Part shown: piece after piece, positions 1-64,000 of the stretch
How positions within the stretch are numbered: the first letter of the stretch is position 1
Layout: every line of letters starts with the position of its first letter
Origin: Nitrosopumilus sp.
Lineage (GTDB): Archaea > Thermoproteota > Nitrososphaeria > Nitrososphaerales > Nitrosopumilaceae
DNA: 64,000 bases
Assembly: GCA_965203315.1 (NCBI GenBank)
Contig: OZ241857.1
Coordinates: 192,001-256,000 of the forward strand
Reading direction: 5' to 3'
Position numbers and translations under genes: made by a program
Notes under the pieces: generated by a model
What the model was told of the DNA's origin: nothing
Seen by the model: only the letters and a program-made list of their open reading frames with translations
Database searches by the model: none

Positions 1-54
1 AGTTTTGATGGATGTACTCATCTGGCAATGACGACAGCGTATATGTTATTTCTA

Positions 55-201
55 TAGGCAAAATCGTTCAAATAATGTCCTTTTGATTTTCGTAAAATGT
101 ATTCATAATTACAGACACGCTATTCTAAGATTTACTTGGAAAATACTTTTGCACCTTGGTATATGCGGGAGTAAACATGAAAACAATTCCATTCGTGACT
201 A
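55..201. mobile_element. IS630-type MITE variant (family A2)
   Basis: Flanked by cTA|TAG...CTA|TAg. Right end AAACAATTCCATTCGTGACTA is nearly identical to the MITE at 404-534. Left part recurs inverted at about 26416-26527. Confidence 0.65.
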
Positions 202-403
202 TAGAAAGAGATGGGTCATTGAAACTGGATATCGTGACATCATCGATATGAGATTAAAGACTTCTAGTTATGATCACAGAGTACTAGAATTGATGTTTAT
301 TTTCAGTTTATTGTTTTACAACGCATGGATTCTAGCACGAAACATACAATGCGAAGACGATCTCTTTGATTATTGCAATCAAATTACCACACTTGTTTTT
401 CTA
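199..403 (+). pseudogene. C-terminal fragment of an ISH3/IS4-like transposase
   Basis: YRKRWVIETGYR..LKTSS motif resembles YSKRWDIENGF and YRDRWEIENGF in the intact transposases at 6332 and 58956; bounded by MITEs. Confidence 0.7.
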
Positions 404-534
404 TAGTCGTGAATATAATAATTTTCCGAGTGCATAGTATCACAATTTGGCATTATCCGTTCCGCTAGAGGTAAATTTCGTCTCTGATCTCACATATGCA
501 AAAGTAAACAAGAAAACAATTCCGTTCGTGACTA
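404..534. mobile_element. IS630-type MITE family A (131 bp)
   Basis: TIR TAGTCRYGAA, TA duplication within CTAG; near-identical copies at 61444-61574 and 62396-62525. Confidence 0.9.
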
Positions 535-644
535 TAGAAATGACATATGGATACATCAAATCGTTTATCGACCCATATATCGAACCAGAGTCGCCGCCAA
601 AACCTGCGGTGGCGTGTTGAATAGACAATTGGGTAAGCTGTGTA

Positions 645-728
645 TGGATGCGGTGGGATTTGAATCCACGTATGTCCTATAGCAACTTATTGACTGTAAG
701 TCCCATTAAGCCAATTTGGTACACACCC
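645..728 (-). other. Degenerate tRNA-like sequence (probable pseudo-tRNA)
   Basis: Cloverleaf can be folded: acceptor GGGTGTG/CGCATCC+A, D stem CCA/TGG, anticodon stem ACTTA/TAAGT with loop CAGTCAA, long variable arm, T loop TTCAAAT. A in place of U33 and a T-stem mismatch. Confidence 0.6.
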
Positions 729-730
729 AG

Positions 731-833
731 AAATTAATATAATTGCACATATTAGTATATGCTGACTGTAAGTTGCTCTAAAGCAATTTCGTAGGTGTTC
801 TACACACTTCTACACCCTTTGTATCATACATGT
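731..833 (+). repeat. About 100-bp dispersed repeat X
   Basis: Clearly similar to 51139-51246 (AAATTAATATAAT..CTCTAAAGCAATTTCGTAG..CTTCTACACCCTTT). Confidence 0.75.
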
Positions 834-1010
834 GTTGTATCAAAAAGCTCACTTTAACTTCTAACCGTTGACTCGACCTCGCTTCGCATCACTGACTTGT
901 TGCTGGTGTCTCTAAACTTAACCGCTAAATATAATCAAAGTTAATCTTATTTTACTCCACCCACTTTGATACTAACTCTAGCTTGAGATTGTCCTATGAT
1001 ATTATCCGTA

Positions 1011-1188
1011 GGTTCTGTTCAATTGACAGTGGGTTGGCATTTTCTGCACAAAATTCTCGAAAAATTTTACAAAATATGGAAACGGACTCATATCGGCTAT
1101 CGTAAATTGTTGCTGTTTTGAGTCAAATATTATGCGTTCTTTGAGATCACGTCATAACGATCTCAACCCCCGTCAATTGAACAGAACT
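1011..1188. mobile_element. MITE family B (about 175 bp)
   Basis: TIR GGTTCTGTTCAATTGAC; copies at 1949, 12027 and 48253, with a related subfamily at 7980, 35227 and 46263. Confidence 0.9.
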
Positions 1189-1216
1189 TTGCGTATACTT
1201 TTAATATATGCACTAA

Positions 1217-1546
1217 CTAGTGAATCGTCTTGTGGGCATCTCGAATCGTATCCATAGTCTTGGATATGTCCTGATCTGTTTCTATCTGTATTGTCTGTAT
1301 GGGTAGTCTTCTGTCTTGCTGTATCTTTATTATCACTCCGTTTGATGTGGGTTCTACATCTGCGAACCATCTAAAACTCATCGATTTACAGAACACAACT
1401 CTGTGCATTCTAACATCTTCGATAACGTTCTCGTTTATGGATAAGCAAAACTCGCGTATGGTGTCAAAGAGGGGTTGTACTTGTTTTGGAATCTGTTGTT
1501 TAAAGTCGTCATAACTGCGTCTACCTGTATTGGATATGATGTTCAT
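1217..1546 (-). CDS. Hypothetical protein (possibly DUF5655/YjbR-like fold)
   Basis: 109-aa ORF directly downstream of the SRP RNA, normal protein composition; fold assignment is tentative. Confidence 0.65.
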   Translation of the reverse strand: MNIISNTGRRSYDDFKQQIPKQVQPLFDTIREFCLSINENVIEDVRMHRVVFCKSMSFRWFADVEPTSNGVIIKIQQDRRLPIQTIQIETDQDISKTMDTIRDAHKTIH

Positions 1547-1575
1547 ATTTAAAATGTGAACGAGTGCATAATAAA

Positions 1576-1891
1576 GGTAGTAGATCTGTCAGTTCCAGTC
1601 TAGATCAATGACCCCATCTCAAGGCATACAAGATCCGCCACGTTGACGAGGAAGCGTGACTGCTCCACCTTAGGATTGCTCCCTCCCGGACCTGATCCCT
1701 TTCGATGGTTCGGTCTTGAAAGTTATCCCTTCGGATAATTCCAGCCCTGCAACCACCCGCCTCGGCGTGATTTCATTTCCGCACACCAAGCGGGAATCAC
1801 CAACCTAGAGATTTACCCAACAGTTACTGATCTCTGCATGTAGCCGGTTTCAGAATAGGGCACGGCTGGCACCCTGATCCTACCTACTACC
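1576..1891 (-). ncRNA. ffs: Archaeal SRP (7S) RNA
   Basis: GC-rich island of about 315 nt. Minus strand has the helix-8 motif TCAGGTCCGGGAGGGAGCA; ends GGTAGTAG/CTACTACC pair. Confidence 0.92.
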
Positions 1892-1948
1892 ATCTATTCT
1901 ATAATTTGTCATCTTATATTTGCATTAGGTTTGAGGATTTAGACAAAT

Positions 1949-2116
1949 GGTTCTGTTCGATTGTTGGGGGTTGACATTTTCCGCACAAAATTCTCGAAAA
2001 ATTTTACAAAATATGGAAACTTACTCATATCGGCTATCGTAAATTGTTGCTGTTTTGAGTCAAATATTGTGCGTTCTTTGAGATAACGTCACAGCGATCT
2101 CAACCCCCGTCAATTG
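1949..2116. mobile_element. MITE family B, right end truncated
   Basis: Near-identical to 1011-1188 but stops at GTCAATTG. Confidence 0.85.
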
Positions 2117-2606
2117 GATATAATCAGACAAATTATTGTGGATACAATTACTGTACATGGAGTAAATAACATAGATGGGCTGAACAACAAGAGCAGTATC
2201 ATCAGTGATTGATTCTTGAACTGCACAAACGACATCAGGGTGAACATTTATCAAATAATGGTATGGTCTTCCAAAGTATCGTGCTGGATCGTCATTTATA
2301 TTCCATGATTTTACTGTTGGTGATTTACTGTCATGCTCAAGTATCGGTCTGTATCTACATTTACATGATTCACATAATATCCTGTTGATGCGACACTTGA
2401 GTACTAGGATCGATCATCTTACAAAAATCCCTTCCGAATGTCATGACCGTCTGTGTTGTATTATGATTAAATTTTGTAGATTATGGCGAGTACGGGATAT
2501 CATAAACCGATACCTGAACACAAGATATGAGATTTAGCTATACAGTTGTTTTTGATATGTGTGAGACGAAAACGATTGTTGTTATGTGTATCAAAATGAT
2601 CAAATT

Positions 2607-3665
2607 CTATACGGAACTATCTTTACCTTTTGTAAGATACTTGTTTACGTCAATTGCAGCTATGCAGCCAAACCCGGCAGCTGTGACTGCTTGTCTATAC
2701 ACTTTATCATGTACATCACCTGCTGCAAACACACCGTCCACACTAGTATGTGATCTGTTTTTTAACACAACATATCCATCATTATCTAACTCTATTTGGC
2801 CTTTGAACAAATCTGTATTTGGTTCATGACCGATTGCAACAAACAATGCACCTGCAGATATAGTAGACTCTGTATCTGTATGTACGTTTTTGATCCTCAC
2901 TTGTTGCACTTTTTGATCGCCGTCTACTCCTGCAATGACACTATTCCATTGAAACTTTATCTTGGGGTTGTCAAATGCTCTCTGCTGCATTATGTTGCTT
3001 GCACGTAGTTTATCGCGTCTGTGAACAATATGTACTGTAGTCGCAAACTTTGTAAGAAACGTTGCCTCTTCGATAGCCGAGTCACCCCCACCTGCTACAA
3101 CGATCTCTTGATCTCGAAAGAATGGTCCATCACATGTTGCACAGTACGATACGCCTCTACCTGCAAAAGACTCTTCATCTCCCAATCCCAACTTTCTTGG
3201 ATTTGCTCCTGTCGCAATTATCACTGCACGTCCTTCATACTCTTCTACTGCTGTGAGCACCTTTAGAGGCTTTTGTCTAAAGTCGACATTGACTGCCACA
3301 TCATCGATAATGGTTGTGTCCATTCTTTGAGACTGCTTTCTCATCTCGATCATGAGATCAGGACCCATTATCCCATGCTCAAATCCTGGATAGTTCTCCA
3401 CTTCTGTAGTGTTTACAAGCTGCCCTCCAGGAAGCACACCTGATAGAATCAATGTATCATATCCTGCCCTCGAACAATAGATTCCTGCGGTATATCCAGC
3501 TGGACCTGCGCCGATTATTATTACGTCAAACTTTGTCTTCACTTTTGGTTTTATTATCTCCCTCTCTTCTATGGTAGAACGAGGCTCTATTTTGTCCATT
3601 CCTTTGTCGTCACTAGATCTACCTCTCTCTTCTAGTATGATTGAACCAGGATCTGCTGCCATCAA
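2607..3665 (-). CDS. trxB: Thioredoxin reductase
   Basis: GAGPAG FAD motif, CATC redox motif, GGGDSA, AAGD. Confidence 0.95.
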   Translation of the reverse strand: MMAADPGSIILEERGRSSDDKGMDKIEPRSTIEEREIIKPKVKTKFDVIIIGAGPAGYTAGIYCSRAGYDTLILSGVLPGGQLVNTTEVENYPGFEHGIMGPDLMIEMRKQSQRMDTTIIDDVAVNVDFRQKPLKVLTAVEEYEGRAVIIATGANPRKLGLGDEESFAGRGVSYCATCDGPFFRDQEIVVAGGGDSAIEEATFLTKFATTVHIVHRRDKLRASNIMQQRAFDNPKIKFQWNSVIAGVDGDQKVQQVRIKNVHTDTESTISAGALFVAIGHEPNTDLFKGQIELDNDGYVVLKNRSHTSVDGVFAAGDVHDKVYRQAVTAAGFGCIAAIDVNKYLTKGKDSSV

Positions 3666-3807
3666 GCCACTCTGATCTTGTTACTTCAATAATTTAAGTG
3701 AATATATTGTATCTATGTGATGCTGGTCATTACGTTTGGTTTTGTAAATGCGATACTCTGTTAGTTAGGGATCTGTTAATGATCCCACATTGAGATCGTA
3801 CTGGTCA

Positions 3808-4560
3808 TTATGTTCTCTTTTGTAATTTGTGTATTATATCTCGATGCTTTGCACATAAACTAGTATCTTTGATCAAAGATGATAACAGTTCTGACTGCCA
3901 GTGTGCATTATACATGTGACAGTCTCTTTGATCACAGAATGCTTCTCCAGTCATATAGTATAGCGCTACTTGTAATGCATATCTCTTTGCGATAGCACCT
4001 AGTCGTACATCATGATACGTCAGAAACTGCTCTTGATATCTCTCTTCGATCTCTCTAGCACGCGATGGGTTTGACCACATTTCTAGATAAAACTCACGAG
4101 GTCTCGCAGGTGCCTCGATCATACCTGTCGTTGATATGATGGCAGGATTTCCTCCTATCCATGTTCTGGCGTGATATCTATAATCGTTTGGATCAAACGT
4201 ACATGTCAATCTGTCTGTAAATACAATGTGTAGTGTATCATCCATGTCGTGTTTAGTGTCAATCACAGACGATAAGACTCGTTGTAACTCAAATCCGTCA
4301 TACAAGTTTGTCTTGATATCGTTATGTATCTCTGCGCGTATATCGCTATGGGTTGGTATGTGACTAGAGAATGGTCTCTTTGTATCTTGAATCTTGGTCA
4401 CTGCTAGTCGTTCAGCTGTGCTCAAATCTAGATTTAGAAATAGACTCTCTTTACGTTCTGTTGTGACGTGTAGGAGACTGTCGAGATACTTGACAACGCC
4501 GTCTAGACATATCTCTGGAGTTGATGGTTCGTCGTACAGTATGATGTTTGTACACTTCAA
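3808..4560 (-). CDS. Putative metallopeptidase-like protein (DUF6775/archaemetzincin-like)
   Basis: C-terminal C-x4-C-x-M..H..LCxxH cluster. Likely TTG start at 4560, just after the thi4 stop; the ORF-track start overlaps thi4. Confidence 0.65.
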   Translation of the reverse strand: MKCTNIILYDEPSTPEICLDGVVKYLDSLLHVTTERKESLFLNLDLSTAERLAVTKIQDTKRPFSSHIPTHSDIRAEIHNDIKTNLYDGFELQRVLSSVIDTKHDMDDTLHIVFTDRLTCTFDPNDYRYHARTWIGGNPAIISTTGMIEAPARPREFYLEMWSNPSRAREIEERYQEQFLTYHDVRLGAIAKRYALQVALYYMTGEAFCDQRDCHMYNAHWQSELLSSLIKDTSLCAKHRDIIHKLQKRT

Positions 4561-4567
4561 CGCCGTG

Positions 4568-5386
4568 TTATCGTTCCAGTTCTTTGATCTTTTCAGCTGT
4601 GATCTCTGCTGCTCTCTTGCCTGAAAATAGCATGGAACCAAAAGTAGGACCCATGCGTGCTAGTCCATGCGTCTCTGTAACTGACATTCCAGCTGCTACT
4701 AGGCCTGGATAGACCTCGCCGGTCTTGTCAACGACATGCTCTTCACCTTCATTTACGTACATTGGATTCATTCCTTTCCATTGTACTAGACCTCTATCTA
4801 CAAGTCGTTTTACAGCAACAGAGTCATGTCCTGATGCATCTATGACTATCTTGGACTCTAACGCTACTGGATCTACACATGTGATATTTCTAGGTAGTGC
4901 GGAGACTGGCATCCAGTTGACTACTATGCCCGAGACCCGACCGTTCTTCATCACTAGATCATCAAATTTAGTAAGATTGAGAAACTTTACTCCAGAATCA
5001 CAAGCAGCTGCGATCAGTTTTGAGACTGCGTGTGGACCAGGTGTAATGTATAGTCCTTCACCAACTTTTTTGTATGGTACACCCAACTCGTCCCATATCT
5101 TTTGTGCTGGCTCTCTAACTGTGACCGGATTCATCATGTATCCTCCAAGCCAGTACCCTCCACCGAGATAGTTGTTCTGCTCGATCACTAAAACCTTGAA
5201 TCCCATGTTGGAGAGATCTCTACTAGCCGTAAGTCCTGCTGGACCAGCTCCGATAACTATCACATCCGAGTCTGCTCTATCTATCAAAACATTGTGAAAC
5301 TCTGTTGCGATGGCTCGAGTAATCTCTACCTCTCGTACATCTGCAAACATTTTTAGACTTTTTTCCGCAATCTCTACTTCTTGCAT
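4568..5386 (-). CDS. thi4: Thiazole biosynthesis protein Thi4
   Basis: GAGPAGL, LGGGYWLGG, CVDP, DASGHD and RMGPTFGSMLFSG motifs. Confidence 0.95.
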   Translation of the reverse strand: MQEVEIAEKSLKMFADVREVEITRAIATEFHNVLIDRADSDVIVIGAGPAGLTASRDLSNMGFKVLVIEQNNYLGGGYWLGGYMMNPVTVREPAQKIWDELGVPYKKVGEGLYITPGPHAVSKLIAAACDSGVKFLNLTKFDDLVMKNGRVSGIVVNWMPVSALPRNITCVDPVALESKIVIDASGHDSVAVKRLVDRGLVQWKGMNPMYVNEGEEHVVDKTGEVYPGLVAAGMSVTETHGLARMGPTFGSMLFSGKRAAEITAEKIKELER

Positions 5387-6284
5387 GTTCGCTCTTATCT
5401 GTTCAATCAATTAATAGTTTGCCAAATATGTGCACATAACTTGACAAGTCTCTCAAGTTGATCAATATCTGTATTACACGAATATGATTCAGATCAATAA
5501 TAGACATTATGCGTTAGTCGTTTTGACCGAAGCACTTAGATCGTAGGTCTAAAAACAGCAATCATTGGGTCAAAAAATCAGTAAACCAAGCAGACAAGTG
5601 CTGCAACTACAGCAGAGTACGAGAGTTAGAACAAATTGTTAGTGAACTCGGTGAACGAGAAGAGCAAGAGACCAAAGATAGACCAAGTTTGTACAGACAA
5701 AAATCAGAGAGTATTAACAACTTTTGTGATAGGATCATATCGGACCCATCTTCTTTATACCGATTCACAAAATGTGCCCCAATCTGTTTGAGATTTATCA
5801 CACAGAATTTGTTCAATACATCAAAGATGAGCAAGTTAGAAAAAATCGCAACCACGTACTCAACAGACAACGTAAAGAGAAACTAGATGATGAACCAAAG
5901 ATACCACAATACTATGGTGTCAACGTCGGTCGAGGAAAGATATCGCTAGCAAACACGAGATCTACTCTCTTGATGGAGTTTATGTACACTCGAGGCGGTA
6001 TGACCCAAGCAGTTATTGGAGACGTATTTGATATCAATCAAAGCAATGTCTCTAGACATATTAGACATGTACGTAGATTCCTGAATCAGTCTTGGACAAG
6101 ACCAGAGGATATAGCAAAACAAATATCCAAATGCAGAACACTGGCAGAGCTGCGAGAGTGGATTCCTCGACTAGAGACTGCCATTGATGGAACTCACTTT
6201 GAGATAGATATACCATCAGATGACGAGTTGGAAGAGTTGGCACGCTCGGGTAAACTACGGAAACATACTTGTGTGATCGTACTA

Positions 6285-7554
6285 CAGACATCGCAAGTGT
6301 TCACGGAAAAAGGTAAGTGGGAGGTATTCGTTCACGGAGCGATCGGTTCTGGTGGTTCTGGTGGCGGTGGTTCTGGTGGAATCTCTCCGATTAATGACTC
6401 CAAAAGATCAAGATAGTCATCTTGAGGTAACTTGCCAACTTTATCTCGTAATAGCAATATGACATTAAAGATAGTCCATAGATTCAACAGCATCTGCGTA
6501 TAGATGAACAAAAACATTCTACAGTCAGCGGATCTGCTATGAGTCTTTAGCTTCATATTTTTAGTGTACTTGAATCCATTTTCAATATCCCATCGTTTGC
6601 TATACTTTTTCGTATTAATGTTAGGATCGTTTGTTGCAAACGCTTGATACTCTTCTGGCTTTCTTTTGTTGGGAACTAGTATGATATAGTATTGTTCTTC
6701 GTTTTTGCCTTTTGATACTATACAAGTGGATACCATGTTGCGTATACCTATCTCATACTCGTGTATTGCTTTATTCACAACACTAGTACCTCTACATGGG
6801 ATCAGGTATCTATGACCCGTCTCATTGAACACTCGAAATATGGCGGCAGAGAAAAATTCTCGATCTAGAAGAAATGCTTCAATCTCTAAGCCAAATTCTT
6901 CACAATAACATACGAGTTTACGCACAATATCGACGTTTTTGTCATCTTTTTTGATAAGGATACTACAAAGAGCCATTCTTGCACCCTCATTTAGAATTTG
7001 TGCAGTGGCATATGTCTCAAAATTAGACGTACCGTCTTTGGGTTTACTGGGTGTTAAATCTGAATTGTCTTTGTCATATCGAGGCTTTTTGGTTTTATCT
7101 ATGCCGATTATGACCTTGGCGGGTAAGCGATTCTGTCTTCTTAGTTCGGCTATGTTCTCCTTTGCTATGTCTATGAGCATTTTTTCTGGCGATCCCTCAC
7201 ATGTGTTTCGAACCACTTGTCTCATCCATTCTGGTGTGGGTGCAAGTTTATTCTTATTTCTCTGTGATCTGGCATAACTTGCAGGACTACGATGCAAACA
7301 TGCAGCATGAATCAAAACTTGATGTGCCGTCCGCTCATCATATATTGCGTTACAGTGGGTTGATACTGCAAGCGGTATCTTTTCTACAGCTGCTGACAAA
7401 ATACGATTATATTCATGATAGTTTCTGAGTACTGCATGTCTTAGGGATTTTTGTTGTGAGGTCAACATAATTCCTGAGACTATCTCCTATTGATCCTTTT
7501 CGGTTTGACGTTGTTGTCTTAATGGTTAAATTTTACTAACACTTGCGATGTCTG
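6285..7554 (-). mobile_element. ISH3/IS4-like insertion sequence
   Basis: 17-bp TIR CAGACATCGCAAGTGTT; flanking direct repeat TACTA. Confidence 0.9.
6332..7468 (-). CDS. ISH3/IS4-like DDE transposase
   Basis: IGIDKT, LLDREF and YSKRWDIENGF motifs. Confidence 0.9.
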   Translation of the reverse strand: MLTSQQKSLRHAVLRNYHEYNRILSAAVEKIPLAVSTHCNAIYDERTAHQVLIHAACLHRSPASYARSQRNKNKLAPTPEWMRQVVRNTCEGSPEKMLIDIAKENIAELRRQNRLPAKVIIGIDKTKKPRYDKDNSDLTPSKPKDGTSNFETYATAQILNEGARMALCSILIKKDDKNVDIVRKLVCYCEEFGLEIEAFLLDREFFSAAIFRVFNETGHRYLIPCRGTSVVNKAIHEYEIGIRNMVSTCIVSKGKNEEQYYIILVPNKRKPEEYQAFATNDPNINTKKYSKRWDIENGFKYTKNMKLKTHSRSADCRMFLFIYTQMLLNLWTIFNVILLLRDKVGKLPQDDYLDLLESLIGEIPPEPPPPEPPEPIAP

Positions 7555-7660
7555 TACTAGTAAACAAGGAAAAGTTGATCCTAACTACGAGTCCACTATA
7601 CTATGGTAGCGTACACGAGATGACTATACTCAAAGAATGGAAATTGGGATTTGGTAAATG

Positions 7661-7801
7661 AGACTGTATGCGTATTTCTTACATCATACGCACATTTTAA
7701 GGTACAATAAAACACACGTGTAATTTCTAGAGGCAAATTGATTCATTGTTATCGTGTTTGATGGTTGGACATGGGCACTCTCAATAATACGCATACAGTC
7801 T
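7661..7801. mobile_element. MITE family C (141 bp)
   Basis: TIR AGACTGTATGCGTATT, 3-bp TSD ATG; inverted copy at 35790-35930; TIR resembles the AGACAYTATGCGT ends of the IS5-family element. Confidence 0.9.
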
Positions 7802-7979
7802 ATGGGAGAAAAAGATGAGAGATCCATCAACTCCCCTCAAAGAGAGATTAAAGACACGTGGTGATGGTGCCTACAAGGGCGCTGAGAAGAAATTCCTTGG
7901 AACTAGATTCATTACGCCATTCAAAAAACCTCGTGGTGGCCAGTTTACCAAAGAACAGAAAGAGTTTAACAGAAAACAC

Positions 7980-8166
7980 GGTTCTTTTAACTTAACGGGG
8001 GGGGGGGGGGGTCGATAGTTTTCACGCAACATTCTCTCAAAATTTTACAAGTCATGAAAAATGGTTAGATCACCCATTGTAGATTATTGCTGTTTTAAGT
8101 TGCATACCGTGCGTTTCTTGAAATACCTACAACTTAATCTTAACCCCCCGTTAAGTTAAAAGAACC
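7980..8166. mobile_element. MITE family B2
   Basis: TIR GGTTCTTTTAACTTAACGGGGG; copies at 35227 and 46263; no TSD here. Confidence 0.9.
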
Positions 8167-8255
8167 TCAGATACTGCATCGCGCACAGATCTCGTCTAGT
8201 ATAACATTATGCGTCTGAGGGATAGTATTTAACTAGATTGACAGTATTATGAGGT

Positions 8256-9362
8256 GTGAGCAAGTCATCTGACGAATCCCCAAAACGTGATCTAGTAGAT
8301 CCGAGCTATAATCTCAAAAAACTGTACAAAAAGGGTGTAAACCTGATGGCGGATGAGAGACTTGAAGACGCAATAGATGTCTTTGAACAAGCACTACGAA
8401 TAGATCCAGATAATGTCGAGACTTTGATAAAGTTGGGGTATGCAAGATTTCATCTAGATGATCATAATAGCTCCCTAAAGATATACGACAAGGTCCTAGA
8501 TATCGATGTCACAAATCCTGAAGCGTGGAGTCTTAAAGCTCTAGTACACTATGAACAAAAAAACTACTCCAAAGCTCTAGATTCTGTCGAGAAGGCGATA
8601 GAGTCTGATCCCACGTATGGTATGGCATGGTACAACAAGGCTGCATTTCTATCGCTGTTGAATCAGGTTCCAGAGTCACTTGAGGCATTAAAGAGATCAA
8701 TCGAGATCGACGTAAAGAATGCAAAAGCGTCGGTCAAAGACAAAGACTTTATGAATGTTAGAATAGAGGAGGGCTTTAAGAGGATATACGAAGTAGTAGT
8801 GCTAGAGTCAGTACGGCAGGGATATCATACACTGGGTGCCATAATATGGACGACGTTTTTAGATAGAGCAGATGCAGAGACTGCGATAAAGAAATTACTA
8901 GAGAAGGGTCTGCTGGTACAGAACGAGAAACGTGATGGTCTCAGCAAGATCCCTGTATATGATCTTGCACCAAATGTAGCTGACAAGATGGGAAAGAAGA
9001 GGCGAGGGCTGTTTGGAATAACAAAGAAACAGTTACCGAGACCAATCAAAAATCTGAAAGAGCTGAGTAATGCAATACAAACGACTAGAGAGGCGATAGA
9101 AGAAGAGGACGTCATGAAGACGATCTCGATGTTTGATGAGTTTATAGAACCAAAACGATCTGGTGCGGTAATGATCGAGAACTTTTTTGATGAACACCGA
9201 GAGATACGATTGTGGAAGATCAGACTCAAAGATAAAGGCGTAGACTATCTCATAGATAACAAGACAAAGATGTTAAACTTGTTGGAGAACGTAGAGGTAA
9301 CTATAACAAAGAAACTTCGAGATGAGATATCTCCAAACTATTCTGCAGAGAGATCCCAATAG
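8256..9362 (+). CDS. TPR-repeat protein
   Basis: Several TPR-like repeats in the N-terminal half. Confidence 0.85.
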   Translation: MSKSSDESPKRDLVDPSYNLKKLYKKGVNLMADERLEDAIDVFEQALRIDPDNVETLIKLGYARFHLDDHNSSLKIYDKVLDIDVTNPEAWSLKALVHYEQKNYSKALDSVEKAIESDPTYGMAWYNKAAFLSLLNQVPESLEALKRSIEIDVKNAKASVKDKDFMNVRIEEGFKRIYEVVVLESVRQGYHTLGAIIWTTFLDRADAETAIKKLLEKGLLVQNEKRDGLSKIPVYDLAPNVADKMGKKRRGLFGITKKQLPRPIKNLKELSNAIQTTREAIEEEDVMKTISMFDEFIEPKRSGAVMIENFFDEHREIRLWKIRLKDKGVDYLIDNKTKMLNLLENVEVTITKKLRDEISPNYSAERSQ

Positions 9363-10129
9363 TTGGCATCTTCTTGCTTGGATGTTGGTCTTTCAAGACT
9401 CTTCCATTCTCTGAATGAACGCACATAGAGTTTTGTATTGGTCATTCCAGCAGATTTTAATGCATAATATGCAAGACCAGAGAGGGTTCCAACACTGCCA
9501 CAATATGTGATGATCTCTTGTTCATCTGTAACACCACGGTTCTCTAGCAGGCGCACTAGATCATCTTTTGGACGCAAGACCTGGTTCTTGTCTGCAAGTG
9601 TTCGATAAGGAATATTGATTGCTCCTGGTATATGCTGCTCTAGATAGTTTAGACGTTCGCGATTGTCGATCAACATTACATCGTCTCGCTCTCTGGTACT
9701 AGTTAGATAGTCTGATGTTGCAAGTATCTCTGGACGTAGATTTATCGCATGTGTTGTATGTTGTACATCCATAACATGTGAGTCACTCTCGAGACCAAGT
9801 GACTTCCACCCGCTATATGTCGTCTCTAGCAGAGATACACTCGAGTGACCCAAGTACTCTAGTGTCCATGCAACACGTGATGCAAGAGCTCCAAAAGTGT
9901 CGTCATATATGACGACATCTGTCTCGTCGTCTATTCCAAATGACTGTATAGTACTCTGAACCCTAGGGGGACTGTCATCTGCAAGAAGATCAGCTAGCGG
10001 CAGATTCAATGCTGTGGGGATGTGATCTTGTGCATACTCTTCTGCACGCCTTACATCTATGACACGAACGCTCTTGTCTCGGATATCAGATCGTAATGAA
10101 TCTATGTCGGTGGTAACTGTACTCTTCAA
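9338..10129 (-). CDS. Rhodanese-type sulfurtransferase
   Basis: Two rhodanese domains (IDVR..HIP, YCGS); TTG start overlaps the reductase stop. Confidence 0.9.
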   Translation of the reverse strand: MKSTVTTDIDSLRSDIRDKSVRVIDVRRAEEYAQDHIPTALNLPLADLLADDSPPRVQSTIQSFGIDDETDVVIYDDTFGALASRVAWTLEYLGHSSVSLLETTYSGWKSLGLESDSHVMDVQHTTHAINLRPEILATSDYLTSTRERDDVMLIDNRERLNYLEQHIPGAINIPYRTLADKNQVLRPKDDLVRLLENRGVTDEQEIITYCGSVGTLSGLAYYALKSAGMTNTKLYVRSFREWKSLERPTSKQEDANYWDLSAE

Positions 10130-11919
10130 GCAGCACACTCACCCTTGCCGGTCTTTGTATGATAGCTGGTATCGCTACCATAGTCTAGATAAAAGTCGGG
10201 TTCCTCATCTTTTGCTGGCGGAACAGTAAATGGTAACAACTCTTGTTTGATATCAGCAAGCGAAGATACTGCCGAGTCTTCACAATTATTTACGATTCGA
10301 TCTATCCATGTCTTTAATGTGTCGTTGGGTCTCTTGTTGGATCTGAACATGTCTATTATCTTCAAGATTACGGGAATTACACGTTTTGCAGGTACGCGCA
10401 GACACACATCTCCTAAACGAGTTTGACCGTCTGAACGTCCACCCAACAACATCTGATAGTTTGCATACATGTCTTTGCCTAATCTTGCTCCGCCACCAAA
10501 GAAGCCTATTGTAGCAATTCCGTGTTGTCCACAAGAGTTTGGGCAACCACTGATCTTTATCGTAGCGTCACGTAGATCATCGTCAGTGTCGAGATTCAAT
10601 TCTAGAAATTTGCGTTGAATCTCTTTTGCGAGTCGGTGAGAGTTGGTGAGAGCAAGGTTGCAAGATGTCGTTCCAGAACACCCTATGGGTGCCGCCATGG
10701 TCAATGCACCTGATTTAGCTAGACTATTCTCCAATAGTCTAGAGTACAGTGATGGGAGATCGTCTTGATGTACATATCGTAATGCTATATTTTGTACAAA
10801 TCCACATCTTGCCTTACCTTCAGCAGAATAGTCGCGTATGATTCCCGCAAGAGATGATAATTGATTTGAAGTGATGTCACCTGCTTCAAGAGTGACAAAC
10901 ACGGTGTGATAACCAGACTGTTTTTGAAGAATGGTGTTTGTCTTGAGCCAACGATTATACCCATCTGGAGTTGATCCGCTGTCGTCTGTTACTCGAATTG
11001 GTCTACGTATCTGGATATCATCATCTAGATCGAGTCTAGTCACAACCGATTGAGTGGCTCGAACTATTGCACGTTCCTTTAGAACCAAGTTTTGAAATGT
11101 CTCCCAACCCATATCATGAACTAGATATCGCATACGATTTCTTGCAAGGTTTCTTCTGTCGCCTAATCTGTCAAATATTCTCATTACTGCTATAGATGTA
11201 TACAAGAGATCTTCTTCTGGTGTAAACTCTTCGAGCTGATGACCGACATATGACTTGTTTCCTAGTCCGCCTCCGAGAAATATACGAAAACCACGTTGTT
11301 GTTTGCCATCTATATCTCTGATCTGAGGAACAAGACCCACATCGACCATTCGTATCATGCCGTGTTCTTCACAACAAGTAAAGTTGAACTTGAATTTACG
11401 AGGAAGATTCTGTGCCATCGGATTTCGTAGAAAAAACTTGGCAGTTGCAACTGCATAAGGCGTTGCATCAAAAGACTCTTTTGAACATACACCGGACAAT
11501 GGACTACACATGACGTTACGAACAGTGTTGCCACACGCTTCTCGTGATGTCAGACCTACATCAGCTAGACCCCGCATTATCTCGGAGACATCTTCTAGAA
11601 TGACCCAGTGGAGTTGAATATTCTCACGAGTCGAGAAATGAGCACTCCCTATAGAGTACTGTTCACTGAGCTGTGCTATCTTTTCAAGCTGATTTGGATA
11701 AATCTCTCCAGCAGGAATCTTTATTCGAACCATTGCATAGTCGCCAGTCATTCTGGTACCATAAGCACCATGCTGGAGTCTAAAACGTCTAAAACTGTCT
11801 TCATCATACTTGCCTTGTCGAAAGAGTTTTACAGTCTCTGCAAAGTTGTCTGCTTCTTCGACTCTCGACCAACTCGTCTTTGGTAATACTGGATCTCTCT
11901 CTGTCTCGATCGTACTCAT
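10126..11919 (-). CDS. Siroheme sulfite/nitrite reductase
   Basis: C-x5-C and SGCPNSC siroheme/4Fe-4S motifs, LPRKFK. Confidence 0.92.
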   Translation of the reverse strand: MSTIETERDPVLPKTSWSRVEEADNFAETVKLFRQGKYDEDSFRRFRLQHGAYGTRMTGDYAMVRIKIPAGEIYPNQLEKIAQLSEQYSIGSAHFSTRENIQLHWVILEDVSEIMRGLADVGLTSREACGNTVRNVMCSPLSGVCSKESFDATPYAVATAKFFLRNPMAQNLPRKFKFNFTCCEEHGMIRMVDVGLVPQIRDIDGKQQRGFRIFLGGGLGNKSYVGHQLEEFTPEEDLLYTSIAVMRIFDRLGDRRNLARNRMRYLVHDMGWETFQNLVLKERAIVRATQSVVTRLDLDDDIQIRRPIRVTDDSGSTPDGYNRWLKTNTILQKQSGYHTVFVTLEAGDITSNQLSSLAGIIRDYSAEGKARCGFVQNIALRYVHQDDLPSLYSRLLENSLAKSGALTMAAPIGCSGTTSCNLALTNSHRLAKEIQRKFLELNLDTDDDLRDATIKISGCPNSCGQHGIATIGFFGGGARLGKDMYANYQMLLGGRSDGQTRLGDVCLRVPAKRVIPVILKIIDMFRSNKRPNDTLKTWIDRIVNNCEDSAVSSLADIKQELLPFTVPPAKDEEPDFYLDYGSDTSYHTKTGKGECAA

Positions 11920-12026
11920 ATTGTATACAAGACCTTGCAGTTTGGTTATAAATTTTAGATATCGTGATATTTTTGGAGTGTCACAACAGAATAGAACACA
12001 TATCTTTCCTACATCTAGACTTTTAT

Positions 12027-12203
12027 GGTTCTGTTAACCTGACGGGGGTTGGCATTTTATGCGCAAAATTCTCAAAAAATTTTGTAAAATATGGAAACGG
12101 TCTCACATCGGCAATCGTAAATTTCTGCTGTTTTGAGTCTCATGTTGTGCGTTCATCGAGATAACGTCATCACGATCTTGACCCTCATCGATTGAACAGA
12201 ACC
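12027..12203. mobile_element. MITE family B
   Basis: Similar to 1011-1188. Confidence 0.85.
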
Positions 12204-12363
12204 CATTTGTAAAATATCTATACGTAGAACGGTTTCTAGATATTGCTCGTCTCAGCGAATCTGACTGTTTGCGCATTAAATTCTCGAGACACGCAACCTT
12301 GTTGATTTCATTTGATTGATTGTTTGATCTTTTGGTTAGATTAGAGTTACTTTACGATGTCTG
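12204..12363 (-). pseudogene. 5' end remnant of an ISH3-like IS
   Basis: Matches about 60003-60167, including the terminal GATGTCTG. Confidence 0.8.
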
Positions 12364-12436
12364 GAATACCCTTTTTGATATGTAGCAAGATCCATTCGCA
12401 AACAAGATTTAAAAAACCAACGTCTCAATATGGGCT

Positions 12437-13288
12437 ATGAGGACCAAATCGATTATAATTAACACCGATATAATTTACAATGAAGATTGTATTGATACAA
12501 TGGCACGATTTCCTGATAACTGTATCGACCTTGTAGTTACTTCTCCTCCATATGACAACATGAGAAAGTACAACGGCAACAGTTTCAACGAATTTGAGAC
12601 CATATCGTGTGAACTATACCGAGTGATAAAAGATGGCGGAGTTGTTGTGTGGGTTATAGGCGATCAAACACATAATGGAAACGAGAGCGGAACATCATTT
12701 ACACATGCCTTGTTCTTCAAAGAGATCGGATTTAATCTATTTGATACAATGATATATCTCAAACCTCCACGCGGTGCTGTTGGTAACAACAAGACTTATT
12801 GGCAATCATTCGAGTACATGTTTGTATTTTCTAAAGGTAAACCGAAAACGATCAATCTCTTAATTGACAGAGAGAACAAAGATTCTCGAGATGGAGATAA
12901 CGGTACAAAGAGATTGTGCAACGGTACCCTAAAGAACGTAAAACGAAACGGATACGAAAAGATGGGTAGAAGGACTAACGTTTGGGAGTACTATACTGGA
13001 AAAGGACACTCTGCAACAGACAACATAGCACATCAACACCCCGCAATATTTCCAGAAAAACTCGCAAGAGATCATATCATGTCCTGGAGTAACAAGGGCG
13101 ATATCGTATATGATCCGTTTATGGGTTCTGGTACAACCGCAAAGATGTGTGTCCTGAATGATCGCAAGTACATAGGAAGTGAGTTGGATGAAAATTATTA
13201 TATGATATCAAAAAAGAGATTAAGGGCTTGTCAGACCCAGATACGACTAGACAAAAACGGTGTAGAGGGTGCAAGCAATACAAGATAG
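12437..13288 (+). CDS. Beta-class N4-C/N6-A DNA methyltransferase
   Basis: TSPPY precedes HPAIFP and DPFMGSGTT. Confidence 0.92.
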   Translation: MRTKSIIINTDIIYNEDCIDTMARFPDNCIDLVVTSPPYDNMRKYNGNSFNEFETISCELYRVIKDGGVVVWVIGDQTHNGNESGTSFTHALFFKEIGFNLFDTMIYLKPPRGAVGNNKTYWQSFEYMFVFSKGKPKTINLLIDRENKDSRDGDNGTKRLCNGTLKNVKRNGYEKMGRRTNVWEYYTGKGHSATDNIAHQHPAIFPEKLARDHIMSWSNKGDIVYDPFMGSGTTAKMCVLNDRKYIGSELDENYYMISKKRLRACQTQIRLDKNGVEGASNTR

Positions 13289-13633
13289 GAAGAGTTTGCA
13301 AAGAACCAATTTGGTAAAGACAACAGAGTATTACGCAGACCAATATGTAAAGCATGTTACAAAAAGAAGAGAGCGATCAGTCCAAAAGCGAGACGTGATT
13401 ACATAAAGAATAATCCCAAGACTGCAATGGGAGAAAAGTTCACATGTCCAATATGTCGCAAGGTCATAATTCATGAACACAAGAACGAGATATGTCTCGA
13501 TCATGATCAAGAGACAGGTAGGATTCGTGGATGGATATGCATAAGTTGTAATTCATGTATTGACAAATTCAATGAAGATACACAAATTCTGGAAAGAGCG
13601 TTCAAATGGTTAAAAGGAGATCTAAATCCTTAA
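13228..13633 (+). pseudogene. Frameshifted His-Me (Hpy99I/EndoVII-like) endonuclease
   Basis: CRGC in one frame; RPICKAC, CPICRK and LDHDQETGRIRGWICISCN in another. Confidence 0.7.
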
Positions 13634-13751
13634 TCTATACTTGCACAAATAACATAACCGTTATTGACGAGTCGTCAGGAGATGAACATCATATCAAATG
13701 AAGGAGTGAACAACTTTTCATATCCCACACGTGAACAAATCGTTCATAGTC

Positions 13752-13794
13752 TTTAAATACAAACTCTTGATGGAAATATCAATAACATGAATAA
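13752..13794 (+). promoter_or_regulatory. TATA box plus 28-bp repeat (left site) carrying a copy of the S-layer start
   Basis: TTTAAATA at 13752-13759; TTGATGGAAATATCAATAACATGAATAA at 13767-13794 is the exact reverse complement of 19037-19064. Confidence 0.8.
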
Positions 13795-14146
13795 TTGTAC
13801 ATGTTGTACAATGTGCCTGTGTAAAGTTTAGCATGATGTTTTGTAGTCTATTGTCCTACACACCAAGTTCAGATCGCTCATATCAAGCATCTCGTGAATG
13901 AGCAGTATTGTATAATGCAAGAGTCGAGAATGAAGGAGTAGAAATCATCGTATATTTGACCTTATTCATATTGCGCCTTTTGCATGAAATCAATAATACA
14001 CACTAGCATAACTTTGTATTTTCTAGAGGGAAAATGTAGATAATGTTACATATTTCCTTAATTTGCATAATAAATTTGACAATATGAATAAGGTCAATTG
14101 TCATTGACACTGTATGTAGATATCACTATGCATAGTTGTATCATAT

Positions 14147-14166
14147 AAAAAAAGAAAAAGAAAAAG
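14147..14166 (-). terminator. Oligo-T terminator of the S-layer gene
   Basis: T-rich tract on the minus strand immediately after the stop codon. Confidence 0.6.
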
Positions 14167-14172
14167 TTTGAA

Positions 14173-17100
14173 CTAGTTTACAGTTATTGTTGTTGTCTGT
14201 TGTGGAGATAGTGCAGTTGGTATCGTCAACGACTCCCATGCAAATACGGTAATTGTGTATTCACCGGATGCTGTTGGTATCCAAGACTGAGATGGACTAA
14301 GCGATTGAGATGGTGTCAATGAACCATCAATCCAAGACAGAGATACTGTAACGCCATCGCTATCTTGTATTTGTATCAAGTATGCAAATGGCTGGTCTTT
14401 GTCTTGTGTGTTTGTCAAATCTGCAGTGATCTGGACTTGTTGATCTATTGATACTGTACTGAGTGTTGTACCTGTAGAGTCTACTATTCTCAATGACTCG
14501 ATGTTTACTCGTTCTAGAGGAGGTACTATTGTTCCTATTATTGTGGTTGCAGTGATGTCCTCAGAGTCGCCTGTATTGTATGGAGCAGGTAGAGTGTTGT
14601 CGCTGTACTTTGCAGTGACTGTGTCTCCTTCTTCTGCGGATAGTTTGTGACCACCTGATTGGACAGAGAGTCCAAAGAATACAGTACCTTCAAAGATACC
14701 ACTTGCTGGTTGAGTCTCTGTTACTGTAAGGGTTATTCCACTGGGTGCACTAGAAGACCATACTTTGACCTCAAAGTTGTCTGCAGATTCTGGATTCAAG
14801 TTCATGTCGGGATCGATTACACGTAGTACGCCTGTAGCTGTAGCAGGATAACTTGCTTCTAGCCACTGAACTTCACCAATGTTCCAACGGATTAGAGCAG
14901 ACTTGCGAACAGTCTCGTCGTCAGAGAACTCGAATGATACCTCGAGTCCGTCGTCGTTGTCTGTTGGTAATAGTCCATCGGTTGGTCCATTACATCTATC
15001 ACATGTACGACCTGTGACGTCTTTACCATCTGCGCCCGTATCTTGATCACCGTCTGCGTCGTACGAGAATCCTGTCAGTATTACTTCACCTGTAAAGATA
15101 CCAGTGTTTGTACCTGTCTCTACGAGTTTGTAGTTTTTAATGTCGTCGGATCTTGTAGCAACACGCACTGGATATGGATCCGCACCAATCTCGTCTACTT
15201 GGTTTGTGTTTAGGTTGTGATCAGGAGCTGTTACAGTAATGAATACCTTGTCGGTCCAACTGTATACGCTTTGATCTAGTTCTATTGTAGCACCAAAGTT
15301 TGATGTGAATACCGTTCTGTCGATATCTTCTGTATTATCACCTACAAAGTCTGCACCTGATGGTCCATAGTCGGTGTACTCTAGCTTGATCTCTTCACCA
15401 CGTTCTAGTCTGTCGCCGTCTATGTCCCTAGGAACAGATATGACCACTTGGAAGATACCTGTGCTAGGACCAGTCTCTCGTAGAGAACCTGGTTCTGCAT
15501 CGAATATACCTTCACTCAGATTCTTGGTACCTGCGTCCGAGTCCCACTTGATCAGATCAAGTGTGTATGTTTCGCGTGTACCGCTGTCTAGATCAAGGTC
15601 TGGATCGATGAGTGTTACGATCATGTCCGAGCCTATCACATATACAGACTTGTCTGTCTGTAGGGCACCGTTTCGTAGATCAAAGGTAGCAGAGTCTGTG
15701 ACTGTACGTGGGTTACCAGAAGCATCTGTAGTGTCGTTGTACTGTACTGTAATGATATCACCTTGTAGGATACATGTACGGCTTGTCGTACCGTCAGCTA
15801 TTGTTCTACTTGGACAGTCACTACCACTTGGTCCATCTATGTAAGATAGATCAAAGCTTACTTCGAACACTCCAGATTCAGGAGATGTCTCTGTTAGAGC
15901 ACCCAAATTCTTTGGATCACATGTACCAGTATCTCGAGCATTAGTGTACCTTAACTCTGCCAAGAGATATTCGGTATATTTTGTAGCCTTTTCAGTAGGA
16001 TCTGTAGCATCAGCATGTGCCTTTTTTGCGGCATCTCGCTTTCGTTCCAACTGACTAACCTCGTCGTTTGCCTCTGATGTAGTGCCACCTGCATGACCTA
16101 TTAAACACTCATCACCGCTGCGAGAGACTGTTACCTTGACTGGTCCGTTTCCAGACATGCCTTCGATCTTGTCCTCGCCTGTAGGATTCAAGTTGTAGTC
16201 TGGGTCGTTTACTTGAACATAGACTTTGACTGTACCAAGTGGAAGATTCGTTCCGGCCATGTCTAGGGCTCTTGAACCAGTTGTTGTACCCTGACCATAC
16301 GGAACTGGATATACAGTTCTATCTAGAGATACAGAGCCTGTACTTGCACCAATCGATGCAGAGTCACCAGCTGTGACTATCTGACCAGATGCATCTCTAA
16401 AGTCTAGATATGTTACACCAATATCTTTGCCGCTTGTAGGTGTGTTAGGATTTCTCGTGTTTACTGTATCGTCGTCATTAAAGTTGCATACTTGTTTTGG
16501 TATAGAAAATGAACCTGTAAAGACTCCTGTACTGGATCCGGTCTCTTGTAGAGTGAATCCGGTTTTACCGAGTCCGTTCTGAATGTTATCATCTAGGCTA
16601 CATGCACCAGATTTCCATCTCTCACCACCAATGGTTACCTCTAGGAGCATTCCTAGTGATTTGCCACCTGGTAGTAGAGACTTGTACTCGATACCAGCTA
16701 CATTGGTTACACTCATGCCTACTTGATCTCTATCTGTGTCATTGTGGTTACTGTCCATCACGACAGTATAGGTATCAGCACGATCAGGATCTGTATTCAA
16801 GTCTGCGTCTTCTAGCGTTATGACGACATTACTGCCTACACTGTATGTCTCTGCGTTTAGAGATACCACACCACTAGAGGTTGCAATATCTTGTTGGTCA
16901 GAGACCACAACTGTGTTATCATTTGCGTTCGTATCGACATAGTTTACTCGCGCGTCAGAGCCTGTAATGTCCTCAAAGGCGATGAATTTGACTTCGTTGC
17001 CTATTGGTGTGATGCTTTCGTATATGTAACCAGTTTTGATTACTGAGCCTGCTTCCAGAGCTAACTTGTCATGTACTATAACATCGAGTTGGTTTACCAT

Positions 17101-19044
17101 GACGTACTCTAGTGTTCCTGTAAAGGTACTGGTGTTCTCGCCAGTCTCTTCTACCTCGACTCGTATTATTTGGTTTGCAACTCTCTCGTTTGCTTGTGCA
17201 CCGTCGTTATAGAATCCATAGGAGAAGAAATCTGCAACTATAGGATATTTTTTGTCTTTTTCAAACTTAAACTGGTTTGTGAATGATAGTACCAGTAGAA
17301 CTGGTGTATCATCGTTTACATTGGGTCTATTTGATAGTTCTGGACCAGATAGTGAGAATACTTCAGTCCAAACATAGCCACCATTGACAACAGTAGAGAC
17401 TTTCCATTCTGTTATATCTCTAAGGTCATTAGTAGTGGAATATGGTATTGTACTAACGGTGAGAGCGGCACCATAAATGGCATTCCGGTCATTGTCAAGT
17501 AAGATAAGATCGCCAGCCATGTTATTGGTACCGAAGACACCATAATCATAGTTGAATAGATTGCGTCCTGTAAAGTTGCCTGTACCGTTGAGGTCATCGT
17601 CATTGATTGATTCACGAAGATCTCCAAGAGTACCTAATGGAATAGCAACTCTTCTGACAGTTGTATCTTCTACAACTGATATGATTCCTCTATGACTATC
17701 ATCTACTGTGTAATTTAGTGCGTATGTGTTACTTTGACTGGAATCTGTCGAATATGTTATAGCGCTAGTACTTGCACTGTATCCATAGATTGTAGCGTTT
17801 GTGCCGTCCTTTAGTGTATGTGGATCTCCAGTCATGAATATTGGAATTCTTGCGTCTGGATTAGATACAGTTTGATCGTCTTCTGCATCACTGTCTTTGT
17901 TTTGATCTGCATCAACTATGGTTAGGTCTATTTTTTCACCCGAGTTCCACGTGCCGTCCTCGATATCGAGGTTTACTGTAGCAGTGGTTAGTCGTAGGTT
18001 TACGGCTACACTCTCATCACTATATGTGATCTGCGTGTTTGTGCCTCGTGGTGCATCGTCTTTGATCTTTATTGATCCACCCTTGTCTGCAATCTCAAAG
18101 ATACCAGTGTTTGGTCCAGTCTCATCGAATTGGAGTAAGTTTATGGTGTTACCACTAACAGTATGTGCACGAAATGTAACGTCAAGTATCTTTTCCATAT
18201 CTCCCATCGGTACATCAAGGATACAATCATCTTCACAACCAAAGGCGCCAGTATCTGTTCGCCAATGATTAAAATCATTGCCATGGTCAAACCCAACCCT
18301 CTTACCAGGTTCATCGGTAATTTCAGTATTTTCCTGCATCATCAAATACACCGTATCTTTCGCAGTAGGGTCTGCATTTAGTACATGATCGGTGATTGTC
18401 AGATAGACATTTGCACCTCTTGGGTAAGAGTCTCGATCGAGTTCGATTGAATTGTTTTTAGACGTGTCGTATGTTACCGTTACTGTCTGAGGATTTCCAG
18501 CCTTGTGATAAACGACTTCAACTTCGTCTCCATCATCAAGATCAAGATACATTACATGTTTAGCGTCACCTGCATTAGTAACGAGTATCTTGTTAGTGGT
18601 ACTACCTCTTTGGTAAGGTAGTTCACTTAGCAATACTGCTCTGAAACCAGCATCGTCGGTAGTGATATCACCTACGGGTGACTTGTCATCAAAGTCGCCA
18701 TCTCCGTTGCCATCTCGGCCACTATCAGTAAAGTAACCATACCAAGAACCATCACCACCGTGTTGCAAAGTGAGATCTTTATCATCAACTGTGACTCTAG
18801 GCATTCCATCACCTTTATCGGTCCGTAAAGGATCACTTACAATAACCTCTACATACTGTATACCACCAAAAGTATTGTCGAATCTAGCGCCATATCCATT
18901 TGGATCAGCAGCTGAGACGTATAGGTTTGGTGTCGACTGGGCATATACTGGTTCCATGCTCGGTATAGCAAAGGTCAGTCCGCCAGCGACCATTATCGTC
19001 ATTAGTATTAAACTAGTTGTTTTTCGTCCTATTTCGTTATTCAT
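14173..19044 (-). CDS. Thaumarchaeal S-layer protein
   Basis: MNNEIGRK..LMTIMVAGGLTFAIP signal region, repeated ETG..TG.F.G Ig-like modules and a typical C-terminal domain (PFAYLIQIQD..SLSWI). Confidence 0.88.
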   Translation of the reverse strand: MNNEIGRKTTSLILMTIMVAGGLTFAIPSMEPVYAQSTPNLYVSAADPNGYGARFDNTFGGIQYVEVIVSDPLRTDKGDGMPRVTVDDKDLTLQHGGDGSWYGYFTDSGRDGNGDGDFDDKSPVGDITTDDAGFRAVLLSELPYQRGSTTNKILVTNAGDAKHVMYLDLDDGDEVEVVYHKAGNPQTVTVTYDTSKNNSIELDRDSYPRGANVYLTITDHVLNADPTAKDTVYLMMQENTEITDEPGKRVGFDHGNDFNHWRTDTGAFGCEDDCILDVPMGDMEKILDVTFRAHTVSGNTINLLQFDETGPNTGIFEIADKGGSIKIKDDAPRGTNTQITYSDESVAVNLRLTTATVNLDIEDGTWNSGEKIDLTIVDADQNKDSDAEDDQTVSNPDARIPIFMTGDPHTLKDGTNATIYGYSASTSAITYSTDSSQSNTYALNYTVDDSHRGIISVVEDTTVRRVAIPLGTLGDLRESINDDDLNGTGNFTGRNLFNYDYGVFGTNNMAGDLILLDNDRNAIYGAALTVSTIPYSTTNDLRDITEWKVSTVVNGGYVWTEVFSLSGPELSNRPNVNDDTPVLLVLSFTNQFKFEKDKKYPIVADFFSYGFYNDGAQANERVANQIIRVEVEETGENTSTFTGTLEYVMVNQLDVIVHDKLALEAGSVIKTGYIYESITPIGNEVKFIAFEDITGSDARVNYVDTNANDNTVVVSDQQDIATSSGVVSLNAETYSVGSNVVITLEDADLNTDPDRADTYTVVMDSNHNDTDRDQVGMSVTNVAGIEYKSLLPGGKSLGMLLEVTIGGERWKSGACSLDDNIQNGLGKTGFTLQETGSSTGVFTGSFSIPKQVCNFNDDDTVNTRNPNTPTSGKDIGVTYLDFRDASGQIVTAGDSASIGASTGSVSLDRTVYPVPYGQGTTTGSRALDMAGTNLPLGTVKVYVQVNDPDYNLNPTGEDKIEGMSGNGPVKVTVSRSGDECLIGHAGGTTSEANDEVSQLERKRDAAKKAHADATDPTEKATKYTEYLLAELRYTNARDTGTCDPKNLGALTETSPESGVFEVSFDLSYIDGPSGSDCPSRTIADGTTSRTCILQGDIITVQYNDTTDASGNPRTVTDSATFDLRNGALQTDKSVYVIGSDMIVTLIDPDLDLDSGTRETYTLDLIKWDSDAGTKNLSEGIFDAEPGSLRETGPSTGIFQVVISVPRDIDGDRLERGEEIKLEYTDYGPSGADFVGDNTEDIDRTVFTSNFGATIELDQSVYSWTDKVFITVTAPDHNLNTNQVDEIGADPYPVRVATRSDDIKNYKLVETGTNTGIFTGEVILTGFSYDADGDQDTGADGKDVTGRTCDRCNGPTDGLLPTDNDDGLEVSFEFSDDETVRKSALIRWNIGEVQWLEASYPATATGVLRVIDPDMNLNPESADNFEVKVWSSSAPSGITLTVTETQPASGIFEGTVFFGLSVQSGGHKLSAEEGDTVTAKYSDNTLPAPYNTGDSEDITATTIIGTIVPPLERVNIESLRIVDSTGTTLSTVSIDQQVQITADLTNTQDKDQPFAYLIQIQDSDGVTVSLSWIDGSLTPSQSLSPSQSWIPTASGEYTITVFAWESLTIPTALSPQQTTTITVN

Positions 19045-19064
19045 GTTATTGATATTTCCATCAA
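19037..19064 (-). repeat. 28-bp inverted repeat (right site) spanning the S-layer start codon
   Basis: Exact inverted copy of 13767-13794. Confidence 0.9.
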
Positions 19065-19443
19065 TAATTTGCAAATGATTAGATGGGTGAACGATTAGCA
19101 TCGACATGCCTAATAGATGACATGGCAGAACACTCTATACGGGATTGAGAAACTATAGTCGATAAAAAGACACAAGACATCGAGCAGTTCAGAATACTGT
19201 AGAGCATTCGTGTTGTGTACACTGTTAAACTTGTGGACACTGCCATATGCAATTCTGGTAGGTGATCTGTATGGTGTCTAGAAGATTATTTTTGGATGTC
19301 ATAAGATATGCTCGACAAGACATACTTGTAACCGCGACCGTTAACTACGCCCTAAATGTTTAACATACGTCCATTTGTAAAGACTGACACACAACATACA
19401 TTGTTTATAATAACATAATTATTTCAGTACATGTGTAACAAAT

Positions 19444-21414
19444 ATGTTGCCTCAAATCAACGTTCAAGGTCAATCTCCTTTCAAGCAGTCTGGCGTATAT
19501 GAGGTTCAGATATCTATAGTTGATATCAAGCCATCTGAAGCAGACATTATCTCTAAGAATTTTCAAGCAATTTGGAAAGAAGATTTTCATCTTCGTGTAA
19601 ACGATGGTGCATTTACAGAGGTACTGGGCTCTGACGATAATCCTTTACCTGATTCTATTGCAGATTATGATCGGATCATCGTACTCGTAACTGATCTCTT
19701 TTCTGATAAATATTCTATAATCGAGGTACCGTTAGAGAGGCCTACACCTACTGTAGAGCCTTCACCAAAAGCTGTGAAAGATGTACCTGACCCACAAATA
19801 GACGAATCGAATCTCTCAGACGATCTAGATCAAAGTCCGTATGCCAATATGGGACCTCGCGGACCTCCAGGACCTAGAGGACTACCAGGTCCGATAGGTC
19901 AATCAGGTGACAAGGGACCAACTGGTGAACGAGGACAGCAGGGTGACAAGGGACCAACTGGTGAACGAGGTTCTAGAGGCGACACAGGAATGACTGGTGA
20001 CAGAGGCGACAAGGGCGACAAGGGACCAACAGGCCCTGTAGGCGACAAAGGTGATACGGGAATGCGCGGACCGATTGGTGACAAGGGCGACAAGGGACCA
20101 ACAGGCCCCGTAGGTGATAAAGGTGACACAGGACTACGTGGACCGATTGGCGACAAAGGTGACAAGGGACCAACAGGTCCTGTAGGCGACAAAGGTCAGC
20201 AGGGAATGCGCGGACCGATTGGTGACAAAGGTGACACAGGACCGCAAGGGCATCCTGGAGATAAAGGAATGATGGGTCCGGTAGGTCCACCTGGGCCTAA
20301 AGGTCCAACTGGTAATGCTGGTATTCAGGGTGAGAAGGGAATTCAGGGACCAACAGGCCCCGTAGGTGAGAAAGGTCCACAAGGCCCAACTGGCGACAAA
20401 GGCATGATGGGTGACAAGGGACCAACCGGCCCTGTAGGTATTACTGGAGATAAGGGCCCACAAGGACCACCTGGTCCAATAGGTGAGAGAGGCAGTAAAG
20501 GACATGAAGGCCCCGTAGGTGAGAAAGGACCACAAGGACCACAAGGACCAATAGGAGAAAAAGGACTGACAGGAGTTGTCGGTCCACAAGGCGATAAAGG
20601 AGATAAAGGAGAAAAAGGACTGACAGGAGACAAAGGCGACAAGGGACCACAAGGACCACTTGGCCCAATAGGCGAGAAAGGTGACAAGGGGCCTGTAGGA
20701 CAAGTAGGCGAGAAAGGTCAACAAGGTCAACAAGGTCCATCAGGATCTAAAGGACTGACAGGAGTTGTTGGTCCACAAGGCGATAAAGGAGAGAAAGGCA
20801 AGATTGGTGAGAAAGGCGACAAGGGACAGACGGGCGCAACAGGACCACCGGGCGACAAGGGCCCACAAGGCCCACCTGGTCCGATAGGTGAGAAGGGCAG
20901 CAAAGGACCTGAGGGGCCAATAGGCGAAAAGGGCCCACAAGGCCCACAGGGTCCTGCAGGACCTAAAGGACTGACAGGTGTACCAGGTCCGCAAGGTGAA
21001 AAAGGCGAAAAGGGCCAGATGGGTTTGATAGGCGACAAGGGACCAACAGGCCCTGTAGGCGCTGTGGGCGACAAGGGACCAACAGGCCCACAAGGATCAC
21101 AAGGTGAACGTGGACAGCCAGGTCCACCAGGCGAAAAGGGCCCACAAGGCCCACAAGGAATACAAGGACCACAAGGTGAACGTGGCCCCCTAGGTCCACT
21201 AGGTCCACCCGGCGATCAGGGTCCTCATGGAGAGCAAGGCCCACTAGGTCCACCCGGCCCCAGAGGTCCACCCGGTCCACCCGGCGAGAAAGGACCATCA
21301 GGAGGCATGTCTATAGAGTACAAGGCATTACTCAAAGAGTTGTTGGAGACCCTTACAGAAAAACAGATCATCACAGATGAAGAACAGATCAAACTCATGA
21401 GTTATCTCTACTAG
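19444..21414 (+). CDS. Collagen-like triple-helix protein
   Basis: About 160 consecutive Gly-X-Y triplets (19852-21309) between short globular/helical ends. Confidence 0.92.
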
Positions 21415-21946
21415 TCTAAATATTCGTAACGAGACCCTAGTGTAAATCCAAACAATCTCTGCAAACTAGACCTGTAAACCACAAATGATTTACAACTATC
21501 ATCTAGACATGAATCATCTAAAACTAGGATCAATATCATAACTGTCAAGTTTATCGCCAATTTATCTGATTGAACTACATCTCTAGATTTATGATCATTA
21601 TGACTATTCGTTACACGTTTCAAAATCTCTATCGTTTTATGCTACTCTACTGTTCTATGCATAAAACAACCGGTTCATCCTATTGCTCCGATATCATGAT
21701 ACCACGATACCATGTTATGCGAGTCGCTGAATTCCGATACAGATCTATATACGATGAAACGCGATCTTTATCATATTATTGAGAATAGACATAATAAATA
21801 GGCGTATTCGTCTAGTATCAATGCCAAATCAGATACGTACAAATGTAATCAACCTCTCTTATATCTCAAATATGCATATCTTCCAAAAGAACACATACAT
21901 CACAATACCACACATAGTACCGTACACAATTGTTAGAGGGATATGA

Positions 21947-22438
21947 ATGGCCAAGACATCAGTAGAGATGAAAGATCTGGTCGAAGAGTTTATCAAAGTA
22001 ACTGGAATCGACTATGAAGATCAGACTCCAAATATAGTCGGCAAGAGCGAGAATGTAGAGTGGCAGTATAGGGTTGGAGCAAATGTCATAGTCAACAAAA
22101 ACTCCAACAGAGGTGATCGAATTCATCTGAGTGTAAACATGAGATTCACTCCTCAAGACGCAGAGCTGTTAAAGATGGATAATCCATCATTTACCAAGGC
22201 ACTAAAAGAGATCAGCGAGATATGCACAACATGTAGGATTGGACATCAATGGCTCAAAGATGCTGACAAGACCATTGGTATTGGAATATTTACTCATGTG
22301 GATGAACAGATTCTAGATAGAGTAAACTTTCACAATGCATGGGATACATTGGTACAGGTCACTGGGCATGTTCAGATAATTTTGCGATCAAACTTTGTAA
22401 AGATCTCCAACACGACAAACAAATCGATCTATGGATGA
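21947..22438 (+). CDS. Hypothetical protein
   Basis: 163-aa ORF, convergent with argS. Confidence 0.65.
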   Translation: MAKTSVEMKDLVEEFIKVTGIDYEDQTPNIVGKSENVEWQYRVGANVIVNKNSNRGDRIHLSVNMRFTPQDAELLKMDNPSFTKALKEISEICTTCRIGHQWLKDADKTIGIGIFTHVDEQILDRVNFHNAWDTLVQVTGHVQIILRSNFVKISNTTNKSIYG

Positions 22439-22441
22439 ACA

Positions 22442-24319
22442 TCACATCTTGTCTGGAACTGTTATGCCAAGCAGATCTAGCGCGTCTTTGATCACCTTAC
22501 AAAACGAGTCTACCAACCACAGCCGTGCAGACTCGATCGAAGGTTCTATGCCCAATACTCTAGTTTCTTCATAAAATGCATTAAACGATACTGCTAGATC
22601 GTGACAGTATCTGGCAATAACCTTGGGTGATAGATTCTTTACTGCGTCATGTACATGCATTGGATACATACTGATATCTTTGATCAGGGCAAACTCTGTT
22701 GGTGTGGCAAAGACGTTACAATCTATATTGCTATGATCGAATTTATCAGATACTTTGTGATCAACCTTCTCCAAGATTCTTGACGCACGCGCAAAAGTGT
22801 ACATCAAGTATGTTGCAGTATCGCCGGTTAGACTTAGAGATTTGGTTAGATCAAATATGATGTTTCGTTCGAGATCTTGTTTTATCATCTCGTATCGTAG
22901 TGTACCTACTGCAATGTTGTGTGATATCAGATCGACTTTATCGTCACTCATGCTTGGGTTTCGTGCTCTGGTCTCTGCCGTAGCTCGTTCTCGCAGCATG
23001 TCGTATACTGCATCGATACTAACATAGAGTCCAGATCTACCAGACATTTGAGTCTGATTGCCACTTACATCTGCGCCCATCGCCTTGGCAGTATCGGAAC
23101 TCAGTGTTACGGATCCATAACGTAGATGTACATATGTAATATCTGACTCAAAGTTGGTCAGTATCTCTGATATGATATTTTGTAGTCTTGCTTGTCTAGA
23201 GTCTATGACAGTCAATACCTTGTTCCCTGAAAAGTTTATCTGCTTGCCATCTTTGAGAACAGACTTCCAGAGTGTCTTGGTATCCGGCTGATGTACATCA
23301 TATTGCACATAACGAAACGGATCCTCTACCAGACCCATCTTCCACGCAGCATACGATATATCCTTGGCGATATATGTCGCTGTACCGCTACTTCTTATAA
23401 GAACCTTGTCCTTTTCGTCGTCTCTTCCACGAATTACCCAACAACCCTTGTTGTCGCCTTGTGTCTCGAACTCGATCAGATTCATAGTCTTGAGTTTATC
23501 AAAGAGCTCAGACCAGAGACCGGATCGAATTATGTGGGATTCAAAGTTGAGACAGTCATAGAATACACCAATCTTCCAACACGTCTCTAACTGGCATGCG
23601 AGAACACGACGAGTTAAGTCTTGAGCAAATCGACCCACATCTGATGAGAGATCTTCGAGTTGGACTAGAGTGTCGTCGCGAAGTCTCTTTAACGTAGGAT
23701 CTAGATCGTATCGTTTGTGTGTCTGTACGTATACGTCGTCACCACAATAGTGATCAAATCTCTTCTCGGGAGATTCGTATGCAAATCCAAGATGTCTGAA
23801 TCCGACAACGACATCTGCTATCTGTAGCCCAAGATCATCGATATAGTTCAAGACACGTACATCATAGTTTACCTTGGTCAGAATCTTAGACACGACATCT
23901 CCTATTATCATATTTCTGAGATGACCTATGTGCAGAGCTTTGTTTGGGTTGACGCTGGTATGCTCAACGATTATGGGCATTCTCTTGCCTAGATCGATAT
24001 CCACAAGATCTGAGTCGGCAAGGACGAGTTTGGCAAAACTAGACCACTTTAGATCAAAGTTGATGTGACCAGAGGGCATGGCTGTAACACCATCTATCAA
24101 GGTGTGATTCAGAGACATGTACTGTTTGGCAATATCTTGCGCAATGATGGATGGTTTGGTCTTTAGATGTTTTGCCATCAAGAATGCGATATTCGATGTT
24201 AGATCTCCAAATCCAGGTTCAGATGGTTCTACTAAAAAGTTGACTAAAGGTATATCGAGTTTATCGGTGATTATCTTGAGATTTGTTCTGATCTCATCCA
24301 AGGCTATCTTGATCGTCAT
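22442..24319 (-). CDS. argS: Arginine--tRNA ligase
   Basis: EHTSVNPNKALHIGH, MSGRSG and DALR-type C-terminal domain. Confidence 0.95.
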   Translation of the reverse strand: MTIKIALDEIRTNLKIITDKLDIPLVNFLVEPSEPGFGDLTSNIAFLMAKHLKTKPSIIAQDIAKQYMSLNHTLIDGVTAMPSGHINFDLKWSSFAKLVLADSDLVDIDLGKRMPIIVEHTSVNPNKALHIGHLRNMIIGDVVSKILTKVNYDVRVLNYIDDLGLQIADVVVGFRHLGFAYESPEKRFDHYCGDDVYVQTHKRYDLDPTLKRLRDDTLVQLEDLSSDVGRFAQDLTRRVLACQLETCWKIGVFYDCLNFESHIIRSGLWSELFDKLKTMNLIEFETQGDNKGCWVIRGRDDEKDKVLIRSSGTATYIAKDISYAAWKMGLVEDPFRYVQYDVHQPDTKTLWKSVLKDGKQINFSGNKVLTVIDSRQARLQNIISEILTNFESDITYVHLRYGSVTLSSDTAKAMGADVSGNQTQMSGRSGLYVSIDAVYDMLRERATAETRARNPSMSDDKVDLISHNIAVGTLRYEMIKQDLERNIIFDLTKSLSLTGDTATYLMYTFARASRILEKVDHKVSDKFDHSNIDCNVFATPTEFALIKDISMYPMHVHDAVKNLSPKVIARYCHDLAVSFNAFYEETRVLGIEPSIESARLWLVDSFCKVIKDALDLLGITVPDKM

Positions 24320-24325
24320 GGTTCA

Positions 24326-25042
24326 TCACAGCTCTGGTGCTAGCCTGTCTAGCGCTTCTATTACTCCATCTCCTGACTTTGCAGATACGACCATGGTTGC
24401 AGCACTCTTTACATCACTAAATGCATTTCCTAATGCTATACTGGTATCGGCCATCGCAAATAGTGGAATGTCTGTAGAGCTATCTCCTATTGCAATCACA
24501 TCGCTCCTGGTAATTCCGAGTCGCTCCATGACTATGCCAAATCCAGTCCCTTTGTCTATTCCAGAAGAGTTGATGTGGTATGCGTACTGGCTATCAGATA
24601 ACTGAACGTCGAGATCGTTCTCAGATATTATCACTCTTGCTTCATCTAGATCAAAAGTTCGCTCTAGTACTATCTCAGTCATCCTAGGAAATACTGATTT
24701 TTCTTGAACACCATCTATCGATGCTTTGATCTTATCCAAAGCTCGTTTACACTCATCTAGTCTTCCAAGCAAGGTATGTTCATTTGTACCATATGTGATG
24801 CAGCCTCCATTCTCGCCCACGGCAATAGGTGTAGTTCCACCAAAGACGGCGAGTAGAAATCCCTCTACAGATGATCTACCGGTCACATAGATTACTTTAT
24901 GTCCCATCAAGACTAGATTCCGCAGTACGACCAATGCATCTAGATGTATGCGACCGGCACCGTTCTCTGTTATTGTACCATCGATATCTATTGCAAATGT
25001 ACGTTCATGTACACTCTTGTCACGCATGATGATATCTCCCAT
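24326..25042 (-). CDS. HAD-family (phosphoglycolate-type) phosphatase
   Basis: DIDGT, GENG and IGDSSTD motifs. Confidence 0.88.
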   Translation of the reverse strand: MGDIIMRDKSVHERTFAIDIDGTITENGAGRIHLDALVVLRNLVLMGHKVIYVTGRSSVEGFLLAVFGGTTPIAVGENGGCITYGTNEHTLLGRLDECKRALDKIKASIDGVQEKSVFPRMTEIVLERTFDLDEARVIISENDLDVQLSDSQYAYHINSSGIDKGTGFGIVMERLGITRSDVIAIGDSSTDIPLFAMADTSIALGNAFSDVKSAATMVVSAKSGDGVIEALDRLAPEL

Positions 25043-25106
25043 CTAAATGTCTACACAATTTAGATTTGACAGTACACTAGTAGTATAATTTTATTTGTAG
25101 TGTGAT

Positions 25107-26228
25107 TTGAGAAAAGCAAGATTGGGAATTCCTGAAAAGATCAAAGCCATCCAAGATGAGATGGCTCGAACACAGATAAACAAAGCGACAGAGCATCATC
25201 TAGGCTTACTCAAGGCCAAGATTGCAAAACTGAAACGTGAACAAGAGGATGCAATAACAAAAAAGTCGAGTGCAAAATCTGACGGATTCGATGTGAGAAG
25301 AACAGGCGATGCAACCGTTGTCTTTATAGGACTGCCTAGTGTTGGCAAATCTACATTACTTAACAGACTTACTGATGCCAAATCCACCGTAGGCGCATTT
25401 CAGTTTACGACACTAACTGTAGTTCCTGGGATGATGGACTATCGCGGAGCAAAGATCCAAGTTTTAGATCTGCCTGGGATCATCAAAGGAGCATCTACTG
25501 GCAAAGGTCTTGGAAAGAGAATTCTATCTGTTGCGCGTACTGCTGATCTGATTCTCTTGGTGTTGGACGTCTTTCAACCATATCATGAAGATGTATTGGT
25601 AAACGAGTTGGGAAATATAGGAATAAGGCTGAATCAGCTTCCACCAAACATAACTATCGAAAAGGCATCCACGGGGGGAATTGCTGTCGCACAACAAGTA
25701 AAGATGACAAAGATCACTGAAAAACATCTCAAAGATATCTTGCATCTCTATGGAATAACTAGCGCACGTGTTGTGATTCGTGAGGATATCACATCTGAAC
25801 AGATATCGGACTTTATTGCAGGCAATATCAGTTATGCAAAGGCGATCACCATATTGAATAAGATAGATCTAGTAGATGATATCTTTTTGAACAAGCTCGA
25901 GACAGAGATAAAGAGTCCTGTCATCCAAGTCTCTGCAAACTCTAATATCAATATTGAACATTTGAAAGAGACGATCTATAACAGGCTCAAGTTCATTCGA
26001 ATATACATGAGGCCAAAAGGCGGCAAGACAGATTTTGAAGAACCTCTGATTGCAAGAGAGGGCGATACCGTTGAAGATATCTGTAACAAACTTCATAGAC
26101 GAATGAGACGTGAATTCAGATACGGTATGGTTTGGGGCAAGAGTGTAAAGTTTGGTGGGCAACGTGTTGGTTTAGGACATATACTTCAGGATGAAGATGT
26201 ACTTACTATAATCAAGACGCGTACATGA
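25107..26228 (+). CDS. DRG/OBG-family GTPase with TGS domain
   Basis: GLPSVGKS, FTT, DLPG and NKID motifs. Confidence 0.95.
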   Translation: MRKARLGIPEKIKAIQDEMARTQINKATEHHLGLLKAKIAKLKREQEDAITKKSSAKSDGFDVRRTGDATVVFIGLPSVGKSTLLNRLTDAKSTVGAFQFTTLTVVPGMMDYRGAKIQVLDLPGIIKGASTGKGLGKRILSVARTADLILLVLDVFQPYHEDVLVNELGNIGIRLNQLPPNITIEKASTGGIAVAQQVKMTKITEKHLKDILHLYGITSARVVIREDITSEQISDFIAGNISYAKAITILNKIDLVDDIFLNKLETEIKSPVIQVSANSNINIEHLKETIYNRLKFIRIYMRPKGGKTDFEEPLIAREGDTVEDICNKLHRRMRREFRYGMVWGKSVKFGGQRVGLGHILQDEDVLTIIKTRT

Positions 26229-26415
26229 TAGACTATGTTCTATAAACTCTAGTTGGAGTATATTGCTAAGAGATGGAATCACATCGCTGATGTTCATAAT
26301 CTACATATTGCGAGATCAAACTATACAATTCGATGTTAAACTAGTATATTGTATATAATGCCGAGTCTTGTCAATAACTGGTACGGCACATGTACTTCAT
26401 GATCTGGAATTTGAT

Positions 26416-26527
26416 CATACATCAAAGTGCAAAAGTATTCTCCAAGTAGATCGTAGAATAGCATGTGTGTAATTATGAATACATCTTTACGAAAACCAAA
26501 AGTACCTCATTTGAACGATTTTGCCTA
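26416..26527. mobile_element. Partial inverted copy of MITE A2
   Basis: Reverse complement resembles about 55-165; ends TTTTGCCTA|TAG. Confidence 0.65.
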
Positions 26528-26680
26528 TAGAAATAGCATATGCACTGTTGTCATTACAAGATGAGTACGTACATAAAAAGTACATATACGTTCTTTTGTT
26601 GTCGCCTTGGAAAATACTTTTGCACTTTGGTATAGAACCCAAGATCACAATTGTTTTATAATGTGTTATAGTTCGGGGTA

Positions 26681-29600
26681 TTGTTGCATGTGCGAAATCA
26701 CACGTTAATTCTTGTACTTGCGTTATTTGTAGTTGTACCTAGTATAGTCTTTGCTCAAAACACTGATAATCTAAAATCGTCTGTTGTACCTGATATTGAA
26801 CCCGCCGATGATACTATAGGTCCTGTTGCAAATGTTGGTGCCGAGTACAAATTCGATGATGGTTTTTACCAAAAAATTCAGGATCTGATCAAAGAGACTC
26901 CTCAAGAAGGTGATCCAGGTGTATATGATGGTACCAGATACTATGGCGTAATACTAGTTGTAAGCCGAGACGATGGTGATGATAGAACAGGTGACGAGAC
27001 AGCAAAAGAGAACAAAGGAGCACTTGTAAAACGACTCGAACTATTAGGAGCTCGAGATATCCTCGCAGCAGAGTCTCTCTCTTTTGTAACTGCTTCTATG
27101 CCGGTAGGAGAAGTACCTGGTTTTTCGTTACATGATGAAGTATTCAAGATGGGTGATGGTGAACTAGCTGTGTTTCCAGCCGTGGATACTGCCAGAAGAG
27201 CGATTAACGCTGCTCCTGAAGATATACCCAGAATAAATGGCAGAATAGTTAATGGTAGTGGTATAGTTGTTGCGGTTGTAGATCATGGAATACACAGCAT
27301 ATATCTAAATGATAAAGTTAGTGATAGGGCATACTGTCCTAAAAACACATGTACAGTTGATCGTGGAATAATGTCGTGGAGTAATGGGACACAGATTCCA
27401 GGATTCAATGCTACCGCCTCGACTCATGGTACCCAAGTTGCACATGTTCTTGCAGCGTCTGGAATGTCAAACCATAACGGAATTGCATCTGGTATCACAT
27501 TGTTGGATGCTATGCTCAACTATCATAATATTCAAACACCTCATATTCAAACATATATTGTTGCGGATTTCGCACATTCATTTGATTGGGCATACAGTCG
27601 TGGCGCAGACATTGCAGTTACCAGTATAACTTCTAGCTTGTGTGACAGCTCTTCATTAACTGGATCATTTAATCTAGTTCTAAATGAGGCTGTTGATAAA
27701 GGAATGGTAGTAGTTGGAGTATCCGGAAATTTTCAATCGGAATTTCCTAGACAGACCCCATTTTACAAGTCAGTAAAAAATCCAGGCTGTACAAATAACA
27801 TAATTACGGTAGGAGGTATTGATGCTAGTGTATCTGGTACATTAAAAATGTATGATGATTCAAGGCGAGGTCCAACAAACGATCTTACGCCAATACTAAA
27901 ACCAGAGATTGTTGCTCCTGCTGTTGGAATTCAAACTCTTGATAACTCGATAAACAGCAACACTAGCCCTCGTAGCGGTACAAGTCTTGCATCACCACAA
28001 GTAGCTGCTGCAAGCGCGTTACTGCTAGAAGCAGAACCAAGTCTCACTCCCGCAGAGATAAAAGCACTCCTTTTGCTAGGGGCAATTTGGACCGGTCCAG
28101 TTCCATGTACATCTACAATGTACGAAAAAAATAATAGCAATAACTGCTCTTTTGCAAAGCAACCTGCTGATTCCAATGCTGCAAACAATCGAGCGTCATT
28201 AAATATTCTAAACAATGTTGGCTTTGGTATACTTGATGTAGGAAAATCCATCAGTTATTCCCCACGATCTCTATCCAATGTTGTATCTGATTATATTGAT
28301 CATAATGGAGTAACTTCCAAGAAATACACATTTACAGCAAATAGTGTCTCAGATCCAGTAAAGATAATTCTCACTTGGCTTGTGCATCCACATGGCGGTA
28401 TTTTAGAACAAAGTCGGGTTGGTTATTCAATTCCAGTAGCGGATCTCAACTTTACAGTGAGATGTGGCGATCAAGTAGTACATGCTACATCAAAATACCA
28501 GACAAACGAATTCATAGTATTCAAACCGTCTCAATTAGGTACGTGTACCATAACTGTTACCGGTTCTGGACTAGATACTATTTTCAAGCCAGTACAAAGT
28601 TATACACTTGCAAGTACACGGCCATTAACTACGGTATTGCCATCCAACAGTCTACCTGGTGCAACACCGGATACGATAATAGTTAGTCCAGGGATGCCAT
28701 CCACTATATACTTTACAGGTCATGACTCTGATGGGGATTCTATATCGTTTAGTGTAACACGCGATCCAACTCAGGGCATAATAACGGCTGACGAGTTTAT
28801 CACAAAGACTCACTCCCGAGCAATGTACACACCAAATGACAACTTTACAGGAAGAGACACATTTCAGATCACGCCATCTGACGGAGTAAATCAACATGGT
28901 ACTCCTGCAACCATAACTTTGATCGAAGAGACGCTTCCTACAAACTCAAAAAAGGTTTCCGTAATGTCGAGCAATGTACGCCATTGGGACACTAATGAAT
29001 TTTCATCAAATTCACCATTAACTCCATTCACTAAAACATTTGTGGGTCCAACATATCCAGTATCTGCAATTCAATTAGGTTCTGTAAATGTAGAGGGCGG
29101 ACTTGCCATATTTACAACATCAGATGGCAACACATATCGAGCTGTTGTACCGCCGAGTGGTGCCAGAATGATAGAGTTTCCATCATCCATAATGATTCAA
29201 ACTATGGAACTTGCTTCAGAGTGGATAGATGAGGAATCAATACACAACACAACGAAAAACATACCTACCGACATTCGAATCTTTGCAGGATATGTACCTA
29301 GTTCATGTGTATCACTATCCGGCTCAAGCGGTGCCAACTCTTGTCCTGCACATACGACACACTTGTTTAGTTCATCTCCAAATCTTGCAATTCCGGACAA
29401 CGCAGACAATCAGGACACAACTGACACTATTCGCATATCTGAGAATGGCACAATAAGAAAGATTACTGTATCTCTGGATATAACTCACACATTCATTGGT
29501 GATCTCAAAGTCATACTTACACCACCTAGCGGTAAATCCATAACGTTACATGATCGAACAGGCGGAAATCAAGATGACATCAAGAGATCATATACATCAG

Positions 29601-31441
29601 AGATATCTTCTCTCATCGGTACCCATCTTGCAGGTGATTGGGTCTTGTCGGTAGGTGATTATGCAGGTAGTGACGTGGGAAGAATAAATTCGTGGTCTAT
29701 AAGTACAGAGTCTGCTTTCACAGATGCTCCTGTTACGTCGCCAACCGTCCCATCTACGCCTCAACCCACAAACACAACAATATTCTCTGACAACTTTGAG
29801 TTATCCCTCTCTGACAAGTGGACCGAATCTGGCGAGAGTGATTGGAGAATTACAACACCCAGCGCTCACTATGTTCCAAATGTACCTGGTTCATCTCCAA
29901 CAAACAAGATATTACATGCCGACAATTGTGATACTGGTTGTACATTAACATTAACCAATTCAATAGACCTATCTGGATACACATCGGCAACACTCTCTTT
30001 TTGGCGATTTGTTGATTCGTCTCTAGATGATGATGAATATCTCAAAGTTGAACTGTACAACGGCAGAACATGGAATACGATATATCATTGGTCGGATAAC
30101 TTGGATAATGATGATGGTCGATGGAATTTAGAGTCATACAATTTACAATCATATCTGGTATCAAACTTTAAGATGAGACTGGTAACTCAACAGAGTTCTA
30201 CCACTGAAGACGTACAGATAGACGATATCAAGATAACTAGTGGTTCTACAACCACATCTAGACCAACTGTACCATCTACACCTCAATACTCGATATATGT
30301 AGCAGATACAGACGATGACGAGATTGCCGTATTCTCTTCTACCGGTACATTTGTTGGCAATATCATTCCTCGAGGATCAGGGGATCTAGATTATCCAACC
30401 GATCTAGTATTTGACACAAATGGAAATATCTACGTCTCTGATTTCATAAACAACAAGATTCGCAAGTATTCCAGTACTGGTTCAGTACTCGATAAAACCT
30501 GGGCTACAACTGTAGGATCTCCACATGGGATGACCTGGAATGGAGACATGCTATACGTTGCAACAGCACGTGGTGTGGAGCGATTTTCACTGTCTGGTTC
30601 TTCTCTAGGATTATTTGGTGATGCTGTTCAAGGAACTAACCCCTCACATACGAATAAACTATCCACACCGAGCGATGTAATATTCTGTAATAACAAAATG
30701 TATGTTGCAGATAGTGGTTGGGGTAAAATATTCTACTATTCTACTTTTGGTTCTCTGTTAGGTACAATCTCACCGGGTACAAATAATCCCAATACCCAAC
30801 ATTCTAGAGGACTAGAGTGTGGTCCAGCAATAATCGGTAGTGGCACTAGTCTATATCAGAGTGGTGGTGATGCTGGCAGAGTAAATGAGATAAACTATCG
30901 TACAAATTCCTTGATACGCGAGTTTACGTCAGATGTTGATGAGCCACATCGTATGGATATGGATAGTCTAGGTAATCTCTATGTCGCAAACAAGGACGAT
31001 GATAATATAATAATGATCAATCAAACAGGTGTAACAGAGGTTGCAGATTATAGACTTGATGATCCACGCGGTGTACAGATAGGACCTGTCTACAGATCAG
31101 TATCTGGTTCTTCTGGACAAGACATACCAGATAATGATCAACCCGAGTTTGACGTATTATTGCAAAACGGTACACGTGCTAGTACGCCACTGTTCATGAC
31201 ATCGAACAGCTCTATCACATTATACGTGAACGCAACTGACCCGCAAGACGATCCAATCACAATTGGTATCATACCTGAACTCATACCTGAATCTAGTTTA
31301 TTATTCATAGATAACAAGAACGGCACAGCTAGTGTTACTGTAGACACCACAGATTTGGATACTGGTAACTATCTGTTCTGGATTAAAGTATCTGATGATA
31401 CAGAGTTTGATCAGGTGCCATTTCTAGTGAGTGTACAATGA
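26681..31441 (+). CDS. Secreted multidomain S8 subtilase (P-domain, Ig-like, NHL repeats)
   Basis: Signal peptide; triad VVDHG / THGT / GTSLASP; HTFIGDL P-domain; NHL-like repeats. Confidence 0.9.
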   Translation: MLHVRNHTLILVLALFVVVPSIVFAQNTDNLKSSVVPDIEPADDTIGPVANVGAEYKFDDGFYQKIQDLIKETPQEGDPGVYDGTRYYGVILVVSRDDGDDRTGDETAKENKGALVKRLELLGARDILAAESLSFVTASMPVGEVPGFSLHDEVFKMGDGELAVFPAVDTARRAINAAPEDIPRINGRIVNGSGIVVAVVDHGIHSIYLNDKVSDRAYCPKNTCTVDRGIMSWSNGTQIPGFNATASTHGTQVAHVLAASGMSNHNGIASGITLLDAMLNYHNIQTPHIQTYIVADFAHSFDWAYSRGADIAVTSITSSLCDSSSLTGSFNLVLNEAVDKGMVVVGVSGNFQSEFPRQTPFYKSVKNPGCTNNIITVGGIDASVSGTLKMYDDSRRGPTNDLTPILKPEIVAPAVGIQTLDNSINSNTSPRSGTSLASPQVAAASALLLEAEPSLTPAEIKALLLLGAIWTGPVPCTSTMYEKNNSNNCSFAKQPADSNAANNRASLNILNNVGFGILDVGKSISYSPRSLSNVVSDYIDHNGVTSKKYTFTANSVSDPVKIILTWLVHPHGGILEQSRVGYSIPVADLNFTVRCGDQVVHATSKYQTNEFIVFKPSQLGTCTITVTGSGLDTIFKPVQSYTLASTRPLTTVLPSNSLPGATPDTIIVSPGMPSTIYFTGHDSDGDSISFSVTRDPTQGIITADEFITKTHSRAMYTPNDNFTGRDTFQITPSDGVNQHGTPATITLIEETLPTNSKKVSVMSSNVRHWDTNEFSSNSPLTPFTKTFVGPTYPVSAIQLGSVNVEGGLAIFTTSDGNTYRAVVPPSGARMIEFPSSIMIQTMELASEWIDEESIHNTTKNIPTDIRIFAGYVPSSCVSLSGSSGANSCPAHTTHLFSSSPNLAIPDNADNQDTTDTIRISENGTIRKITVSLDITHTFIGDLKVILTPPSGKSITLHDRTGGNQDDIKRSYTSEISSLIGTHLAGDWVLSVGDYAGSDVGRINSWSISTESAFTDAPVTSPTVPSTPQPTNTTIFSDNFELSLSDKWTESGESDWRITTPSAHYVPNVPGSSPTNKILHADNCDTGCTLTLTNSIDLSGYTSATLSFWRFVDSSLDDDEYLKVELYNGRTWNTIYHWSDNLDNDDGRWNLESYNLQSYLVSNFKMRLVTQQSSTTEDVQIDDIKITSGSTTTSRPTVPSTPQYSIYVADTDDDEIAVFSSTGTFVGNIIPRGSGDLDYPTDLVFDTNGNIYVSDFINNKIRKYSSTGSVLDKTWATTVGSPHGMTWNGDMLYVATARGVERFSLSGSSLGLFGDAVQGTNPSHTNKLSTPSDVIFCNNKMYVADSGWGKIFYYSTFGSLLGTISPGTNNPNTQHSRGLECGPAIIGSGTSLYQSGGDAGRVNEINYRTNSLIREFTSDVDEPHRMDMDSLGNLYVANKDDDNIIMINQTGVTEVADYRLDDPRGVQIGPVYRSVSGSSGQDIPDNDQPEFDVLLQNGTRASTPLFMTSNSSITLYVNATDPQDDPITIGIIPELIPESSLLFIDNKNGTASVTVDTTDLDTGNYLFWIKVSDDTEFDQVPFLVSVQ

Positions 31442-32679
31442 ATAGGCTATTTGCAATCATATGTATCCTAGTTGTTGTGTCGTCTCTTGCTGGTTTGTAC
31501 GTCATAAACTCGGGCATACAGCTATTTGAAGATAGATCCGACTATGAGCCCAAAGATATTGTAACTGCAAATAATGAATTTGCCGTAAATTTTTTCAAAA
31601 CTATTTACAATGATCCCAAATACAAAGATAAAAATATCTTCTTCTCACCAACTAACATGATTGTTGCATTCTCAATGTTGTATGAAGGAGCTCGTGGTGA
31701 CACTGCAACACAGATGGAAGATTTATTTGGATTTGATCCCAATACCCAAAATCGACATAAAATTATCGCTGAATTAATGTCATCACTAAAGTCCAAAGAT
31801 CATAACACAACACTAACTCTGGCAAATGCTTTATGGATCCCAAAATGGTACGAGGTGTACGAACCATACGCAAATACCATGCGTCAGATATATCTGGCAG
31901 ATGTCGAGAATGTGAACTTTGGAGATCCAAATGATGGCATTACAAAAATCAATAACTGGGCAGACAATAAAACAAACGGAATGATTAAACAAATAATTGA
32001 TCCAAATGATGTGAATTATTTTATGCCTGCCATACTAAACAATGTAGCCTATTTTAATGGAACATGGCTAACTCCATTCTCTGAAGACGATACAACAAAG
32101 AAGATCTTTTTGTCAGGTACAAATGAGATCGAGATTGATTTTATGAATATTTTTTCACATAATTTCAACTATATTCGCGCAGAACTTTTTACAGGATTAC
32201 GACTTCCATATGACGATAACAGATTCTCGATGTTGATAATATTGCCTCGTTATGAGGGTCTAAATTTTGACTATGTACTAACCGCGACATTGATTAAAGA
32301 ATTGCAAGACGGACTATACGAAATTCCTGTCGGAGTATCTATACCAAAGTTTGAAATACAAACAAACTACTCAGTTGATTCTCTCTCAAATATGGGTATG
32401 TCTGATATATTTGATGAAAGGAAATCTAATCTGTCTGGTATTAAAGATATTAGTAAATTACCACGCAATTTTTATATCGCGTCAGCGACTCAAGATGCAT
32501 ATATCAAAATAGATGAAGGAATACAAGCATCTGAGGATTCTGCAATGTCAATAGTCTCTAACGAAGGGTATCCTCACGAAAACTTTGTTGCCAACTTTCC
32601 ATTTATTTTTTTAATACAGGATGATCAAAGTGGAGCTATACTGTTTATGGGCATGATAGTCGATCCAACTTTGGGTTGA
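31438..32679 (+). CDS. Serpin with atypical hinge
   Basis: NIFFSP, YFNGTW, SIPKF and PFIFLI..ILFMG motifs; ATGA overlap with the subtilase. Confidence 0.92.
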   Translation: MNRLFAIICILVVVSSLAGLYVINSGIQLFEDRSDYEPKDIVTANNEFAVNFFKTIYNDPKYKDKNIFFSPTNMIVAFSMLYEGARGDTATQMEDLFGFDPNTQNRHKIIAELMSSLKSKDHNTTLTLANALWIPKWYEVYEPYANTMRQIYLADVENVNFGDPNDGITKINNWADNKTNGMIKQIIDPNDVNYFMPAILNNVAYFNGTWLTPFSEDDTTKKIFLSGTNEIEIDFMNIFSHNFNYIRAELFTGLRLPYDDNRFSMLIILPRYEGLNFDYVLTATLIKELQDGLYEIPVGVSIPKFEIQTNYSVDSLSNMGMSDIFDERKSNLSGIKDISKLPRNFYIASATQDAYIKIDEGIQASEDSAMSIVSNEGYPHENFVANFPFIFLIQDDQSGAILFMGMIVDPTLG

Positions 32680-33033
32680 TCTGGCAATTAGTCATTTGAA
32701 TTGTATGAGACAGATTGAATATGGTTTAAGTCATGAATGTGTTGTATAGGTGCGATATGATTTGAATCCACAAAGCTCTGAACAACTCTGTAGAATGTTC
32801 TGTTCATTTACAGTTAACGCAAATGTGATCTTAAACCTATAAACAAAAATAGAAAGATCTATAAAGGGTATTAAAAATTAATAACCATTGCAAAATAAAA
32901 TTGAAAAATATGAACGAAAGTTTACAAAATACATTGAAGATAATAAAATTACAAAATGGTTAACCGAAATATCTTTTCCAATATCACAAAATTACAATGC
33001 CATGTATGGTACTTCTACAGTTTTTTCTCTCTT

Positions 33034-34546
33034 AGACACTATGCGTTACTCGTTTTGACCGAAACACTTAGATCGTAGGTCTAAAAATAGCAATCATTGG
33101 GTCAAAAAATCAGCAAACCAAGCAGACAAGTACTGCAACTACAGCAAAGAGTACGAGAGTTAGAACAAATTGTTAGTGAACTCGGTGAACGAGAAGAGCA
33201 AGAGACCAAAGATAGACCAAGTTTGTACAGACAAAAATCAGAGAGTATTAACAACTTTTGTGATAGGATCATATCGGACCCATCTTCTTTATACCGATTC
33301 ACAAAATGTGCCCCAATCTGTTTGAGATTTATCACACAGAATTTGTTCAATACATCAAAGATGAGCAAGTTAGAAAAAATCGCAACCACGTACTCAACAG
33401 ACAACGTAAAGAGAAACTAGATGATGAACCAAAGATACCACAATACTATGGTGTCAACGTCGGTCGAGGAAAGATATCGCTAGCAAACACGAGATCTACT
33501 CTCTTGATGGAGTTTATGTACACTCGAGGCGGTATGACCCAAGCAGTTATTGGAGACGTATTTGATATCAATCAAAGCAATGTCTCTAGACATATTAGAC
33601 ATGTACGTAGATTCCTGAATCAGTCTTGGACAAGACCAGAGGATATAGCAAAACAAATATCCAAATGCAGAACACTGGCAGAGCTGCGAGAGTGGATTCC
33701 TCGACTAGAGACTGCCATTGATGGAACTCACTTTGAGATAGATATACCATCAGATGACGAGTTGGAAGAGTTGGCACGCTCGGGTAAACTACGGAAACAT
33801 ACTTGTGTGATCGTACTACTAGTAAACAAGGAAAAGTTGATCCTAACTACGAGTCCACTATACTATGGTAGCGTACACGAGATGACTATACTCAAAGAAT
33901 GGAAATTGGGATTTGGTAAATGGGAGAAAAAGATGAGAGATCCATCAACTCCCCTCAAAGAGAGATTAAAGACACGTGGTGATGGTGCCTACGAGGGCGC
34001 TGAGAAGAAATTCCTTGGAACTAGATTCATTACGCCATTCAAAAAACCTCGTGGTGGCCAGCTTACCAAAGAACAGAAAGAGTTTAACAGAAAACACAGC
34101 TCAAAACGTGTAGGAGTTGAAAATTCAATAGGTGTGGTGAAACAGTATCGTCACATGCAACAACAAATTGAATGTGTTGAGCCTGATTTGGAAAAAAGAG
34201 TTCAAGAAATAGCAGCACTTGTAAACGCAGGCATATTATGGGACAAAAGACGCGATCGACCAACCGAGAGATTTAATCAGCTATTGCGTGCATATCATCG
34301 GCGTGCCAACAAATTGAGAAAGAGATGCGGCTAAAACACAACCAATGTGATGCCAAATACTATTGCCAGTTTACGATTTACTGTATTCCTGTACATTCGT
34401 GTACAATAACGCAACATTTTGATTGTATTTGCAAAGTTGAATGAGATATTCTAATTTTAGACACTTGTGTAATGACGATGACGCAATAACTTGTACGAAT
34501 TTCAACCAGCTTTGGTATCGTCGAAAACGACTAACGCATAATGTCT
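33034..34546 (+). mobile_element. IS5-family (ISL2/DDE_Tnp_4-like) element
   Basis: TIR AGACAYTATGCGTTA.TCGTTTT; TSD CTT. Confidence 0.9.
33097..34334 (+). CDS. Transposase split over two frames (33097-33420 and 33306-34334)
   Basis: IDGT, GDGAY and RVGVENSIG motifs; the joined product aligns by eye with the 36473 transposase. Confidence 0.8.
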
Positions 34547-34601
34547 CTTGTTTAAGTCGATAACGTCAAAAGCAAATATTGCAGATGTTGCAAATAATAA
34601 T

Positions 34602-35692
34602 GGCGATTGCTCATTTCGAGCCCCTAACTAAATATGACTAAATTTAGACGCAAGTCTTGATGGATTTGATATCTCTTCTTGAGATGAGAAATGATGGGTA
34701 TGCAATAATGAAATATTTGGAATCTCATAGTTCAGACAAGATCGTTTGTAAATTTTGTCAGTGCGATCAATACCATTACATGAAAAACAGAGATCGGTTA
34801 CGTTGTAAATTATGCAAAAAAGATTTCAGACCGTTTAACAAATCCAGATTTTCGTCACTCAAAATCTCATATTCAAAATGGCTGGTACTTGTCAAATTGT
34901 TTGAACTAGCTGTATCTGCAAGAGTTGCTGCAAAACAAGCAAGATTGTCTTACAATACGACACTCAAATCTTTTGATATTTTCAGGAGCGTGATTCTAAT
35001 GCAACTAAATGACGAATATCGAACATTAAAGGGCAAAATCGAAGCAGATGAGTCGTATTTTGGGGGTAAACGTAAAGGAAAACGAGGCCGCGGCGCCGGA
35101 AATAAGACTATCGTTTTTGGCATATTGCAGAGAGGTGGCAAGGTACGTGTTGACATTGTACCAGACGTCACAGCTAAAACTCTGCTTGAATCAACGATCA
35201 AGAAAGTAAAGAAGGGCAGCATGATAGGTTCTTTTAACTTAACGGGGGGTAAGATTAAGTTGTAGGTATTTCAAGAAACGCACTGTATGCAACTTAAAAC
35301 AGCAAAATCTACAATGGGTGTTCTAACCATTTTTCATGACTTGTAAAATTTTTAGAGAATGTTGCGTGAAAACTATCGACCCCCCGTTAAGTTAAAAGAA
35401 CCGCATGATATACACGGACAAGTGGAAAGGGTATGACACCTTGATCTTTCATGGATATGATCGAGAATCAGTTAATCATCAAAAGATCTTCGCAAAAGGC
35501 GATGTTCACATCAATGGAATGGAAGGGTTCTGGGGCTTTGCTAAATTGAACTTGGCAAAGTATCGAGGTGTGAGTTCAAAGAAATTCTTACTGTATCTCA
35601 AGGAGATGGAGTGGCGATACAATAACCGAGAATGCGATCTGTTTGATTTATTGGTACAATACATGCTTAGGGGCTCGAAATGAGCAATCGCC
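34602..35692 (+). mobile_element. IS1595-family element interrupted by MITE B2
   Basis: 26-bp TIR GGCGATTGCTCATTTCGAGCCCCTAA, flanking repeat TAATAAT. Transposase (Zn finger, EADESYFGG, IYTD, HINGMEGFW) split at 35227. Confidence 0.92.
35227..35402. mobile_element. MITE family B2 with 8-bp TSD
   Basis: GCATGATA on both sides. Confidence 0.92.
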
Positions 35693-35789
35693 TAATAATA
35701 AAGACAATGGTATGCCTACTGCTGAATGGGTTAGAACATTATTCATAAAAATGGTAAATGAATGTGATCCAGCAGCAATGTTTGATGGG

Positions 35790-35930
35790 AGACTGTATGC
35801 GTATTATTAAGAGTGTCCATGTCCGATCATCAAACACAATAACGATGAATCAACTTGCCTCTAGAAATCACACGTGTGTTTTATTGTACCTTAAAATGTG
35901 CGTATGATGTAAGAAATACGCATACAGTCT
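35790..35930. mobile_element. MITE family C
   Basis: Inverted copy of 7661-7801; flanks are unrelated to each other. Confidence 0.9.
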
Positions 35931-36285
35931 AAGAAGCCCAAAGGTGGGCAACTCACAAAAGAACAAGAGATATACAACAAAAAGATAGACAGTGAACGCG
36001 CCACAGTAGAACATGTAGTTGGATGTGTAAAGCAGTTCAAACTCTTGTTCAACATGTTCCGAGGAGATGACGACCAATACAACGATGCCTTCAAGATGGC
36101 ATCTACACTGGTCAACTATCACGTTCTTTGGGATCATGAACACGGCAGACCTAGTCCTAGATTAGAAGAGCTTGTTGCAGCATGGAGAGTAAAGATAAAC
36201 CGTAAAAAACAGACTAAACTAAAAAAGATGAAATTATCTCACCGCATAGTTGCGTAAATAATACGCACCAACATTGTGATTTATA

Positions 36286-37826
36286 GGAGTTCATGCGAAA
36301 GTCATTTTCAGGCACATATGATGTGTGATGGGTCAAATCTGACTAAATTCTCCGAGTTATTGCGGGTTTCGTGTATGTGAGGGGGAGTAAAAAATTAACC
36401 AAAAATAGAATACGCAACAAGACAATTTTTTAAGACACTCTATGGTAAATACTAATTTGAATAAACAAGAGTATGGCTAATCCGAACAAGGAACTAGTGC
36501 TTGAACAACGACTCAAAGCAGCCGAAGAACGTGCAGATATATCAGAAGAACAGCTCAAAGCAGCAAAAAAAGAACTCGAGCTCCCTCCATGTAAGAATAT
36601 CCTTAGCAATGAAAAGACTCTATGGGAGCATACAAAGCTGGATTTTGACATGTTTAACTTTTTGCTCGGCCTGTTTATAGAATGGATACCGGCAGCAGAT
36701 GTTCACAGACAGTTTCGTAATGTTCTCATAGTACGTGGAAGAATATCCAAACTAACTCCCGAGTATGCCATGCTCTTGGCAATTCTGAGGCTGGTGAGTG
36801 GTCACAGTCAGTGCCATCTTGCCAGTAGATTTGGTATAGATCAGAGTAATGTATCCCGGTACTGTACATACATGAATCAGTTTTTTCAAAGTTTGGGTTT
36901 TTCACCAGACGAGTTGGCAAATGTGATAAGTAAATGCAAGACAAAGAAAGAGCTTGCAAAATGGGTAAAGGATCACACATTCTTGTTCGATGGATCACAC
37001 ACTCGTGTTCCAACACCCGTAGATAGAGAGATACGCAATGACTACAAATCAGGCAAAAAAAAGATGCATACGGTAAATACGCTATTGATGTGTACAAAAG
37101 AGAGACTGATAGTACATGTGTCTCCTACGTTTCCTGGTAAGACACACGATTTCAGCATATTCAAAGAGCTCAAACTGAATCTTGGCAAGTGGTCCATGTC
37201 ATTAACAGATCCAAATACTCCACTTCGCCAAAGACTGTACATTCTAGTAGATCTGGGATTCCTAGGGATTCGAGATATCTTTGTAGGTGCAAAGATAGGC
37301 ATAAAATACAAGAAACCCAAAGGTGGGCAACTCACAAAAGAACAAGAGATATACAACAAAAAGATAGACAGTGAACGCGCCACAGTAGAACACGTAGTTG
37401 GATGTGTAAAGCAGTTTAAACTCTTGTTCAACATGTTCCGAGGAGATGACGACCAATACAACGCTGCCTTTAAGATGGCATCTACGCTGGTCAACTATCA
37501 CATTCTTTGGGATCATGAACACGGCAGACCTAGTCCTAGATTAGAAGAGCTTGTTGCAGCATGGAGAGTAAAGATAAACCGTAAAAAACAGGCTAAACTA
37601 AAAAAGATGAAATTATCTCACCGCATAGTTGCGTAAATAATACACAACAACATTGTGATTTATAGAATGATATTGTAAGATATCAAGGTATAATTCACTG
37701 TTTTGACTCTGCGTACATGTACAATTACACAATTCTACAGATCACAAACCTGAGATCACTTTATAATTTGGAATGTCTTTGTTGCTAGGCGTCCAGAGTC
37801 TTCAAAATGACTTTCGCATGAACTCC
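36286..37826 (+). mobile_element. Second IS5-family element (intact)
   Basis: 23-bp TIR GGAGTTCATGCGAAAGTCATTTT; TSD ATA. Confidence 0.92.
36473..37636 (+). CDS. DDE_Tnp_4-type transposase
   Basis: HTH plus FDGSH, VDLGF and RATVEHVVG motifs. Confidence 0.9.
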   Translation: MANPNKELVLEQRLKAAEERADISEEQLKAAKKELELPPCKNILSNEKTLWEHTKLDFDMFNFLLGLFIEWIPAADVHRQFRNVLIVRGRISKLTPEYAMLLAILRLVSGHSQCHLASRFGIDQSNVSRYCTYMNQFFQSLGFSPDELANVISKCKTKKELAKWVKDHTFLFDGSHTRVPTPVDREIRNDYKSGKKKMHTVNTLLMCTKERLIVHVSPTFPGKTHDFSIFKELKLNLGKWSMSLTDPNTPLRQRLYILVDLGFLGIRDIFVGAKIGIKYKKPKGGQLTKEQEIYNKKIDSERATVEHVVGCVKQFKLLFNMFRGDDDQYNAAFKMASTLVNYHILWDHEHGRPSPRLEELVAAWRVKINRKKQAKLKKMKLSHRIVA

Positions 37827-38162
37827 ATAGAATGATATTGTAAGATATCAAGGTATAATTCATTGTTTTACTCACTGCGTACATGTACAATTGCACAGAT
37901 CACAAACCTGAGATCACTATAATTTGGAATGTCTTTGTTGCTAGGCGTCCAGAGTCTTCAAAACGACTTTCGCATGAACTCCAATATCTGTAACATGGAC
38001 AGATGATGTTTTGTCATTGTTTGATACTTTGATACAATACAAATTACATCTGATTTTGTCCAAATGGATGTTTTCGCAAAAAAATTACTGTAATTTTTAT
38101 AATCAAATTGTATAATTTTGTTAATTATACTAATTCAAAAGTAATGAGAATATTGAAAGTGT

Positions 38163-38666
38163 ATGGGACGACCAAGAAAGAACGCGGCTAGTAAAACCAA
38201 AGCTGCTTCAACTGGTAAAAAGAGAGGCAGAAAACCCGGTACTAAAAACGCAAAGACACGAGGCAGAAAGCCCGGTACTAAAACCTCATCTGCAACTGGT
38301 AAAAAGAGAGGCAGAAAACCAGGTACTAAAAACGCAAAGACACGAGGCAGAAAGCCCGGTACTAAAACCTCATCTGCAACTGGTAAAAAGAGAGGCAGAA
38401 AACCCGGTACTAAAAACGCAAAGACACGAGGCAGAAAGCCCGGTACTAAAACCTCATCTGCAACTGGTAAAAAGAGAGGCAGAAAGCCCGGTACTAAAAC
38501 CTCATCTGCAACTGGTAAAAAGAGAGGCAGAAAACCAGGTACTAAAAACGCAAAGACACGAGGCAGAAAGCCCGGTACTAAAACCTCATCTGCAACTGGT
38601 AAAAAGAGAGGCAGAAAACCAGGTACTAAAAACGCAAAGACACGAGGCCGAAAGCCTAGCAAGTAA
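38163..38666 (+). CDS. Highly basic AT-hook-like repeat protein
   Basis: N-terminal GRPRK plus 11 RGRKP motifs in 36/48-bp tandem units; no acidic residues. Confidence 0.75.
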   Translation: MGRPRKNAASKTKAASTGKKRGRKPGTKNAKTRGRKPGTKTSSATGKKRGRKPGTKNAKTRGRKPGTKTSSATGKKRGRKPGTKNAKTRGRKPGTKTSSATGKKRGRKPGTKTSSATGKKRGRKPGTKNAKTRGRKPGTKTSSATGKKRGRKPGTKNAKTRGRKPSK

Positions 38667-39866
38667 TCATAAAATATCAATTCGTCTTCAAGACGGATTA
38701 TATTTTCTTTTTCTACTAGATGTAGTAGGTATGTGTATAGACGTACAAGGATGTTCAATCTCTGGTGTTTTAAACACGATACACTTTTAGTGCATGTTCA
38801 TTCTTGACACGTTCTATTCACAATCCATTCAACTTGTTGATGACTGGTGATTTGCTCTTTTAGATGTGGAGCCCAGTCGTTACATATACCATAAGATGTA
38901 GAACAATAGCAAGATGTGTGGATCGTATGCACACAATCAAAGTTTATCTCCTGTTGCCTGAACTAGAGTATTGTCCAACACTGCTCAATAGTATTGACAT
39001 ACTATAGTGACAAGATAAATTAATTTCAGTATCAACTATTTTTGACATCATAAGTTATGAATTAATGTGTTCTAGACATTACAATGGCATCAAAAAAGAG
39101 ATCTGTCAATACTTCAAAGACATCTAAATCGCCCAGACGATGGTCTGGATCACAGAGAAAAATACTCAAGAAGGGTCTTAAGAAAAGAAAACACCAACAC
39201 ATACGACACAAAGTCATAGCTCTCAAGATGATCATAGTCGATGGCTGTACAGTAGCACTTGCTGCAAAATCTGTTGGGGTAACAGAACGTACAGTATACA
39301 ATTGGCTCAATCTGTTTAGCGAAAAGGCTCTTTTTGGGCTGGAAGACAAGGGAGGTCGTGGAAGAAAACCCAAGATACCTGACGAAACATATGAGCAAAT
39401 CCTAGACACTCAAGAAAGAACAACACCTAGAGACATGTACAAGTTACTTTTAGACGAGACAGGTGTAAGACAACACTTTGATACGATAAGAAAGAGGATG
39501 AAAAAGTTAGGGTGGTCAAGGAAACGTTCACAAACGGCATACAGAAATCGAGCTAAACCTCCAGAGATCAAAGCATTCCGTAAAAGGGTACTGTCCATGT
39601 ATGGACATCTCAAGAAGAAAGGTTGGAAACTGTTTGCAATGGACGAGACAATCTTGACGTTAGAAACCAAGAACGGTGCTAAATTCTGGACCAAAATAGG
39701 CAGGCCTGTATATGCTACCTCAAAGGGGTCACGTGATAAAGTGATCGTAATGGGGGCAATAGGTCAAGGTAGAGTGCAATACTTTGAGATAGTAGAGAGT
39801 ACAAACAAGGCATGTTTCTTGGAGTTTCTGAAAAACCTGTACAAACGCTTTCAAAAAGTGGTAAGA

Positions 39867-41205
39867 TATTATCCATGTGAATAGCTTATAAAGATTTACT
39901 CTGATTCACGACTATTGTGCATAGCATACGCTAGGGATGTGTTCCCATGTAAAGGACTGCGAACATATATCCATTCGAGTGGTTAACTCACTATCATTCT
40001 TCGTCCATTCGTCAAAATCTGTACATTTAGGTCGCCGAGTGATATCTCAAATATCTTCCGTACGTTAATGATTTCGACTACAATGTGTGACATAATCATC
40101 CCTATCTATAAGCATATGGTACATCAATCGTAGTAGTTTGGAGGCAGTTGCAACAGTTGCTTTGCTTACCGCGCGTCTCTTTTTAATTCTGTTATGAAAT
40201 TTTGTAATGTAACTATGGGGCTCACATTTTATGTGTACATGAACTGCTTCGGTCAATGCCCATCTAAGCATTTTATCACCTTTCCTCGTTATATGTCCAT
40301 GATTTTGTTTACCAGCTGAATTACGAACAGATGGTACTATTCCTGCATACGAACATATCTTACGAACAGTTGGGAATCTCTTGACATCTCCAATACTAGA
40401 TATTACAACAAGTGCAACAAAGTTTCCAACTCCGGGAATCGTCTTTAACAACTGTGCATCTTGTGATCTCTTTACCTCCTCACGCATTTTAATATCCAAT
40501 TGTCTAATCATTTCTTCATGGCAAGTTATCATATCTAGATAGTTGTCTATTCTATAATCCTCAAGTTTCTTCAATTCCTCTCTAAATGACTTGCTAAAAC
40601 TTGAACCAGGTATTTTAATCCCATATTGCAGTAATATCCCATGTATGAGATTCTTGTATTTTGTTCTACTCTTTACAATTACATCCCTATGTCGAACCAA
40701 CTGTTTTAATTTAACAGTGTATTCACTAGGAACAAAACAAGGCGAGATATAATTTCCTCTTAAAAGATCTGCCAGTGTCCATGCATCCACCTTGTCTGTC
40801 TTTTTCTTTGATTCGGCAATAGCCTTTGTTTGATATGGATTCGATAGTACTACATCAAATCCCAATTCATCTGTCAAGTATCTATACAGCCAATACCATA
40901 CTGACGATGACTCCATCACACAACGTGTATTGAGTGGTGTAAATTGTGCAAAGAATTTTTTGAGACTGTCATGATCTGTAGCAACACGCTCATTGAGTAT
41001 ACGCTTGCCATCCTGATCCATTGCTGCAATTTGCAGAAACCTCTTGTGTGCATCTATTCCGATATAGATCATCTTGTTTTTCTTTTTTAGATGGGTAATC
41101 TGTTCGTTTGCATTTTCTCTTTTAGATCGCTTTACAGGTGATCGCTTGGATCGACTCACATACCTTCTATCATCTGAATGTACTCTGATCGGCTTCTTCA
41201 CATAT
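39867..41205 (-). mobile_element. IS110/IS1111-type element, copy 1
   Basis: 1339-bp inverted near-duplicate of 42883-44221. Confidence 0.92.
40065..41201 (-). CDS. IS110-family DEDD recombinase
   Basis: IGIDAHK, VMES, KTDKVDA, IPGVG and RNSAG motifs; real start may be MIYIGID. Confidence 0.93.
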   Translation of the reverse strand: MKKPIRVHSDDRRYVSRSKRSPVKRSKRENANEQITHLKKKNKMIYIGIDAHKRFLQIAAMDQDGKRILNERVATDHDSLKKFFAQFTPLNTRCVMESSSVWYWLYRYLTDELGFDVVLSNPYQTKAIAESKKKTDKVDAWTLADLLRGNYISPCFVPSEYTVKLKQLVRHRDVIVKSRTKYKNLIHGILLQYGIKIPGSSFSKSFREELKKLEDYRIDNYLDMITCHEEMIRQLDIKMREEVKRSQDAQLLKTIPGVGNFVALVVISSIGDVKRFPTVRKICSYAGIVPSVRNSAGKQNHGHITRKGDKMLRWALTEAVHVHIKCEPHSYITKFHNRIKKRRAVSKATVATASKLLRLMYHMLIDRDDYVTHCSRNH

Positions 41206-41299
41206 GGTTAGGTCAAGAAATGTAGGTCAAGAAATGTAAACTAAAAGGACAACTTTATGCGATATCCTAACTTAAACACCGCCTTTACCAACTAGAGTC

Positions 41300-42880
41300 A
41301 TGTCTAAGATTCTTGCGTACCAAGAGCAGATAGCCACTCTAAAGGCAGAGAAACAAGCAATGGCTAAGGAGATGACACAGCTAAAGAATGCCAAGAAAGA
41401 GAGTGACGCAGCAGTCGAATCTCTTCAAACACAACTAGCACAAAAGAGCAAGAACATGCTAAAGGTGTACAAGATTTTGATTACTGCACTGCTAGGACTC
41501 CAAGTATCACCTAATGCAATAGTTGCATGCATCACTGCGTTTAAGAAAGTGATTAACATTATTGAACGTGAAGAAAATTTATCCAAGACCAAGATTCGTA
41601 ACACCAAAAAGAAGATAGATGACAAACAAGAAAAGATTAAAGCTCAAACAGAACAGGCCAAAGAGAAAGAGAAACTAGGAGAGATTTCTAATAATCCTAA
41701 TACTCCACAATCTCGAAAACCAAAATCGGGTACAAAAAAAGTAAAACTAGTAACCGTACCAAAACCGGTAGGACGACCAAAGGGATATGATGGAATCACA
41801 CACGATATATCTGCAGACGAGATCGTACCACATAAAAAAGAACAATGTGATGATTGTGGAAGTCAAGATATGACAAACGTGTTCGCTGGACACACAATAT
41901 CTATGGATTTAGAGTGCAATATCAAAGTCATAATGCATAACGGATACAAATATGCCTGCAATTGTTGTGGCAGTGCAGGTAACACGCTAGATAACATACC
42001 AGACGTATTAAACAATACAATGCTAGGCGTGAATTTAGGCTGTATGGCGACTATAATGAGAGAGTGTGGCAGCAGTATAAAGTCAATAACTACATCTTTA
42101 CAGTGTTTGGATCCACGCATCTCTCACAACATGGTAACTGGAGCAATAAACGAGGTTGGCGACAGACTCAAAAAAGAAGCGGACAAGATTGCAGAACGCA
42201 ACCAAAAGTCAAGATATACACACATGGACGAGACATCACTATCTCTTTTAGCAGCATTGGGATGGGTTTGGGTGTTGGTAGGTGATTACGGTACGCAATT
42301 TATGATAGGACCATCACGTGGAAAGAAATTCCTAAAAGAGAATTTTGGAAAATATGTCTACATACCACTCGTATGTGATGGATATTCGGTGTATTTTTTG
42401 TTTAAAATACGGCAGCGGTGTTGGGCGCACGTATTGCGACACGCGGAAAGTGCAGTGTGTGATGTACGTACATTAATGATGTTTCGGAGGTTGCATGCAC
42501 TATTTGAGATTGCCACTCGACTACAAGCAAAGGATCCCAATTGCGTAGACCTATATCTCAAATATGCGGTAGATGATCTCATACGCGAGACGTTGCGGCT
42601 TGCAGCTGCATACAAAAAGATGGATATCAAATTTGGTACTCATCTAGAGAATGCTGCACATGAACTGTACACATTCGTGACACATCCGGGCATGGAGCCA
42701 ACAAACAATCGGGCAGAACGTGCTCTGAGAAGGCTCGTGCTATTCCGCAAGACGTGTCAACATGTCGTATCTGAGAAAGGTAGACAACGATTGAGTTCAA
42801 TCTTTACATGTATAACAACATGGAGGCAACAAGGACTCAATCCATACGAAGAAATGCTAAGAGTTGTGCGTGAGACCTAA
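41300..42880 (+). CDS. IS66-family transposase
   Basis: Coiled coil, Zn finger, MDET, CDGY, QRCWAH and TNNRAER motifs. Confidence 0.92.
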   Translation: MSKILAYQEQIATLKAEKQAMAKEMTQLKNAKKESDAAVESLQTQLAQKSKNMLKVYKILITALLGLQVSPNAIVACITAFKKVINIIEREENLSKTKIRNTKKKIDDKQEKIKAQTEQAKEKEKLGEISNNPNTPQSRKPKSGTKKVKLVTVPKPVGRPKGYDGITHDISADEIVPHKKEQCDDCGSQDMTNVFAGHTISMDLECNIKVIMHNGYKYACNCCGSAGNTLDNIPDVLNNTMLGVNLGCMATIMRECGSSIKSITTSLQCLDPRISHNMVTGAINEVGDRLKKEADKIAERNQKSRYTHMDETSLSLLAALGWVWVLVGDYGTQFMIGPSRGKKFLKENFGKYVYIPLVCDGYSVYFLFKIRQRCWAHVLRHAESAVCDVRTLMMFRRLHALFEIATRLQAKDPNCVDLYLKYAVDDLIRETLRLAAAYKKMDIKFGTHLENAAHELYTFVTHPGMEPTNNRAERALRRLVLFRKTCQHVVSEKGRQRLSSIFTCITTWRQQGLNPYEEMLRVVRET

Positions 42881-42882
42881 CC

Positions 42883-44221
42883 ATATGTGAAGAAGCCGAT
42901 CAGAGTACATTCAGATGATAGAAGGCATGTGAGTCGATCCAAGCGATCACCTGTAAAGCGATCTAAAAGAGAAAATGCAAACGAACAGATTACCCATCTA
43001 AAAAAGAAAAACAAGATGATCTATATCGGAATAGATGCACACAAGAGGTTTCTGCAAATTGCAGCAATGGATCAGGATGGCAAGCGTATACTCAATGAGC
43101 GTGTTGCTACAGATCATGACAGTCTCAAAAAATTCTTTGCACAATTTACACCACTCAATACACGTTGTGTGATGGAGTCATCATCAGTATGGTATTGGTT
43201 GTATAGATACTTGACAGATGAATTGGGATTTGATGTAGTACTATCGAATCCATATCAAACAAAGGCTATTGCCGAATCAAAGAAAAAGACAGACAAGGTG
43301 GATGCATGGACACTGGCAGATCTTTTAAGAGGAAATTATATCTCGCCTTGTTTTGTTCCTAGTGAATACACTGTTAAATTAAAACAGTTGGTTCGACATA
43401 GGGATGTAATTGTAAAGAGTAGAACAAAATACAAGAATCTCATACATGGGATATTACTGCAATATGGGATTAAAATACCTGGTTCAAGTTTTAGCAAGTC
43501 ATTTAGAGAGGAATTGAAGAAACTTGAGGATTATAGAATAGACAACTATCTAGATATGATAACTTGCCATGAAGAAATGATTAGACAGTTGGATATTAAA
43601 ATGCGTGAGGAAGTAAAGAAATCACAAGATGCGCAGCTGTTAAAGACAATTCCCGGAGTTGGAAATTTTGTTGCACTTGTTGTAATATCTAGTATTGGAG
43701 ATGTCAAGAGATTTCCAACTGTTCGTAAGATATGTTCGTATGCAGGAATAGTACCATCTGTTCGTAATTCAGCTGGTAAACAAAATCATGGACATATAAC
43801 GAGGAAAGGTGATAAAATGCTTAGATGGGCATTGACCGAAGCAGTTCATGTACACATAAAATGTGAGCCCCATAGTTACATTACAAAATTTCATAACAGA
43901 ATTAAAAAGAGACGCGCGGTAAGCAAAGCAACTGTTGCAACTGCCTCCAAACTACTACGATTGATGTACCATATGCTTATAGATAGGGATGATTATGTCA
44001 CACATTGTAGTCGAAATCATTAACGTACGGAAGATATTTGAGATATCACTCGGCGACCTAAATGTACAGATTTTGACGAATGGACGAAGAATGATAGTGA
44101 GTTAACCACTCGAATGGATATATGTTCGCAGTCCTTTACATGGGAACACATCCCTAGCGTATGCTATGCACAATAGTCGTGAATCAGAGTAAATCTTTAT
44201 AAGCTATTCACATGGATAATA
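42883..44221 (+). mobile_element. IS110/IS1111-type element, copy 2
   Basis: Sub-terminal IR ATGTGAA; about 200-bp 3' non-coding region. Confidence 0.92.
42887..44023 (+). CDS. IS110-family DEDD recombinase
   Basis: Nearly identical to the 40065-41201 product. Confidence 0.93.
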   Translation: MKKPIRVHSDDRRHVSRSKRSPVKRSKRENANEQITHLKKKNKMIYIGIDAHKRFLQIAAMDQDGKRILNERVATDHDSLKKFFAQFTPLNTRCVMESSSVWYWLYRYLTDELGFDVVLSNPYQTKAIAESKKKTDKVDAWTLADLLRGNYISPCFVPSEYTVKLKQLVRHRDVIVKSRTKYKNLIHGILLQYGIKIPGSSFSKSFREELKKLEDYRIDNYLDMITCHEEMIRQLDIKMREEVKKSQDAQLLKTIPGVGNFVALVVISSIGDVKRFPTVRKICSYAGIVPSVRNSAGKQNHGHITRKGDKMLRWALTEAVHVHIKCEPHSYITKFHNRIKKRRAVSKATVATASKLLRLMYHMLIDRDDYVTHCSRNH

Positions 44222-44509
44222 TCATACAAAAAGTGATACTGCTGCTCGATGGTCCCAAGACGCATAAAGGAGAAGAGGTCGAAGAGTTCATCAAGGGCAA
44301 GGATATCAAACTCGTCTATCTGCCAAGAGCAATACCCGAGTTCAATCCAATCGAAGAGTATTGGCATCAACTCAAACGAGAGATCAAAGTTGGAGTATAC
44401 TATGAGACAGTTGAAGAGATGGAAGCTGCTGTGCGTGACTATCTAAAAAAGACACGACATACGCTCGATCTTTTGGCATTCATAAAAAGAGAGATCGTTG
44501 CATAATGCG

Positions 44510-44752
44510 TCAAACTCGTGTTAGCGGCTTTCTTCCTCTACCGGGTTTGTCTTCTAGTCCCGCAATTCCTTCTCGCTTGTATCGTCTTAGCCAATTATAC
44601 ACGGTACGTTCCGTCATGCCAACATGCCTTGCCGTACGTGATATTGTGTTTTTATCAATTAGAACCATCTTTACACCAAAGATTCTAGTTCGTATGTGCG
44701 CGTACTTTTTATTTTTAAGAGCTAGAAGAAGATTTTTGTGTTTTGTACTCAA
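44510..44752 (-). CDS. HTH-only paralog of the IS630 transposase N-terminus
   Basis: TERTVYNWL..GLEDKPGRGRKP parallels TERTVYNWL..GLEDKGGRGRKP. Confidence 0.65.
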   Translation of the reverse strand: MSTKHKNLLLALKNKKYAHIRTRIFGVKMVLIDKNTISRTARHVGMTERTVYNWLRRYKREGIAGLEDKPGRGRKPLTRV

Positions 44753-45395
44753 GATATCACTAAAAATTATATCAATGCGTGAATTTTAGTGTTTTAATGG
44801 ACATAACAGTGAAATTAATTCGTCATGTCACTATAGATATGACCAGTAATTGATGACCTGGATGATATATGGCATTGTACAACATTGCGTAAATGTTTCA
44901 ACTTGTATGCCCTTGCGATATATTCATAATCTATATGCGTCACTGATACTGTACAATAGTTTATGATGAGTTAGGCATGACCGAACCAGAATGCAGGTAT
45001 CTGTCTATTCAAGTTATTAGTAGATTGGTGAATTGGTGGTAAAGTTTGATACCCTGTGTTGTTCACTATTTTGAGTCGATTATGCAGCTGAAGAGTGACT
45101 TGAAAAGTGTTGTGTGATATCAACCCCACACAATCTAGTCGACATACATCTAGTTGGTAATGTTGGTGGACATCGACTGACGTTGCTCAAAAGACAACTA
45201 GACTGTGTATAAAAAACACCATACAGCTGATCTACAAACAGATTGTATCCATCATCTCTAGTATGGAATCACGTTGTTCAAATATTCATGTGTGTTGATC
45301 TGTTGCAGATCAAGTATATCTGTATGGTCACACTGTCAATCTGCTCGATCTTTATCGAGTCAACGATTTCAAGAATGTTCGAGATGATGGACTAT

Positions 45396-45956
45396 TTACA
45401 TCATCTCTAACTTGTATCGTATTTGGTTGATCATTCTTGCTGATGCACCCCAGATCTTCTTTTCATTATAGATAAAGTCACTATACATAATAGATCTGTC
45501 TATATTCGCGCTGTTGTTTGTGGCGTTCCGCAGTAGGCCATCTAGCGAGATATGAAATATCTGCTCTACTTCACTATTTGCGCGCAGTGAATGAACATCA
45601 TCAATTACTGACACAAAAGGCAATATAACAAATCCAGAGTTGTTTGTTATGACTGGTTTCAACTGGCCGACTACTTGATCTACCTCTAGCGTTACACCTA
45701 TCTCTTCACTAGTCTCCCGTAATGCAGTGTGTAATAGATCGGGATCGTCTTTTTCCATCTTTCCGCCGGGAAAAGATATCTCACCAGCATGATGTTTCAA
45801 ATTTCTGGACTTTTCAGTCATTATTATGGTTGGTTCTTGATCATATATTACGATCATTACAGCTGCGTGTTGATATTCATTACACCTGAGTGTGGACTCG
45901 ATCGGTGTAGTTAGCGCAGATCTTATACTAGCAAGTTGCATATATATCAAGTGCAA
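45396..45956 (-). CDS. NUDIX hydrolase (CoA pyrophosphatase type)
   Basis: HAGEISFPGG..TALRETSEEIG and IWGASA motifs. Confidence 0.9.
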   Translation of the reverse strand: MHLIYMQLASIRSALTTPIESTLRCNEYQHAAVMIVIYDQEPTIIMTEKSRNLKHHAGEISFPGGKMEKDDPDLLHTALRETSEEIGVTLEVDQVVGQLKPVITNNSGFVILPFVSVIDDVHSLRANSEVEQIFHISLDGLLRNATNNSANIDRSIMYSDFIYNEKKIWGASARMINQIRYKLEMM

Positions 45957-46056
45957 TGTCTATTATTCAAAGTTTTTATTTGCAAGACTAATAGATGAAT
46001 CACTCATCTCAAGTCGGAGACGCGAGATCAGTCTTACTCATGTACAAAGTAGGTTA

Positions 46057-46262
46057 GGCAATTAGCTACCTGGTCACTAACATGTACTGAACCAACAAAT
46101 CAAACAGATCGTAATCTTGGTTATTGCGTCACCACTCCCTCTCTTTGAGATACAGTAAAAATTTCTTTTGACTGGCCCACGATACTTTACCATGTTTACT
46201 TTCGCAAAGCCCCAAAAACCTTTCCATTCCATTGATGTGCATCTCACATCTGGCAAAGATTC
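46057..46262 (-). pseudogene. IS1595 transposase 3' remnant
   Basis: Reverse complement resembles about 35480-35665. Confidence 0.75.
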
Positions 46263-46440
46263 GGTTCTTTTAACTTAACAGGAGGTTGATAGTTTTCACG
46301 CAACATTCTCTAAAAATTTTACAAGTTGTGAAAAAATGGTTAGATCGCCTATTGTAGATTATTGCTGTTTTGAGTTGCAGACAGTACGTTTCTTGAAATA
46401 CCTGCATCTTAATCTTAACCCCTAGATAAGTTAAAAAACC
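46263..46440. mobile_element. MITE family B2
   Basis: Similar to 7980-8166. Confidence 0.85.
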
Positions 46441-46442
46441 CG

Positions 46443-46895
46443 AACAAGGACGATGATAGTATCATGATGATCAATCAAACAGGTGTAACAGAGGTTGCAG
46501 ATTATAGACTTGATGATCCACGCGGTGTACAGATAGGACCAGTATACAGATCAGTATCAGGTTCTTCTGGACAAGACATACCAGATAATGATCAACCCGA
46601 GTTTGACGTATTATTGCAAAACGGTACACGTGCTAGTACGCCGCTGTTTATGACATCAAACAGCTCTATCACATTATACGTGAACGCAACTGACCCACAG
46701 GACGATCCAATCACGATTGATATCATACCTGAACTCATACCTGAATCTAGTTTATTATTCATAGATAACAAGAACGGCACAGCTAGTGTAACTGTAGATA
46801 CCACAGGTATGGATACTGGTAACTATCTGTTCTGGATCAAAGTATCTGATGATACAGAGTTTGATCAGGTGCCATTTTTGGTGAGTGTACAATGA
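46443..46895 (+). pseudogene. 3' fragment of a second subtilase copy
   Basis: Near-identical to about 30989-31441. Confidence 0.9.
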
Positions 46896-48160
46896 ACAGA
46901 CTTGCAATAGTATCTATCATAATCGGCATATCATCTCTTGTTACCATACTAGCTGTTACAAATATTACAGTCTCTGATACACAGATACAATCTATAGACA
47001 GATCAGACTACGTGCCCAAAGATATTGTAGCTGCAAACAATGACTTTGCCATAAACTTTTACAAAGCCATCTACAACGATACTGATCACGAGGACAAGAA
47101 CATCTTTTTCTCACCAACTAGCATGGCTACTGCATTTTCGATGTTGTATGAAGGAGCTCGCCAAAACACGGCAATACAGATGGAAGATGTCTTTGGATTT
47201 GATCCCAATACTCAGAGTCGACATGACACTATCACAGAATTAATGACATCGCTGAACCCTCAAGATCAAAATGTAACACTAACTCTGGCAAATGCCTTGT
47301 GGGTTGCAAAACAGTACGAACTGTACGAATCATATACAGATACAATACGTAATGTATATCTAGCAGATGTCGAAAACGTAGACTTTACAGATACTACAGA
47401 TGGTGTTGTAAAGATCAACAAGTGGGCAGACGACAAAACAAATGGAAAGATCAAAAAGATAATGACTCCAGGCAGCGTCAACGAGTCAACAGTTGCTGTA
47501 CTAACTAACGCAATCTATTTTAAAGGAAACTGGTTGACACAGTTCTCTGAAAGTGGCACAACAAAGGAGACCTTTTGGACAGGCACAAGTAACGTTGAAG
47601 CAGACTTTATGAATCTCTTTTCAAATAAATTCAACTATGCAGCAACAGATGGCATCCAAATACTTCGACTTGCATATGAGGGGGAATTATTATCGATGTT
47701 GATTATACTGCCTGATGATCCTGAGAGCATATCTGCGCTTGAAGAGTCTCTCTCTTCCGATATGATCACCAAGTGGCGAGATAAATTGAAAAACGTAAAA
47801 GTTGATATCTCGATACCAAAGTTTGAGACAAGTACAAAATATGAATTGAACAAACCACTCAAAGAGATGGGAATGTCTGATGTATTTGACCGAAGTGAAT
47901 CTGATTTGCGTGGCATGGCAGATGTTGGTGGATTACCAGGTAACATCTACGTTCAAAAAGCGATTCAAAATGCATATGTCAAAGTAAATGAAGAAGGGAC
48001 AGAAGCCACAGCGGTTACCGCCATAACAGTAACTACTGCGTCTGCTCCCCCTCCCACACCATACTTTAACGCTAATCATCCGTTTCTCTTTCTGATACAA
48101 GATGATCAGAGTGGTGCAATACTATTCATGGGCAAGATAGTCGATCCAACTTTGGACTGA
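46892..48160 (+). CDS. Serpin with canonical inhibitory hinge
   Basis: NAIYFKGNW, VNEEGTEATAVT and FNANHPF motifs. Confidence 0.95.
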   Translation: MNRLAIVSIIIGISSLVTILAVTNITVSDTQIQSIDRSDYVPKDIVAANNDFAINFYKAIYNDTDHEDKNIFFSPTSMATAFSMLYEGARQNTAIQMEDVFGFDPNTQSRHDTITELMTSLNPQDQNVTLTLANALWVAKQYELYESYTDTIRNVYLADVENVDFTDTTDGVVKINKWADDKTNGKIKKIMTPGSVNESTVAVLTNAIYFKGNWLTQFSESGTTKETFWTGTSNVEADFMNLFSNKFNYAATDGIQILRLAYEGELLSMLIILPDDPESISALEESLSSDMITKWRDKLKNVKVDISIPKFETSTKYELNKPLKEMGMSDVFDRSESDLRGMADVGGLPGNIYVQKAIQNAYVKVNEEGTEATAVTAITVTTASAPPPTPYFNANHPFLFLIQDDQSGAILFMGKIVDPTLD

Positions 48161-48252
48161 TCTAACAACCAATAGTTTGTATTGTGTGACAGAGATCGTT
48201 TGAATCCGGCAAGTCACGAATATGTTGTATGAGCGCAACGGGATTCGATTCC

Positions 48253-48424
48253 GGTTCTGTTAACGTGACTGGAGTTAGCATCTTCACAAAATTCTCGAAA
48301 CTTTGCAAAATATGGAAACGGCATTACATCGGCTATTGTAAATTACTGCTGTTTTGAGTCAGATATTGTGCGTTCTTTGAGATAACGTCATCACGATCTC
48401 AGCCCCAGTCAATTGAACAGAACC
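48253..48424. mobile_element. MITE family B
   Basis: Similar to 1011-1188 and 12027-12203. Confidence 0.85.
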
Positions 48425-48428
48425 GAAA

Positions 48429-50945
48429 TCAGATAACAAAGTACTTTGCATCCTTGTGATGTACGACAATTGCTGCTGTTGACTGTTCTGGTATTATCTG
48501 GCCTGCTGTTGTAAGTGTCATACCTGACTCTTCTGGACGTAATATCTTCCAAACTAGATTATGCTGCGATATATCTGGACAGCTAGGATATCCCCAACTG
48601 TACCGTAATCCACACTCACTCAGGCCTAGATCTGATCGAATTCTGCGATTTATCCACTCTGCTAGTGCTTCAGCTGTTGCGACTGCCAAACCGTGCAGAT
48701 AGTATGCGTCTGTGTATCTGTCCTTGTTGTTCCATTCTTCGATGATATCTGCAACCTTGTTACCTACAGTCACTGCTTGAAACGCTACGATATCATCTTT
48801 AGCAAAATAATCTGCAAGACAGAGATGTTCTGGTTTGGTCGAGCGTGGAAAATCTAGTGTAATATCGCCGTCAGCATAATCTACTATTAGTTTGGTGTCT
48901 TTACTATGGCATCTAAAGTATCCATATACTGCCTTTGATTCAAACAAATCCTCGTTTACAACTTTGGTCTTCCATTCATTAAATAGAGCATCTATGTCTT
49001 GTTCTTGTACTGCACTGGCTCTACCACGAATACCCCAAGACATCGTTACTAGTGTCTTTTTATCTATCATCTCAAATACCTGATCGATATCTATCTCATC
49101 TGTATCTAGGCGTATAGATCTATTGATCATATCTCTATCCACTAGACTTGATACGATATCTGTTGTTAGAGGTGCAGGCACTATCTTACTCTTTGGAATA
49201 CTCGTTTGATCTATTGTCTTGTTAGATCGCTCTTTCCACTCTGCTAGTTTGTCTCTCCACTCTTTCAGAAATATATCTCGTTGATCAGACATTATCATAT
49301 CCATAGTCTTTAGACCTTCAAACATAGTATTACAGTAAAAGACACCGTCTTTGTAGATGTGATCCTCTTTTGCAATTCGATTGATATAGTTGCTATTGAT
49401 TGCGGCCCCTCCACAAAGTATTGGAATATGCATGTTGTGTTTTCTTGCATGATCTACAAACAACTGCATCTGTTTTGATGTGGATACTAGTAGAGCAGAG
49501 AGACCAACTGCATCGGGCTGTACGCTCTCTATCTCTTCCATAAATCTCTGTAGTGGTACCTGCTTGCCTAGATCATATACGTCATAACCATTATTCTGAA
49601 ATATTGTCTTTACCAGATTCTTGCCAATGTCATGTACGTCTCCGTATACAGTTCCAAGTACTAGCTTGCCTTTACTAGTTCCCTTCTCTTTGAGCAGATA
49701 CTTTTCTAGCTCACTTACAGCTACCTTCATACATTCGGCAGACTTTAAGACAAACGGAAGGATGAGTTGGCCTGATCCAAACTTGTCACCCACCTCTTTC
49801 ATTGCAGGTAGTAGAGAATTGTTGAGCGTCTTTATCGCACCTGTATGTGTGGTACTTGGTTCTGCAGCCAAATAGAGTTGACCGTCACGATCACGTACTA
49901 GAGATTCATCTCCTAGACTCTCTGCAATGGCACACACGACATCATTCTGTATACCATCTTTGAGTCTATTTACAACTCTAAAGTTTACTCGTCTGTTTGC
50001 AGGCCATGTAGGATCTACATCGATCTTGTTCTCTTTTGCAGACGTCTCTCCTATATTCTCATAATATACTACGAGCTCTGGTAGTGCATTGCGTCTAGTA
50101 TTGAATATTAGAGCATCGGCAAGTTCACGTTCCTTTACTGATATGTCATTGTATGGTATGATCTCTTTTGCATTAACGATGGCAGTGTCGAGACCAGCTT
50201 GAACTGCATGATGTAAAAAGACAGAGTTTAAGATCTTGCGTGCTTGCGGAATCAAACCAAAACTGATATTACTTAATCCCAGAGTTGTAAATGACTCTGG
50301 AAATCTAGCCTTTACTAGGCGTATTCCTTCTAACGTATCTTTACCTGCTGTTAGAAACTCTTCTTCACCGGTAGCCAATGTAAAAGTCAAGACATCAAAG
50401 ATAAACTGTTCTGGTTTTAGTCCATACTCTTGTCCTGTATTGTACAAGAGCTCTGCAGTCTCTAACTTTTGTTGCGGAGTCTTTGCCATCCCTTTTGGTC
50501 CTATGCATAGTGCTATGGCCGGTAGACCATACTTGGCCATTATGGGAGCCAATAGTCTAAATCGCTGTCCATCTCCTTCCAAATTGATCGAGTTTATTAT
50601 GGGTCGACCAGGAATCTGTCTGACCGCTGCTATGATGACGTCTGGATCTGTAGAGTCTATGACTAGTGGCGCTGTAATCTCTATACTCAACTGTTTTACC
50701 AATCTCTTCATAAATTCTAGTTCATCAGAACGCTCAGTGGTTGCAACACAGATATCTAGACAATGTGCACCATCTTTCACCTGTTCTCTCGCAAGATCAA
50801 CTAGACCCTCGTAATCATCATCGAGTACCATCCTCTTTGCCTTTTTAGATCCTTGGGTGTTTACACGTTCACCGATTATCAGTGGTGGCGGGATCTGTCG
50901 CAGATCTACTGCTTTTAGTGCTGAACTAACTCGCGGTGTTGCCAA
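48429..50945 (-). CDS. metH: B12-dependent methionine synthase, pterin/B12/reactivation part
   Basis: IGERVN pterin domain, GDVHDIGKN B12 motif and RYSWGYPSCP; no homocysteine-binding domain. Confidence 0.9.
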   Translation of the reverse strand: MATPRVSSALKAVDLRQIPPPLIIGERVNTQGSKKAKRMVLDDDYEGLVDLAREQVKDGAHCLDICVATTERSDELEFMKRLVKQLSIEITAPLVIDSTDPDVIIAAVRQIPGRPIINSINLEGDGQRFRLLAPIMAKYGLPAIALCIGPKGMAKTPQQKLETAELLYNTGQEYGLKPEQFIFDVLTFTLATGEEEFLTAGKDTLEGIRLVKARFPESFTTLGLSNISFGLIPQARKILNSVFLHHAVQAGLDTAIVNAKEIIPYNDISVKERELADALIFNTRRNALPELVVYYENIGETSAKENKIDVDPTWPANRRVNFRVVNRLKDGIQNDVVCAIAESLGDESLVRDRDGQLYLAAEPSTTHTGAIKTLNNSLLPAMKEVGDKFGSGQLILPFVLKSAECMKVAVSELEKYLLKEKGTSKGKLVLGTVYGDVHDIGKNLVKTIFQNNGYDVYDLGKQVPLQRFMEEIESVQPDAVGLSALLVSTSKQMQLFVDHARKHNMHIPILCGGAAINSNYINRIAKEDHIYKDGVFYCNTMFEGLKTMDMIMSDQRDIFLKEWRDKLAEWKERSNKTIDQTSIPKSKIVPAPLTTDIVSSLVDRDMINRSIRLDTDEIDIDQVFEMIDKKTLVTMSWGIRGRASAVQEQDIDALFNEWKTKVVNEDLFESKAVYGYFRCHSKDTKLIVDYADGDITLDFPRSTKPEHLCLADYFAKDDIVAFQAVTVGNKVADIIEEWNNKDRYTDAYYLHGLAVATAEALAEWINRRIRSDLGLSECGLRYSWGYPSCPDISQHNLVWKILRPEESGMTLTTAGQIIPEQSTAAIVVHHKDAKYFVI

Positions 50946-51022
50946 TATGTAAGATGGCTTGGGTTTTTCTAAATACTTAACTTTTGTATTGGATTTGGGG
51001 TAAGGTATTGGGTTTCACGCAT

Positions 51023-51137
51023 GGTTCTCTTCGGTTTATCTGAGATAGAATTTTTACAGAAAAAGTACTACGTGACTCGAGAAAATTTAGCGAGAACAGT
51101 CTTGTAAAATACCATCACACGTAAATCGAAGAGATCC
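51023..51137. mobile_element. MITE family E (about 115 bp)
   Basis: Imperfect TIR GGTTCTCTTCGGTTTA/TAAATCGAAGAGATCC; relatives at 61689, 62892 and 63068. Confidence 0.65.
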
Positions 51138-51237
51138 TAAATTAATATAATCGTACATATTAGTATCTATTGACACTGAGTTACTCTAAAGCAATTTCGT
51201 AGAAGGTGTTCTAGACCCTTCTACACCCTTTTGTATC

Positions 51238-51426
51238 ATGCATGTAACACATGATGAAATTGGTGCAGATAAAGAAATTGAGCCAGCCCGACTTATCCTT
51301 CATGGTGGTAAATTCATACCAAAAACATTTTTTCATGTTGACAAACCATTCATATTCTTTGTACAAGATAATGACACTGGGCTGATACTATTCATGGGCA
51401 AGATAGTCGATCCAACTTTGGGCTGA
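51238..51426 (+). pseudogene. Serpin C-terminal fragment
   Basis: FHVDKPFIFFVQD..LILFMGKIVDPTLG. Confidence 0.85.
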
Positions 51427-51862
51427 TCTAGCAATTAGTCATTTGTATTGTATGATGCCGATCGAATATCGTTTAAGTCACGAATGTGTTGTATGGATAC
51501 GATAGAGTTTGAACTCATGGTTTGCCCGTGTATTCATTGATGAGGAATCTGCTATGCCGATCTTCAACATGTGTTCGAACTTCTATTATCTTAATAGTAT
51601 TATTGGTGGTGAGTTAAGCCTATGCATAGCTCAAAAAAGTTGGTTTCGCCTAGGAACCATCTCTTATTTTGATAATTCAAAAGGTCTTTTCAATATGAAG
51701 ATGAATCTATCATACAGATACAAAAGATTGATCGTAGACACAAGTCTGTCAACATTAGTAAAATACATAATCCCCTAATCTGACGATACATGCAATGAGT
51801 ATCTGCATAGAGTTAGAACAATATGTGAAAGAAACTAGTTGCCTACAGATGACGCGATTCGC

Positions 51863-51981
51863 TATCCATTATCCATTATCCATTATCCATTATCCATTAT
51901 CCATTATCCATTATCCATTATCCATTATCCATTATCCATTATCCATTATCCATTATCCATTATCCATTATCCATTATCCAT
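51863..51981. repeat. (TATCCAT)17 simple sequence repeat
   Basis: Perfect heptamer array abutting TTATATAA. Confidence 0.95.
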
Positions 51982-54870
51982 TATATAATGACACAAAGTT
52001 TGAGGGGTGCCTCTAGATGGGCACCTCAAAGGCGTCAACCTTTGATGATGTGCTATGTATAATACGAGCATCTGCAACGAGTACCTCTGATCTAGGCAAA
52101 CGATTCGAGAGACTGACCAAAGACTTTTTCAAGATAGATTCAATGTATAGTAGACGATTCAGACGCGTCTATCTGTGGTCAGAGTGGCCCAAACGAGACG
52201 GCACAGACACGGGAATCGATATTGTGGCAGAACAGTTTGATGGTACACTCTGTGCTGTACAATGCAAGTGCTATGATGACTATGCCAGTCTAGACATGAA
52301 GTCGGTTGCCAAGTTTCTGGCCAAAGCAAACTCGCTCGGTATAGAGAACAAGATTCTAGTGTATACCGGCGATACATTTACTAGTCATGCACAAAAGTTG
52401 TTGCTTGACTCCAAGTGTTCCATAATAGATCAAGAACACTTTCGTAGTTCTAGTATCGATTGGAGTGACTATCCAAAGCTTGTACGAGTCAAAGATCAAA
52501 AACAGCTCAGACCTCATCAGGTATCTGCACTAAAAGACGTGATACATGGATTTCAAAAATATGATCGTGGTAAACTGATCATGGCGTGTGGTACAGGCAA
52601 GACTCTAACAGCACTGCACATTGCAGAAGAACAGGTCGGTATAGGTGGTATAGTACTGTATGTTGTACCTTCTATCTCTCTGATACTACAGAGTATGCGA
52701 GAGTGGTCCGACAACGGTACCATACAACATAGTTACATGGCTGTATGTTCAGATAAATCTACAGGCGAAGACGGTTCCATAACAGAACTAGAGTCACCGG
52801 TATCTACAGATCATATGACACTACGCCCCTACATTGTATCACGACCAAAAGATGCAATGACAGTAATATTCTCTACGTATCATTCTATAGACGTTATAAA
52901 ACAAGCTGCAAAAGATGTCCAGTTTGATCTGATACTATGTGATGAAGCTCATCGTACAACGGGCGTAGAAGACAAGTCGTTCTTTACAGCTGTACACAAG
53001 GACACAAACATACACGGCAAGAAACGACTCTACATGACTGCTACACCTCGTGTGTACAGCGATGTTATACAAGCCAAGATGGGCAAGGTAATCTATTCTA
53101 TGGATGATGAAGAGAGATATGGGCCAACATTCCATAGACTGAGTTTTACAGCTGCAGTACAACAAAAGGTACTCTCTGACTTTAGAGTCAAGATTGCAAT
53201 CGTACCAGCTGATAAAATAGACGCACAGTTTCAGCAATCGGTAACAGACGAGGACCACTCCATACCGTTAGACGAACGTACGTTACTTGCAGCTGTATGG
53301 CACGGCATACAGTATCCCGATGATAATAAAACACCAAAACTGTTACAACGTGTTATAGCATTTGCAAATCGTATAGACCGTTCTCAAATGTTTGCAGGCG
53401 AGATAACAGACGGAAACAACATTGATCGCAGTTTTGCAAATATCGTATCCCAGTATGAAGAAAAAAAGAACACGGGACATAAAGTCCAAGTCAAACACAT
53501 GGACGGCAAGACTAGGGCAATAGAACGAAGAGACAAACTACGTTGGTTAGACGAGAGTACTGATGATCCCAACACTTGTAGAATAGTCTCTAATGCCAGA
53601 TGCCTATCTGAGGGTATAGATGTACCTGCTCTGGACGGTGTAATCTTTTTAAATCCGCGCAAGTCTCGAGTCGATGTAGTCCAGTCTGTAGGTCGAGTCA
53701 TGCGTAGATCAGCAGGTAAGAAATATGGCTATGTGATATTACCTGTTGCAATTCCAGCTGGTGTAGAATATCACAAGGCACTAGACAACAACAAGACTTT
53801 TGCTGTCGTATGGCAGGTACTAAACGCACTACGATCCCATGACGAGTCGTTTGGTGCCGAGATCAACAGTCTGATACTGGACAAAAATACAGAGAATACG
53901 AGTCCCACTCCTAGAATCAGCGTATCTGTTCTAGATGATACATTTATCGAGAGTGAACCGATTACAAAGTTCTTTGATCATGTAAAGTCTCAGCTGGTCA
54001 AAAAGGTAGGAGATGTAGACTATTATGACAAGTACGGTGAAAAGATTGGTTCTGCAGCTAGTACGATACAGTCTAGAATCGAAAATCTGTTAAAGACAAA
54101 TGATACCATACAACACGAGGTATCTAAATTTCATAAATCACTACAAGATCTGATAAACGATACCATATCTGAATATGATACTGTACAGGCCCTAGCACAC
54201 CACATGGTACTTGCTCCTGTATTTGATGGACTATTTACAGGACAGTTCACATCATACAATCCGATATCTAGAGCATTTGAAGATATCATATGTACCATGG
54301 GACTACGCGAAGAGCTCGAGATCCTAGAAGAATTTTATGATGAGGTACAGCAAGAGATCAAGAACATCAATACAGGTACAGCAAGACAAGAGTTCATCAA
54401 GAGAATATACGGAAATTTCTTTGAATCTGCTGATAAAAAAGGAACAGAACAACACGGTATCGTATACACACCTGTACAGATCGTCGATTTTATAATACAT
54501 AGTGTACAGTATATTCTCAAGAAGGAATTCAACACCGAATTTGCAGACCGACAAGTCAAAGTTCTAGACCCATTCACAGGCACAGGAACGTTCCTTGCAC
54601 GACTCATAGAATCTGGATATCTGGGTGAGAACATTTATGAAAAATACAAACACGATCTATACGCAAACGAACTGATCCTACTAGCATATTACGTTGCAAC
54701 TGTAAACATCGAGACGGTATATTCTAGTGTACGAAACGGACACAGACATGTTCCGTTTGATGGCATCAGTTATACCGATACTTTGAAACTAAACCCACAG
54801 TACAGAGAAGATGACGAAATTGAGAGAAGAAATTACCAGCAAAAAATACATGGCGAACATTTCAAAAAAG

Positions 54871-56569
54871 GTATGAGGTTAGGTCTCACGCACAACTTTT
54901 AGGAGTGTATCATAGACGTTGAGACCTTGTTGCTCCCATGTTGTTACACATGTAAAGATATTGCCAACTCGTCGTTTACTCTCCTCAGATACAATACGTT
55001 GAGTTACCTTGCGGAATAGCACCATTGATCGTATAGCTCGCTCTGCTCTGTTGTTTGTGTATTCCATACCATAGTATAGCACAAATGTGTATAGATCATC
55101 TGCAGCATTAGCTAAATGAACTCCAAATTTACGACAAGATTCGTTGTCTAGTTTCTTGTACTCTGCTGCAAGTGATAATGTCTTTTGCACTAGATCATCT
55201 ACTCTGTATTTTAGGTATATGTCCACATGATTGGGATTGTCCACCTGTAGTGCTTTTGCAATTTCAAGTAGTTTCTGCAATCTTTTGTACATTAGTACAG
55301 TATGTACGTCACACATTGTATCTTTTGCATTTCGCAGTATGTGCGCCCAACAACGTTGCCGTACATTGAATAGTTTGTACACGACATATCCATCCGACAC
55401 GAGTGGTATCAGAATATACTTTTTGAACGTTTTTTCTAGAAAATCTTTTGTACGCTCTGGCGATATGATGAATTGCGTACCATAATCGCCGACAAGAACC
55501 CAGACCCATCCCAATTTCGCAGCAAGGGACATCGACGTCTCATCCATGTAGATTACCTTGGATTTTAGGTTCATTCTCTCTATTTTTTTGACATATTTGT
55601 CTAGTTTATCGGCAATCGTGTCTATTGCCCCCGTTACCATCTTTTTAGATATACACGGGTCTAGGCATTGAAGAGTACTAGTTATTGTTCTGATACTACA
55701 GCCATTCTTTCTCATTATGGTTGCAATCACGCCTAGAATTGGGCACAACATTGTGTTGTGTAGTATGTCTGGGATGCTGTCGAATGTATCGCCTGATGCG
55801 CCACAATCTCTACAGTTGTAAAAGTATCCGATATGGAGTATGTGCAATATTATGATCTGTATGTCAATCGTTCTCTTTTGTCTAGACCTCTTGTTGTCAA
55901 CATGCTTACTGCCACATCCATCACACTTTTCTTTTTTATGATGTCTTGTCTTGTCTGTTTTTATGTTGTCGGAAACTCCTTTGTGACCCTTGTCTTGTCC
56001 TGCTTTTTTCCATTCGCTTTTAGATTTTCTTGTACCCTTTTTTACATGATCTGGTTGTTTTGATGAGGGTACGTTAGAATTGTCGAGCTGCTTGCGTCTC
56101 GTTTCTTTGTTCTTGGCCTGTGCTGTTTGTACCTCTATCTTTTCTTTTTTACCCTCTATCTTTTTTCTGGTGTTACGAATCTTGGTCTGTGATAGTTGTT
56201 GACCACGTTCTATAATTTTGATCATCCTTTGGAATACATTAAAACAATCATTGATTGAATTTGGAGATACTTGGAGTCCCATAATTGTAGCAAGTAAAAT
56301 CTCGTACAGTTTCATATTCATTCTCTTCTGCTTTGCAACTTGTTTTTGTAGACTCGTAATGGTCTCTTGTTGTTGTTCGATGGTATCATTTTGCTGCTTG
56401 ACAGTATCCTCTAGATCTGCTATCTTGGCAGATGTCTCCCTATCTTTTTTGGTAGTCTTTTGTCTCGCGATCTGTCTAGACATTGTCATAATTGGTAATG
56501 TTTGGATTTAGCCTAGATTATCTAGAAAAGTTGTCCCTTTTGGTAGATCTTTTAAACCTAACCTCGTAC
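54871..56569 (-). mobile_element. IS66-like element with intact ends
   Basis: TIR GTAYGAGGTTAGGT; TSD CAAAAAAG. Confidence 0.92.
54879..56489 (-). CDS. IS66-family transposase
   Basis: MDET, SDGY, QRCWAH and TNNRAER motifs. Confidence 0.92.
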   Translation of the reverse strand: MTMSRQIARQKTTKKDRETSAKIADLEDTVKQQNDTIEQQQETITSLQKQVAKQKRMNMKLYEILLATIMGLQVSPNSINDCFNVFQRMIKIIERGQQLSQTKIRNTRKKIEGKKEKIEVQTAQAKNKETRRKQLDNSNVPSSKQPDHVKKGTRKSKSEWKKAGQDKGHKGVSDNIKTDKTRHHKKEKCDGCGSKHVDNKRSRQKRTIDIQIIILHILHIGYFYNCRDCGASGDTFDSIPDILHNTMLCPILGVIATIMRKNGCSIRTITSTLQCLDPCISKKMVTGAIDTIADKLDKYVKKIERMNLKSKVIYMDETSMSLAAKLGWVWVLVGDYGTQFIISPERTKDFLEKTFKKYILIPLVSDGYVVYKLFNVRQRCWAHILRNAKDTMCDVHTVLMYKRLQKLLEIAKALQVDNPNHVDIYLKYRVDDLVQKTLSLAAEYKKLDNESCRKFGVHLANAADDLYTFVLYYGMEYTNNRAERAIRSMVLFRKVTQRIVSEESKRRVGNIFTCVTTWEQQGLNVYDTLLKVVRET

Positions 56570-58921
56570 CAAAAAAGCATATAAACGCATTAAACATCAA
56601 ACAGGTTCGCATCTACACGTCATACTTGGTAATCCACCTTATTCTATGGGCCAAAGTAATTTCAATGATCAGAATCAAAACATACAATATCCTGTTCTTG
56701 ACAAAAGAATTGAAGACACATATCTCAAAAAAGTCAAAGAGATTGACAAAAATATTGGACGATTGTCATCACTCTACGACTCTTACATTAGATCCTTACG
56801 CTGGGCATCTGATAGAATAGGCGGATCCGGAATCATAAGTTTCGTCACAAATGCTGGATTTACTAGTTCAGCATCTGGTGCAGGCGTCCGCGCCTCTCTC
56901 CACGAAGAATTCACAGACATTTACTGCTTTGACCTGCGAGGAAATCAACGAACGCAGGGAGAAATATCAAAGAAAGAAGGAGGAAAAATATTCGGTTCAG
57001 GCTCGCGCGCACCAGTCGCCATCACAATACTAGTCAAAAACCCAAACAAGAAAAAACACGCCATACACTACAAAGATATCGGCGACTATCTATCCAGAGA
57101 AGAAAAACTAGACACAATATCAAAATACAAGTCCATCCAACACATCAAAGACTGGGATACCATCACACCCGACAAGCACCACGACTGGGTTGGTCAACGC
57201 TCCGACGAGTTTGAACAGTACACAGCAATGGGCAACAAAGAGACCAAGGCTGGTAAAGAGGTTAGTGCAATGTTCAAATTATATTCACTAGGCGTATCAA
57301 CAAATCGTGACACATGGGTTTACAACTCATCTAAAGAAAATCTATCAAAAAATATGAAACGAACTATTGATTACTGTAACAAACAAGATTTGTCAAATCC
57401 CATACTTGATCCCAAATTTGTAAAATGGAGCCCAAATCTAACTAGTCGATTAAAAAAACACAAAACTGTTTTTAATAAAAAATGTATTAGAATTTCTATA
57501 TACAGACCATTTTTTAAACAATTTCTATATTTTGACAAAATATTCAATGAAGCTTTATCAACAATGCCAAAAATTTTTCCAAAAGTAGGCTCTGAGAACC
57601 TCGTTATTATAGTTCCGTACAATTATAGTGGAATCTCTTCCACACTCATCAGTACTATTACTCCAAATCTAGAAGTAATTCATCATGGTCAATGCTTTCC
57701 TTTATACACATACGAAAATGGAGAGAAAAAGATCAACATCACGGACTACGTCTTAAATCAGTACCGAGATCACTATAACGACAAGACAATAACCAAAGAG
57801 GACATCTTTTACTATACGTATGGTCTGTTACACCATGAAAAATACAAAAAGAAATTTGCAAGCAATCTATCCAAAGAACTACCACGAATCCCAATGGCTC
57901 CAAACTTTCAAGCATTTGTCACAGCTGGACGCAAACTAGCAGATCTACACATACACTACGAGACCTGTAAAAAATATCCACTCAAACCTAAAGCCAACTT
58001 TGGCAAGCTCCAAAAGATGACATTTCTTAAAGATGACAAAACAAGTCTAAAAATCAACGGGATAGTAGCTTTTGAAAACATGCCTGATATCAAGTATACT
58101 GTAAATGGTCGTACACCATTAGAATGGATGGTTGACAGATACGAGCACAAAGTCGATAAAAAAGGTGGCAGTTATATCATAAACGATCCTACTGAGGAGA
58201 TGACCGAAGAAAAAACAATAGCAATGATTCAGCGACTCGTACATGTCGGTGTCGAATCCGACAAGATCATTAAAGAACTATCCAAAGAACCGTTTGAACC
58301 GAAAGCGTGGAAACCCACACCATCCGGTCTAGATAGATACACCAACCCTAAAAATTATCAGTCAAAGTTGAGAGGTTGAACTATCATGAGCGGTCAGCCT
58401 GAGCTCCATCCTGTGCTCGGACACAAAATTGAAATTTTTTGACATATGAGATAAATTTTCAATGGGTGACAACTATCGGACAGAGTTTTGTGTAACATCA
58501 GTCATCCCAAATGTGCGGATCTGTTAGAATATCGTTAATGTTAATTTACAAACATTACAAGATTTACTAACCTTTGCAATCTTTATTCATCTAGTATAAT
58601 ATCTATCATTGAAGGCACAAACGATCGGTCTGATAATGGGCATCATATTTGTAGGATCTATACAATACTCGTCTGGGATCGGTGAGTTTGAAGAGATAGA
58701 CAATTGGGGTTCATTTGGAATATCGGCTCATGGCAAGTTCTCTTACCCACAGTTCATTGACGTAGACTCTGACGGAAATATCTATGTGACAGATCTTGGG
58801 AACAAGCGTGTCCAAAAGTTTCTGAGCGATGGCCAGTTTGTTGCTATGTGGGGTACTAGTGGAAAAGCAGATGGTCAGTTTTATCATCCGTCTGGAATAG
58901 TAACATACAACGATACAGTAT

Positions 58922-60167
58922 CAGACATCGCAAATGTACGTGTAAATTTTGGCATCTAGGGTGCAATCGGCTCAGGCGGAGGCTCAGGTGGGATCTCGAT
59001 CAATGTTTGCACTGTTTTAAGAAACAAGCTTTGGTACATCTTGTGAGATGTGATACCTTCAACCAACAATACAAGATTGAATATAGTCCACAAGTTTAGC
59101 AACATTTGTGCAGACATGAACATGTATGTTCTACACGGTGTTGATCTACTGTGAGTTCTAACACGCATATTTCGAGTAAATTTGAATCCATTCTCAATCT
59201 CCCAACGATCGCGATATTTCTCTAGATCAATATTTGGATCATTTGTTGCAAATGCTCTATACTCTTCTGGGTCATCTCTGTCACGAGTTATTATGATGTA
59301 ACATCCTGCTTGATCCTTGTTGTTCTTTATTACATATTTTGACACTCTAACTCGTTCTCCTCGTTTGTATTCCTCTATTGCTTTTTTTATGCCAGAAGTG
59401 TTTACGCATGGCATCAGATATTTGTGTCTAGTTCCATTCAAGAATTTGATCATAGCAACTGAATAAAACCCACGATCGGCAACAAACAGCGCTGGTCTTG
59501 TAGAGTTTATTTCGTAAAAATCTACAATTTTAGGCATAAAATCAGCATTTTTTTCCCCTTTTTTGACTGAAAATGTAGATAAAACAAGTCTTGTGCCGGG
59601 GTTGACCAGCTGTGCAGAGATGTGTGTCTCAAATACAGTCGTACCATCTTTCGCTCTACCCTTAATCAGATCTGGATTATCTTTATCATATCTTGAAAAA
59701 CTCGTTCTGTCTACTCCAATGATAGGATGTCGAGGAAAGCGACCAAGCCGTTTTAGCTCTGACAGGTGTTGCGTCACGGCATACTTGAATATCTCATCTA
59801 TCGGTTTCTCACACGTCTCTTCGATCCTCTTCCTAATCCATTCGCCTGTAGGTGCATAACCATCACTATCTCTGATCAATCTGGAACGATCAGCAGGAGA
59901 TTTGTTTGCTACTGCCGCATCTATGATGATCTTGAGTCCGTCCCATTTTGTGTATTTGGCATTGTGATAATTAGATACTTTGAATGGTATCTGATCCATA
60001 GCGTTTATGAAAATATATCTATAAGTAGAACGGTTTCTAGATACTGCTTGTCTCAGCGAGTCTGATTGTTTGCGCATTAGATTCCTGAGACATGCAATCC
60101 TTATTGACTTTGTTTGATCGATATTTTTGATCTTTTGGTTAAATTATAGTTACTTTTGCGATGTCTG
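58922..60167 (-). mobile_element. ISH3/IS4-like insertion sequence
   Basis: TIR CAGACATCGCAAA; TSD AGTAT. Confidence 0.92.
58956..60077 (-). CDS. ISH3/IS4-like DDE transposase
   Basis: GVDRT, ADRGF and YRDRWEIENGF motifs. Confidence 0.9.
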   Translation of the reverse strand: MRKQSDSLRQAVSRNRSTYRYIFINAMDQIPFKVSNYHNAKYTKWDGLKIIIDAAVANKSPADRSRLIRDSDGYAPTGEWIRKRIEETCEKPIDEIFKYAVTQHLSELKRLGRFPRHPIIGVDRTSFSRYDKDNPDLIKGRAKDGTTVFETHISAQLVNPGTRLVLSTFSVKKGEKNADFMPKIVDFYEINSTRPALFVADRGFYSVAMIKFLNGTRHKYLMPCVNTSGIKKAIEEYKRGERVRVSKYVIKNNKDQAGCYIIITRDRDDPEEYRAFATNDPNIDLEKYRDRWEIENGFKFTRNMRVRTHSRSTPCRTYMFMSAQMLLNLWTIFNLVLLVEGITSHKMYQSLFLKTVQTLIEIPPEPPPEPIAP

Positions 60168-61443
60168 AGTATTCGTCGTGGATCGAGATCTACATCACGT
60201 TCAACAGTTCACACTCGACGGTGAGTTCATCAAGGTGTGGGGAGAACGTGGATCCAATGATGGCGACCTCTTGTATCCTAACGATATTGCTTTATATGAC
60301 GAGATACTATATGTTGCCGATACCGGAAATCAACGCATTCAAGTCTTTTGGACAAACGGTACATACATCAAGAGCATCGGTTCTAGTGGATTAACTCCTG
60401 GCAAGTTTCTCACCATCTCTAGTATTGACACAGACTCTGACGGTAATCTCTATGTTGCAGATCAAGGGAATAAAAAGATCGAAAAATTTACAGCTGATGG
60501 AGATCTAGTTACTACATTTGATTTTGGAACTCGAGATTACGAGTTTGTACCGAGTAGTGTACTGGTTGATACAAACGATATGCTGTTGATTGTAAATGAA
60601 GCAGACAATCGTATACTGTATGTCTCACAAAACTCTACATCTCATCTAAACAATATTGATCAACGAGGACCATTTATTGATAAATATGGTGTGATAACAG
60701 ATATGACAATTGGAATAAATGGCGAGATACTGCTAGTGGATTCCACATCTCACAAGATTCGCTCGTTTACATCTCCTTACTATGTAGCACCACCTTTTGT
60801 AACCAAAGCAGCTCAAAACACATCAACGACTACAGTACACCTTGACAAGACAAAACCAACTCTTGTGGTACCTGGTCCAATAACCTCTGAAGCTACTGAC
60901 AAATTCAATGATGTATACCTTGGTGAAGCAAACGCAACTGATACTAGTGGTATTCGTGGAATCACAAATACGGCACCAAAACTCTTTACTCCGGGTACAA
61001 CTATAATACGATGGGTCGCATTTGATAATGCAGGATATACATCATCTGCCACTCAAGCCGTTACCGTATTGGTTTGTGGTAAAACCATATACGACTATAA
61101 TCTCATAGAGGGCACATCTGGTGATGATATACTGATGGGTACTGATAAAGATGATCTGATCTTTGGTCTTGGCGGCAACGATATCATCTCTGGTGGTTTG
61201 GGCAATGACTGTATCTTTGGCGGTCTTGGCGATGATATCATCTCTGGAAATGATGGTTCTGATACAATAAGAGGCAACGATGGCAACAACATAATACAAG
61301 GTCAAGATGGATATGATGTGATTTATAGTAGCAGTGTATATGACATTATTGTGTCAGACTCGCACGATCAATGTTATCTGAATGATATTAACACATCTAT
61401 AGATTGTAACTAATAGTAGCTAAAGTACAAAAGCATACGACTA

Positions 61444-61574
61444 TAGTCACGAACGGAATTGTTTTCTTGTTTACTTTTGCATATGTGAGATCAGAGGCGA
61501 AATTTACCTCTAGCGGAACGGATAATACCAAATTGTGATACTATGCACTCGGAAAATTATTATGTTCATGACTA
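61444..61574. mobile_element. MITE family A
   Basis: Inverted copy of 404-534; TA TSD. Confidence 0.9.
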
Positions 61575-61688
61575 TAGAATTGAACGACTTTACGTTTGTG
61601 TCGTGCTCTCAAAGAGTGGTAGGTTTTTTGACCTCTGATTTTTTTGTTAGACGTAAACTGTGTTCCATGATCAGATAGTATCTGTGCC

Positions 61689-61801
61689 AGTTCTCTTCAG
61701 CTTGTGTGGGACGAATGGTTACAGAAAAAGCGCGACAAGATCCTATGAGAGAAACTAACAAAAAGCCTTGAGGAACACCATTACATAAATCGAAAAGATC
61801 C
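61689..61801. mobile_element. MITE family E
   Basis: Direct repeat of 62892-63006. Confidence 0.7.
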
Positions 61802-61911
61802 AATAATTTTCATTTAAAACAACTGCAGGTCAAGGGCGAACAACTTTTGTATTCTGCAACCCCTTTTATCCAAACATAAAATATATAAGTCTATACGGTA
61901 AAGTATAGTAT

Positions 61912-62370
61912 ATGAATAGATCCGCACTAGATGTTGCTAATTATTATATCGAGAACAGCGATTATACAAAGACCAATCTCCAAATAATCAAATTAACGTA
62001 CATTGCACACGGTCACATGTTGGCAATGTGTGACGAACCTCTGATCATAGACGATGTAGAAGCATGGAAACATGGACCAGTCATACCAACCATATATCAT
62101 AAATTCAAACAATGGCAATTATCTCCTATTGGAAAAATATCATATTCGCCGGATCCGTTTGTAAAGAAAGAGAAAGAAGTGTTAGATACGGTGTTTGCAT
62201 ATTATGGACGATATTGTGGATATTATCTATCACAAATTACTCATGAAGATAGTTACTCACCTACACCATGGAAACAATGCTATGTGCCAGGCAGAAATGC
62301 AATAATACCGGATGAAGTTACTAAGGCATATTACAAAATCCTGACTGAGGCTCAAACAAATGGTCACTAA
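61912..62370 (+). CDS. Panacea (DUF4065/SocA-like) antitoxin
   Basis: TNLQIIKLTYIA, EAWKHGPVIP, LSQITH and PW motifs. Confidence 0.88.
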   Translation: MNRSALDVANYYIENSDYTKTNLQIIKLTYIAHGHMLAMCDEPLIIDDVEAWKHGPVIPTIYHKFKQWQLSPIGKISYSPDPFVKKEKEVLDTVFAYYGRYCGYYLSQITHEDSYSPTPWKQCYVPGRNAIIPDEVTKAYYKILTEAQTNGH

Positions 62371-62827
62371 TACAGATGCAACAAGTGGGCTTATATAGTC
62401 ATGAACATAATAATTTTCCGAGTGCATAGTATCACAATTTGGTATTATCCGTTCCCTAGAGGTAAATTTCGCCTCTGATCTCACATATGCAAAAGTAAAC
62501 AAGAAAACAATTCCGTTCGTGACTATAGAAAGTAAAATTAAAAGAGGAAATAACAGAATTGAGATTGCAAAATACCAAACCCAAAGTAACATGAGTACTG
62601 GACAGGATGGTCTTACACGAAATGTTCAACTTTGGATAATAATACCCACATTAACATTCAATAGTTTTGGATTATTTATGTTGATGTTCATAACATTTCA
62701 TTTTATATATTCTGAACCACCAGTACAATGGATATGGATAGCTCTAATCACCGCCTTTGCTGGACTACCATATGGTTTTGCATCTACGATCAAAAGACTC
62801 ATCAGTGCACTGCCAGGTACTGACTAG
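62360..62827 (+). pseudogene. Two-TM membrane protein (putative toxin) interrupted by MITE A
   Basis: ATG overlaps the antitoxin end; removing the MITE restores MVTNTDATSGLIESKIK.. (111 aa). Confidence 0.7.
62396..62525. mobile_element. MITE family A
   Basis: Copy of 404-534; TA TSD. Confidence 0.9.
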
Positions 62828-62891
62828 CGTCGTTAACTGCTAGACATTTGATTTTTTTAAATGTCGACTAGTCAGCATATCAAATCCTGAT

Positions 62892-63178
62892 GGATATTTT
62901 TGGTTGACGTGGAATGAATGGTTACAGAAAAAGCGCGACAAGATCCTATGAGAGAAACTAACAAAAAGCCTTGAGAAACACCATCCCACGTAAATCGAAT
63001 AGATCCATGTGCAGAAACAAGTTTACATTCGTATTTATCGATCCAGACTATTCTTGATTGCTAGTCGGGTCTTTTCGATTTACGTAAAATGGTATTTTAC
63101 AAGACTTTGTGCTATTTTCCATATAATCTCATAGCGCTATTTCTGCGCCAATTCTATTCCGGGTAGACCGAAAATATC
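62892..63178. mobile_element. Two MITE family E copies (62892-63006 and 63068-63178)
   Basis: Share the TAAATCGAA.AGA.CC terminus, in opposite orientations. Confidence 0.6.
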
Positions 63179-63291
63179 CGATCTATATACTATATATTAT
63201 ATACTATGTGGTATATAGTACATTGTATAGTATTTACATTACGTAATCTATGTCTGATATTGGTAAATAACCTTCAACATGATTTAAATCA

Positions 63292-64000
63292 ATGAGAACC
63301 AAAACAACATCGATACTGGTTATTGCGTCCTTGATCGTAATAATGCCAGTGACGACTGCACAAGCTGATTCGTTGCCTGATCCACCACAATCTGGTGTTG
63401 ACTTTAATCTGATAGGTGCAGGTGCAACATTTCCATTCCCATTGATTGATCTGTGGCGTGTCGAGTATAACAAAATATACGACAACGTAAATCTAAACTA
63501 TCAATCTATCGGTAGTGGGGGAGGAATCAAACAACATATAGAAAAGACACTAAACTTTGCTGCATCAGACAAACCAATGAGTGAGAAAGAACTTGAACTA
63601 GCGCCAGGTACACTACACATCCCTGAATCAATGGGTGGCGTAGTTCTGGTGTATAACATACCTGAAATACCCGACAAGGGACTAAAACTGACTGGCGAGA
63701 TAATATCCCAGATATATTTGGGCGAGATTACAAAATGGAACGATCCTGCAATTACTAGCATCAATCCAGATCTGAATCTACCTGACAAGGATATTTTTCC
63801 TGCACGTAGATCAGACGGTTCTGGAACTACGTTCATCTTTACTGAATATCTCTCTGTGATCAGCTCTGATTGGGACGAAAAGATTGGTAAAGGCAAATCT
63901 GTTCAATGGCACAAAAGCCTGGGTGGGGCTGCAGCTCCTGGTAACGAAGGCGTTGCAGGTATCGTAAAATTAACTGAGTATGCTATAGGGTATATTGAAC
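63292..64000 (+). CDS. pstS: Phosphate ABC transporter substrate-binding protein (runs off the window)
   Basis: GAGATFPFP, YQSIGSGGG and RRSDGSGTT motifs; absent from the ORF track because there is no stop in the window. Confidence 0.93.
   Translation, partial: MRTKTTSILVIASLIVIMPVTTAQADSLPDPPQSGVDFNLIGAGATFPFPLIDLWRVEYNKIYDNVNLNYQSIGSGGGIKQHIEKTLNFAASDKPMSEKELELAPGTLHIPESMGGVVLVYNIPEIPDKGLKLTGEIISQIYLGEITKWNDPAITSINPDLNLPDKDIFPARRSDGSGTTFIFTEYLSVISSDWDEKIGKGKSVQWHKSLGGAAAPGNEGVAGIVKLTEYAIGYIE

Follow-up and report, generated by a model that had tools for sequence, protein, structure and literature searches.

Why should an archaeal S-layer gene lie between two inverted copies of one short sequence, with its start codon inside one copy and a TATA box beside the other? 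The locus lies in a window of 64,000 nucleotides from Nitrosopumilus sp. (GCA_965203315.1, contig OZ241857.1, 192,001-256,000 of the forward strand), and all coordinates below count from the window start. An earlier note had proposed that the segment between the copies can be flipped, joining the gene to a promoter or parting it from it. From left to right, the features concerned are these:

13732..13746 (+), promoter palindrome TGAAC-N5-GTTCA, outside the putative invertible segment
13752..13759 (+), predicted TATA box TTTAAATA, 27 nt before the ATG of the left site (13787)
13760..13794 (+), putative left recombination site: outer arm CAAACTC, TTGAT at 13767-13771, spacer GGAAAT at 13772-13777, ATCAA at 13778-13782
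13787..13831 (+), dead-end ORF of 14 codons, MNNCTCCTMCLCKV and stop, now downstream of the promoter
13794..13812, hairpin ATTGTACA-TGT-TGTACAAT, adjoining the site on its dead-end side
13956..14097, MITE-like insertion of 142 nt with 18-nt perfect terminal inverted repeats
14140..14172 (-), approximate bounds, T-rich stretch directly past the stop codon, within the bracketed segment
14173..19044 (-), intact S-layer protein gene, 1623 aa, start codon 19044-19042 inside the right site, OFF orientation
19037..19071 (-), putative right recombination site with the same GGAAAT spacer, holding the S-layer start codon 19044-19042
19072..19110 (-), non-TATA outer flank; it repeats the promoter region in degenerate form, with AATCGTTCA kept (19088-19096) and ATCATTTG in place of the TATA box

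The 28-mer TTGATGGAAATATCAATAACATGAATAA occurs at 13767-13794 (+) and, exactly inverted, at 19037-19064 (-). With up to 3 mismatches allowed, the window contains no further match, and none turned up in any of 100 dinucleotide shuffles. A repeat search extends the inverted arms to 35 nt (13760-13794 and 19037-19071, 94% complementary, 5242 nt between them), and the inner arm of the left site holds an ATG at 13787-13789. The pair, the gene's ATG inside the right copy, the overlapping dyad with a 6-nt spacer (TTGAT-GGAAAT-ATCAA) and the AATCGTTCA element outside both sites, 20 nt off the left one (13738-13746) and 23 nt off the right one (complement of 19088-19096), had all been described in the earlier note and were recovered here. 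So were the TATA box on the left side only, with none at the equivalent right-hand place, its lead into the 14-codon dead end, and the enclosure of the S-layer ORF together with its T-rich terminator. Inverted core sites with dyad arms and a short asymmetric spacer are the layout found at this locus and at the other six of the seven loci described below. An operator role for the dyad could coexist with recombination.

By full-length homology, the 1623-aa product is clearly assignable to the NmSLP family of S-layer proteins. A phmmer comparison with PDB 8c8k_A (N. maritimus cell surface protein) gave E = 0 and 1157 bits, with an alignment in four stretches, the best of which spans residues 1064-1643. 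Homologues in other Nitrosopumilaceae genomes are 39-63% identical. Like NmSLP (Nmar_1547; PDB 8c8k), of which it is a clear homologue, the product combines an Ig-like domain array with an N-terminal signal peptide. The T-rich stretch past the stop codon is kept in 8 of 8 aligned loci and is likely the terminator of the gene, given that oligo-T acts in archaeal transcription termination. In the assembly, the gene points away from the TATA box, which would be the fixed half of the promoter. The palindrome beside it recurs in all eight promoter-type flanks of the genome, and homologues of the dead end occur at eight loci. The gene may be expressed to some extent even when OFF, because its current upstream region is A/T-rich in part and has an ATG in frame at 19107 that would lengthen the ORF by 21 codons.

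The locus belongs to a family. About eleven S-layer gene copies are present in the genome, most of them bracketed by the same inverted site pair. The site, TTGAT-N6-ATCAATAACATG[A/T]ATAA, has 18 genomic matches at up to 3 mismatches (the reversed control pattern has 0), and the bare dyad TTGAT-N6-ATCAA has 36, of which 16 fall at S-layer sites. The site copies pair up in inverted orientation around S-layer paralogs, at distances of 5.0-5.3 kb, so the search for the 28-mer at other paralogs, which the earlier note had advised, was rewarded at seven loci, counted where both sites share one contig. Four of the seven (A, B, which is the present locus, C and E) are OFF: their promoter flank runs into the dead end, and the gene follows the non-TATA flank. 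The remaining three (D, H and I) are ON, with promoter flank and gene together and the non-TATA flank leading into the dead end, these labels being read from promoter motifs alone. Both predicted configurations, promoter with dead end and promoter with gene, therefore exist across loci, and the point at which ON departs from OFF falls within the common site. Since the breakpoint is inside the shared site in both states, inversion between the sites has happened. The exchange point can be placed on the promoter side of the ATG, because the variant ATGTATAA is confined to dead ends (5/8, against 0/10 distinct gene starts). With three loci ON simultaneously, this is not a one-at-a-time system. The 5.3-kb segment is probably one of at least seven invertible cassettes, together a switch that turns S-layer variants ON or OFF by inversion at several loci.

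Two other meanings of the repeat are highly improbable: that it is an operator with the far copy serving as a decoy, or that its copies are the terminal repeats of a non-autonomous transposon which took the S-layer gene to many places. Archaeal repressors often bind between TATA and start, and the dyad sits there. The cassettes also occupy unrelated genomic contexts in a genome rich in insertion sequences, with 13 IS110-family (DEDD) copies over the Pfam cut-off besides other IS families; the window includes two IS110-family genes. What neither meaning explains is that the promoter is joined to gene or dead end depending on the locus, with a breakpoint within the site. Against a transposon, the similarity on the promoter side continues 70-95 nt past the repeats, which are thus not the termini of a duplicated unit; the ends of the IS110 copies are also unlike the site.

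For the inversion switch, the next question is what carries out the exchange. Only two PF00589 matches occur in the genome, unusual tyrosine recombinases of 542 and 545 aa encoded away from the window, and active-site motifs (H-x-x-R ... GH ... Y) could be read by eye in both. Their family is patchy and multi-copy, being found in 17 of 61 genus genomes including this one, and looks like mobile-element integrases. The earlier note had likened the sites to those of Xer-like tyrosine recombinases; no match to PF02899 (Xer-type N-terminal domain), no canonical Xer-type recombinase of ~300 aa and no serine recombinase was detected in the genome. No recombinase adjoins any locus: in 8-kb flanks on both sides of nine loci, no protein recurs and only repeats of ~140-190 nt are held in common, and none of the 36 genomic dyads lies near the tyrosine recombinase genes. 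The two tyrosine recombinases and the 13 IS110-family genes are only candidates for the cognate enzyme. The earlier note had placed that enzyme outside the window, which is not certain because two of the IS110-family genes are inside it.

This empty surround and the lack of serine-type and PF02899 matches are what one might expect if the same switch were worked by RadA-dependent homologous recombination between the 28-35-nt repeats, with no dedicated recombinase, much as the sap system of Campylobacter fetus depends on RecA. The spacers bear on the choice. Both sites of a locus carry the same spacer at five of the seven loci and spacers differ between loci, a degree of identity reached by 2 of 5040 permutations; the unequal pairs are those of two ON loci, D and I. 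Gene conversion in homologous exchange could also give identity within a locus. Nevertheless, repeats of this length offer homologous recombination very little to work with, the site is laid out dyad-spacer-dyad like a recombinase core, exchange keeps to the promoter side of the ATG, and the conservation of the arms at all loci beside a freely varying spacer suggests recognition by a protein. Taken with these points, the RadA route is unlikely.

Whether inversion still occurs is a separate matter. The cassettes might have spread by duplication and undergone rare inversions in the past, their orientations now being fixed and phase variation absent. No inverted junction appears in the short contigs of the public runs, the assembly gives one orientation per locus, and insertions break up copies F, J and K, a sign of partial decay in the family. 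Against these stand the intact sites at 7/7 paired loci, the eight full-length S-layer genes that are intact even where OFF-oriented, and the co-variation of spacers within loci, which needs continued interaction or selection. Two assembly signals also point to present-day heterogeneity. Contigs C1 and C5 of the assembly are identical over 17,739 nt, and their first difference falls within a site spacer. In three public runs (X1, X3 and X4), contigs stop at position 19037, precisely on the inner edge of the 28-mer. Built from the assembly by itself, a k=31 graph predicts a break at 19027, not 19037; the latter is predicted if a second sequence precedes the 28-mer and right flank, as an inverted junction would give. 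The same rule predicted 31 of 42 listed contig ends. The 19037 break could stem from an unassembled extra copy, since the reference leaves 11 of the 42 unexplained and some unpredicted ends have other causes (strain differences, collagen repeats). No joint with a change of strand at the sites is listed among the short public-run contigs, where a bridging contig would amount to only two new 31-mers and would probably be too short to show up. Break points and assembly branch thus lend indirect support, and only that, to inversion in the living population. On balance, we regard fixed fossil orientations as distinctly unlikely.

Related genomes offer a view of how the arrangement may have arisen. 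In the relatives G012 and G015, a palindrome (TGGAC-N5-GTCCA) and a TATA-like TTTTATAC, 26 nt before the ATG, are followed by ATCAATAACATGAATAACGAAATAGG at a single S-layer gene. Because the promoter is joined to the gene in both genomes, ON is the ancestral arrangement. The existence of both configurations and the promoter-gene form in relatives also dispose of the possibility, raised in the earlier note, that the left copy is just the stump of a deleted paralog. The paired-site system itself was found in one genome only. None of 80 loci of other species has an inverted repeat of at least 16 nt between the 5' region of the S-layer gene and its 3' flank, and paired sites are absent from 40 relatives and 400 family genomes, with at most one site match per genome; the single matches shown are mostly the native start of an S-layer gene (TTAAGAAAA-type, lacking the dyad). 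A metagenome scan for the site returned four stretches from other organisms, all of them unrelated and due to chance. N. maritimus has two S-layer gene copies that are 91% identical, as given in the available text of PMC11153153, and so differs from the multi-copy family with inverted sites described here.

In the inversion switch as we propose it, a cassette would comprise a whole S-layer gene, its terminator, a conserved spacer region of ~240 nt (longer at this locus owing to the 142-nt insertion) and the short dead end. It would be bounded by two inverted copies of a site of ~35-40 nt that lies between TATA and start codon, so that palindrome and TATA stay put outside and the transcription start region and ATG are duplicated at both ends of the segment. 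Recombination inside TTGAT-N6-ATCAA, by a recombinase assumed to act in trans from elsewhere in the genome, would flip the cassette. When ON, the promoter would read the S-layer gene; when OFF, as this locus would be in the assembly, it would read the 14-codon dead end and then the hairpin. Locus-specific spacers, matched within each locus, would confine recombination to that locus. The outcome would be a population mixed in the S-layer variants made and differing in their outward-facing N-terminal domains. That flipping is ongoing and frequent, that an enzyme catalyzes it, that OFF means silent and that the switch has a biological purpose are points that we infer.

The pattern of variation among the products fits such an outcome. 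The eight intact paralogs are 73-83% identical overall, with a hypervariable region at about residues 100-750 (most 50-residue windows there show 18-40%, and some islands are conserved) and a final stretch of about 500 residues that is 96-100% identical. The available text on the N. maritimus S-layer structure places the glycosylated N-terminal domains 1, 2 and 4 farthest out and domain 9 next to the membrane (PMC11153153). By analogy, the variable N-terminal half of the paralogs would be the part that faces outward. The same text presents the S-layer of ammonia-oxidizing archaea as their only wall, an ammonium-concentrating device and the presumed first contact for viruses (PMC11153153). A bolder proposal, whose chances we consider evenly balanced, is that the cell keeps a wardrobe of S-layers: at least seven genes, each flipped at a site in its core promoter, with spacers as addresses, one recombinase acting in trans on all and unequal spacers perhaps locking some loci ON. 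If so, an archaeal envelope would for the first time be seen to undergo programmed phase or antigenic variation, probably as a means of escaping viruses or grazers, and this in a lineage of importance to global nitrogen cycling. An active switch would mean that archaea use inversion-based bet-hedging for their envelope, that archaeal promoters of the TATA type can accommodate a recombination site and that diversifying pressure acts on the outer domains of the S-layer.

Surface variation by programmed DNA inversion is classic in bacteria. In Mycoplasma, the vpma switch of M. agalactiae and the vsp switch of M. bovis use Xer1, and vsa of M. pulmonis uses HvsR. As there, inversion here would use a short site within the 5' sequence conserved across a surface-gene family, moving the gene to or from a promoter, and the variable protein parts are exposed. 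The Mycoplasma systems consist of one cluster with one shared expression site and an adjoining recombinase gene, whereas here the loci are dispersed, each with its own fixed promoter of archaeal TATA type, a dummy dead-end partner site and no recombinase nearby. The sap system of Campylobacter fetus, which is RecA dependent, places its one promoter on an invertible element and uses conserved 5' regions of about 600 bp. It resembles the present family in its 8-9 S-layer homologues with one end conserved and one variable, and inversion decides expression there too. The differences are that each gene here has its own palindrome and TATA flank, the whole gene flips and the shared inverted sequence, a dyad site, is only 28-35 nt, which sets the cassettes apart from the sap type. 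Promoter invertons of the fimS or Bacteroides PS type are another arrangement, as the TATA box and palindrome lie outside the sites here and the gene inside. The Mpi-controlled capsular invertons of Bacteroides fragilis are nonetheless similar in their dispersed loci, common inverted-repeat consensus, independent ON/OFF states and a recombinase that is presumably encoded elsewhere; they differ in flipping a small promoter segment by a serine recombinase, compared with a fixed promoter and a 5-kb gene that flips. In the phase-variable mba/UU172 elements of Ureaplasma parvum, inversion at short 5' inverted repeats is reported to swap what follows a fixed promoter and N-terminus, and candidate tyrosine recombinases are encoded elsewhere. 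Those elements alternate between two genes; here, the alternative is a noncoding dead end and the loci are many. Our literature search, which took in text passages of the preprint 10.1101/2023.03.11.532203, turned up no account of archaeal S-layer genes being inverted. That preprint calls chromosomal invertons 'only minimally investigated' in Archaea, and its survey took in Euryarchaeota and Crenarchaeota data sets only, with no Thaumarchaeota (10.1101/2023.03.11.532203).

Two smaller features distinguish the dead-end side. The 142-nt insertion is restricted to this locus, being absent from the other seven aligned dead-end regions. The hairpin stem is kept in all eight aligned dead ends; it is changed on both of its sides at locus C (T-A to C-G) and has a G-T wobble at E and H. 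A fold of four of the eight copies predicted the stem and revealed no covariation, because those four copies are alike; the compensatory pair is visible solely in the eight-way alignment of dead ends.

The S-layer gene of the window lies between two inverted copies of a 28-mer (each a site with a TTGAT-N6-ATCAA dyad), one holding its start codon and the other standing behind promoter elements that lead elsewhere. The features of the locus, in window coordinates, are:

13732-13746, palindrome TGAAC-N5-GTTCA, ahead of the left copy
13752-13759, TATA box, 27 nt before the left ATG
13767-13794 (+), left copy of the 28-mer
13787, ATG of a 14-codon ORF, a dead end entered from the left copy
19044-14173 (-), S-layer ORF of 1623 aa, with its start codon (19044-19042) within the right copy
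19037-19064, right copy, inverted

This layout agrees with an earlier note that had read it as an invertible S-layer switch, claiming an exact inverted 28-mer around the ORF, a start codon inside the repeat, and a TATA box at the dead end with none upstream of the real gene. The repeat has no third match in the window at three or fewer mismatches, none of 100 shuffled sequences held a match, and its arms reach 35 nt with 94% complementarity. The upstream flank of the right copy retains AATCGTTCA and has no TATA box at the matching position; a T-rich stretch lies 3' of the ORF. An in-frame ATG at 19107, upstream of the gene as it now lies, would add 21 residues (MSMLIVHPSNHLQIIDGNINN; window 19045-19107, (-)) ahead of the signal peptide. 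This ATG is probably accidental, and with it the gene is possibly not strictly devoid of a start further upstream. The dead-end region carries a 142-nt insertion (13956-14097) with perfect 18-nt terminal inverted repeats (TTGACCTTATTCATATTG), a small MITE-like element missing from the other seven dead-end regions.

The site is a recurrent feature of this genome (2.47 Mb, 7 contigs, 99.98% complete), with 18 matches to the 28-mer at three or fewer mismatches (10 forward, 8 reverse) and none to a reversed control pattern. Its copies form inverted pairs spaced by 5.0-5.3 kb. The outer flank is either a promoter (palindrome, [T/C/G]TTAAATA, then CAAAC) or of a non-TATA type, and the inner side is either a gene start (ATGAATAACGAAATAGG, MNNEIG...) or a dead end (ATG[A/T]ATAATTG[T/C]ACA, with one additional G at locus H). 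The seven S-layer loci with both sites on a single contig fall into two configurations:

Loci A, B (window), C and E: promoter joined to dead end, non-TATA flank joined to gene (OFF)
Loci D, H and I: promoter joined to gene, non-TATA flank joined to dead end (ON)

The non-TATA flank of locus E, where TTTAGATA overlaps the outer arm under an automated flag 'tata?', is counted as such because it has no palindrome and the motif is too near the ATG. The two classes differ solely in which cassette end is joined to which flank, and, since the junction lies within the shared site and the flanks are swapped, they match the product expected from inversion between both sites. That such inversion has occurred is nearly certain. 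Two further sites, a promoter plus dead end at G000:C1:1804975 (+) and a non-TATA flank plus gene at 1845288 (+) of this contig of the window's genome, share the spacer GATAAT in direct orientation 40 kb apart; no second site lies behind the gene, and they look like a broken or rearranged pair.

Two congeneric species (G012, G015) indicate which configuration came first. Each has one copy of ...ATCAATAACATGAATAACGAAATAGGACG; a TATA-like TTTTATAC stands 26 nt ahead of its ATG, with a palindrome TGGAC-N5-GTCCA further upstream, and neither has the TTGAT dyad or a second copy. This single-copy layout identifies the promoter flank as the native S-layer promoter and ON as the ancestral arrangement. 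The left copy at the window locus is thus a real promoter parted from its gene, and its alternative reading as the stump of a deleted paralog is rejected. Non-TATA flanks resemble decayed copies of the promoter region, the window locus having kept the upstream motif and lost the TATA box, which suggests that the inverted repeat began as a longer inverted duplication.

The spacers argue for interaction between the sites of one locus. These 6-nt sequences vary among loci (GTGAAT, GGAAAT, GAGAAT, AGAAAC, GAGATT and others) and are equal in both sites at five of the seven paired loci, a level reached by 2 of 5040 partner permutations. Independent drift after duplication would not maintain equal partners; recombination through the spacer would, as would selection for spacer identity, which operates in tyrosine-recombinase systems. 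Loci D and I have unequal spacers and are both ON, and we speculate that they are perhaps locked. The variant ATGTATAA is confined to dead ends (5/8, against 0/10 distinct gene starts), which places the exchange on the promoter side of the ATG.

Indirect signs point to present-day heterogeneity. Contigs C1 and C5 are 100% identical over their first 17,739 nt, first differ at 17740/17741 inside a site's spacer and share no sequence beyond it, the C5 version having the spacer TGGAAT, elsewhere seen at locus D. Either the assembler met one cassette joined to two different flanks, as inter-locus recombination within a fraction of the population would give, or the shared 17.7 kb is a very recent duplication whose end falls exactly within a site. 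Among four public sequencing runs examined as k-mer contigs, three (X1, X3 and X4, from two studies) have a contig that stops precisely at 19037, where the inner edge of the repeat lies, whereas in a graph of 31-mers built from the assembly alone this contig would begin at 19027. A start at 19037 needs a second sequence before the 28-mer and right flank; an inverted junction would provide one, and the break could also stem from an extra copy missing from the assembly. Of 42 listed contig ends, the graph rule predicted 31; the 11 others include the three at 19037 and four in mismatch-bearing contigs or the neighboring collagen-repeat gene. The test is suggestive of an inverted junction and falls short of proof. 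We regard an active, programmed ON/OFF switch as likely. The collagen-triple-helix-repeat gene itself (656 aa; window 19444-21414 (+); Pfam Collagen, E 3e-79) adjoins the non-TATA flank, and its internal joints in public-run contigs (skips, 40 and 813 nt long, and a 987-nt backward step) are expected from repeat-number variation or repeat collapse.

A dedicated site-specific recombinase has roughly an even chance of being the agent; general homologous recombination, acting on such short repeats, is a possible alternative. Neither Pfam Resolvase nor Phage_int_SAM_1 has a match in the genome, and searched flanks of the S-layer loci hold no recurring gene. Phage_integrase matches two paralogues (542 and 545 aa), one over and one under the Pfam cut-off; read by eye, both show the conserved H-x-x-R ... 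GH ... Y motifs and, at the C-terminus, Cys pairs. Across the genus their family is patchy and multi-copy, occurring in 17 of 61 genomes with this one counted, as is typical of mobile-element integrases. A Xer-like enzyme is improbable. The IS110 family, which includes the Piv invertase, has 14 DEDD gene matches at E <= 0.001 (13 over cut-off), one about 600 nt from locus C and two within the window, identical, inverted and 2 kb apart:

40623-41063 (-), IS110-family (DEDD) transposase gene
43025-43465 (+), IS110-family (DEDD) transposase gene

IS110 element ends bear no resemblance to the site. Two other insertion sequences, with transposases of 536 and 387 aa, are many-copied in the genome. 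Two genes lie just upstream of the window's promoter flank, one for an N6/N4 DNA methylase (12437-13288 (+), Pfam E 1e-40), the other for a 68-aa homologue of recombination endonuclease VII (13427-13633 (+), E 2.9e-13); neither recurs at other S-layer loci, so both may belong to a mobile element. A 177-nt element (12027-12203) with imperfect 23-nt terminal inverted repeats, probably a MITE family, recurs near several other S-layer loci at 75-84% identity; at loci D and F it immediately adjoins the sites.

By analogy, the logic is that of bacterial surface-protein inversion switches in an altered form, and the earlier interpretation holds up well overall. In promoter invertons the promoter itself flips, whereas at these loci the promoter stays in place and the entire gene inverts, the site lying between TATA box and start codon, within the archaeal core promoter. 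Campylobacter fetus sap relies on a single common promoter and long homology regions, whereas each gene of the present system has its own promoter and short sites. Mycoplasma vsa/vsp/vpma form a single cluster with an adjoining recombinase, unlike these scattered loci with a dummy partner site each. The expectation that the 28-mer would mark other S-layer paralogs was borne out in this genome, at seven loci counting the window's own, and not in relatives: none of 400 other family genomes has paired sites, 19 have one match (mostly native gene starts among those shown) and none more than one, as in a search of 40 relatives. No inverted repeat of at least 16 nt joins the gene 5' region and 3' flank at 80 S-layer loci of other species, and four site matches in public metagenome contigs were all chance. 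Full-text literature searches turned up no such system described for this lineage or for Archaea. The intragenic-inverton preprint 10.1101/2023.03.11.532203 calls archaeal chromosomal invertons minimally investigated; its own data sets comprise 36 from Euryarchaeota and 6 from Crenarchaeota.

The 1623-aa protein, with no Pfam match, aligns with the N. maritimus S-layer protein 8c8k_A (E = 0, 1157 bits), and its relatives (39-63% identity) sit in Nitrosopumilaceae genomes, which makes the host an ammonia oxidiser within this archaeal family. The eight intact copies in the genome (1591-1675 aa; 73-83% overall identity) conserve the signal peptide and the final ~500 residues (96-100% identical). 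Residues ~100-750 are hypervariable, with a mean pairwise identity of 18-40% in most 50-residue windows and a few conserved islands. Passages of the N. maritimus structure paper place N-terminal domains 1, 2 and 4 outermost, with most glycans, and the ninth domain as the base close to the membrane (PMC11153153); the variable half of the paralogs is thus the exposed half. The same passages propose that the glycan coat may protect against phages (PMC11153153). One further copy, on contig C4, is broken by an insertion sequence. Copies F and J have another promoter variant, which lacks the dyad and in which a poly-G tract (G9 and G11) separates a TATA-like box from the start:

G000:C1:1810524 (-), poly-G S-layer copy
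G000:C6:25101 (+), poly-G S-layer copy

Both genes are broken near codons 125-135, by insertions of ~480 and ~980 nt, and the number of G residues might change through slippage or be a homopolymer assembly error.

Follow-up and report, generated by a model that had tools for sequence, protein, structure and literature searches.

The window that we analyzed, a 64,000-nt stretch of DNA from a Nitrosopumilaceae archaeon, very probably contains a 1339-bp element of the IS1111 group (IS110 family) whose own predicted two-loop guide RNA matches the tips of an IS66-family element, IS66A. Two copies of the IS are present in inverted orientation, one in each terminal repeat of IS66A. The initial annotation had described two near-identical, inverted 1339-bp IS110 copies in both ends of an IS66, and we recovered the arms, the open reading frames, and the PF03050 gene. 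The element adds an archaeal example to a known kind, with IS4321/IS5075 and IS1383 as precedents; the mechanism is not new.

Two IS copies in the ends of IS66A

Each of the inverted arms (39861-41214 and 42874-44227) spans 1354 nt; they are 99% complementary and are spaced by 1659 nt. Within them, copy c (39870..41208, minus strand, with its ORF at 40065-41201 on the minus strand) and copy a (42880..44218, plus strand) are both 1339 bp if one TA is included, which for copy a is the TA at 44217-44218. Of the 1339 positions, 11 are different between the two copies, which are therefore not a single sequence that was assembled twice. The initial annotation had raised the concern that an assembler might have duplicated a single IS copy. 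All that speaks for this is that the contigs of the public runs end within the repeats without bridging them. Given the 11 differences between the arms, the correct TA structure at every junction, and the presence of both IS66A tips and of the target duplication, an artefact is hardly conceivable.

IS66A is 1689 bp, counting both tips and the cores. Its body (41211..42877, plus strand; PF03050, NF033517) matches a second copy in the genome at 98.5%. The outer 9 nt of the left terminal repeat (GTAAGATAT, 39861..39869, plus strand) were severed by copy c, and the outer 9 nt of the right terminal repeat (ATATCATAC) are at 44219..44227 (plus strand); the repeats match at 14 of 15 positions. IS66A has a single ORF, without accessory genes. 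This ORF is a transposase gene (41300-42880, plus strand, 526 aa) with matches to PF03050 (3.7e-28) and to NF033517 (186.8 bits, versus a cut-off of 180), and its stop codon is made up of the TA core and the first A of the IS. Its DDE transposase, the inverted repeats at its termini, and its target duplication of 8 bp are as in the IS66 family.

The target duplication from the insertion of IS66A, AAAAAGTG, flanks the whole structure (39853..39860 and 44228..44235). It lies in an IS630-like transposase gene that IS66A split into a 5' part (HTH and the start of DDE_3, at 39084..39860) and a 3' part (DDE_3, at 44236..44505), both on the plus strand and both identified with Pfam. The IS630-like host element has four uninterrupted copies elsewhere in the genome that show the empty site, which agrees with the earlier claim that the IS66 retained its 8-bp duplication on the outside. 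In our reading, IS66A entered the IS630-like gene first, and the IS copies entered the ends of IS66A later, so the nesting has three levels. The 15-bp terminal repeats of IS66A hold the sequence that the predicted guide specifies, 9 nt from each tip. Since this sequence is present in both repeats, two separate insertions filled both ends, and the IS copies are inverted because the repeats are inverted. Both repeats were indeed struck at the identical position and in the identical orientation, as previously described. The initial annotation also proposed that this arrangement makes the central gene invertible; the short contigs of the public runs contain no inversion joint.

Alternatively, the 4.4-kb structure might have moved as a unit: IS66A might already have held the IS copies before it entered the IS630-like gene, in which case IS66 was not immobilized. 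The 8-bp duplication does flank the outer tips, but by itself it is silent on the order of events. Copy c has the same sequence as copy b (which is on another contig, C6), yet it differs from copy a at 11 sites, so a and c arrived separately, and c arrived recently. Also, the second copy of IS66A (at C1:~1214463, in contig C1 of the window's genome, G000) has one empty end and a different 8-bp duplication (CAAAAAAG). Finally, a DDE transposase would probably not be able to use a terminal repeat that is split 9|TA|4 by 1.3 kb. We consider a move as a unit to be quite improbable. If the insertions came later, as we prefer, then IS66A should be disabled by the split repeat until the IS is precisely excised.

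Boundaries and architecture of the IS

The only uninterrupted end of IS66A, which is in the second copy, reads GAGACC-TA-ATATCATAC, and a sister lineage has four empty sites that read CATCAC-TA-GAATTACAC, each with a single TA. The target is GACC-TA-ATATC(A/T)TAC, with TA as the common core, 9 nt from the IS66 tip. Because the empty sites show a TA core, the element runs from ACCATATGTG to CACATGGA and includes one TA. The TA cores at the left junctions are at 41209..41210 (copy c) and 42878..42879 (copy a), and in four public runs, the contigs branch exactly at 42880, 44218/44219, and 41211. The initial annotation had placed the insertion about 6 nt from the tip, with AT as the core, so its junctions were off by 3 nt; its reconstructed target ended in AT-CWTAC, and it assigned to the IS66 end a GGT that is the IS's own terminal ACC. 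All of the full-length copies have the form flank-TA-IS-TA-flank, with a single orientation relative to the target. In other words, insertion is at a specific site and in one orientation, and the duplication is limited to the shared core.

Each arm encodes a 378-aa recombinase with matches to PF01548 (2.7e-29) and PF02371 (9.1e-24). In copy a, this DEDD recombinase gene (42887..44023, plus strand; Pfam and NF033542, with 265.5 bits versus a cut-off of 140) has a GTG start just 7 nt inside the left end. The family's domains begin near an ATG at 43016 (which would give 335 aa). In 12 of 14 copies or lineages, however far the domains are from the GTG at 42887, the frame that starts there continues without a stop into the recombinase domain. 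Matches to the structures of ISCro4 (7.8e-12) and IS621 (5.6e-10) are weak. Near the C terminus, G-I-V-P-S-V-R-N-S-A-G can be compared to the motif G-x-x-P-x4-S/T-G: in the weak match to ISCro4, the serine aligns with the serine of ISCro4, and the next residue is A instead of G.

The non-coding region downstream of the gene is 195 nt (44024-44218), while upstream there are 7 nt (if the start is the GTG at 42887) or 136 nt (if it is the ATG at 43016). The subterminal inverted repeats are 7 bp (ATGTGAA at 42885..42891 on the plus strand, with its partner TTCACAT at 44207-44213), and the extensions beyond them are asymmetric: TAACCAT on the left (7 nt, with the shared TA counted there) and GGA on the right (3 nt). 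An A/T-rich, TATA-like heptamer (TTTATAA, 44196..44202, plus strand) lies 16 nt from the element's right end, including the TA. In 10 of 10 aligned lineages, five positions of this heptamer do not vary, and it may be a promoter.

In PMC11187229, IS1111 elements are described as having a downstream non-coding region in which the complement to the top strand lies 5' of the complement to the bottom strand, with the two overlapping in the target; they have terminal extensions of 7 and 3 nt and subterminal repeats of usually 11-13 bp. PMC11208160 gives a range of 7-17 bp for the subterminal repeats, and the 7 bp here are at the low end of that range. Judging from the sequence, the architecture of our element is that of IS1111: it combines a DEDD recombinase and PF02371 with a downstream non-coding region, subterminal repeats, 7- and 3-nt extensions, and the same order of the guides (see below).

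By analogy with characterized IS1111 elements, the IS would excise as a circle in which the two ends meet at a single TA, so that the circle junction would read ...CACATGGA-TA-ACCATATG. The guide RNA would pair with both the circle junction and the target, and the recombinase would exchange strands at the TA; the expected outcome is insertion in a fixed orientation with no duplication other than the common TA. Circularization would place the right end's TATA-like heptamer 23 nt upstream of the left end's GTG, where it could act as a junction promoter for a leaderless mRNA.

A predicted guide RNA that co-varies with the target

A two-loop seekRNA/bridge RNA, about 100 nt long and with the block order of IS1111, is probably encoded in the 3' non-coding end. 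In copy a (plus strand), the predicted target-binding loop (44025..44067) is closed by an outer stem (44025-29 with 44063-67) and contains a hairpin (44039-52). The top-strand guide, AAGATATT, is at 44031-38 and the bottom-strand guide, GACCTAA, is at 44055-61. In the RNA, the 5' block (AAGAUAUU) is the complement of the top strand immediately right of the insertion point, and the 3' block (GACCUAA) is the complement of the bottom strand to the left of that point, with the TA core included. The target that both blocks jointly specify is GACC-TA-ATATCTT, in which they overlap by AA. The predicted donor-binding loop (44082..44127; outer stem 44082-86 with 44123-27, hairpin 44098-44112) carries ATGGATA at 44114-20 (AUGGAUA in the RNA), which is the element's own right end plus TA; for the 5' side of this loop, complementarity to the element's left end is ambiguous. 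The predicted RNA of copy c (39961..40063, minus strand) is the mirror image of 44025-44127. As modeled, the RNA has two stem-closed internal loops, one that matches the target and one that matches the donor ends, as in bridge RNAs.

A covariance model of the RNA had 35 matches in 64 sources. In the resulting alignment of 25 distinct rows, which leans towards the model that it was fitted to, 85.5% of cells are paired, and 12 of the 17 pairs have changed on both sides. None of 500 shuffles reached this level of pairing, and slid controls gave 28-55%. In helices 1, 3, and 4, 91-96% of cells pair and 8 pairs have changed on both sides; in helix 2, the hairpin of the target loop, 56% of cells pair in this model-fitted alignment. 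When we folded the sequences with constraints, the architecture was recovered in 9 of 10 sequences for each loop. The fold energy of the single sequence is no better than for shuffles (z = +1.16), and the predicted RNA had no match in Rfam.

The guide blocks change together with the flanking sequence. An alignment of 11 copies shows two variable blocks on either side of a hairpin, directly after the stop codon. Groups 1 and 2 are 93% identical and have 11 differences in their last 215 nt, of which 8 fall within the two blocks. Distinct pairs of blocks, each matching its own flanks, are found in five lineages in this genome and in about ten lineages in other Nitrosopumilaceae. For the five lineages in this genome, the true assignment of guides to targets scores 69, which is the unique maximum of the 120 permutations (the runner-up scores 62). 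Across 15 lineages, including those from other genomes, the six positions 5' of the TA match in 64 of 90 cases (off the diagonal, the mean is 1.57 of 6), and not one of 100,000 random assignments reached the observed sum. The donor block co-varies with the right end as well: ATGGATA occurs with ...CATGGATA, and ATAGATA with ...CATAGATA. Some matches are imperfect. The top-strand guide matches at 7/8 positions for copy a's site and at 6/8 for copy b's site, and the top-strand match is weak in some distant relatives (L020, L029). For copy d and for lineage j, the right-hand match is shifted by 2 nt, which hints that the spacing is somewhat tolerant.

The co-variation of the blocks in the 3' non-coding end with the flanks supports RNA-guided targeting, which the initial annotation had proposed. 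Might the recombinase protein alone recognize the terminal repeat, so that the matching blocks are coincidental? The RNA is a prediction, with a fold energy like that of shuffles, and this would suit a protein-only mechanism. Against it are the co-variation in 15 lineages, which no random assignment equaled; the concentration in the blocks of most differences between two closely related lineages; and the experimental demonstration of IS1111 seekRNAs (PMC11187229). Recognition by protein alone is very improbable.

In PMC11187229, seekRNAs are shown experimentally for the bacterial IS1111 elements ISEc11, ISKpn4, ISPst6, and ISPa11, and natural reprogramming between close relatives is described for ISEc11 and ISXne4. 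The archaeal element resembles the former four in its downstream non-coding region, in the order and overlap of the blocks, in its 7- and 3-nt extensions, and in natural reprogramming. It differs in that its RNA is predicted from sequence, its subterminal repeats are shorter (7 bp instead of 11-13), and its ORF begins, 7 nt inside the left end, with a basic N-terminal extension. IS621 (IS110 group; PMC11208160, PDB 8wt6) and its bridge RNA share with our element a two-loop RNA for target and donor, a common dinucleotide core, and a related recombinase, but here the RNA would be at the 3' end instead of the 5' end, the guide blocks come in the opposite order, and the core is TA.

Occupied sites and the tie to transposon ends

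Genes for TBP and Topo VI-A adjoin other copies of the element, and its closest relatives are in Nitrosopumilaceae MAGs, which bears out the archaeal host that had been proposed. The element has been active recently: copies b and c are identical, and d has 1 difference.

Of the 6 copies of the group-1 lineage, just 3 are in IS66 ends; what the guide specifies is therefore a short sequence and not IS66 as such. The earlier statement that this IS targets IS66 terminal repeats is correct in that the position is fixed and both ends are used, but it was overstated, as copies b, d, and f are at look-alike chromosomal sites. Comparing the flanks of all the genomic copies, as the initial annotation suggested, gave the same picture: the flanks resemble the target both within IS66 and at these three sites outside it. 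Specificity is set by about 15 nt; the ends of IS66A are the best matches (3 of the 4 ends of the two copies in the genome are occupied), and look-alike sites are used too. Occupancy tracks the guide match. Among sites with an exact GACCTAA, those with a top-strand match of 8/8 include 1 occupied and 1 empty, as do those with 7/8; with 6/8, 1 is occupied and 9 are empty; and with 5/8, 0 are occupied and 34 are empty.

The window also contains an unoccupied IS66 (54871..56569, minus strand). It does display the uninterrupted end that was quoted for it, but the idea that it lacks the target by one base did not hold: it is a different IS66 species, IS66B, with 66% nucleotide identity and 52% amino acid identity to IS66A, and it makes a poor target. 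Its ends match the bottom-strand guide at 7/7 positions and the top-strand guide at 5/8, with three substitutions within the top-strand stretch. None of the 23 IS66B ends is occupied, so they are a natural negative control in which one guide is fully matched. All 9 full-length copies of IS66B are free of the IS.

Related lineages are found at similar places. Lineage m, which has different guides, inserted into IS66C, a second type of invaded IS66, and its position there is again 9 nt from the tip (1 of 2 ends is occupied). Group 2 is 8 nt from the tips of IS6-like/MITE repeats (3 of 48 ends are occupied). Lineage k is inside the transposase gene of a DDE_Tnp_4 element and not in a terminal repeat. 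In other Nitrosopumilaceae, relatives are at the tips of IS66-like repeats, beside an IS66 gene, or flanking MITEs.

It could be that the element has no special tie to IS66: the guide would specify a sequence of about 15 nt that the ends of IS66A happen to carry, and the insertions would be inconsequential for IS66 and not selected. The three chromosomal copies (b, d, and f) and the location of lineage k are compatible with this, and the sample is tiny, with only two copies of IS66A. On the other hand, three of the four IS66A ends are filled, lineage m reached the same position in IS66C with other guides, group 2 and the relatives in other Nitrosopumilaceae are also near transposon ends, and 9 of the 12 full-length copies in this genome are in repeated elements. 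We view the lack of a tie as rather unlikely.

IS4321/IS5075 also have a DEDD recombinase and subterminal repeats and insert at a fixed position and orientation inside another transposon's terminal repeat. In contrast, our element has an archaeal host and an IS66-type target repeat of about 15 bp, and it filled both ends of one copy. Its position and orientation are fixed, but it is not confined to one terminal-repeat position as IS4321/IS5075 are: half of the group-1 copies are outside of the target transposon, and lineage k is internal to an IS. In Pseudomonas putida H, the inverted repeats of IS1384 are reportedly the integration site of IS1383 (Mueller et al. 2001, going by the title). Like our element, IS1383 is of the IS110/IS1111 type and would specifically target another IS at its inverted repeat; it is bacterial and has another target family.

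More broadly, the IS1111-like clade of Nitrosopumilaceae might be mainly a hyperparasite of transposon ends (IS66 types, IS6-like elements, and MITEs) that is reprogrammed, restrains its hosts, is coupled to the circle, and is co-transcribed. We offer this tentatively and somewhat doubt it as a whole. Guide blocks would have been reprogrammed many times, given the five pairs in this genome and, across the loci that we examined, about 15. Split repeats might restrain the host transposons: the invaded IS66A and IS66C have 2 copies and 1 copy, versus 9 for IS66B. A leaderless mRNA would be made from the circle alone, which would be an archaeal version of the bacterial junction promoter. And since the IS gene begins 7 nt past the stop codon of the IS66A transposase, in the same orientation, co-transcription with the host transposase is possible.

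To our knowledge, the characterized examples of RNA-guided IS110/IS1111 elements are almost all bacterial. Programmable genome-writing tools are being developed from these recombinases. The Nitrosopumilaceae elements provide a compact natural experiment in an archaeon, with close lineages that have different guide pairs and with occupied and empty targets side by side. If the circle-junction promoter is real, it would be an example of one that is built with archaeal promoter logic. The known mechanism is unchanged, but it is extended to a new host domain and to new targets: these are transposons that parasitize transposons, with three levels of nesting, and they may affect which IS66 species proliferates.

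The nested insertion and its boundaries

The inverted-repeat arms at 39861-41214 and 42874-44227 are 1354 nt long, 99% complementary, and separated by 1659 nt. Each arm contains a 378-aa ORF with the domains of the IS110 family (PF01548, 2.7e-29; PF02371, 9e-24), and the ORF from the ATG at 43016 matches the "IS110 family RNA-guided transposase" of NCBIfam (NF033542) with 265.5 bits. Between the arms is a gene for an IS66-family transposase (526 aa; PF03050, 3.7e-28; NF033517, 186.8 bits), and a gene for an IS630-like transposase (HTH + DDE_3) is split, with one half outside each arm. Four uninterrupted copies of the IS630-like element in this genome run through ...CTTTCAAAAAGTGATACTG..., and AAAAAGTG is present on both sides of the insert in the window, so the 8-bp duplication by the IS66 element is real. 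Because copy a of the IS (42880-44218, + strand) and copy c (39870-41208, - strand) differ at 11 of 1339 positions, they are distinct copies and not a duplicate made by the assembler. The initial annotation was right that an inverted pair of IS110-family elements sits in the two ends of an IS66 element, and the assembly artefact that it had considered is not the explanation. Its further proposals, that the pair immobilises the IS66 element and makes the center invertible, are both plausible but putative.

The differences between a and c are clustered: 8 of the 11 lie within 127 nt (43588-43714, or positions 709-835 of copy a), which may be a patch of gene conversion with another lineage as the donor. 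The window also contains an unrelated tandem array at 38176-38740, with alternating 48- and 36-nt spacing (a period of 84 nt), and an unrelated long (TATCCAT)n microsatellite at 51835-52005.

The extent of the IS and its shared TA core follow from pairs of empty and occupied sites. The invaded element, IS66A, has just one other copy in the genome (C1:1214463-1216124, 98.5% identical). The right end of that copy is uninterrupted and reads GAGACC-TA-ATATCATAC, and the right end in the window, which holds the IS, reads GAGACC-TA-[ACCATATGTG...CACATGGA-TA]-ATATCATAC. Similarly, for copy k, a distant sister that is 67% identical, the site is CATCAC-TA-GAATTACAC where empty (four cases) and CATCAC-TA-[ACC...GGA-TA]-GAATTACAC where occupied. 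The insertion point is 9 nt from the tip of IS66A (left end, GTAAGATAT-TA-GGTC; right end, GTATGATAT-TA-GGTC). These true empty sites rule out the earlier model of an AT core, 6 nt from the tip. That model took its uninterrupted end from the IS66 element at 54871-56569, here called IS66B, which is a different species of IS66 (66% identical to IS66A in DNA and 52% in protein). The earlier junctions were also shifted by 3 nt: the GGT that was given to the end of IS66 is the terminal ACC of the IS.

We examined four public runs, as contigs only. Their contigs branch exactly at 42880, 44218/44219, and 41211, and lead to the flanks of other copies and to the empty end of IS66A. A joint between opposite strands at 41219/42912 was considered as an inversion and rejected: it is the junction of a 42-bp deletion in another copy of the IS (copy e). 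Another joint, at 39851/44227, derives from the uninterrupted IS630-like copies. The IS66A transposase gene terminates at 42878-42880, where the TA core supplies two bases of the stop codon and the IS supplies the third. As the IS begins with A, the insertion preserves this stop.

Guide blocks and the predicted RNA

In an alignment of the copies, two short variable blocks flank a small hairpin, directly 3' of the recombinase's stop codon (44021-44023) and within the predicted guide RNA (44025-44127 in copy a). In group 1, which includes copies a and c, the 5' block is AAGATAT(T), the 3' block is GACCTA(A), and the target is GACC-TA-ATATCTTAC. The corresponding sequences are GTTCTGT, AAGTTA, and AAGT-TA-AAAGAACC for group 2; GTAATTC, TCACTA, and CATCAC-TA-GAATTACAC for copy k; ACCGGT, GAACTTA, and GGAACT-TA-ACCGGTTAC for copy m; and TCGAATA, AAAAATA, and CAAAAA-TA-TTTTCGATGG for copy j, where the right side is displaced by 2 nt. 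The 3' block has the sequence of the left flank and the core, which makes it complementary to the bottom strand. The 5' block is the right flank's reverse complement, and is thus complementary to the top strand. The matches of both blocks overlap at the core.

The blocks track the flanks across lineages. Of the 1339 positions, 95 distinguish group 1 from group 2. The last 215 nt holds 11 of these differences, and 8 of the 11 are in the two blocks. For five lineages, the true pairing of guides with targets has a score of 69, which is the unique best of 120 permutations (the next best is 62 and the mean is 46). Across 15 lineages, including some from other genomes, the six positions 5' of the TA match in 64 of 90 cases, while wrong pairs average 1.57 of 6, and none of 100,000 random assignments equaled the observed sum. 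The RNA-guided IS1111 interpretation of the initial annotation is borne out by these sequence comparisons, and we consider it strongly supported. A third block, ATGGATA (44114-44120), is conserved and matches the right end of the IS plus the TA; some relatives have a right end of ...CATAGATA, and in these the third block is ATAGATA.

Two copies have a right flank whose match with the top-strand guide is offset by 2 nt: copy d (C1:673039-674377) has TA-GC-ATATCTTAC and copy j (C1:1707924-1709253) has TA-TT-TTCGA. These are two independent insertions, and they may indicate that a longer spacer is tolerated between the two halves of the site that the guides read. We also noticed a relic fragment in this genome (C1:936468-936653) that combines the top-strand block of group 1 (AAGATAT) with a bottom-strand block, GAACTA, that is like copy m's. 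It may be a recombinant guide pair.

With RNAalifold and 10 sequences, the donor loop is predicted as an outer stem and an inner hairpin, with compensatory changes at 4 pairs. This was the only loop recovered from the MAFFT alignment. We used a covariance model instead, because the hairpin of the target loop is out of register in MAFFT alignments. If the guide blocks were held unpaired, then an outer stem and a hairpin were found in 9 of 10 sequences for the target loop and also in 9 of 10 for the donor loop, and the outer stems of both loops co-vary. The covariance model, built on 12 sequences, has 35 matches in 64 sources. All of these are 3' of a recombinase gene where this could be checked, and one is a weak match in a locus from Archaeoglobales. 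In the model's alignment of 25 distinct rows, which is fitted to the model itself, 85.5% of cells are paired, and both sides have changed in 12 of the 17 pairs. These values were not equaled by any of 500 shuffles, and slid controls pair at 28-55%. For the hairpin of the target loop, just 56% of cells pair in this alignment. The fold of 44020-44135 by itself is not stabler than shuffled sequences (z = +1.16), and in unconstrained minimum-energy folds of single sequences, the two hairpins, which are similar, are often mis-paired. A scan of 39700-44400 against Rfam gave no match with E ≤ 1.

Copies of the IS and the sites they occupy

A search of the genome (2.47 Mb in 7 contigs) gave 18 matches to the IS. 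These include 12 full-length or near-full-length copies, counting copy m, which the search returned as two fragments but which proved to be complete, with an intact ORF of 375 aa. Group 1 is copies a-f (98-100% identical), group 2 is copies g, h, and i (93% identical), and copies j and k are 71% and 67% identical. All 11 of the copies that retain both junctions have the form flank-TA-IS-TA-flank. The exception is copy e, which lost its left junction, subterminal repeat, and GTG start to a 42-bp deletion between two TACATT repeats (C1:1216080-1216130). Copy e is dead, and its IS66A left end is permanently broken. Within group 1, b and c are identical, and the others differ by 1 (d), 5 (e), 11-12 (a), or 23-25 positions (f), so this lineage moved recently, and a and c arrived separately.

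Is the target of group 1 the ends of IS66 elements, as first proposed? Copies a, c, and e occupy three of the four ends of IS66A. Copies b, d, and f are at chromosomal sites that resemble the target, with neighbors that include Topo VI-A, TBP, and a PRC-barrel protein, and no IS66 gene was found near these three copies. The IS targets IS66 only in the sense that the ends of IS66A are the best matches to a site of about 15 nt that is defined by the guides. Outside of IS copies and occupied junctions, the genome has 132 exact matches to GACCTAA, which match the top-strand guide at 8/8 positions (1 site), 7/8 (1 site), 6/8 (9 sites), 5/8 (34 sites), or less (87 sites). The 8/8 site is a relic end similar to IS66A's (C1:899054) and the 7/8 site is the empty end of IS66A. 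Among occupied sites with an exact GACCTAA, the matches are 8/8 for c, 7/8 for a, and 6/8 for b; the site of copy f matches at 6/7 on the left and 8/8 on the right.

For IS66B, the left half of the site is perfect in most copies and the right half matches at 5/8, and none of its 23 ends is occupied. IS66B has 9 full-length copies (plus fragments), versus 2 copies of IS66A and 1 of IS66C, a third type. These numbers would be expected if insertions restrain the host transposon; three IS66 types are an anecdote and not a test. Another IS66-like tip, …GACC-TA-ATGTC(A/G)TAC, is present in four copies (C1:428447, C1:1072098, C5:68443, and C6:40964), which match the top-strand guide at 6/8 and are unoccupied. 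A TA at positions 10-11 is common to the IS66-type tips of this genome.

The other lineages have other targets. Group 2 is found in the terminal repeats of an IS6-like element (PF13610) and of its MITEs of about 170 bp, 8 nt from the tip; 3 sites are occupied, versus 45 unoccupied exact 13-mers. Copy m is inserted in IS66C (539 aa, PF03050), 9 nt from the left tip; the right end of IS66C is empty, and this element is flanked by an 8-bp duplication of its own. Copy k interrupts the transposase gene of a DDE_Tnp_4 element (1.55 kb) at 733 nt from the element's end, and copy j adjoins the end of a 222-nt repeat.

Expression, relatives, and known elements

A reading frame from a GTG that is 7 nt inside the left end reaches the recombinase domain in 12 of the 14 copies or lineages that we tested, including relatives with about 45-50% protein identity. 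The resulting N-terminal extension is basic, about 40-70 aa long, and has recurring motifs. Copy k and a copy from another genome (L020) are interrupted before the domain, with 61 and 93 aa open. In the second copy of L020 (133 aa) and in another relative, L036 (320 aa), the domain is reached, followed by an early stop. In the window's extension (42887-43015), group 2 differs from group 1 at 10 of 43 residues, despite 93% DNA identity overall.

The heptamer TTTATAA (44196-44202) is exactly 16 nt from the right end, including the TA, in all 10 lineages of the alignment, without gaps. Within the heptamer, five positions do not vary and a sixth is almost invariant. If the IS were excised as a circle, the junction would read ...CACATGGA-TA-ACCATATG, and the heptamer would sit 23 nt upstream of the GTG. 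In archaeal promoters, this spacing is expected for a transcript that starts at the start codon. A junction promoter is described for the circles of IS110/IS1111 elements (PMC11187229), and the proposed arrangement would be the archaeal form. The IS gene at IS66A's right end begins 7 nt past the IS66A stop codon, in the same orientation, so co-transcription with the IS66A transposase gene is another possible route.

The closest relatives of the recombinase are in MAGs of Nitrosopumilaceae (43-52% identity, near-full-length), followed by Archaeoglobi, Thermoplasmata, and other archaea. The elements of these relatives share ends of the form A-N-C-N-TATGTG ... CAT-R-GATA, a TA core, and a 3' region with two loops. 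In one genome (L021), IS copies are at the very tip of a MITE with an IS66B-like repeat, and one convergent pair occupies both ends of a MITE of about 150 bp. In another (L033), a convergent pair surrounds a 74-nt segment with inverted ends, and in a third (L031), a copy abuts an IS66-family gene on its left. It is therefore a recurring pattern in this clade that a small transposon is occupied at both ends. The convergent pairs of L021 and L033, both from other Nitrosopumilus genomes, fill both ends as in the window, but with the IS turned the other way round relative to the invaded element. The group-1 IS was not found in a sample of 60 genomes of the same genus (one has a weak relative, 78% identical over 197 nt), and these added no empty or occupied sites. 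A search for IS66A in 30 related genomes, 18 of them from the same genus, gave just one weak match of 65 nt (E = 7.7e-4).

In another Nitrosopumilaceae MAG, a relative lies between direct repeats of about 32 bp (L032:2270-2300 and 3775-3805), far longer than the TA core. Tandem duplications of the right end are present at L031:3680-3785 (51 nt) and L023:3641-3855 (110 nt), and at copy j, 53 nt of left flank is tandemly duplicated (C1:1709254-1709360). These duplications may be footprints of aberrant recombination.

Other IS1111-type elements target the ends of transposons: reportedly, IS4321 and IS5075 target the terminal repeats of Tn21-family transposons, and IS1383 those of IS1384. The seekRNAs of IS1111 elements, as described in PMC11187229, are in the non-coding region downstream, with the top-strand complement 5' of the bottom-strand complement, and with overlapping matches to the target. 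The window's IS has the same location, block order, and overlap. That source also names ISHvo9 and ISHvo10 as archaeal IS110-family elements in ISfinder. Our search of the literature, ISfinder aside, found nothing relevant on IS110/IS1111 elements that target the ends of IS66 elements, or on such elements in Nitrosopumilus. Overall, the targeting of transposon ends by IS1111-type elements is already established, as are RNA guidance and natural reprogramming (PMC11187229; PMC11208160). What is new is the host clade, the IS66-type and IS6-like targets, and the presence of re-programmed lineages beside their own empty sites; the archaeal junction promoter is possibly new as well.
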